This document shows, in pieces, positions 1 to 34,668 of a stretch of 34,668 nucleotides of DNA (positions are counted from its first letter, which is position 1; each line of letters opens with the position of its first letter). Position numbers and translations under genes: made by a program. The notes beneath the pieces were generated by a model. The model did no database searches. It saw only the letters and a program-made list of their open reading frames with translations, and was not told where the DNA came from. The stretch is taken from assembly GCA_030148045.1 (NCBI GenBank), contig JASBUE010000169.1:1-34668 (forward strand). Direction: 5' to 3'. The stretch comes from Candidatus Tenderia sp. GTDB lineage: Bacteria; Pseudomonadota; Gammaproteobacteria; Tenderiales; Tenderiaceae.

Positions 1-150
1 GTGATCGGTCACGGCCGGGGTGAACTGGATGAGACCGTCAAAGTCGATTTGCCCGGGGGGCAACTGTTGATACGCTGGCTGGGCGATCACCAACCCGTTT
101 GGATGACGGGGCCCGCCACCTACGTTTACGAAGGAACTATCGAAATATGA
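1..150 (+). CDS. dapF: diaminopimelate epimerase, C-terminal end (5' part lies outside the window)
   Basis: Frame-1 translation VIGHGRGELDETVKVDLPGGQLLIRWLGDHQPVWMTGPATYVYEGTIEI* matches the conserved DapF C-terminus (LPGG.L.I.W ... MTGPA..VY.G.I). It is absent from the ORF track because it has no start in the window. The TGA at 148-150 overlaps the next ATG. Classic dapF-DUF484-xerC synteny. Confidence 0.75.
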   Translation: MIGHGRGELDETVKVDLPGGQLLIRWLGDHQPVWMTGPATYVYEGTIEI

Positions 151-896
151 GCAGCAAGCAGAATTCCCAACCCCAAGAACCAGCCATGCTCGACGCCGAA
201 ACCATCGCCGAATACCTGCACCAGAACCCGGAGTTTTTCGAGCAGAACCCGGATATCCTCGCCGAGCTCAATATCAGTCACCAGCTCAGCGGCGCGGTGT
301 CGTTGATCGAACGCCAGATCACCACCCTGCGCGAACAAAACCGGAAACTCAAAACCCAGCTGGAAAACCTGATCCAGATCGCGCGCGACAACGACAAACT
401 CAACGAGCGGATGCACACGCTGACCCTGGCCCTGATGGACGCCGGCAGCCTGAACGAGGTCTACATCGCCCTGGACGACAGCCTGCGCGGCGATTTCGGC
501 GCCGACGCCGTCACCGTCAAACTGTTCGTCGACACGGACAAGACGGGGATCGAACCCGACAACGACCTGATGCAAACCATCTTCGTGCCCATGGACGACC
601 CGCGCCTTGACGGTTTCAGGCAAATCCTCGGCAAGGAAAAACCGGTCTGCGGCACACTCAAACCGGAACAATTGAGCTACATGTTCGGCGACGTCGCCGA
701 GCAGATCAAATCCACCGCTTTGGTCCCCCTGGGCGGCGATCAGTGCTCCCCGTCGGCGTGCAATTACCTCGGCATCCTGGCCATCGGCAGCCACGATGAA
801 CACCGCTTTCACACCAATATAGGCACCCTGTTTCTCAGCAACCTGGGCGAAGTCCTGAGCCGCGCCATCCGGCCCTATGTCTCCGACCAGCAGTGA
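147..896 (+). CDS. DUF484 (YigA-like) family protein
   Basis: ORF 99..896; the likely real start is the ATG at 147 (MSSKQNS...). The motif AETIAEYLHQNPEFFEQNPDILAELNISH followed by a coiled-coil is typical of DUF484 proteins that precede xerC. Confidence 0.8.
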   Translation: MSSKQNSQPQEPAMLDAETIAEYLHQNPEFFEQNPDILAELNISHQLSGAVSLIERQITTLREQNRKLKTQLENLIQIARDNDKLNERMHTLTLALMDAGSLNEVYIALDDSLRGDFGADAVTVKLFVDTDKTGIEPDNDLMQTIFVPMDDPRLDGFRQILGKEKPVCGTLKPEQLSYMFGDVAEQIKSTALVPLGGDQCSPSACNYLGILAIGSHDEHRFHTNIGTLFLSNLGEVLSRAIRPYVSDQQ

Positions 897-1809
897 CAGC
901 GAAGCGCAAGGCCCCGACGGCCAGGCAATCAAAAAATTCCTGGCCTATCTGCGCCATGAACGGCGCGTCTCACCCCACACCCTAAGCAACTACCGCCGCG
1001 ATCTCGACACGCTTGGAGATTTTTGCCGGCAACAGCTGATCACCGAATGGAACGCGCTGCGCGACCATCACATCCGCAGTTTCGCCGCCCGCCTGCGCCG
1101 CAACGGCCTGGCGGGGCGCAGCATACAGCGCACCCTCTCCGCCATCCGTTCTTTTTATAATTACCTGTTGCGGGAAGGCATGGCACGCATCAATCCGGCC
1201 GCTACGGTCAGCGCACCGAAGCAGCAACGCCCGCTGCCGGACGTGCTCGACGTGGATCAAGTCGCCAGACTGCTCGAGATCAAAGCGGATGACCCACTGA
1301 ACCTACGCGACCGAGCCATGATGGAGCTGATGTACTCCTCCGGCCTGCGCCTCAGTGAACTCGCCGGCCTTGATCTGACCCACATCGACCTGGCCGACCG
1401 GACCGTGCGCATCACCGGCAATGGCGCCAAGACACGCATTGCCCCCATCGGCCGTTTCGCCCTGGAGGCACTGCGACAGTGGTTCAAAATGCGCCCGACC
1501 CTCGCTAACGAGGATGAATCCGCCGTGTTCGTCAACCGCAACGGAACGCGCCTGTCACAACGCTCCATCCAGGAGCGCATGCGCCAATGGGCCATCAAGC
1601 AGGGCATGGACAAACACGTGCACCCGCACATGCTGCGCCATTCCTTCGCCAGCCACCTGCTGGAATCCTCCGGCGATTTGCGCGCCGTGCAGGAATTGCT
1701 CGGCCATGCCGATATCAGCACCACGCAGATCTACACCCACGTGGATTTTCAGCACCTGGCCAGCGTCTACGACAAGGCCCATCCTCGCGCCAAGAAAAAA
1801 CGAAGGTAG
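877..1809 (+). CDS. xerC: tyrosine site-specific recombinase XerC
   Basis: N-terminal SAM-like motif FLAYLRHERRVSPHTLSNYRRDL. C-terminal catalytic motifs LMYSSGLRLSEL, HPHMLRHSFASHLL, LGHADISTTQIYTHV. The start overlaps the DUF484 stop by 20 nt. Confidence 0.9.
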   Translation: MSPTSSDSEAQGPDGQAIKKFLAYLRHERRVSPHTLSNYRRDLDTLGDFCRQQLITEWNALRDHHIRSFAARLRRNGLAGRSIQRTLSAIRSFYNYLLREGMARINPAATVSAPKQQRPLPDVLDVDQVARLLEIKADDPLNLRDRAMMELMYSSGLRLSELAGLDLTHIDLADRTVRITGNGAKTRIAPIGRFALEALRQWFKMRPTLANEDESAVFVNRNGTRLSQRSIQERMRQWAIKQGMDKHVHPHMLRHSFASHLLESSGDLRAVQELLGHADISTTQIYTHVDFQHLASVYDKAHPRAKKKRR

Positions 1810-1846
1810 AAGCGCCCGCCTTTACTAAGCCCACTACGAATCACCA

Positions 1847-2215
1847 TCAAAAATGCCTGCGGAGGCGGGTATAAGCCCACTTCATCACCAGCGGCGGCAA
1901 CAAGGTAGTGACCGCAATCACAATGACCAGGGCGGCATAAACCTCGTTGGAAAAGATACCGCTAATGCGCCCCAGTTCGGCGAAGATCAGGCCCACCTCA
2001 CCACGCGGCACCATGGCGATACCGATCATCCAACGCAACGGCCAGCCTTCCTGAATGAACAGCGGCCCCACCATCTTGCCGACCACCGCCGCAATCAACA
2101 TCACTACTGAAAAGGCCCAGATAAAGGGCGACCCCCAGTCGATCTCATGCAGATTGAGCGACAACCCCACCATGACGAAGAAGATCGGCGTGAAGAGCTG
2201 AATGATCGGCTTCAT
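1847..2215 (-). CDS. cation:proton antiporter, C-terminal 122-aa portion (same frame as 2216..3049)
   Basis: MKPIIQLFTPIFFVMVGLSLNL... carries the conserved P.FFV.VG helix of CPA2 transporters. 277+122 aa add up to a normal antiporter of about 400 aa. Confidence 0.75.
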   Translation of the reverse strand: MKPIIQLFTPIFFVMVGLSLNLHEIDWGSPFIWAFSVVMLIAAVVGKMVGPLFIQEGWPLRWMIGIAMVPRGEVGLIFAELGRISGIFSNEVYAALVIVIAVTTLLPPLVMKWAYTRLRRHF

Positions 2216-3049
2216 CTACGCCTCGATCTTGGCCGCGAATTGGGGATCAGTGCGCAGCGCTACGCCGAAGGGCAGGAAGAAGCGACGCGACAGCGCCAGG
2301 CCGGCGGCGAAGCCACCCAGCAACTCCGGCGCCCCCATCACATGGGCCAGCCAGGCAAAAAACAGTACCAGCGAAACGATGGTGGTGGGAATCAGACCGG
2401 GCAGGCCGCTGACGCCGTCGAAATGCCTGATCACCAGTGAGATCAGCTTGGCGGCGATGGGCGCCAAAACAAAAAAAGCGGCCACAAACACCAGCACCTT
2501 ACCGGCATTCACCAGGCTGACGCCCCCGCCGATGGAGAATTCGTACAACAGGGCCAGCAGAATCACGCCCATGATGTCGTCGAGCACGGCGGCGCCCAGC
2601 ACCACCTGTCCCTCACGCGATTGCTGCCGGTCCAGGTCCGCCAGCACACGCACGGTGATACCAATGCTAGTGGCCGTCAGCGCCCCACCGATAAACAGCG
2701 CCACCAGCGGCGACAAGCCGAACACACCGACACCGAGCGCAAATCCCAGCAACAGAGGCAACATGAAACCGGCCAAGGCCACTATGACGGACTGTTTGCC
2801 GCTGTGGATCAGGCGCCGCACATCGGTGCCCAGCCCCACCTCAAACAACAGCAGGATGATACCGATCTCGGCCAGCAACCTGATAGCCTGCGCAGGCTCC
2901 ACCCAGCCCAGCAGGCTCGGCCCAAGCACCACGCCGGCCAGCAGTTCGCCGATCACAGAGGGCGACTTCAGACGCGTCGCCAACTCGGCGAAGATGCGCG
3001 CCGTCAGCAGGACCAGCAGCAGGTGTAGGAAAAAACTATGGGCTTCCAT
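2216..3049 (-). CDS. cation:proton antiporter (CPA2/Kef-like), N-terminal 277-aa portion ending at an in-frame TAG
   Basis: MEAHSFFLHLLLVLLTARIFAELATRLKSPSVIGELLAGVVLGPSLLGW... is a typical Na+/H+-exchanger family N-terminus with multiple TM helices. The ORF stops at TAG (2216-2218), immediately followed in frame by ATG. Confidence 0.8.
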   Translation of the reverse strand: MEAHSFFLHLLLVLLTARIFAELATRLKSPSVIGELLAGVVLGPSLLGWVEPAQAIRLLAEIGIILLLFEVGLGTDVRRLIHSGKQSVIVALAGFMLPLLLGFALGVGVFGLSPLVALFIGGALTATSIGITVRVLADLDRQQSREGQVVLGAAVLDDIMGVILLALLYEFSIGGGVSLVNAGKVLVFVAAFFVLAPIAAKLISLVIRHFDGVSGLPGLIPTTIVSLVLFFAWLAHVMGAPELLGGFAAGLALSRRFFLPFGVALRTDPQFAAKIEA

Positions 3050-3134
3050 GGCATCATCCGGAATGGTCTGACTACAAGCTTAGACACAATCCGAGACCGG
3101 GCACAGACCGACGATGCAGCCGGCCCTGCGGAGA

Positions 3135-4217
3135 TTACTCTCCGGCCAGTTCGAGGATGAGCTTTAGCTCCGCCGCCAGCTCTTCCCGGCTTTGGGCGCA
3201 CAGGTTGATATGCCCGACCTTGCGCCCGGGGCGCGGCTCCTTGCCGTAAAGATGGAGATGGGAGTGGGTGTTGACCAGCACATCCTCAGGCGCGGGTATA
3301 AGACCGACCAGATTGACCATGGCGGTATAACCGACGATGTCGGTGGCCCCCAGCGGCAGACCCAACACCGCACGCAGGTGGTTTTCGAACTGGCTGGTCT
3401 CGGCACCGTCCTGGGTCCAGTGGCCCGAGTTGTGCACCCGCGGGGCGAACTCGTTGGCAAGCAGGCGGTCACCGGCCTGAAACAGCTCCAGTGCGAGCAC
3501 ACCGACGTAATCGAGCTCATCCAGCAAACGTTCGGCGTAGTTCGCCGCCTTTTCCTGCATGGGATCGTCGGAACGGGCGATGGAGAGACGCAGTATACCG
3601 TCCCGATGCGTATTTTCGGTAAGTGGATAACAGACCATCTCGCCGCTGGTACTGCGCACGGCGATAACGGAGACCTCACGTTCGAAAGGCACGAAGGTCT
3701 CGACGATGGCCGGCACGCCGCCCAAGGACTGCCATGCCGGCGCCAGGTCTCCGGGCTGTTTCAATACCGCCTGCCCATTGCCGTCATAGCCCTGGGTGCG
3801 GGTCTTGACCACCGCCGGCCAGCCGACCTGCTCCATGGCCTGTTCCAGCTCGTCGAGGCTGTTGACGGCAACGAACTCCGGGGTATCGATACCCAGCCGG
3901 CGAAACAGAGCCTTCTCGTCAAGGCGGTCCTGAGCGGAGACCAGGGCCTGTCGAGGCGGATAGACGGCGACTCTCTCGGCGAGAAACGCCACCGCCGCCG
4001 CGGGCACATTCTCGAATTCATAGGTGACGATATCGGCCTTGTCGGCCAGCTCGGCCAGCAATGCATCATCGCCATAATCACCCTGCAAATGCTCGGCCAC
4101 GTCGGCGGCGCAGGCATCCGCCGCCGGCTCCAGCACGATGAACTTCAGCCCCAAGGGATAACCGGCCAAAGCCAGCATACGGGCCAGCTGGCCGCCGCCA
4201 AGTATGCCGATCACCAT
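3135..4217 (-). CDS. purK: N5-carboxyaminoimidazole ribonucleotide synthase
   Basis: [23 protein letters not shown]..., ATP-grasp motifs, and HLYGK.PRPGRKVGHI near the C-terminus. The ATG at 4217 overlaps the purE TGA (TGATG); the track start at 4220 is a TTG. Confidence 0.9.
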   Translation of the reverse strand: MVIGILGGGQLARMLALAGYPLGLKFIVLEPAADACAADVAEHLQGDYGDDALLAELADKADIVTYEFENVPAAAVAFLAERVAVYPPRQALVSAQDRLDEKALFRRLGIDTPEFVAVNSLDELEQAMEQVGWPAVVKTRTQGYDGNGQAVLKQPGDLAPAWQSLGGVPAIVETFVPFEREVSVIAVRSTSGEMVCYPLTENTHRDGILRLSIARSDDPMQEKAANYAERLLDELDYVGVLALELFQAGDRLLANEFAPRVHNSGHWTQDGAETSQFENHLRAVLGLPLGATDIVGYTAMVNLVGLIPAPEDVLVNTHSHLHLYGKEPRPGRKVGHINLCAQSREELAAELKLILELAGE

Positions 4218-4723
4218 CAATCCTGCTCTCGCGGATCGGGCCTGGCCAGCACCGTGTCGGTCTGGGCCTGACGAAACCGCTTTAAGGCGTCGCGATAGTC
4301 TGGATATTTGTTGCCCAGCACAGCCGCCGCCAAAAGGCCGGCATTAGTTGCTCCGGCCTTGCCGATGGCAAGCGTCCCTACCGGAATGCCGGCCGGCATC
4401 TGGGCAATCGACAACAGCGAATCCATGCCGTTGAGCGCCCTGGACTGCACCGGCACACCCAGCACGGGCACCACGGTCTTGGCCGCCACCATACCGGGCA
4501 GATGGGCGGCGCCGCCGGCGCCGGCGATGATCACCTCGATACCCCGCCCCTCCGCCGCTTCAGCATATTGAAACAACTTGTCCGGGGTGCGATGGGCGGA
4601 GACCACCTCGACCTCGTGCGCAATACCCAACTGTTCCAGCGCCTCGGCGGCATGGCGCATGGTCTCCCAGTCCGAACTCGAGCCCATGATAATCCCCACC
4701 AGCGGTTTGTTTTCTGTGTTCAT
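4217..4723 (-). CDS. purE: 5-(carboxyamino)imidazole ribonucleotide mutase
   Basis: [25 protein letters not shown] and [19 protein letters not shown] motifs. The likely start is the ATG at 4723 (MNTENKP), not the track start at 4765. Confidence 0.92.
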
Positions 4724-4828
4724 GCAACACACTCTATGACAAGTGAATGGAAAAATTCCGGGCAATTATATCAGTTCGAACAGATCGCCGCGTTGCCCAC
4801 AATAACAATCCCGTCTCTTTGTCAGCAC

Positions 4829-4851
4829 AAAAAAGGCCCGCGAGGCGGGCC
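4829..4851 (-). terminator. rho-independent terminator downstream of the Lys/Ala-rich gene
   Basis: On the minus strand GGCCCGC-CTC-GCGGGCC (7-bp GC stem, 3-nt loop) is followed by TTTTTT. A second hairpin CCGGCAAC-CCGA-GTTGCCGG lies at 4863-4882. Confidence 0.6.
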
Positions 4852-4898
4852 TTCTCGAATAACCGGCAACCCGAGTTGCCGGCCGTTGGTAATGATAA

Positions 4899-5432
4899 TC
4901 AGGCCTTCTTTTTCTTGCGACGGCTCTTTTTCTTGCGACGAGCCTTCTTCGCTGCTGCGGCAAGCTTGCGGTCATAGGCCTTTTCCCATTTCGCCAGGAA
5001 GGCGGACGCGGCCTTTTCCTTGGCAGCCTCTTTCCTTTTGATCGTATCGATGGCAGACATGGTTTCTTTGACCGCCGCATTCGCCTCGATCACCGAGGCC
5101 CTGGCGGTCTTGACTGCATCCATTGCCTTGGCCTTGGCCGCGCGGGCCCTGACCACGGCATTTTTGGCTGCAGCGGTCTTCTTGCCCTTGGCTGCGGCCA
5201 CCGCCTTTTTCACACGCGCATCTTCAGCGTCTTTCTTGGCAACCGCCTTCGCCAGCGCGGCATTGGCTCTGTCCTGTGCCTTTACCGCACGGTTTGCCGC
5301 GGTTAATGCCTTCTTGTGTTCGGCATTGATTGGCGTTTCGTTCAGAACCCTTGCGACGGACACCGCTGGTTTACGACGCGCCTTGGCACGAGTGCTTGCA
5401 CGCGCCTTCTTTTTGGTTGCTCTTTTTACCAT
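4899..5432 (-). CDS. highly basic Lys/Ala-rich, histone-H1-like / coiled-coil protein (function unknown)
   Basis: 177-aa ORF dominated by A, K and R, with an N-terminal KKKARASTRAKARRK and a C-terminal KKARRKKKSRRKKKKA. GGAGA Shine-Dalgarno 7 nt before the ATG, terminator downstream, GC-rich third codon positions. Confidence 0.7.
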   Translation of the reverse strand: MVKRATKKKARASTRAKARRKPAVSVARVLNETPINAEHKKALTAANRAVKAQDRANAALAKAVAKKDAEDARVKKAVAAAKGKKTAAAKNAVVRARAAKAKAMDAVKTARASVIEANAAVKETMSAIDTIKRKEAAKEKAASAFLAKWEKAYDRKLAAAAKKARRKKKSRRKKKKA

Positions 5433-5675
5433 TAAAAAGTCTCCATTTTATTTGATTCGAAAAAGAGTGCGGACTCATTTTAATTTCAAATGACAAATGA
5501 ATGCAAAAAAGACTCCATATATCATCATCCAACTCATAATCGACCACACCTGAAAAAATATTAGACCAGCTTATAAAAAAAATAAAACTTTCGATCAAAA
5601 ATGCGTTGCCACTCCTTCTGAACATAAGAAGTGGCAGAAACATTCCGACAACCTTTAAACAAGGACGATTAAAGC

Positions 5676-5975
5676 TTGGGCAGGCACCCGTTTTTACCGT
5701 GTATTACCTTGTTTCTCATTTTTGGAATCATCATCGGCGCAGAGGATTCAGATCTTATTCCGGACTTTTTCAGCGCCCGCCTTGAACTCATCGCCAACGT
5801 GACTCTGCTGGTGGTCGGCTTTTTACTTGGGGGAACGCTGAGGCGGAACACGTTGCGACAATCCGGCAAAAAGACTCTTTCCATCTCCATCAATGCCGCA
5901 ATTATCACCACTTTTACCGTCTGGCTAGCGCCAGATATTGTTATCGGTGGTGATCAGTACCACCATATTTTTTGA
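5676..5975 (+). pseudogene. possible remnant of a cation:proton antiporter gene (N-proximal fragment only)
   Basis: The 99-aa ORF in AT-rich DNA aligns by eye with residues about 30-105 of the antiporter at 2216..3049. ITLFLIFGIIIGAEDSDLIP...LELIANVTLLVVGFLLGGTLRRNTLRQSGKKTLSISI compares with SVIGELLAGVVLGPSLLGWV...RLLAEIGIILLLFEVGLGTDVRRLIHSGKQSVIVAL. It is far too short to be a transporter. Confidence 0.3.
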
Positions 5976-6054
5976 ACCCATCGACCGGATTATGACGGGG
6001 ATCGCCATCCGGTGTGCGGATTCAGGCGCAGAACAAGAACGATGACCGCAGCGT

Positions 6055-6525
6055 TTATTCGCGGTGGTAGGGGTGCCCCTGGATCACGCTCCAGGCGCGA
6101 TAGAGCTGCTCAGCGAGCAAAACACGCACCAGCGGGTGCGGCAAGGTCAGTTTCGATAAAGACCAGCGCTGCTCGGCACGCCGTTTACATTCCTGTGACA
6201 AGCCATCGGGCCCGCCCACCAGCAGGGCGATGTCGCGGCCGCCCTGCATCCAGTCGCGCATCTGCTCCGCCAGTTGCAAGGTGGTCCACTGTTTGCCGCC
6301 TTCGTCCAGGACAATGACATGGGCATTGTTGGGGATGGCGTTGAGTATCTTGGGGCTCTCTTCCTCAATGGCACGTTTGGGGTCGCTGCTCTTGCTGCGC
6401 GGGCCGGGGGCGATTTCGACCAGTTTTAAACTGAAATTCTGCGGCAGGCGTTTGGCGTATTCCTCATAGCCCTGCTTGACCCAGCCGGGCATTTTCTGCC
6501 CGACGGCAATGAGGCGGATGTGCAT
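6055..6525 (-). CDS. rlmH: 23S rRNA (pseudouridine1915-N3)-methyltransferase
   Basis: MHIRLIAVGQKMPGWVKQGYEEYAKRL... LLVGGPDGLS ... LTLPHPLVRVLLAEQLYRAWSVIQGHPYHRE. The start was moved to the ATG at 6525; the track ORF extends to 6678. Confidence 0.9.
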   Translation of the reverse strand: MHIRLIAVGQKMPGWVKQGYEEYAKRLPQNFSLKLVEIAPGPRSKSSDPKRAIEEESPKILNAIPNNAHVIVLDEGGKQWTTLQLAEQMRDWMQGGRDIALLVGGPDGLSQECKRRAEQRWSLSKLTLPHPLVRVLLAEQLYRAWSVIQGHPYHRE

Positions 6526-6539
6526 GAAATCGTGCCCGT

Positions 6540-6905
6540 TTAGGATTGAGATTTTGGACGCAGCTCGGCGATTTCGTCGATGGAACCGGCCTCCCACAAC
6601 TTCTCCAACTGATAGAAGTCGCGCACGTCGGGCAGCATGATGTGAACGATGACATCGGCCAGGTCCACCAGCACCCATTCGGCCACCTTGTCGCCTTCCA
6701 CGCCGAGCGGTTTGACACCCGCTTTTTTCATCTCCACCACCAGATTATTGGCCATGGCCTTGACGTGACGGTCGGAGGTACCGCTGACGATCACCATGAA
6801 ATCGGTGACACTGGACTTGCCACGCACATCGAGGACTACCGGGTTGACTGCCTTCATGTCTTCCAGGGCCGTGACGGCCAGATTTTTAATCTCTTCTTCC
6901 TTCAT
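6540..6905 (-). CDS. rsfS: ribosome silencing factor (iojap family)
   Basis: LEDMKAVNPVVLDVRGKSSVTDFMVIVSGTSDRHVKA... WVLVDLADVIVHIMLPDVRDFYQLEKLW, a typical RsfS; nadD-rsfS-rlmH synteny. Confidence 0.9.
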   Translation of the reverse strand: MKEEEIKNLAVTALEDMKAVNPVVLDVRGKSSVTDFMVIVSGTSDRHVKAMANNLVVEMKKAGVKPLGVEGDKVAEWVLVDLADVIVHIMLPDVRDFYQLEKLWEAGSIDEIAELRPKSQS

Positions 6906-6959
6906 CGAACTCTCTCAGTGTTGGTAGAGCGCTTCACGCTCAATGTGGTGCCGCACGGG

Positions 6960-7547
6960 CTACGGCAGCAAAAAACGGATATCTTGGACGCGCGCCAGCT
7001 GTTCGCGAATCGCGGTGGCGGAGATCTCCAGTTGGGTGACCGCCTGAAACCATATTTTGCCCGCCGCTTGTTGTTGTAATTGCGCCACATCAGTGGCGCG
7101 TGCCGTGGCCATCAACTCGGCCACCGGACCGCTACGCGGCAGCTCGGCGCCGGGGCGCTGCGTGACCACGATATGGGCCAATTGACTCAAGCGCCGCCAT
7201 TCGTGCCATTTATGCAAATCGACAAAGGCATCCAACCCCATGATCAAACAGAGCGGCGTGGCAGCGCCGATTTCATCGCGCAGCGATTGCAGCGTATCCA
7301 CCGTATAGGAGCGACCGCCGCGCTGCAGCTCGCGCTCGTCGATGACAAACCCGGGCACATCGTCTATCGCCAACCGCAACATGGCGAGGCGCTGCTCGAC
7401 GGCGGCGCCCGGCGCGTCACGATGGGGCGGAAAATAGGCGGGGATCAGACGCACCTCGTCCAAACCAAGCGCCTGCTTCACCTCCAGCAAGGGGCGCAGA
7501 TGGCCGTAGTGGATCGGATCGAAGGTACCGCCGAAGATCGCAATCAC
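6960..7547 (-). CDS. nadD: nicotinate-nucleotide adenylyltransferase
   Basis: [16 protein letters not shown] nucleotidyltransferase motif. The GTG start at 7547 overlaps the proA stop (GTGA). Confidence 0.88.
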
Positions 7548-8803
7548 TGGCGGATCTGGCCCTCACCCAGGACGACATACTTCTGCGAAGTCAACCCTTC
7601 CAGACCGACCGGGCCACGGACATGAAACTTGTCGGTGCTGATGCCGATCTCCGCCCCCAGGCCGTATTCGAAACCGTCGGCGAAGCGGGTGGAGGCGTTG
7701 ACCATCACCGAACTGGAATCCACCTCGCGCAGGAAACGGCGTGCCTTGGTGTAGTTCTCGGTGACGATGGACTCGGTGTGGTTGGAACTGTGGGCGGCGA
7801 TGTGATCGATGGCCTCGTCCACGTCCTTGACCACGCGGATGGAGAGGATGGGCGCCAGGTATTCCGTATCCCAGTCCTCCTCGCTGGCCGGCTCGGCGGC
7901 GGGCACCAGTCGACAGGTGGTCTCGCAACCGCGCAGCTCCACCCCCTTCTCCAGATACATGCCGCTCAACTCGGGCAGCACCTGCTCGGCGATGCCCTCC
8001 GCTACCAGCAGGGTCTCCATGGCGTTGCAGACGCCGTAGCGGTGGGTCTTGGCGTTGAAGGCGATCTGGATGGCCTTCTCCAGGTCGGCCTCGTCGTCGA
8101 TGTAGACGTGGCAGACGCCGTGCAGATGCTTGATCACCGGCACGCGCGCCTCGGCACTGATGCGCTCGATCAAGCCCTTGCCGCCGCGCGGAATGATCAC
8201 GTCCACGTATTCAGGCATGGTGATGAGCCGGCCCACCGCTGCGCGATCGGCGGTCTCGATCACCTGCACCGCCTCCGCCGGCAGACCGGCCTGCTCCAGC
8301 CCGGCATGCACGCAGCGGGCGATGGCCTGGTTGGAGTGCAAGGCCTCGGAACCACCGCGCAGAATGGCGGCGTTGCCCGACTTCAGCGCCAGCCCGGCGG
8401 CATCGGCGGTGACGTTGGGACGCGACTCGTAGATGATCCCCACCACGCCCAGCGGCACGCGCATCTTGCCCACCTGAATGCCGGAGGGACGGTAGCTCAT
8501 GTCGTTGATTTCACCCACCGGATCGGGCAACGCCACGATCTGGCGCAAACCTTCCGCCATGGCGGCGATGCGCGCCTCGTTGAGCTCCAGCCGGTCCAGC
8601 AAGGCCGCATCCAGACCGCCCGCCTTGCCGGCCTCCATATCCTTACTGTTGGCCTCCAGCAAAGCGGCCTGCTGCGCCTCGATGGCGTAGGCGATAGCGT
8701 TCAACGCCCCATCCTTGGCCGCCGTGTTGGCGCGGCTCATGGCGCGCGCTGCAGTACGGGCCTGGCGGCCGACGTCTGTCATGTATTGTTCGATATCACT
8801 CAT
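7544..8803 (-). CDS. proA: glutamate-5-semialdehyde dehydrogenase (gamma-glutamyl phosphate reductase)
   Basis: [28 protein letters not shown] and HTESIVTEN motifs. The likely start is the ATG at 8803 (MSDIEQY); the track ORF extends to 8872. Confidence 0.92.
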
Positions 8804-9034
8804 GGCTCGATTCCAATCGTAGGTTGGGCTGAGCAATTGCAAAGCCCAACGAGAAGTGTGCGATAACCCCAAAGGGCGAAAGTGGGTATTTTAGCAATTC
8901 CCGGAGGACATTGTCCCGGCAGTGACCGAATTTGAGGCGGAAGGGAGCAGGATTGGCCGGCCGGGACACGCGCCATCAAAGAGTACTAGCGGCTACCTTA
9001 TATTGTAATAGGGACGCACATCCCATCCGTAAAT

Positions 9035-10417
9035 TCAACACTCGGTGATGCTGACCGCCAAACCGCCCAGCGAAGTCTCTTTGTATTTCTCCGACATCTC
9101 CATGCCGGTCTGTTTCATGGCGGCGATACAATTATCCAGCGGCATGAAATGTTGGCCGGTGCCATGTAATGCCAGAGAGGCGGCGGTATAGGCCTTGATG
9201 GCGCCGAAGCCGTTACGTTCGATACAGGGCACCTGCACCAGCCCGTTGACCGGATCGCAGGTCATCCCAAGGTGATGTTCCAGCGCGATCTCTGCCGCAT
9301 TCTCGATCTGCTGCGCCGTGCCACCGCGCGCCGCGCACAGCCCCGCCGCGGCCATGGCGGCGGCCGAGCCCACCTCGCCCTGGCAACCAACCTCGGCGCC
9401 GGAAATGGAACTACGATGCTTGATGATGCCGCCGATGGCCGCGGCGGTGAGCAAAAACTCGCGCACCTGCGCCGCACTACCACCCTCGTGCTCGCTTAAG
9501 TAATACAACACCGCCGGGATGACGCCGGCGGCGCCGTTGGTGGGCGCGGTCACCACCATGTGACCAGCGGCATTCTCCTCGTTTACCGCCATGGCGTAGG
9601 CACAAAGCCAATCATTGAGGGCGGCCTTGTCCGGCTGACGCCGGAGTTGATCGTATAACTGCTTGGCGCGACGCGGCAGATTGAGGCCGCCGGGCAGGGC
9701 ACCCTCGGCGGCCAGCCCCAACTCGATGCAGCGCCGCATTGCCACCCAGATATCGTCCATCCCCCCGTCCAATGCTTGCGCCGTCATGTGCTCCAATTCG
9801 TTGACCCGTTTCATGGCGGCGATGGACAGACCGCTGTCCGCACTCATCTGCAGCATGGAGTGGGCCGAATCGAAGGGATAGGGACAACCCACCGCCGGGG
9901 CCATCTTCAAGGGGGCCACCAGCTGCTCGATCTCCGCCAGGGTGCTGACAAAACCACCACCGATGGAAAAGTAGGTCGCCTGCAACAACACCTCATCGCC
10001 GGCCGCGTAGATCAAGGCGAAAACCATGCCGTTGGGATGTTGCGGCAGCGCCGCGCCCCGGTCGAACACGACATCGTCGGGCGCAGAGAAACGGATGGGG
10101 CGGGGCGACTCCAGTGGTAGTACATCGGCAGCCCAAACGCGCTCGAGCAGCGCATCCACATCCTGTCCCGCCACGCCCTTGGGGGAATGCCCGTGCAGCC
10201 CCAAGGCCACGGCGCGGTCGGTGCCGTGACCCTTGCCGGTATAGGCCAGTGAGCCTTTGAGGGTGCAGCGTATTCCAAGCGCTGCAGACACCCCGGCCTG
10301 GGCCACATGACGTTGTACTCGCACGGCAAAATCCGCGGCGGCGATCATGGGACCCATGGTATGGGAACTGGACGGTCCGATGCCGATCTTGAAAAGGTCG
10401 AGAATACTGATAAACAT
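9035..10417 (-). CDS. sdaA: L-serine ammonia-lyase (iron-sulfur dependent, single chain)
   Basis: The N-terminus MFISILDLFKIGIGPSSSHTMGPM is diagnostic; 460 aa; C-terminal GLVQVPCIERN. Confidence 0.9.
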   Translation of the reverse strand: MFISILDLFKIGIGPSSSHTMGPMIAAADFAVRVQRHVAQAGVSAALGIRCTLKGSLAYTGKGHGTDRAVALGLHGHSPKGVAGQDVDALLERVWAADVLPLESPRPIRFSAPDDVVFDRGAALPQHPNGMVFALIYAAGDEVLLQATYFSIGGGFVSTLAEIEQLVAPLKMAPAVGCPYPFDSAHSMLQMSADSGLSIAAMKRVNELEHMTAQALDGGMDDIWVAMRRCIELGLAAEGALPGGLNLPRRAKQLYDQLRRQPDKAALNDWLCAYAMAVNEENAAGHMVVTAPTNGAAGVIPAVLYYLSEHEGGSAAQVREFLLTAAAIGGIIKHRSSISGAEVGCQGEVGSAAAMAAAGLCAARGGTAQQIENAAEIALEHHLGMTCDPVNGLVQVPCIERNGFGAIKAYTAASLALHGTGQHFMPLDNCIAAMKQTGMEMSEKYKETSLGGLAVSITEC

Positions 10418-10460
10418 GGCGCTTCCCCTACCCGGACGGGCTGACAGTTAAACCGAAACG

Positions 10461-11484
10461 CTACACCGCCCTGCGCACCCCTTGATGCAGCTGTATTCCC
10501 CCCAGCCACAAACTCAGCTCCAGCAATTCGTCCCACACATTCCCCGCGCGGCCGCCCTTGATCATGGCGTCGATCTCGGCGCAGCGGTCGAGCATGGCCT
10601 GCCAGTGGGCCGGGGAATGGCGCTTGAGGCCGACGCGCACCAGCGGTTTGCGTTTCTCCCAGACGCGGTGCTTGGCCAGCACCTGTTCGCCGCGGGCGCC
10701 CTGGGACAGCTCGAAGGCCATGCCGGCCATGGCGCGGATTTCACGGCTCAGGGCCCACAGCACCAGCACCGGCTCCACCCCTTCGCCCTTGAGACCGTTG
10801 ACGATGCGGGTGGTGCGCACGGCATCACCCTGCAGGGCGCCGTCCACCAGTTTATAGATATCGAAGCGCGAGCTGTCAGCAACGCTGGCGGCGACCCGGT
10901 CCACGTCCACCGGACCGGTGCCGTGCAACAGGCGTAGTTTTTCGATCTCCTGGGCACAGGCGAGCAGATTGCCTTCCACCCGCTCCACCAGCAGGGCCAC
11001 CGCCTCCCGGCTCGGCTGCAAGCCCTTCTCCTTCATGCGCCGCATGGCCCAGCCGGGCAGTTGTTTCAGGTCCATGGGCCAAACGGTGACCACGGCACCG
11101 GCCTTGTCCAGCGTCTTGTACCACTTGCTGCTGCGGGCGCTACCCTCCAGCTTACCGGAAATGACGAGCAGGATGTTGTCTTCGGAGAGACGCTCGGCAT
11201 AGGCCTGCAGCGCCTTGCTGCCGGCATCGCCCGGCTTGCCGGTGGGCAGGCGCAGTTCGATCAGCTTGCGATCGGCGAACAGGGACATGGCGTCGCCGGA
11301 TTGCAGGAATCCTTGCCAGTCGAAGCCGCCTTCCACGTGATGCACTTCGCGCTCGCTGCAACCGGCCTGGCGCGCGGCGGCGCGGATGGCATCGCAGGCC
11401 TCCTGCACCAGCAGCGCTTCGTCGCCGCTGACGAAGTAGATGGGTGCCAGCCCTTGTTTCAGCTGGGCATTCAACTGCTCCGGT

Positions 11485-11495
<11 letters not shown>
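10461..11495 (-). CDS. holA: DNA polymerase III subunit delta
   Basis: MQIKPEQLNAQLKQGLAPIYFVSGDEALLVQEA... is a typical HolA N-terminus, about 344 aa, in leuS-lptE-holA synteny. The start was moved to the ATG at 11495. Confidence 0.85.
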
Positions 11496-14638
<3,143 letters not shown>

Positions 14639-14990
14639 TTATAGTACCGTATGGCGCCCCAGGCTTACACACCCAGTCGCCCGACTGCCCCGTGCGTGCC
14701 CATTAGGCTGATCTTATGCCACTGGAGAACCCTCATTCCCGGCGACACACGAAGATCGATTAAAGTCTCGACCACCACGGTCCTCCTCAAAAAAGCCCCA
14801 TCCTTACCCCTGAATTTACCGTTTTAGTCGCCGCCTTGCGTCGTGAAAAACCTCTTCCGGAATTCATTGCCACAGCAACCGGCCGTGAACTTCGAACACA
14901 CGGCATTTTCTAAAGTATTTGTCTCTCAAGTCCCGGCGAGCAAGCGCTATGCCCGGGCATCTTGTCACCACTGATAAGGACGCCTTCACT

Positions 14991-15488
14991 ATGAACAACC
15001 CCACCAATTCAACACTTGCCCACAGCGAGTTTCCCATTAAACACAACGACCTGCTGCTCAATTACTTACACTGGACAATCCGGGCCGCCACAAAATTTCT
15101 CGCCATCCTGATGACACTGGTTATTCTCTGGGGGGTCTTCGACGTCATCTACATCGTCTATTCCCAGCTGGCGCACCCGCCCTATTTCCAGATCCGCGAT
15201 ATCATGACCACGTTTGGCGCCTTTCTGGCCGTACTGATCGCCTATGAGATATTCACCAACATCACCCTCTATATCAGGACCGACGTATTTCCCGTCCAAC
15301 TGGTGGTCGCGACGGCGCTCATGGCAGTGGCAAGAAAAGTGATCGCCCTGGACCTGGAAAAGCTAGAACCGCTTTATCTGCTGGGACTCGGTGCAATCGT
15401 CATGTCACTGGGAATCAGCTATTGGCTGATCGTACGGAGCGAAGGAGCGCTCACATCCAAAAATTCAAGACTGGAACACTCCGCCTGA
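14991..15488 (+). CDS. phosphate-starvation-inducible PsiE-family membrane protein
   Basis: Four predicted TM helices. The segment FLAVLIAYEIFTNITLYIRTDVFPVQLVVATALMAVARKVIALD matches the conserved PsiE core (..E......Y.......v......iA..Rk.i.ld). The ATG at 14991 has AAGGA upstream; the track start at 14919 is less likely. Confidence 0.7.
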   Translation: MNNPTNSTLAHSEFPIKHNDLLLNYLHWTIRAATKFLAILMTLVILWGVFDVIYIVYSQLAHPPYFQIRDIMTTFGAFLAVLIAYEIFTNITLYIRTDVFPVQLVVATALMAVARKVIALDLEKLEPLYLLGLGAIVMSLGISYWLIVRSEGALTSKNSRLEHSA

Positions 15489-15575
15489 CACCGCCTCTGC
15501 CTCATGATCGGGCTTGCACTTTTTTGCGCCAAGACCAACACTATCGGAGTAGGAACCATAAAGGAAGGATGCGTC

Positions 15576-16097
15576 ATGAGCGAAGAAAGCCGGCATAACG
15601 AAAATCAGGTTCATGCCTATAACCAGATGATGCGCCGGGTCAAAGAGACCCTGGGCAAGGCGGAAAAGGCCGCCGAACCACGCCTGCGCCAAGCCATCGA
15701 GGCGGCCGAGGAAAAGGCCGTGGAGCTGGGCGAGCTGAGCCGCGAAGAAGCGGTGCAGATCGGCGACTACCTGCGCCGCGACCTGCAGGACGCCGGCGAA
15801 TACCTGGCCGGCGACGAGGCCCAGGAACTGAAGGACTGGCTGCGCATCGATCTCAACCTGATCGAAAACCAGCTCTTCGACATGTTTCTGAGTGTGGCGG
15901 ACCAGGCCAAGCTGGACATGCTCGAATTCCAGGAACAGCTGGCCGAGGCCACCGAATACCGCACCGGCGAGATCACCGGCCCAGGCCTGTTGGCCTGCAT
16001 GGATTGCGGCGAGGAACTACACTTTCACGAGACCGGCCACATTCCACCCTGCCCCAAGTGCCGCGGCACCTATTTCATCCGTCCCTCGGAGGCCTAA
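15576..16097 (+). CDS. DUF1451-type zinc-ribbon-containing protein
   Basis: Acidic coiled-coil N-terminal part (ELGELSREEAVQIGDYLRRDLQDAGEYL...DWLRIDLNLIE) with a C-terminal CxxC...CxxC ribbon (CMDCGEELHFHETGHIPPCPKCRGTYF). The ATG at 15576 is preceded by AAGGAAGGA. Confidence 0.65.
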   Translation: MSEESRHNENQVHAYNQMMRRVKETLGKAEKAAEPRLRQAIEAAEEKAVELGELSREEAVQIGDYLRRDLQDAGEYLAGDEAQELKDWLRIDLNLIENQLFDMFLSVADQAKLDMLEFQEQLAEATEYRTGEITGPGLLACMDCGEELHFHETGHIPPCPKCRGTYFIRPSEA

Positions 16098-16104
16098 GCC
16101 GGGC

Positions 16105-16617
16105 ATGAAGACCCTGCTGCTGTTTCGCCACGCCAAGTCCGACTGGGCCAATGACTTGCCGGACTTTGATCGCCCGCTCAATGCGCGCGGGCAAAAGGCC
16201 GCCGAACGCATGGGGCGATGGATGAAACAGGCCCATATTCAGCCGGAATGGATTGTCAGCTCCCCGGCCCGGCGGGCGCTGGAAACGGTGCAGGGCCTGC
16301 GCCAGCATCTGGACATCCCCGATACCCTGGTCCATTTCGATGAGCGGCTGTACCTGGCCGACGTCGCCGCCCTGCTGGAGGTGGCCGCACGTTGTCCGCA
16401 GGACATGGACGACATCATGCTGATGGGGCACAACCCGGGCATGGATGAGCTGCTCACCTTTCTGTGCGGCCCCAACCTGCCGCGCTCGAAAAAGGGCAAG
16501 CTGATGGCCACCGCCACCCTGGCCCAGGTCAGCCTGCCGGACGACTGGCAACAGCTGACCGCCGAGTGCGGCAAGCTGCAGCAAATCATTCGCCCCGGCG
16601 AGATCGATTTGCGCTAG
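16105..16617 (+). CDS. SixA-like histidine phosphatase family protein
   Basis: MKTLLLFRHAKSDW (RHA catalytic motif), DRPLNARGQ and MLMGHNPGM. It starts 8 nt after the DUF1451 stop; the longer track ORF (15892) is an out-of-frame overlap with the previous gene. Confidence 0.8.
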   Translation: MKTLLLFRHAKSDWANDLPDFDRPLNARGQKAAERMGRWMKQAHIQPEWIVSSPARRALETVQGLRQHLDIPDTLVHFDERLYLADVAALLEVAARCPQDMDDIMLMGHNPGMDELLTFLCGPNLPRSKKGKLMATATLAQVSLPDDWQQLTAECGKLQQIIRPGEIDLR

Positions 16618-16619
16618 CG

Positions 16620-16647
16620 ATTGTCATAATTGTCATAATTTTCATGC
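16620..16647 (+). promoter_or_regulatory. tandem TGTCATAAT repeats (Pho-box-like) upstream of the CHAD-parA-ppx unit
   Basis: aTTGTCATAATTGTCATAATTTTCATgc: two abutting perfect 9-mers (16622-16630, 16631-16639) plus a degenerate third copy, about 12 nt upstream of a TAGACT -10 candidate (16658-16663). Confidence 0.35.
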
Positions 16648-16698
16648 GCTCCGCCTGCTAGACTGCAGTTTTGCAGCAACGCCAGGAGCACAGCACAC

Positions 16699-18234
16699 AT
16701 GCCCTCTTACGGTTATGTCATCCATCCGAAGAGCGGAACCTCAGCGCTGCTCAGCCAGCTTGGCCAAACCCTCGACCTGAGCAAGGAACCACAACAGCGC
16801 TTCAGACGCGACTATCTGGACAGCTTCGACTGGCGCCTGCTCAAGCAGGGCTACTGCCTGCAGGCCGCGCATCACGAGGACGCCGTGCTGCTGCAACTGG
16901 TGCACCTGCGTGATTTGGAACTGGTCACCCAGCTGCACAGCGCCAAGCCGCCCCGCTTTGTCGATGCGCTGGAACCCTCCCGGCTGGCAACGCTGCTCAG
17001 GCCCATGCTCGCTATGCGCGCCCTGCTGCCGCAAATCAGCACCACGGTGACACAACAATGTCTGCACCGGCTCAATGCCCAGGACAAAATCACCGCCACG
17101 CTCTGCGTGGAACGGATCAAACCGCATACTGATCGGCGAGCGCTGAAGCTGTTGCTTCATAACGTCGTCAAAGGTTATGAGGCGGACAACAAACGCGTCA
17201 GCAAGTATCTGCAGGGCGAGCCCTCACTGGAAGCGACACGGCACAGCACTCTGCAGTTGCTGCTCAGCCGCCTGGATATGGACACAAGCTACAACAGCAA
17301 GGCGAATCTCAGGCTCGACGGCGCGGCACGCAGCGACGCGCAGATCAAACGCTTGCTGGCCTTTTTCCTGGAGGTGATGCGACGCAACGAAGACGGTATT
17401 ATCAAGGACATCGACAGCGAATTTTTGCACGACTACCGCATCGCGATCCGGCGCAGCCGCACCCTGCTGGGACAGGTGCCGGGGATCATGCCGCAGCGGA
17501 CCGTGGAGCGCGCCAGGGCCCAACTGTCCAGGCTGGGCCGTATCACCACCCCGTTGCGTGACCTGGATGTAATGCTGCTCAATTTCGATGATTATCGTGA
17601 ATTGCTGCCCGGCACCCTTCAGGCCGATCTCGATCCGGCCCTGACCTTCATACGGGAACAGCGTCAAGGCGCCTATCAAAACCTGCGTCGTCAGTTAGGT
17701 TCAAAAAGCCACGCCCGGTTCCACCGGCGCTGGCGCGATTTTTTGGGCAGCCCGGTGCCGGCCAATACACGGCTGGCCAACGCCAAGCGGCCGCTGCAAC
17801 AGGTGGCCAACCAACGCATTTGGAAAAGCTACAAAAAAGTGCTGAAACAAGGCGGGGCGATCACGGATGCATCGCCGCCGGAGGATCTGCATACCCTGCG
17901 CAAGAGCTGCAAAAAACTGCGTTATCTCATGGAATTTTTTCGCACGCTCTATGCCAGAAAGAAACTCAAGCAGCTCATCGCCATCCTCAAGCGCCTACAG
18001 GACAATCTGGGGGAGTATCAAGACATCCACGTGCATATCGATTTCTTCGCCCACCTACGCCGGGACATGCAGGACCAGGGGCGCCTGCCCGAGGCCACCG
18101 CCGTCGCCCTGGACAAGGTCATCGCCGGCCTCAACATACAACAGCGGACTCAACGCCAGGGGTTTCACCAGCGCTTTGACGAATTCAGCCGCGCCGCCAA
18201 CCGAAAAAGTTTCAAAGCGCTGTTCAAACCATGA
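16699..18234 (+). CDS. CHAD domain-containing protein with CYTH-like N-terminal region
   Basis: The C-terminal half has CHAD signatures FLHDYRIAIRRSRTLLGQ, LHTLRKSCKKLRYLMEFF and LQDNLGEYQDIHV. AGGAG lies 10 nt upstream of the ATG. Confidence 0.85.
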   Translation: MPSYGYVIHPKSGTSALLSQLGQTLDLSKEPQQRFRRDYLDSFDWRLLKQGYCLQAAHHEDAVLLQLVHLRDLELVTQLHSAKPPRFVDALEPSRLATLLRPMLAMRALLPQISTTVTQQCLHRLNAQDKITATLCVERIKPHTDRRALKLLLHNVVKGYEADNKRVSKYLQGEPSLEATRHSTLQLLLSRLDMDTSYNSKANLRLDGAARSDAQIKRLLAFFLEVMRRNEDGIIKDIDSEFLHDYRIAIRRSRTLLGQVPGIMPQRTVERARAQLSRLGRITTPLRDLDVMLLNFDDYRELLPGTLQADLDPALTFIREQRQGAYQNLRRQLGSKSHARFHRRWRDFLGSPVPANTRLANAKRPLQQVANQRIWKSYKKVLKQGGAITDASPPEDLHTLRKSCKKLRYLMEFFRTLYARKKLKQLIAILKRLQDNLGEYQDIHVHIDFFAHLRRDMQDQGRLPEATAVALDKVIAGLNIQQRTQRQGFHQRFDEFSRAANRKSFKALFKP

Positions 18235-18971
18235 AGACCGTCGCCCTCTATAACATCAAGGGCGGCGTGGGCAAGACCGCCAGCGCCGTCAACCTGGCCT
18301 ACCTCAGCGCCCACAGCGGCTACCGCACCCTGTTGTGGGACATGGACCCGCAGGCGGCGGCCAGTTTTTATTTCCGCATCAAGGCCAAGATCAAGGGCGG
18401 CGCGGGCCGTTTGGTCAAGCCCAAGGGCGACCTTGAGGACCATATCAAGGGCACCGACTACGCCCTGCTCGACCTGCTGCCGGCGGACTTCTCCAGCCGC
18501 AACCTGGACCTGCTACTGGAACAGCGCAAACAACCGACCCGGCGCATCGCCAAACTGCTGCAGCCCTTGAGCGACGACTACGATTTGGTGTTCATCGACT
18601 GCGCCCCGAGCATTTCTCTGGTGTCGGAAAATATTTTTCACGCCGCCGACGTGCTGCTGATTCCCACCATTCCCACCACCCTGTCGCTGCGCACGCTGAA
18701 ACAGATCTATGATCACTTCCGCGCTGAAGACCTGCCCACGGACCGCCTGCACCCCTTTTTCTCCATGGTCGACGTGCGGCGCCAGATGCATCGCCTGATC
18801 ATGGAACAGCCACCGGAGAAACTGGCCCTGTTCCTGAAGGCGCCCATCCCCTACATCAGCGAGATCGAACGCATGGGCATGGAGCGCAAACCGGCCTGCA
18901 TCGCGCCGGCCAGCCGTGCCGCCCAGGCCTATAACGCATTGTGGCGGGAGCTTGGCCGAATTGTGTTTTAG
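18231..18971 (+). CDS. orphan ParA/MinD-family P-loop ATPase
   Basis: Deviant Walker A with signature lysine (YNIKGGVGKTASAVNLA), Walker A' LLWDMDPQ and Walker B LVFIDCAPS. 246 aa with no N-terminal HTH extension. The ATG overlaps the CHAD TGA (ATGA at 18231-18234). Confidence 0.85.
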   Translation: MKTVALYNIKGGVGKTASAVNLAYLSAHSGYRTLLWDMDPQAAASFYFRIKAKIKGGAGRLVKPKGDLEDHIKGTDYALLDLLPADFSSRNLDLLLEQRKQPTRRIAKLLQPLSDDYDLVFIDCAPSISLVSENIFHAADVLLIPTIPTTLSLRTLKQIYDHFRAEDLPTDRLHPFFSMVDVRRQMHRLIMEQPPEKLALFLKAPIPYISEIERMGMERKPACIAPASRAAQAYNALWRELGRIVF

Positions 18972-19051
18972 CCGGCGCCGGCCTTGTTTACCTGAAGTCA
19001 AAAAAGTCGGTACACTGCGATCAATGTAATCACAGCGACGCAAGGCCTATC

Positions 19052-20572
19052 GTGCCCAGATCAAGACCGACTCCCGAGACCGCCGCCGCCATCGACCTAG
19101 GCTCCAATAGTTTTCACATGATCGTGGCGCGCATCCAGGACGGCCAGGTGGCGGTGATTGACCGCATCCGCGATGCCATCCGCCTGGCCGGCGGCATCGA
19201 TGCAGACAACAACATCGACGAAGCGACCCAGGAGCAAGCCCTGGAATGCCTGCGCCGCTTCGGCCAACGCCTGGCCGACTTTCCGCCGGGCAGCGTGCGC
19301 GCCGTGGGCACCAACACCCTGCGCAACGCCAATAATTCCTACAGCTTCCTGGCGCGGGCGGAAGAGGCCCTGGGTCATCCCATCGACATCATCTCGGGTG
19401 TGGAAGAGGCGCGCATGATCTATCGCGGTGTCGCCCACAGTCTGGCGGTCACCGATCAGCGCCGCCTGGTGATGGATATCGGCGGCGGCAGTACCGAACT
19501 CATCATCGGCGACGATACCGGCCCGGTGTACATGGAAAGCATGGAGATGGGCTGCGTCACCACCACGCGCAACTTTTTTCCCGACGGCGGCATCACCCCC
19601 AAGCGTATCGAAAAGGCGCGCATCTTCGCCCTGACCGAACTGGAACCGCATGTCAGCGGTTTTCTGAAAGTGGGTTGGGACCAGGCCATCGGTGCCTCGG
19701 GGACCATCCGCTCGGTGAACAGAGTACTCAGCGCCGCGGGCTGGAGCGGCGACACTATCACGCTGGACGGCCTGAAAAAACTGATCGAGAAACTGGGGAC
19801 ATTCGACAGCATCGACAAGATCAAACTGGACGGCCTGACCGATGAGCGCGTGCCCGTGTTTATCGGCGGCGCCATTGTCCTGCTGGCCACCTTCGAGGCC
19901 TTGGGCATCAAAGAGATGGAGGTCTCTGACCGCGCCCTGCGCGAAGGATTGCTGCATGATCTGATCGGCCGCTTGCAGGACCAGGACGTGCGCGACTCCA
20001 GCATCATCCATCTGGCGCAGCGCTACCATGCCGACCCCGGCCAGGCGCAGCGGGTAAAACAAACCGCCCTCGATGCCTTAAACCAGGTTGCCGCCGACTG
20101 GGCGCTGGAGGACGGAGATGCCGCACACTGGCTCGGCTGGGCCGCCGAATTGCACGAGATCGGCCTGGACATCGCCCACAACCGCCATCACCATCATGCC
20201 GCCTATATTATCGAACATTCGGACCTGGCCGGTTTTTCGCAGCAGGAGCAACGCTTCCTCGCCGCCATTGTGCGCAGTCACCGCCGCAAGCTGCCGCTTA
20301 AACTCTATAAGGAACTGCCCAAACGCATCAGCAAGCCGGTCAAACGGCTGTCGGTACTCTTGCGCCTGGCGGTGATTCTGCATCGTGGCCGCAGCGACAT
20401 TGAATTACCGCCATTCACGCTGAACGTCAGCAATAAAACCAGAATCGAACTGTGTCTCGACACCACATGGCTGCAGCAACACCCGCTCACCCAGGCGGAC
20501 CTGGAGCAGGAAAAGGTCTATCTGGCCAATGCGGGATTTGAACTGAGCCTGTACCAAGAAGAACCCAGCTAA
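19052..20572 (+). CDS. ppx: exopolyphosphatase (Ppx/GppA family)
   Basis: AAIDLGSNSFHMIVARI, DIGGGSTELI and a C-terminal HD-like region HHHHAAYII. The GTG at 19052 gives an N-terminus of E. coli-like length and avoids overlap with parA; the alternative GTG at 18941 overlaps parA by 31 nt. Confidence 0.88.
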   Translation: MPRSRPTPETAAAIDLGSNSFHMIVARIQDGQVAVIDRIRDAIRLAGGIDADNNIDEATQEQALECLRRFGQRLADFPPGSVRAVGTNTLRNANNSYSFLARAEEALGHPIDIISGVEEARMIYRGVAHSLAVTDQRRLVMDIGGGSTELIIGDDTGPVYMESMEMGCVTTTRNFFPDGGITPKRIEKARIFALTELEPHVSGFLKVGWDQAIGASGTIRSVNRVLSAAGWSGDTITLDGLKKLIEKLGTFDSIDKIKLDGLTDERVPVFIGGAIVLLATFEALGIKEMEVSDRALREGLLHDLIGRLQDQDVRDSSIIHLAQRYHADPGQAQRVKQTALDALNQVAADWALEDGDAAHWLGWAAELHEIGLDIAHNRHHHHAAYIIEHSDLAGFSQQEQRFLAAIVRSHRRKLPLKLYKELPKRISKPVKRLSVLLRLAVILHRGRSDIELPPFTLNVSNKTRIELCLDTTWLQQHPLTQADLEQEKVYLANAGFELSLYQEEPS

Positions 20573-20592
20573 CTACTTAGGGCCTGTTAACC

Positions 20593-22665
20593 CTAACTTT
20601 CCGATAGCTCATTGAGCAAGGCCTGTTGGGCGGAGAAGGGTTCCTCCCCTTCCGCCATTTGCGGCAGGGCGTAACTGCCGTCGGCGCTGAGAATCCAGGC
20701 CTGGGTATTATCTTTTAGATACCAGGCCAGATCTTGCTTGACCCGTTCGCGCAGCGTCTTGTTCTCAATGGGAAAACAGATCTCGACACGGCGGAACATG
20801 TTGCGCTCCATCCAGTCTGCGCTAGAGGCGTACACCTCTTCCCCACCGCCGTTGGCGAAATAGAATACCCGGGTGTGTTCCAGAAAACGACCGATGACCG
20901 AGCGCACCCGGATGTTTTCCGAAACACCGGGCATGCCGGGGCGCAGACGGCACATGCCGCGCACGATCAGGTCGATCTCCACACCCGCCTGCGAGGCGCG
21001 GTAAAGGGCCTGGATCAACTGGGGGTCGATCAGGGCATTGACCTTGACGATAACACGCCCTCCCCGCCCTTCTCGGACATGGACAATCTCGCGCTCGATC
21101 TTATCCAGCATGGCCTGGTGCAGCGTAAAAGGGGAATGCAGCAGGCGGTTCATCTTGGCCACCTTACCCAGGCTGGTGAGCTGGTTGAAGACCTTGTGCA
21201 CGTCCTGGCCGATGGCCTTGTTGCAGCTCATCAGCCCATAGTCGGTATAGATACGCGCCGTGCGCGGATGGTAATTGCCCGTCCCCAGGTGCACATAATG
21301 GCGCAGCCGCTTGCCCTCGCGGCGCACCACCAGGATCATCTTGGCGTGGGTCTTGTAACCCACCACCCCGTAGACCACGTGGGCGCCGGCACGCTGCAGG
21401 CGCGTCGCCAGGGCTACGTTGGCCTCCTCGTCGAAACGCGCCATCAATTCGATGACCACCGTCACCTCCTTGCCGGCATGGGCCGCCGCCACCAGGGCAT
21501 CGACGACCGCCGACTGCGGCCCGGTACGGTAGAGTGTCTGCTTGATCGCCAGCACGTGCGGATCCTCCGCCGCCTGCCTCAGGAAATCGACCACCGGCAG
21601 AAAGGATTCAAACGGCAGATGCAGCAACACGTCACGCTTGGCGATGGCCTTGAAGATATCCTTGCCGGCCAGCTGCTGGGGCAGGCGCGGCGTAAAGGAG
21701 GGATACTTGAGGTCGGGACGGTCCACCAGTTCGCAGACCTCGGCCAGCCGGTTGAGATTGACCGGGCCATTGACCTGATAGACATCCACATCCGCCAGCA
21801 CGAACTGGTCCTGCAGGAACTTGACCTGTTCCTGCGGGCAGTTATGGGCCACCTCCAGCCGCACCAGATCGCCGTAGTTGCGCGTCAGCAGCTCCCCCTC
21901 CACGGCACGCAGCAGATCGTCGATTTCCTCTTCGTCGACAAACAGTTCACTGTTGCGGGTGACACGGAACTGGTACAGGCCCTCGACCTTCATGCCGTGG
22001 AACAGCACGTCGGCAAAGGCGTGCATCACGGAAGAGAGAAAAACGAAATCGTACGGTCCGCTGTCGGTCTCGTCGGCCGGCAACTGGATCACCCGCGGCA
22101 GCGAGCGCGGCGCCGAGATCACCGCCAGGCCGCTGTTGCGGCCGAAAGCGTCCTTGCCCGTCAGTGCGACGATAAAGTTGAGGCTCTTGTTGAGGATGCG
22201 CGGAAAGGGATGGGCCGGGTCCAGCCCCATGGGACTCAGTACCGGCTGCAGGGATTCGTTGAAGTATCTGCGCAGCCAGCGCCGCTGCGATGCATTCCAG
22301 TCGTCGCGGCGAATGAAGCGGATACCCTGCGCTTCGAGAAGAGGAAACATGATGTCGTTGAGGACGCGGTATTGTTCATCCACCAGGTCGTGTGCTCGCA
22401 GACTGATCTCCTTGAGCACTTCCTGCGCCGTCATGTTATCCGGCCCGCTCTCCATGGCGCCAAGACCGGCCTTCTGTTTCAGGCCGGCGACGCGGACTTC
22501 GAAGAACTCATCCAGGTTGGTACTGGAAATACAGAGGAAACGGATCCGCTCGAGCAGCGGTACACGTTCATCCTTGGCCTGCTCCAGGACGCGGCGGTTG
22601 AATTCGAGCAGACTCAGCTCGCGGTTGACATACAGCTCGGGTTGCTTGAGATCGATTTCGTCCAT
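20593..22665 (-). CDS. ppk: polyphosphate kinase 1
   Basis: 690 aa; YVNRELSLLEFNRRVLEQA, FLCISSTNLDEFFEVRV, KTHAKMILVVRRE and LGTGNYH motifs. Confidence 0.95.
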   Translation of the reverse strand: MDEIDLKQPELYVNRELSLLEFNRRVLEQAKDERVPLLERIRFLCISSTNLDEFFEVRVAGLKQKAGLGAMESGPDNMTAQEVLKEISLRAHDLVDEQYRVLNDIMFPLLEAQGIRFIRRDDWNASQRRWLRRYFNESLQPVLSPMGLDPAHPFPRILNKSLNFIVALTGKDAFGRNSGLAVISAPRSLPRVIQLPADETDSGPYDFVFLSSVMHAFADVLFHGMKVEGLYQFRVTRNSELFVDEEEIDDLLRAVEGELLTRNYGDLVRLEVAHNCPQEQVKFLQDQFVLADVDVYQVNGPVNLNRLAEVCELVDRPDLKYPSFTPRLPQQLAGKDIFKAIAKRDVLLHLPFESFLPVVDFLRQAAEDPHVLAIKQTLYRTGPQSAVVDALVAAAHAGKEVTVVIELMARFDEEANVALATRLQRAGAHVVYGVVGYKTHAKMILVVRREGKRLRHYVHLGTGNYHPRTARIYTDYGLMSCNKAIGQDVHKVFNQLTSLGKVAKMNRLLHSPFTLHQAMLDKIEREIVHVREGRGGRVIVKVNALIDPQLIQALYRASQAGVEIDLIVRGMCRLRPGMPGVSENIRVRSVIGRFLEHTRVFYFANGGGEEVYASSADWMERNMFRRVEICFPIENKTLRERVKQDLAWYLKDNTQAWILSADGSYALPQMAEGEEPFSAQQALLNELSES

Positions 22666-22751
22666 AACGGGGAGTTTGTCTTGTTATGAATCGATCTTAG
22701 CACACGCAGGGCGCAAGAATTATGACAGTTGTCAAGGCGAGCGCTGGCCGC

Positions 22752-23156
22752 CTAATAGCCCCACTTCTTGAAACGCTTGTCCCATTTTTTAAAGCGTTTA
22801 CGACAATATTTATCCAGCGCCGCGTCATCCTCGAAGAACAGCTCAAACCCCTCCTGGGCCGGTACGTCGAATTCGCAAAAATCGTTGTCGTATTCGCGGC
22901 AGATGCGCGGGCGCCGCTCGTAGATGGCGCAGCCGCCGCCCGGCAACAGGTGGCGGCAGGGTTGATTGAACAGCAGGAACCAGCCGTCTTCGTCCTTGTA
23001 GGCCTGCACCTCGCGATGCGAGAGCTGCCAGAGGATGAAATCGAAGTCCTTCATGGAGCGTGGCGTGTCGATCTGCTGCGTGACATAGGTACAGCAGATG
23101 GAGCCCTTGCAGAAACTGCATTTGTTTTCCGGGGTGATTTTAATCTTTTCGGCCAT
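22752..23156 (-). CDS. YkgJ-family cysteine-cluster (UPF0153) protein
   Basis: CSFCKGSICC (CxxCxxxCC) plus a C..LLPGGGCAIYERRP..CREY motif. The likely start is the ATG at 23156 (MAEKIKI). Confidence 0.75.
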   Translation of the reverse strand: MAEKIKITPENKCSFCKGSICCTYVTQQIDTPRSMKDFDFILWQLSHREVQAYKDEDGWFLLFNQPCRHLLPGGGCAIYERRPRICREYDNDFCEFDVPAQEGFELFFEDDAALDKYCRKRFKKWDKRFKKWGY

Positions 23157-23175
23157 ACCTTTACCCAATCATGCT

Positions 23176-24732
23176 TCAGCGCGCGACGTCTGCATTCAGG
23201 CTGCGCGCCGCTCTCAAGCGCCAAAATGATACACCGACCAGGACCAGCGCCACTACAACCACCAGCCAGTTGCCGGTTAAGGCATACAGCGTCATTCCTG
23301 TACGGGGCTGAATGGTGGCGCTGATGCCGGCCACCTCGAACTGCGGCGCCTTTTTAATAATCCTGCCCTTTTCGTCGACGACGGCGCTGATACCGGTGTT
23401 GGTGGCGCGCAGCATGGGACGCCCCGTCTCCAAGGCCCGCATGCGCGCCATCTGCAAATGCTGCGGCGGCGCCCATGAATCATCGAACCAGGCATCATTG
23501 CTGACATTCACCAGCAGGGTGGCCTCGGGCAAGGCGTTGATGATCTCCTCGCCAAAGGCATCTTCGAAACAGATGGAGATACCGGCATATTGACCGGCGA
23601 CCTTGAGCGGCGCCTGACCGGCGCCGCCTTTGCTGAAATCGGACATGGGCACCTGCATGAAGGAAACCAGCCCGCCGAGGATGGATTTCAGCGGCAGATA
23701 TTCGGTAAAGGGCACTAGATGATTCTTGTGATAGCGCCCCCGCTCTGCCCCGATGCTCATCATGGTGTTGTAATAACGGCGCCTGTCCTTGTCGAAGCTC
23801 AGCATGCCGATCAGCATGTCGGTGTCATGCGCCTGCGCCTCGGTTTCCAGATCACGCAGAAAGATCTCGGTTTCATAGTAAAAAGCAGGCAGCGCCGTCT
23901 CCGGCCAGACGATCAGATCGGCACCCCAGTGCTGGCGCGTCAATTCAGTGTAGAGCTCGATGGTCGGGCGGCGGACATCCGGATGCCATTTCAGGTCCTG
24001 GGGAATATTGCCCTGCAGCAGGACGACATCGAGCGGCGCACCGCTGGGGCGGGTCCAATCGGCGGTGTCGGCCACGCCGGCCAGCAGCCAAAGCGACACC
24101 AGCATGGCGAGATAAAAGATCCGCCCCGCCTTGTCGAACAGCAGCCCCACCAGCAGCGCGGCGCTGAACACGACCGCCCAGGAAATCCCGTAGACCCCAA
24201 GCAAGGGCGCCAATCCCGCCAGCGGCGAATCGGTCTGGCTGTAGCCCAGGCTGAGCCAGGGGAAACCGGTCATGAACCAGCCACGCGTCCACTCCATCAA
24301 CAACCAGGCCGCCGGAAACACCAGCAGCAGTTTATAGCGCGTGGCGCGGCTCTCGAAGCCCTGGGGAAAGAAGCGCCCTAGCAGCCAACCCAGCAACGTG
24401 GGAAACAACGCCATCACCAGGATCAGCAGTAGGGTCAGAAGCAGCGACAGGACCAGCCCCACATAACCGTGATAGTGAATACTGACAAAGACCCAGCTGA
24501 TACCGACACTGAACAGGCCGAGGCCGTAAAGGAACCCACGACAGGCGGCGCGGCGCGGCGCGGAAAACAGCCACACAGCCAGCAACAGCGCGGTGGTCAA
24601 CAGCGCCAGCGGCCACCAGCCGAGCGGTGCAAAGGCCAGCGGCGTGGCCGCGCCGGCCGCCAGCGCAAGCATGTCGCCGTGCCAGGCCTGGGTCAATCGC
24701 ACAAAACGCACCGCAAACTGGTTCACAGGCAC
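23176..24732 (-). CDS. lnt: apolipoprotein N-acyltransferase
   Basis: Multi-TM N-terminal part (TPLAFAPLGWWPLALL), then a CN-hydrolase domain (VVLLQGNIPQDLKW, LIVWPETA, ISICFEDAF). GTG start at 24732, with an alternative ATG at 24672. corC-lnt synteny. Confidence 0.9.
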   Translation of the reverse strand: MPVNQFAVRFVRLTQAWHGDMLALAAGAATPLAFAPLGWWPLALLTTALLLAVWLFSAPRRAACRGFLYGLGLFSVGISWVFVSIHYHGYVGLVLSLLLTLLLILVMALFPTLLGWLLGRFFPQGFESRATRYKLLLVFPAAWLLMEWTRGWFMTGFPWLSLGYSQTDSPLAGLAPLLGVYGISWAVVFSAALLVGLLFDKAGRIFYLAMLVSLWLLAGVADTADWTRPSGAPLDVVLLQGNIPQDLKWHPDVRRPTIELYTELTRQHWGADLIVWPETALPAFYYETEIFLRDLETEAQAHDTDMLIGMLSFDKDRRRYYNTMMSIGAERGRYHKNHLVPFTEYLPLKSILGGLVSFMQVPMSDFSKGGAGQAPLKVAGQYAGISICFEDAFGEEIINALPEATLLVNVSNDAWFDDSWAPPQHLQMARMRALETGRPMLRATNTGISAVVDEKGRIIKKAPQFEVAGISATIQPRTGMTLYALTGNWLVVVVALVLVGVSFWRLRAARSLNADVAR

Positions 24733-24788
24733 CGACCTTCAGGGAATAAGATACTAACCAAAACCATCCATGGCCTGGAGGAGAACCC

Positions 24789-25685
24789 TCAGTGCCCCTG
24801 ATCCTGAACCATGGGTTGTGGTACCTGCTGATGTTGTTCCGGCACAATATTCACTTCCAGCAGATAGATGCGCCGGCTGTCGGCACTCAGAACCTTGAAA
24901 CGGTACTGGTCAATCATGACGATCTCACCCCGCACGGGCATACGACCGAAGGCCTGCATAACCAGCCCGCCCATGGTGTCGAACTCTTCGTCGCTGAATT
25001 CGGCACCGAAGTACTCATTGAAATCCTCGATCGGCGTCAGCGCCTTGATGATGTAACGATTGTCGTTCTGTCTCTTGATATGAATGTCTTCTTCGATGTC
25101 GTGCTCATCGGCGATCTCGCCGACGATCTGTTCCACCACATCCTCGATGGTAACCAGACCAGCGGCGCCGCCGAATTCGTCCACCACGATAGCCATGTGA
25201 TTGCGGTTACTGCGAAAGTCTTTGAGCAACACATTGAGGCGTTTGCTTTCCGGCACGAACACCGCCGGGCGCAACACGTCACGCACCGAGAAATCCTCAT
25301 CGTTTTCAGCAATAAAATAGGGCAGCAAATCTTTCGCCAAAATCAGCCCCACTACCTCGTCGCGGTTTTCGCCGATGACCGGAAAGCGCGAGTGGCCCGA
25401 TTCGGTGATCACCGGCAGGATCTCATCCAGGGCCATGTCCTGCTGCACCACCACCATCTGCGCCCGCGGGATCATAATCTCGCGCACCTGCATCTCCGAC
25501 ACCTGCATCACGCCTTCCATCATGGCCAGGGCATCGATATCCAACAATTGCCGCTGTTGCGCGTCACGCAACAACTCAATCAACTCGAAACGGTCTTTGG
25601 GCTCGCCCGACAACACCTGCCCCAGCCGTTCTAGCCATGAGCGGGATGCCGGGCTGCCACTCGATCGATCTTCGTTCATTGTCAT
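24789..25685 (-). CDS. corC: CBS-domain magnesium/cobalt efflux protein CorC (HlyC/CorC family)
   Basis: MMEGVMQVSEMQVREIMIPR, CBS pair, and a C-terminal CorC_HlyC domain (GGLVMQAFGRMPVRGE). Confidence 0.9.
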   Translation of the reverse strand: MTMNEDRSSGSPASRSWLERLGQVLSGEPKDRFELIELLRDAQQRQLLDIDALAMMEGVMQVSEMQVREIMIPRAQMVVVQQDMALDEILPVITESGHSRFPVIGENRDEVVGLILAKDLLPYFIAENDEDFSVRDVLRPAVFVPESKRLNVLLKDFRSNRNHMAIVVDEFGGAAGLVTIEDVVEQIVGEIADEHDIEEDIHIKRQNDNRYIIKALTPIEDFNEYFGAEFSDEEFDTMGGLVMQAFGRMPVRGEIVMIDQYRFKVLSADSRRIYLLEVNIVPEQHQQVPQPMVQDQGH

Positions 25686-25719
25686 CTTTTCCTGTGTTGA
25701 CGATAGTTGTTTTCGTTTT

Positions 25720-26202
25720 TTAATTGACGGTCTGTTGCGGCGCGTCCGCCGCGTAGGGATTGGCGATTCCCAGGCGCTGCAAAATTTCTATTTCCAGAAC
25801 TTCCATTGCTTCGGCCTCCCGCCCCTCCACATGATCATAACCCAGCAGATGCAATACGCCGTGGACCACCATGTGGGCCCAGTGGGCCTGCTCGGTCTTG
25901 CCCTGTTCGCGCGCCTCACGCGCCACCACGGCGGCACAGATCACCACATCGCCGAGCAGCGGCAAGTCAACGCCGGTGGGTGTTTCGAAGGGAAAGGAGA
26001 GTACATTGGTGGCTTTGTCCTGATGACGATAGTTGCGGTTAAGCCGTTGAATCTCATCCATATCGACGATGCGCACTGTCAGCTCGGCCACCTCACGCCG
26101 GCCCTGTAGTGCCGCCTCGACCCAGCCGCGGATCAATACCGGACTGGGAGGTTCGCCGTCGTCTTCACTGACGGCATACTGAACATCAAGGTCAATGTTC
26201 AT
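25720..26202 (-). CDS. ybeY: rRNA maturation endoribonuclease YbeY
   Basis: The zinc motif [11 protein letters not shown] is diagnostic. The start was moved to the ATG at 26202 (MNIDLDV); it overlaps the phoH stop by 11 nt. Confidence 0.92.
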
Positions 26203-27208
26203 GCTTCTTCTCTGACGTTTCTCTGGCGGGGTGTTTCCGGTCATGGACGTCATAGGCCTGCACGATGCGCTGCACCAAGGCGTGGCGCACCACATCCTTG
26301 GCCTTGAAAAAGGTGAAACTGATGCCGTCAACCCCTGCCAGCACCTCCACCGCATGGCGCAGACCGGAGGCCACGCCACGCGGCAGATCCACCTGGGTCA
26401 CATCCCCGGTGATGATGGCCTTGGAGTTGAAACCGATACGGGTGAGAAACATCTTCATCTGTTCACGCGTGGTGTTCTGCGCCTCATCCAGAATGACGAA
26501 GGCGTCATTGAGAGTGCGGCCGCGCATATAGGCCAGCGGCGCGATCTCGATGACGTGACGCTCCATCAACTTGGCCACCCGTTCGAAGCCCAGCATCTCA
26601 TACAGGGCGTCGTACAGGGGCCTCAGATAGGGATCGATCTTTTGCGCCAGATCCCCCGGCAGAAAGCCGAGCCGCTCGCCGGCCTCGACCGCGGGACGGG
26701 TGAGGATGATGCGCTGCACCTGTTCCTGCTCCAGCGCCTCCACGGCGCAGGCCACGGCCAGATAGGTCTTGCCCGTACCCGCCGGTCCGACACCGAAATT
26801 GACATCATGACTGCGGATATTATGCAGGTAACGCAGCTGATTGGTGCCGCGCCCCTTGATGGCGGCACGTGGTGTCTTGACCAGCGCCGTTTCCACCCCC
26901 TTGACCTCCGCCGGGACCTCCACCTCAATGGCACTCGCTTTCTGCTGCAGCATCAGGTGTACATTCTCAGGGGTCACGACTTCGCGGTCGGTAGTGGCGT
27001 ACAGCTCCCGGATGACATGTTCCGCCACTTTCACCGGCTCATTGTCGTCACCGATGATACGAAACAGATTGCCGCGGTTATTAATCTCCACGCCCAGGCG
27101 TTGTTCCATTTGACGCAGGTGTTCATCGAACTTGCCACACAGATTGGCCAGGCGTTGATTGTCGACGGGCTCGAGGAGAAAATCGGAAGATGTGGGTTGT
27201 CCGTTCAA
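26192..27208 (-). CDS. ybeZ: PhoH-like ATPase (YbeZ)
   Basis: Walker [33 protein letters not shown] and [11 protein letters not shown]; miaB-ybeZ-ybeY-corC-lnt operon order. Confidence 0.92.
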
Positions 27209-27274
27209 AACGTTTTGGAGCCGTTTATCCTAGAGAATGACGTATGAGTGGAGATATGACGCAATATGGAAAGG

Positions 27275-28636
27275 CTATGCGCAGCGGGCGACATTCGATT
27301 TTGATTCAGCGATCTCAACAAATTCACCACGGAGTGAGTTGGGCAATGCCTCTGTAATCCAAACATTGACGAACTTACCTATAATATCGGTCTCCGCGGC
27401 GAAATTTACAACCCCGTTATTCTCGGTGCGGCCGGCGAACATTGAGGCATCTTTGGTAGATGTCCGTTCCACAAGGATTTTTTGCACTGTGCCCACCATA
27501 CCCTGACTGATTTCCATGGTCATTTCATTGATCCGCGCCTGCAACCGTGCAAGACGCGCCTGCTTCAGCTCGTAGGGCACATCGTCCACCAGACTCGCCG
27601 CCGGCGTTCCCGGCCGCGCGCTGTAGATGAAACTGAAGGAACGGTCGTACCCCACCTCCTCGATCAGCTGCATGGTGGCCTCGAAATCGGCATCCGACTC
27701 ACCGGGAAAACCGATAATAAAATCAGATGACATGCTGATGTCGGGGCGCACCTCGCGCAAACGGCGGATAATGGATTTGTACTCCAGCACCGTGTGACCA
27801 CGCTTCATCAGCGCCAAAATGCGGTCCGAACCGCTCTGCACCGGCAGATGCAGGTGGCTGACCAGCTCGGGCACTTCGGCATAGGCCTGGATCAGGCTGT
27901 CGTGCATCTCCAGCGGATGGGAAGTGGTGTAACGGATACGGTCGATGCCGTCGATGGCGGCGACGTAATGGATCAACAACCCCAGGTCGGCGAGATCGCC
28001 GTCGTGCATCACACCGCGATAGGCATTGACGTTCTGGCCGAGCAGATTGACCTCGCGCACCCCCTGCTGGGCCAGGGCCGCCACCTCGGTGATAACGTCA
28101 TCGAAAGGGCGGCTGATCTCCTCGCCACGGGTATAGGGCACCACGCAGAAGGTGCAGTATTTACTGCAGCCCTCCATGATGGAGACAAACGCGGTCGGCC
28201 CTTCGGCGCGCGGCGCGGGCAGGCGGTCGAACTTTTCGATCTCGGGAAAGGAGATATCGATCAGCGGCGCCCGCTTGCGGCGCACGCCGTCGATCATCTC
28301 GGGCAACCGGTGCAAGGTCTGGGGTCCGAACACCACGTCCACGTAAGGTGCGCGACTGCGGATGGCCTCCCCTTCCTGGCTGGCGACGCAACCGCCCACA
28401 CCGATGACCAGGTCGGGACGAGCCTGCTTCCACTCGCGCCACACGCCGAGCTGGGAAAAGACCTTTTCCTGTGCCTTTTCGCGGATAGAACAGGTGTTGA
28501 GCAACAGCACATCCGCCTGTTCCGGCCGATCGGTCAGCACCAGGCCGTGGGAGTCGCGCAGCAGGTCCGCCATCTTGGATGAATCGTATTCATTCATCTG
28601 GCAGCCGTAGGTCTTGATGAAAAGCTTCTGTTCCAT
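27275..28636 (-). CDS. miaB: tRNA-2-methylthio-N6-dimethylallyladenosine synthase
   Basis: [19 protein letters not shown], radical-SAM [12 protein letters not shown]-terminal TRAM domain. Confidence 0.95.
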
Positions 28637-28696
28637 GTCTTCAGCGATTTAAACCGAAAGGGAGGCGGATTTTAGCATTTTTCGCCCCCTGCAACC

Positions 28697-28719
28697 AAAA
28701 AAGCCCGCCAGGGGCGGGC
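28697..28719 (-). terminator. rho-independent terminator downstream of amt
   Basis: On the minus strand GCCCGCC-CCT-GGCGGGC (7-bp stem) is followed by TTTTTT, 29 nt after the amt stop. Confidence 0.6.
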
Positions 28720-28747
28720 CTTCCGGTCGGCATTGACCCGATCCGCG

Positions 28748-29941
28748 TCAGTCGTACTTGGGATTGGCGGCGATTTTATGGATACTGATATCGGCCCCCT
28801 CGTACTCCTCTTCCTGGCTCAGGCGCAGGCCGACCACCTGCTTCAGCACGCCATAGACGACAAAACCACCGCCCAAGGCCACCACCACGCCGAGCAGCGT
28901 ACCGACCAACTGGGACATGAAACTGACACCGCCCATGCCGCCCAGCACCGTGGCACCAAAGACACCGGTTGCCAGCCCACCCCAGACCCCGCAGAGCCCG
29001 TGCAGCGGCCAGACGCCCAGTACGTCGTCGATCTTCCAGCGATTCTGGGTCAGGGTGAAGGTCCAAACGAACAGCGCCCCGGCCACCAGGCCGATGAATA
29101 GTGCCCCGAGCGGATGGACCACATCGGAGCCGGCACAGATGGCCACCAGCCCGGCCAACGGACCGTTGTGGACAAAACCCGGGTCGAAGCGGCCCACGAA
29201 CAAGGCCGCCAGCACACCGCCGGCCATAGCCATGAGCGAATTCAAGGCCACCAGCCCACTGACCCCTTCCACCGACTGGGCCGACATGACGTTGAAGCCG
29301 AACCAGCCTACCGTCAGTATCCATGCCCCCAAGGACAGAAACGGTATGCTCGAAGGCGGGTGGGCGAACATCACACCGTCCTTGCCGTAACGGCCGTGGC
29401 GCGGCCCCAACAACAGCACCGCCGCCAAGGCGATCCAACCGCCCACGGTGTGCACCACAACGGAGCCGGCGAAGTCATGAAAAGCGGCGCCGAAGCTTGC
29501 CTCCAGCCAGGCCTGTATCCCGAGATTGCCGTTCCAGGTGATGCCCTCGAAAAAGGGATAGATGAAGCCCACTAATAGGAACGTCGCCGCCAGCTGCGGA
29601 TTGAAGCGGGCGCGTTCGGCGATGCCGCCGGAGACAATGGCCGGGATGGCGGCAGCGAAGGTGAGCAGGAAGAAGAACTTGACCAGCTCATAACCGTTCT
29701 TGTCCGTCAGCGCCGGGGCCGCCTCGAAAAACGACACGCCGTAGGCCACACTGTAGCCGATGAAAAAATAGGCGATGGTGGAGATGGAGAAATCACCGAT
29801 GATCTTGACCAGCGCGTTGACTTGGTTCTTGTGCCGCACCGTGCCCACCTCGAGAAAGGCGAAACCCGCGTGCATGGCCAGCACCATCACGGCCCCCATC
29901 AACAAAAAGACTACGTCGCTGCCGGATTGAAAGGCTTCCAT
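28748..29941 (-). CDS. amt: ammonium transporter (Amt family)
   Basis: LLMGAVMVLAMHAGFAFLEVGTVR, VVHTVGGW and VHPLGAL..G.VAG motifs, about 11 TM helices, AAGGAG 5 nt upstream of the ATG. Confidence 0.92.
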   Translation of the reverse strand: MEAFQSGSDVVFLLMGAVMVLAMHAGFAFLEVGTVRHKNQVNALVKIIGDFSISTIAYFFIGYSVAYGVSFFEAAPALTDKNGYELVKFFFLLTFAAAIPAIVSGGIAERARFNPQLAATFLLVGFIYPFFEGITWNGNLGIQAWLEASFGAAFHDFAGSVVVHTVGGWIALAAVLLLGPRHGRYGKDGVMFAHPPSSIPFLSLGAWILTVGWFGFNVMSAQSVEGVSGLVALNSLMAMAGGVLAALFVGRFDPGFVHNGPLAGLVAICAGSDVVHPLGALFIGLVAGALFVWTFTLTQNRWKIDDVLGVWPLHGLCGVWGGLATGVFGATVLGGMGGVSFMSQLVGTLLGVVVALGGGFVVYGVLKQVVGLRLSQEEEYEGADISIHKIAANPKYD

Positions 29942-29985
29942 CTGTGCTCCTTATGATTTGTGACCAAAATTTAGCCTGAACCCTT

Positions 29986-30002
29986 AGCAAGAAACGCACC
30001 AA
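29986..30002 (-). promoter_or_regulatory. sigma54 (-24/-12) type promoter candidate for amt
   Basis: The minus strand reads TTGGTGCGTTTCTTGCT against the consensus YTGGCACGRNNNTTGCW. The invariant GG and GC are correctly spaced. It lies about 45-60 nt upstream of the amt ATG. Confidence 0.5.
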
Positions 30003-30064
30003 TATTGTGCAGCGCAATAAAAACAGTGACTTATAAAATTTCAATATCAATACAGAGCACTATC

Positions 30065-30081
30065 AGCACTATTATGGTGCA
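30065..30081. promoter_or_regulatory. NtrC-like enhancer site upstream of amt
   Basis: AGCACTATTATGGTGCA matches the TGCACCAAAATGGTGCA-type consensus at 13/17. A second look-alike, TGCACAATATTGGTGCG (minus strand, 29995-30011), overlaps the -24 element. Further GGTGC/GCACC half-sites lie at 30106-30122. Confidence 0.4.
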
Positions 30082-30140
30082 CTCAGAACCGGAACGCTCA
30101 ATATAGGTGCGCCTCTGCACCAATACACATCAGCCATCCG

Positions 30141-30425
30141 TCAAGCAGCTTCAAAAGGTATTTGCGCGAGCCATCGTTGATAATGGTGAAAACTGACACC
30201 GATGCCGCGGTCATCGCCGTGCACCACATAGGTGCCGATACGAATCACCTCCGCGGTAGCGTCGTCCTGCTGGGTAAAAATCAGATCGATCTCAGTTGAC
30301 GGCGGGACAACGAACAGGCCGGTATCGATACAGGCCCCTCAAAGCCGGTATCGCGCGTCTCACAACGCAGCCCCCAACCCCTCGTAGTGCAGCAATACCT
30401 CCTGCCGACTCCAACGACGCTCCAT
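30141..30425 (-). pseudogene. PilZ-like small protein gene interrupted by two in-frame TGA codons
   Basis: My own translation from the ATG at 30425 (GAGGAGG SD 4-5 nt upstream) gives MERRWSRQEVLLHYEGLGAAL*DARYRL*GACIDTGLFVVPPSTEIDLIFTQQDDATAEVIRIGTYVVHGDDRGIGVSFHHYQRWLAQIPFEAA*. It has the RxxxR motif, a D.G.FV segment and a GIGVSF end, as in single-domain PilZ proteins. The internal stops are at 30360-30362 and 30339-30341. Confidence 0.45.
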
Positions 30426-30543
30426 GGTACCTCCTCGGCACAACAATCAGGTCGCCCCGCAGTATAGGCTTAACCAGCATATCACTCAAATCAAATATAC
30501 TCATAAGATTCAATCACATACTTTTTAAATTTGAGTAATATCC

Positions 30544-30563
30544 AAAAAAAAAGGGGGGGGGGG
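30544..30563. repeat. A9G11 homopolymer tract in a divergent intergenic region
   Basis: Counted directly: A at 30544-30552 and G at 30553-30563. Confidence 0.9.
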
Positions 30564-30681
30564 CGACACCCGCTATTAGCGATAGCACGCGCATGAGCCA
30601 CAGCCGCGTCACCACCAAACCTCCGCCGCCCCCCTGTCGCGGACAGGGAGCCCCCTTGATCCCGACGACGGCGCGGCGGAG

Positions 30682-30690
30682 TGGTACAAT
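30682..30690 (+). promoter_or_regulatory. extended -10 promoter candidate (TGgTACAAT) for the AEC transporter gene
   Basis: TGGTACAAT lies 45 nt upstream of the ATG at 30735. There is no well-spaced -35 (TTGATC is 23 nt away). Confidence 0.3.
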
Positions 30691-30734
30691 CGGCGGCAAT
30701 TCAAGCGGCTGCAGCCCTAACCCACTAATTTTTT

Positions 30735-31655
30735 ATGTTCGACGTCTTCACCCAAATGGCCGCCCTGATCGCCAGCGGCGTCGCCTGGCGCATCTGGACC
30801 CCGCTGGGCATCCCTGCCGACACCTCGCGCCAGTCGCTTACCGGCTTGGTCTACGTGCTGCTGCTGCCGGCGCTGGTGCTGGATGTATTGTGGAGTTCGC
30901 CGCTGGGGCTGGATTCGCTGCGCATTTCCGCCACTGCCGTCAGCGGCATCCTGGTCTGCATGCTGCTGGCCTGGCTGATCTATCGTTACGCCTACAAGCA
31001 GTGCTCAAAACCCACTGCCGGGGCACTGATCCTGGCGGCAGCCTTCCCCAACGCCACCTATATGGGGCTGCCGGTGCTGGAGCATCTGTTGGGACCGGAG
31101 GCGCGCGCCATCGCCATCCAGTACGACCTGTTCGCCTGCACGCCCGTCCTACTGAGTATCGGCATCCTGATGGCGACGCTCCACGGCGATCACAATGAGA
31201 AGTTCCACCCGCTGGCCACCCTGGTGCGGGTGCCGCCGCTGTGGGCCGCCATTCTGGCGGTCGGCCTCAACAGCGCCGGTGTACCCATGCCCGAGTGGCT
31301 GGACGAATGGCTGGGCATGCTGGGCATTGCCGTCATTCCGCTGATGCTGATCTCCCTGGGCATGAGCCTGCAGTGGTCGGCCTGGCGCCGCCACACCCTG
31401 CCCCTGCTGCTGCCGGTGGTAGTGTTGCAGCTCGCCGTCATGCCGCTGATCGCCACCCTGGTGGGCGGCCGTATCGGGCTGGACGGCATGACCCTGACCG
31501 GCACCATCCTGGAAGCCGCGCTGCCGAGCATGGTCCTGGGCCTGGTGCTGTGCGACCGCTACGGCCTACACACCAGCCTCTATGCCCTGGCCGTCACCGT
31601 CACCACCGTCGTCAGCCTGGTCACCATCCCCATCTGGTTCAGCTGGGCCAGTTAG
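30735..31655 (+). CDS. AEC (auxin efflux carrier) family transporter
   Basis: 306 aa, about 10 TM helices. LLPALVLDVLW and AAFPNATYMGLPVLEHLLG are typical of the membrane transport protein (Mem_trans) family. Confidence 0.85.
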   Translation: MFDVFTQMAALIASGVAWRIWTPLGIPADTSRQSLTGLVYVLLLPALVLDVLWSSPLGLDSLRISATAVSGILVCMLLAWLIYRYAYKQCSKPTAGALILAAAFPNATYMGLPVLEHLLGPEARAIAIQYDLFACTPVLLSIGILMATLHGDHNEKFHPLATLVRVPPLWAAILAVGLNSAGVPMPEWLDEWLGMLGIAVIPLMLISLGMSLQWSAWRRHTLPLLLPVVVLQLAVMPLIATLVGGRIGLDGMTLTGTILEAALPSMVLGLVLCDRYGLHTSLYALAVTVTTVVSLVTIPIWFSWAS

Positions 31656-31668
31656 GTAAACAGGCGGC

Positions 31669-32349
31669 ATGCATCATCAACATCGACAAAAATGCAGGCG
31701 CTTGCTAAGTCGGGGCATTGTGCTCTTCAGTGCCCCCTTGGCCGTTGCGGCGGCGGCCGATTACCCCTTCTATTTCGAACTGGAGCTGGAACAGCAGCAC
31801 ATCCCGCTGGAAGATAATACCCGCCTGGAGGCCAGCAGCCTTGGCCTGAGCTATCGGGAATTTCTTGCGCGGGGGATCGGGCTGGAATTGCGCCTGGGCC
31901 GCCTGGGGGCGGAGCATGAAACGGACGGCACCCCCCCGACCTTCGATCCCTCCGGCTATTATGCCGGGCTGGGATTTAACAGCCGCACGGCGGAACGCAA
32001 CCGGCTCCAGGCCGGTTTCGATCTGGAATACAGCTATTACGACAGCCGCGAAGCGCTGGATGCCGGCACTCTGGAAATAGACTGGACCCAGGGCGAGGCC
32101 AGGCTGTGGGCGGCGCTGCGCCTGGGCAACCGCTTCAAACTCTATGGTTGCGTCTTCGCCCTCAGCGTGGACGGCGATCAAAAACTGAAGGGGACGGCGT
32201 CCTCGCGGCAAACGCTGAATAATCGGGAGGACAGCGGCCGGTGCGCCGGCATTATCCTGGAAACCCCGGCGTCCGGCGTGGTCGGCCTCGAGGGCAGCGG
32301 CGGCGCCCGCCGGGGCGGGCGGATCTATTTCGGCAAGTATTTCTGGTAG
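31669..32349 (+). CDS. putative small outer-membrane beta-barrel protein (hypothetical)
   Basis: Signal-peptide-like N-terminus (RRLLSRGIVLFSAPLAVAAAA), alternating hydrophobic/polar strands, C-terminal aromatic signature YFGKYFW. Confidence 0.55.
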   Translation: MHHQHRQKCRRLLSRGIVLFSAPLAVAAAADYPFYFELELEQQHIPLEDNTRLEASSLGLSYREFLARGIGLELRLGRLGAEHETDGTPPTFDPSGYYAGLGFNSRTAERNRLQAGFDLEYSYYDSREALDAGTLEIDWTQGEARLWAALRLGNRFKLYGCVFALSVDGDQKLKGTASSRQTLNNREDSGRCAGIILETPASGVVGLEGSGGARRGGRIYFGKYFW

Positions 32350-32359
32350 ACACCGGGCG

Positions 32360-33082
32360 CTAAAACGCCAATCCCAACTTGAGATTGTAGGAGGCGATCC
32401 CACCCACCGAGTCGCGCTCGAAGGCCAGCTTGATAAACCCCGGCTGCAGGGAAAAACCGATGAAGGTGCGGGTCTCGGCAATGTCCACCGCCTTCAGGTT
32501 ATTCGGTGAACTCGTGGTCGGCGTGCTGTCGGCCCAGACCCGGCCGATCCCGGCGTAGGGGGTCAGAATCAGGATGGACTTGGAGATGCTGACATCGATG
32601 CTGCGGGTGTCGACCTCGAGCTGATCATCCGCCGTAAGGGCGGTGAAACCACCGCGCAGGGCCACCGCCGGCAGGGCCACATTGCCACTGACGATGGCGT
32701 ATTTGAGTTCGGCGCCCCAGGCCTCGATATTGGAATCGGGCACGGTGAAATAAAAGGCGCCCACGTCGATATCGAAGGGCAAGCCTTTTTGCACATACAG
32801 CTTGGGCACGACCAAGGTGTCGATGGTGTCATTCGAACTCATGGCCGCGGTCCAGGCACTCCCGTATTCCAGATCGGTGGAGGTGACAGCGACCCCGACA
32901 TCGAAACCGATCACCACGAGGGCTTCGGCCGGCGCACCGGCCTTGTAGCTGAAGGCGGCCGTCAGGTCTTGGGAAAGCCCCTCGAACTGGGCCTGATCCA
33001 GGTTGGCGATGTTGTCCAGGTCATCCGCCGACACTACCGTTGCACCCAGTGACAGCAGGACTGCCGCAGCCCATCGTTTCAT
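32360..33082 (-). CDS. putative outer-membrane beta-barrel protein (hypothetical)
   Basis: Likely start at the ATG at 33082 (MKRWAAAVLLSLGATVVSADD signal peptide), amphipathic beta-strand pattern, C-terminal YNLKLGLAF ending in Phe. Confidence 0.6.
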   Translation of the reverse strand: MKRWAAAVLLSLGATVVSADDLDNIANLDQAQFEGLSQDLTAAFSYKAGAPAEALVVIGFDVGVAVTSTDLEYGSAWTAAMSSNDTIDTLVVPKLYVQKGLPFDIDVGAFYFTVPDSNIEAWGAELKYAIVSGNVALPAVALRGGFTALTADDQLEVDTRSIDVSISKSILILTPYAGIGRVWADSTPTTSSPNNLKAVDIAETRTFIGFSLQPGFIKLAFERDSVGGIASYNLKLGLAF

Positions 33083-33186
33083 GCTCAATCCCCTTAAACT
33101 TGTAGCCATGCCCGGTTCTCTGGGCTAAGCTGGTTGCGCTTCGAAATTCGCTCACTATGCCACATTTAAATAGACGGGAGGTAGGG

Positions 33187-34143
33187 ATGAGTTACTACAA
33201 GGACAACTCGCAATCGATTGGCAACACGCCGCTGGTTCGGATCAACAAGATTATCGGCGACAGCCGGGCGACCGTACTGGGCAAGATCGAAGGGCGCAAC
33301 CCGGCCTATTCGGTCAAGTGCCGTATCGGCGCCTCCATGATCTGGGATGCCGAAGAGCGTGGCGCGCTGAGACCGGGCATGGAGATCATCGAACCCACCA
33401 GCGGCAACACCGGCATCGCGCTGGCCTTCGTCGCCGCGGCACGCGCTTACCCGGTCACCCTGACCATGCCCGAGACCATGAGCATCGAGCGGCGCAAGGT
33501 CATGAAGGCGCTGGGCGCCAAGCTGGTGTTGACCGAGGGCGCCAAGGGCATGCCGGGCGCCATCGCCCGGGCCGAGGAGCTGGTGGCGGAAAATCCGGAT
33601 AAATACTTCATGCCGCAACAGTTCAGCAATCCCGCCAACCCGGATATTCATGAAAAGACCACCGGGCCGGAGATCTGGCGCGACACCGACGGCCAGGTGG
33701 ACGTGGTGGTGGCCGGCGTCGGCACCGGCGGCACTATCACCGGTGTGTCACGCCACATCAAGAAAACGCAGCGCAAGCAGATCGTCTCCGTGGCGGTGGA
33801 GCCCGAGGCCAGTCCCGTCATCTCCCAGACCCTGGCCGGAGAGGAGGTCAGACCCGCGCCACACAAGATCCAGGGCATCGGCGCCGGTTTCGTGCCCGCC
33901 AATCTGGACCTGGAACTGGTCGACCGGGTGGAAACGGTGAGCAACGAGGAGGCCGTTGAATACGCCCGCCGTCTGGCCGCCGAAGAAGGCATTCTGGTCG
34001 GCATCTCCAGTGGCGCGGCCATCGCCGTGGCCAAACGGCTGGCACAGTCGCCGGAATTCGCCGGCAAGACCATTGTCACCATCCTGCCCGATTCGGGCGA
34101 GCGTTACCTCTCATCCATCCTGTTCGAGGATATCGAGGCATAA
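33187..34143 (+). CDS. cysK: cysteine synthase A (O-acetylserine sulfhydrylase)
   Basis: [20 protein letters not shown] (PLP lysine), [21 protein letters not shown] and [12 protein letters not shown] at 33187 with a GGGAGG SD. Confidence 0.92.
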
Positions 34144-34186
34144 AAAAACGGGGCGGGGGCTCCTACTAGAGCCCCCGCCCCGTTTT
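34144..34186. terminator. strong bidirectional rho-independent terminator between cysK and the HDOD gene
   Basis: 14-bp perfect GC-rich stem CGGGGCGGGGGCTC / GAGCCCCCGCCCCG (34149-34162 / 34169-34182) with a 6-nt loop, an A-run on the 5' side and TTTT on the 3' side. Confidence 0.75.
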
Positions 34187-34203
34187 CGTGCCTACATTGA
34201 ATT

Positions 34204-34668
34204 CTAAGCGTGGCGTACGATAGGCTGAATCATGGCCCACGACTCGGCAAACAACGGCCCTGCCTCATCACGGATCTCATCCATCCTCGCTTCACTCAGC
34301 CCGGTGATCTGCCAGGCCAGGGGATCGACCTCGGGCACGGGCCCCAGGTGATCCGCAGACAGTTCGGCGCGGTTGGCCATGACATTGGCGATATGCACGA
34401 TCGCCGCATCCAGGCGCGCCTCCTCGGCCTGGCCGGGATTGTGATGACAGGCCACGGCCTCACACAGGGCGGCGGGGATATTCCATTGCTGCAACAAGGC
34501 CCGTCCGACCTCGGCGTGATCAAAACCGAACAGCTCCCGCTCCACCTCCGGCAACGCCCGCGCCTCGTCCTCGGACCGATGCAGCGCAACCCTCTCCTGC
34601 TCGGGGGCGCGATTCATCATCACCAGCATCCCGACGTCGTGCAGCAGGCCGGCCACGAACAGGCGTTC
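34204..34668 (-). CDS. HDOD domain-containing signalling protein (N-terminus outside the window)
   Basis: GLLHDVGMLVM, ERELFGFDHAEVGRALLQQWNIP and ACHHNP motifs are typical of HDOD. The ORF runs off the right edge. Confidence 0.8.
   Translation of the reverse strand, partial: ERLFVAGLLHDVGMLVMMNRAPEQERVALHRSEDEARALPEVERELFGFDHAEVGRALLQQWNIPAALCEAVACHHNPGQAEEARLDAAIVHIANVMANRAELSADHLGPVPEVDPLAWQITGLSEARMDEIRDEAGPLFAESWAMIQPIVRHA

Follow-up and report, generated by a model that had tools for sequence, protein, structure and literature searches.

No ATP-driven system for the positioning of polyphosphate (polyP) granules is known according to reviews of 2025-2026. One review of 2025 asks whether energy (ATP) is spent on the localisation of polyP granules, and a 2026 study from a ParA-focused laboratory concludes that the mechanism by which these granules are spaced is 'yet to be discovered'. 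In S. elongatus, the positioning of polyP is independent of the carboxysome system McdAB. Among the CHAD proteins, CtCHAD of C. tepidum (Q8KE09) has been crystallised together with a polyP 9-mer; it assembles into dimers and tetramers and corresponds to residues 208-522 of a 522-aa protein. Other CHAD proteins localise to polyP granules in vivo. Ralstonia mutants that lack CHAD proteins had no apparent phenotype, and neither had mutants without ygiF. The same gene pair has been drawn before: in Acidithiobacillus (Moya-Beltran 2019; Microorganisms 2024), a ppk-parA-CHAD synteny is shown in gene-context figures and called highly conserved in this genus. In these papers parA was labelled as chromosome/plasmid partitioning protein and the discussion concerned cAMP synthesis or copper resistance; they contain neither a cross-phylum survey nor a granule-positioning hypothesis.

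The window, the whole stretch of 34,668 nucleotides analysed here, holds a CHAD-protein gene that overlaps with the gene of a small ParA-type ATPase, in the following called ParA (Table 1). We propose that the products of the two overlapping genes work together as a two-component system dedicated to the spatial organisation of polyP granules, and give this reading a probability of roughly 0.55. Granule positioning is the function we infer for the pair. A characterised system of this architecture was not found in the searchable literature, in line with the sequence-only reading of this DNA. The CHAD-ParA pair offers a first concrete candidate for an ATP-driven organiser of polyP granules.

Table 1. 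Coordinates of genes, domains and sequence elements in the window; residue numbers refer to the encoded protein
Feature	Position	Strand	Remarks
SixA-like histidine phosphatase gene	16105-16617	+	directly 5' of the CHAD-protein gene
Two tandem exact copies of TGTCATAATT	16622-16640	+	Pho-box-like half-site repeat, 60-77 nt 5' of the CHAD start codon
CHAD-protein gene	16699-18234	+	511 aa; TTM-like + CHAD; proposed granule-bound adaptor
N-terminal TTM/CYTH-fold domain	16699-17283	+	residues 1-195; without Pfam match; candidate ParA-contact module
CHAD domain	17287-18198	+	residues 197-500; polyphosphate-binding module by homology
ATGA stop/start overlap	18231-18234	+	CHAD stop codon TGA at 18232-18234, inside the ATGA starting ParA
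ParA/MinD-family ATPase gene	18231-18971	+	246 aa; small Soj-like type
Deviant Walker A KGGVGKT	18258-18278	+	residues 10-16; signature lysine K10
Clade-specific basic glycine-rich loop R-I-K-A-K-I-K-G-G-A-G-R-L	18375-18413	+	residues 49-61
Walker B region FIDCAPS	18591-18611	+	residues 121-127
R183 codon	18777-18779	+	invariant; by our reading of the alignment equivalent to C. crescentus ParA R195, the first conserved DNA-binding arginine
Clade motif I-P-Y-I-S-E-I-E-R-M-G	18846-18878	+	residues 206-216; replaces Soj/ParA PRNVRLSEAPS
ppx (exopolyphosphatase)	19052-20572	+	80 nt 3' of ParA; GTG start at 19052
ppk1 (polyphosphate kinase 1)	20593-22665	-	convergent with the pair
Third TGTCATAATT copy	22718-22727	-	about 53 nt 5' of the ppk1 start codon

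The CHAD-protein gene is preceded by an AGGAG Shine-Dalgarno sequence about 9 nt 5' of its start, and no Shine-Dalgarno sequence precedes the ATG of ParA. The sequence-only reading had placed the stop codon of the CHAD frame inside the ATGA that starts the 246-aa ParA; this was borne out, and the ATGA was unchanged across a junction alignment of six CHAD/ParA sequences. It had further reported a convergent ppk1 and a ppx 81 nt downstream. Both genes were recovered in these arrangements, the spacing to ppx being corrected by one nucleotide on account of the GTG start. The ppx product comprises Ppx-GppA and domain III and exceeds the cut-off of NCBIfam TIGR03706. No terminator-like site was present in the gap between ParA and ppx. 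The tandem TGTCATAATT is probably a phosphate-responsive promoter element of the CHAD-ParA operon. The 10-mer is kept in Ca. Tenderia at both promoters, that of the CHAD operon and that of ppk1; its three copies in the window face an expectation of 1.41, a count that is by itself not significant.

The pairing was followed across genomes in both directions, as a neighbourhood survey had been suggested earlier. Counted over the best 80 matches per scan, which are phylogenetically clustered and therefore do not present independent events, the CHAD gene was located directly upstream of ParA in 65 of the 77 informative ParA-seeded GTDB genome loci, and ParA directly downstream of the CHAD gene in 56 of 73 CHAD-seeded metagenome loci. 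Twelve ParAs of the former set and 17 CHAD genes of the same family in the latter were unlinked. Of the linked loci, 44 from genomes and 34 from metagenomes have the 4-nt overlap. Linked loci belonged to Pseudomonadota (alpha, beta, gamma), Desulfobacterota, Acidobacteriota, Actinomycetota and Planctomycetota, with an identity to the window at the sampled depth of about 55-60 % for ParA and about 35-40 % for CHAD; Paracoccus aestuarii DSM 19484 carries an annotated copy of the pair as well. Conservation of the CHAD-ParA pair thus extends over at least five phyla, and the recurrence of the same overlap across phyla places the pairing beyond chance. In the tree, unlinked Methylococcales ParAs nest inside the linked ones and have no common replacement neighbour, hence the linkage is ancestral. 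A conserved gene 3' of ParA was not detected, the largest cluster comprising 8 of 124 loci. Near the pair, ppx was found in 4/80 genome and 5/80 metagenome loci, ppk1 in the flanks of 6/80 and 17/80, and a SixA-like phosphatase gene, recurrent but facultative, in 8/80 and 24/80, respectively. In Paracoccus, stand-alone CYTH and NUDIX genes adjoin the pair. The conserved unit is the CHAD-to-ParA pair, with an enriched yet facultative adjacency of ppx and ppk1; of the gene linkages initially described, only that to CHAD is constant. Granule positioning proceeds without the CHAD-ParA module in many polyP-forming bacteria, e.g., E. coli, P. aeruginosa and S. elongatus. This speaks against the positioning reading, as do the unlinked ParA and CHAD genes and the unremarkable CHAD and ygiF mutants mentioned above.

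The 511-aa protein contains the Pfam domain CHAD (PF05235) over residues 220-450 (E 3e-56, 191 bits versus a gathering score of 25.6), confirming the assignment from sequence inspection. The AlphaFold2 model (pLDDT 95, pTM 0.91) matched in full length E. coli YgiF (5A60) in Foldseek. For the CHAD domain, the comparison to C. tepidum CHAD (3E0S and 6QV7) gave an E of 9e-52, and Foldseek TM values were 0.92-0.96 to 6QV7, 6QVA and 3E0S; the CHAD fold of two four-helix bundles is present. The polyP contacts that were compared, H253, R256, R260 and R296 of the C. tepidum domain, correspond to H244, R247, R251 and R287 in the window and are invariant in 45 homologues (alignment A2). The N-terminal domain retrieved thiamine triphosphatase, class IV adenylyl cyclases and SaTTM in Foldseek (E 1e-5 to 1e-3, TM 0.5-0.65). 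Beta-strand 1 reads x-Y-x-I-P in this family (SYGYVIHP in the window) versus MAQEIELKF in YgiF, and hhalign did not align the domain to YgiF. A triphosphatase activity is unlikely, since a Pfam CYTH match, the ExExK motif and the basic RxR pair of YgiF are all absent; the earlier view of a non-catalytic N-terminal domain agrees with this sequence. A disordered basic or activating tail like that of ParB, McdB or ParG was not present, the AlphaFold2 model being folded over residues 3-509 with pLDDT >90; this is a point against the positioning reading. A C-terminal FxxLF motif was considered and rejected, as CHAD proteins with no ParA gene next to them have it equally.

ParA was recognised by Pfam AAA_31 (E 2e-33) and CbiA (E 4e-13), again in support of the assignment made by eye. 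The deviant Walker A with its signature lysine and the FIDCAPS segment were correctly read. The former lies in the context NIKGGVGKT (residues 8-16), and K10, G11, G12, V13, G14, K15 and T16 do not vary in alignment A1; in a set of 133 sequences, their conservation is at least 98 %. Walker A' (W36-D37-x-D39-P-Q41) and D123 of Walker B are invariant in alignment A1, too. Beta-strand 1 begins at residue 2, thus ParA has no N-terminal HTH extension, as had been stated. The AlphaFold2 model (pLDDT 83) has a Soj/MinD-type fold with Foldseek TM values of 0.82-0.88 to Soj/ParA and 0.76-0.84 to McdA and MinD; BcsQ was among the fold matches. The C-termini of the 133 sequences are short and variable, with neither a membrane-targeting helix nor a conserved tail. 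Members of the family are 48-62 % identical across phyla, versus 27-30 % to Soj/ParA. The scores of ParA against the NCBIfam cut-offs were 76.8/180 (ParA_partition), 69.8/348 (RepA), 44.9/725 (SopA) and 50.8/400 (PrgP), and no equivalog cut-off was reached. Only about ten records among 72,556 plasmids had a clade-level ParA match; of those inspected, a Paracoccus plasmid record carries clearly the same system, with the CHAD gene attached. In 50,697 phages there was no match to ParA above 33 %. Judged by sequence, ParA is a separate family, as it stays below all NCBIfam cut-offs, shares only 27-30 % with Soj/ParA and is essentially absent from plasmids and phages. A grouping with chromosome, plasmid or cargo-specific ParAs, which the sequence-only reading had named as a sign against its own proposal, was not observed: no characterised ParA groups with the clade.

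In the proposed mechanism, the CHAD domain of the 511-aa protein would bind to the granule surface, as its close homology to an experimentally polyP-binding protein suggests, and the TTM-fold domain, having lost the catalytic motif, may be free to act as a protein-interaction module. ParA would form ATP-sandwich dimers, and these would bind to a polyanionic matrix, most likely the nucleoid, where polyP granules are known to sit. By analogy to plasmids and carboxysomes, the granules would clear ParA locally and climb ParA gradients. Regular spacing, an avoidance of granule fusion and an equal inheritance at division would be the expected outcome. Through the ATGA, ParA would be translated in coupling with the adaptor, and the two would be produced together. 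The operon in the window carries also ppx, and a Pho-box-like promoter element is common to the operon and ppk1; the machinery would thus be made when polyP is made.

A possible, although rather unlikely alternative is a regulatory role of the ATPase in granule biogenesis or metabolism instead of positioning: as an ATP-dependent dimerisation switch, it may control the nucleation, size or coat composition of granules, or gate the access of PPX or PPK1 to the polymer, similar to BcsQ or MipZ-type relatives that regulate or localise enzymes. The same CHAD-ParA pairing fits a regulator. The TTM fold is related to short-chain polyphosphatases and the domain keeps some conserved charged residues (D41, D44, R46, R107, K130, E138), although the ExExK motif is lost. 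The recurrence of ppx, ppk1, the SixA-like phosphatase and, in Paracoccus, of CYTH and NUDIX genes beside the pair points in the same direction, however the linkage to metabolic enzymes is facultative and that to the polyP-binding protein constant. Non-positioning regulators such as BcsQ occur among the ParA/MinD relatives and of the canonical DNA-binding site only half is kept, but the nearest relatives by sequence and structure are the segregation ATPases Soj and ParA, followed by McdA.

The surface of ParA bears on the partner and on the matrix of the proposed positioning system. In the basic loop, R49, K51, K55, G56 and G57 are invariant or nearly so. The loop aligned to the 8RAY chain positions 50-64 and sits where M. 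xanthus ParA has Tyr81 of helix H4, the docking site of the ParB arginine; Y81 of this protein aligns with G59. I128-S-L130 aligns with L150-G-L152 of M. xanthus ParA, the Walker-B-proximal loop of the ParB-binding pocket. The ParB-peptide pocket, formed by the helix-H4 tyrosine and an acidic cluster, is not conserved in the clade. At the sites used by ParB in M. xanthus ParA, the clade carries re-modelled, conserved motifs of its own, in keeping with a dedicated partner other than ParB. In the clade motif S210, E213, M215 and G216 are invariant (alignment A1). With P207 and K220-P221 as anchors, the motif aligns without gaps; E211 of ParA then takes the place of the second DNA-binding arginine (Mx R238, Cc R224), R214 follows three residues on, and the equivalent of Cc R221 is Y208. 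A binding of ParA to the nucleoid, as assumed in the sequence-only reading, is uncertain because of this glutamate and this tyrosine.

In a further reading, polyP itself would be the matrix or a co-activator of the ATPase, replacing DNA or alongside it. We consider it unlikely that the pair presents in this way a widespread, hitherto uncharacterised ParA class with an inorganic polymer granule as cargo, a folded adaptor of a dead TTM domain and a CHAD clamp, and a KIKGG loop for which ParB docking and a part of the DNA surface were traded. Still less probable is a version in which polyP and not DNA is the polyanion for ParA: dimers would coat or bridge granules via the basic loop and TTM-CHAD would trigger the release, resulting in surface remodelling, fission or anti-coalescence without a nucleoid matrix. 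The net charge of ParA, +6 as the clade median, fits to this proposal, as does the strictly conserved loop R49-I-K-x-K-I-K55-G-G, which resembles a second P-loop, replaces the acidic/Tyr81 docking site and is predicted as flexible (pLDDT <50) despite its conservation. One of the two DNA-binding arginines is exchanged for glutamate; however, the other, R183, is invariant, R214 may offset E211 by a charge swap, and DNA-binding determinants are poorly conserved even among ParA-like ATPases that bind DNA. The proposal is built on inference throughout. A ParA family member with polyP as matrix is not known, which counts against it as well.

A chromosomal role touches on the absence of partition partners. 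A ParB domain was not found among the scanned ORFs of at least 140 aa across the 34.7-kb window, nor a ParB within 10 kb on either side of the syntenic Ca. Tenderia locus, which is set among housekeeping genes. A repeat search from 14600 to 23200 gave only chance-level imperfect matches and no repeat array, thus the lack of ParB and parS noted from the letters alone held true. It is very improbable that ParA links chromosome biology to polyP, with TTM-CHAD sensing the polyP or phosphate status and ParA acting on replication, segregation or division, as Soj does on DnaA. Soj and chromosomal ParA are the nearest relatives, granule behaviour in Caulobacter is tied to chromosome replication and segregation, and the locus lies among housekeeping genes, but ParB and parS are lacking, the ParB-docking site is not conserved, and it is a polyP-binding protein, rather than a replication or division gene, with which ParA is strictly coupled in translation. 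An ordinary orphan partition ATPase, of chromosomal or plasmid origin or for another cargo, placed by chance beside a CHAD gene, is already near refutation from the linkage statistics: Pfam and NCBIfam place ParA only in generic ParA/CbiA families and some more distant homologues are unlinked, e.g., in Bacteroidota, one of them at the start of a Pontibacter plasmid record beside a KilA-N gene. However, two independent searches agree in the conservation of adjacency, orientation and the 4-nt overlap over at least five phyla, the unlinked members fall inside the linked ones in the tree, and plasmids and phages nearly lack the clade.

Spacing and inheritance of polyP granules are an acknowledged open problem, for which the positioning reading of the CHAD-ParA pair names two specific proteins. 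The pair is reachable in cultured strains, Paracoccus aestuarii DSM 19484, Sedimenticola selenatireducens, Thalassobaculum litoreum and Acidithiobacillus. If true, the reading would answer the question of the 2025 review on energy use for granule localisation, extend the cargo range of ParA/MinD ATPases to an inorganic polymer and provide a function for the large 'CHAD domain-containing' family with its unexplained dead TTM domain. It would also offer a handle on the organisation of polyP granules in organisms of phosphorus removal, biomining and bioelectrochemistry.

Among the known systems, AlgP of P. aeruginosa and PhaM/PhaF/PhaH are similar as tethers between granule (polyP or PHB) and nucleoid, with control over the number and the spacing of the granules; each is a single histone-like DNA-binding protein for which no ATP requirement is known, whereas the module described here has an ATPase. 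The adaptor has the two-domain layout of TTM/CYTH and CHAD in common with E. coli YgiF, and its CHAD domain is very close to CtCHAD, whose 522-aa parent protein has the same layout. In contrast to the inorganic triphosphatase YgiF, the TTM domain is devoid of ExExK and RxR; ygiF of E. coli K-12 is not beside a ParA gene, its neighbours being glnE and ygiM. The best sequence and structure matches of the ATPase are the chromosomal ParA/Soj proteins (M. xanthus 8RAY, profile E 2e-33; Soj of B. subtilis and T. thermophilus), with which it shares the deviant Walker A with signature lysine, Walker A', Walker B and the arginine aligned with Cc R195. It differs from them by the missing ParB/parS, the basic KIKGG loop in place of the Tyr81/acidic site and the glutamate in place of Mx R238/Cc R224. 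In its arrangement the pair resembles McdA/McdB of S. elongatus and H. neapolitanus, where a small ParA-type ATPase is encoded beside a cargo-bound adaptor without ParB/parS, and the cargo is a non-DNA, nucleoid-associated metabolic inclusion in need of even spacing and inheritance. McdA (6NON, 6NOP) matches ParA in structure with a TM of about 0.8 at an identity of only 19-20 %. McdB is small and largely disordered, whereas the unrelated adaptor in the window is a fully folded TTM-CHAD protein of 511 aa. Compared to McdAB, the adaptor precedes the ATPase, both genes overlap by 4 nt, and the proposed cargo is a granule of an inorganic polymer.

The sequence-only reading had placed a ParA-type ATPase gene directly 3' of a CHAD gene, and this arrangement was recovered in two neighbourhood surveys. 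Thirty-five ParA homologues were aligned, followed by a scan of one genome per GTDB species with ParA as query, which revealed at least 576 stretches coding for a relative; the 80 best loci were retained. A contig end truncated three of them; CHAD was located directly upstream on the same strand in 65 of the 77 informative loci, with a 4-nt overlap in 44 and a 1-nt overlap in 6 more, while 12 were unlinked, one of them (L027) carrying a CHAD gene 4 kb off, beyond ppk1 and ppx. The best 80 JGI metagenome contigs obtained with CHAD as query presented ParA directly downstream in 56 of 73 informative loci, 34 of these with the 4-nt overlap; as both sets consist of the top 80 hits of their scans and show phylogenetic clustering, the counts do not represent independent events. 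Linked loci were found in Gamma-, Beta- (Nitrotoga) and Alphaproteobacteria (Thalassobaculum, Rhodospirillales), in Desulfobacterota, Acidobacteriota, many Actinomycetota and one Planctomycetota MAG, with identities to the window of 53-62% for ParA and of only ~35-40% for the CHAD protein. The ATGA junction was invariant across a six-sequence alignment reaching from Actinomycetota through the window. The cultured strain Paracoccus aestuarii DSM 19484 has a 'CHAD domain-containing protein' followed by an 'AAA family ATPase' in RefSeq, with the same overlap. The unlinked ParAs belonged mainly to one Methylococcales subclade (L020-L023, L028, L031, L036, L049, L066) that a neighbour-joining tree placed within the linked ones; sister Methylococcaceae (L025, L034, L042, L064) kept the pair. 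Since the neighbours of the unlinked genes were mutually unrelated (MFS transporter, Dtd, MgtE, glycogen phosphorylase) and the subclade is nested, the linkage looks ancestral, with a secondary loss in this subclade.

No hidden third component turned up 3' of ParA, the largest downstream cluster comprising 8 of 124 loci; only the two genes make up the conserved unit. The linkage to ppx and ppk, also part of the earlier proposal, was far above chance but facultative: ppk1 was present in the flanks of 6 of 80 ParA-seeded genome loci and 17 of 80 CHAD-seeded metagenome loci, ppx in 4 of 80 and 5 of 80. A SixA-like phosphatase occurred near the pair in 8 of 80 genome and 24 of 80 metagenome loci. 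All three frequencies exceed by far the ~0.4% that chance predicts for single-copy genes over a span of a few kb. A paper from 2024 has drawn SixA beside CHAD and PPX in Sulfolobales, and the SixA-like phosphatase may belong to this polyphosphate (polyP) gene neighbourhood as a facultative third member.

Most structural details read from the window itself held on re-examination. The TGA of the CHAD gene at 18232-18234 lies inside the ATGA that starts the ParA frame. An AGGAG motif precedes the ATG of the CHAD gene by ~9 nt; no Shine-Dalgarno sequence precedes the ParA ATG, as would suit a termination-reinitiation mode of translation. HMM searches returned CHAD in the 511-aa protein and AAA_31 plus CbiA in the 246-aa protein, whose KGGVGKT (residues 10-16, signature lysine K10) and FIDCAPS (residues 121-127) were as described and which carries no N-terminal extension that could hold an HTH. 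An echo of the P-loop is visible within the ParA gene at DNA and protein level, NIKGGVGKT (18254-18283, residues 8-17) recurring as KIKGGAGRL (18389-18418, residues 53-62); K55-G56-G57 of the echo is a conserved feature of the clade that Soj and M. xanthus ParA lack, and KIKGGAGRL might be a second phosphate-binding loop. Downstream, ppx follows at a gap of 80 nt if the GTG is its start, and ppk1 is convergent as proposed. A ParB domain was absent from all large ORFs of the window in a domain search, and a repeat search of 14600-23200 yielded no parS-like repeat array, in line with the orphan status claimed for the ATPase.

Features of the phosphate-related region of the window
Feature	Position	Strand	Remarks
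psiE (phosphate-starvation-inducible E, PF06146) and DUF1451 zinc-ribbon gene	14919-15488 and 15504-16097	+	precede SixA-like gene
SixA-like histidine phosphatase gene	16105-16617	+	His_Phos_1; below TIGR00249 cut-off; directly upstream of CHAD gene
TGTCATAATT, two tandem copies	16622-16640	+	upstream of CHAD-parA-ppx operon
CHAD gene	16699-18234	+	511 aa; Pfam CHAD at residues 220-450, E 3e-56
ParA gene	18231-18971	+	246 aa; AAA_31 E 2e-33, also CbiA
ppx	GTG start 19052	+	Ppx-GppA and domain III; above TIGR03706 cut-off
ppk1	20593-22665		
TGTCATAATT, one copy	22718-22727	-	upstream of ppk1

The closest named relative was Ca. Tenderia electrophaga (ParA 88% identical) with an identical gene order, holA-lptE-leuS / DUF1451, SixA-like, CHAD, ParA, ppx / ppk1, lnt, corC, ybeY, phoH, miaB. 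This order among housekeeping genes marks the locus as chromosomal and not as a mobile element. A XerC/XerD-type tyrosine recombinase (Phage_integrase and SAM-like domain) behind a DUF484 gene at 99-1809 (+) represents the usual housekeeping surroundings of xerC and likewise no mobile element. With psiE and the DUF1451 gene ahead of the SixA-like gene, 14.9-22.7 kb looks like a phosphate-related island amid housekeeping genes. The exact 10-mer TGTCATAATT has only three copies in the window, a count that by itself is not statistically significant, each ~20-25 nt ahead of a -10-like hexamer, TAGACT or TAAGAT. It resembles a Pho-box half-site, but with a period of 9 bp, not 11. Both sites are kept in Ca. 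Tenderia (L161, 8392-8410 and ~14483) within diverged intergenic sequence. Together with psiE just upstream, the Pho-box-like 10-mer at both promoters suggests that phosphate controls the module and ppk1 jointly in this lineage.

The CHAD protein was modelled by AlphaFold2 from 45 homologues (pLDDT 95, pTM 0.91). In Foldseek searches its C-terminal 300 residues superposed on the CHAD structures 6QV7, 6QVA and 3E0S of Chlorobium tepidum (TM 0.92-0.96), and by sequence the domain matched 3E0S and 6QV7 with E 9e-52. The C. tepidum domain has been crystallised with a polyP 9-mer, and its polyP binding was reduced or lost when H253, R256, R260 and R296 were mutated; none of the 45 aligned sequences deviates at the equivalents H244, R247, R251 and R287. 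That domain, which forms dimers and tetramers in solution, spans residues 208-522 of a 522-aa protein, hence a two-domain layout is common to both proteins. The N-terminal 195 residues matched TTM/CYTH proteins (thiamine triphosphatase, class IV cyclases, SaTTM; E 1e-5 to 1e-3), and the whole model matched E. coli YgiF (5A60). Hydrolysis is improbable for this TTM-like domain: a Pfam CYTH match was absent, the first strand reads x-Y-x-I-P in the window's family instead of the MAQ-E-I-E-L-K start of YgiF, and the LRIR pair of YgiF is missing, while D41, D44, W45, R46, R107, K130 and E138 are still conserved. The comparison with YgiF is based on the fold search and direct motif inspection, as an hhalign profile alignment of the domain with YgiF gave nothing usable. 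The N-terminal domain, already taken as non-catalytic by the sequence-only reading, is thus a degenerate TTM. On the Paracoccus plasmid p296221 (L166, 3484-6651) a stand-alone gene annotated as CYTH and a NUDIX gene come after the pair on the same strand; in this CHAD protein the TTM-like domain fits the family profile only from position 67, and the stand-alone, possibly active CYTH may complement the degenerate domain. The model has no disordered N- or C-terminal tail. A C-terminal motif N-x3-F-[KR]-x-L-F was rejected as a ParA-activating peptide, being equally common in CHAD proteins without an adjacent ParA. That the two proteins are functionally coupled in the biology of polyP granules is well supported by the conserved pairing with its translational coupling, by a polyP binding of CHAD that has an experimental basis and by the lack of any other conserved partner. 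The best single reading of their function would be a ParA-type spatial organisation of the granules, to which we assign a probability of 0.55. The strongest alternative, in which the ATPase regulates how granules form or turn over, is considered rather unlikely.

An apparent CHAD-ParA fusion in an Actinomycetes MAG (L063, 6444-8771, 775 aa) was traced to a single-base insertion, compared to its nearest relative L069, ~15 nt before the ATGA. In a sister MAG of the same series (L062, 6425-8004) the CHAD gene is split by frameshifts, and both cases are probably long-read indel errors and not a true fusion. A search with the concatenated CHAD and ParA proteins of the window yielded no fusion but was uninformative: it returned CHAD matches only and missed the window's own ParA (547 bits alone), multi-domain queries being able to drop silently the matches to one half. 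A plasmid or phage origin of ParA was dismissed. Only ~10 of 72,556 plasmids had a clade-level match (37-50% identity), all megaplasmids or chromids, and no phage match exceeded 33% identity. Among the five plasmid records inspected, that of P. aestuarii was CHAD-linked, Marinobacter nauticus VT8 pMAQU02 (42%) and Pontibacter sp. G13 (L167/L168, 47%) were unlinked, the latter copy at the very end of a 93-kb record adjoining a KilA-N gene, and an unannotated Halomonas record with no CHAD gene at its end was uninformative on linkage. Both Bacteroidota homologues seen (Chitinophagaceae L072 and Pontibacter, 47-48% identical) were unlinked, which places the edge of the CHAD-linked family near 50% identity. 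Members at this edge may serve other cargos, perhaps plasmid partition.

Published functional residues of ParA proteins were mapped onto the clade; for the M. xanthus structure 8RAY, residue numbers equal the chain index plus 19, since the D60A substitution of the crystallised protein lies at chain position 41. Across 133 clade members, the residues of Walker A, A' and B were invariant. C. crescentus R195 belongs to a pair of arginines that DNA-binding ParA-like ATPases conserve; by our reading of the alignment, its equivalent is the invariant R183. The second of the pair, C. crescentus R224 or M. xanthus R238 (changed in the R238E variant 'ParA*' that served in published BLI assays), aligns with E211 within a gap-free segment that has an anchor on either side, and R214 follows three residues on. 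[quoted passage not shown] M. xanthus Y81, which docks a ParB arginine, is G59, within a strictly conserved basic loop R49-I-K-x-K-I-K55-G-G that has a pLDDT < 50 in spite of its conservation. The ATPase engine is thus intact, while the partner site and part of the matrix site are re-modelled. A different, dedicated partner would explain the altered ParB-docking site; with part of the matrix-binding site altered, nucleoid binding is a possibility, and according to the literature the determinants of DNA binding show poor conservation even in those ParA-like ATPases that do bind DNA. That polyP and not DNA is the matrix of the ATPase is judged improbable, and a coupling of polyP status to chromosome functions still less probable. 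Mere coincidence of the two genes is hardly credible.

Two Acidithiobacillus papers, on cAMP synthesis or copper resistance, have drawn a conserved folD-ppk-parA-CHAD context and labelled parA only as a partitioning protein. According to reviews from 2025, AlgP of P. aeruginosa is the only known polyP-granule positioning factor, and whether energy is spent 'remains to be seen' in one of them. In S. elongatus, polyP spacing is independent of McdAB by a 'yet-to-be-discovered' mechanism (mBio, 2026). Full-text searches for polyP, CHAD or phosin together with ParA gave nothing further; Iyer & Aravind 2002 or Tumlirsch & Jendrossek 2017 may touch on a ParA neighbour in passing.

The ATPase belongs to a very large family (7993 proteins at E < 1e-10 among the candidates scored), and its NCBIfam scores are all below the curated cut-offs (ParA_partition 76.8 vs 180, MinD 36 vs 213). 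The clade has a median net charge of +6 and a short, variable C-terminus (133 members), thus it lacks the membrane helix of MinD. McdA and MinD are ~20% identical to the window ParA. Its best PDB relatives are the chromosomal ParA of M. xanthus (8RAY, profile E 2e-33) and Soj: the AlphaFold2 model (pLDDT 83) reached TM 0.82-0.88 with B. subtilis Soj, M. xanthus ParA and T. thermophilus Soj, at an identity of only 27-30%. ParA-type spatial organisation as the preferred reading draws on the parallel to Soj, ParA and McdA, and on the granules being known to associate with the nucleoid and to be regularly spaced.
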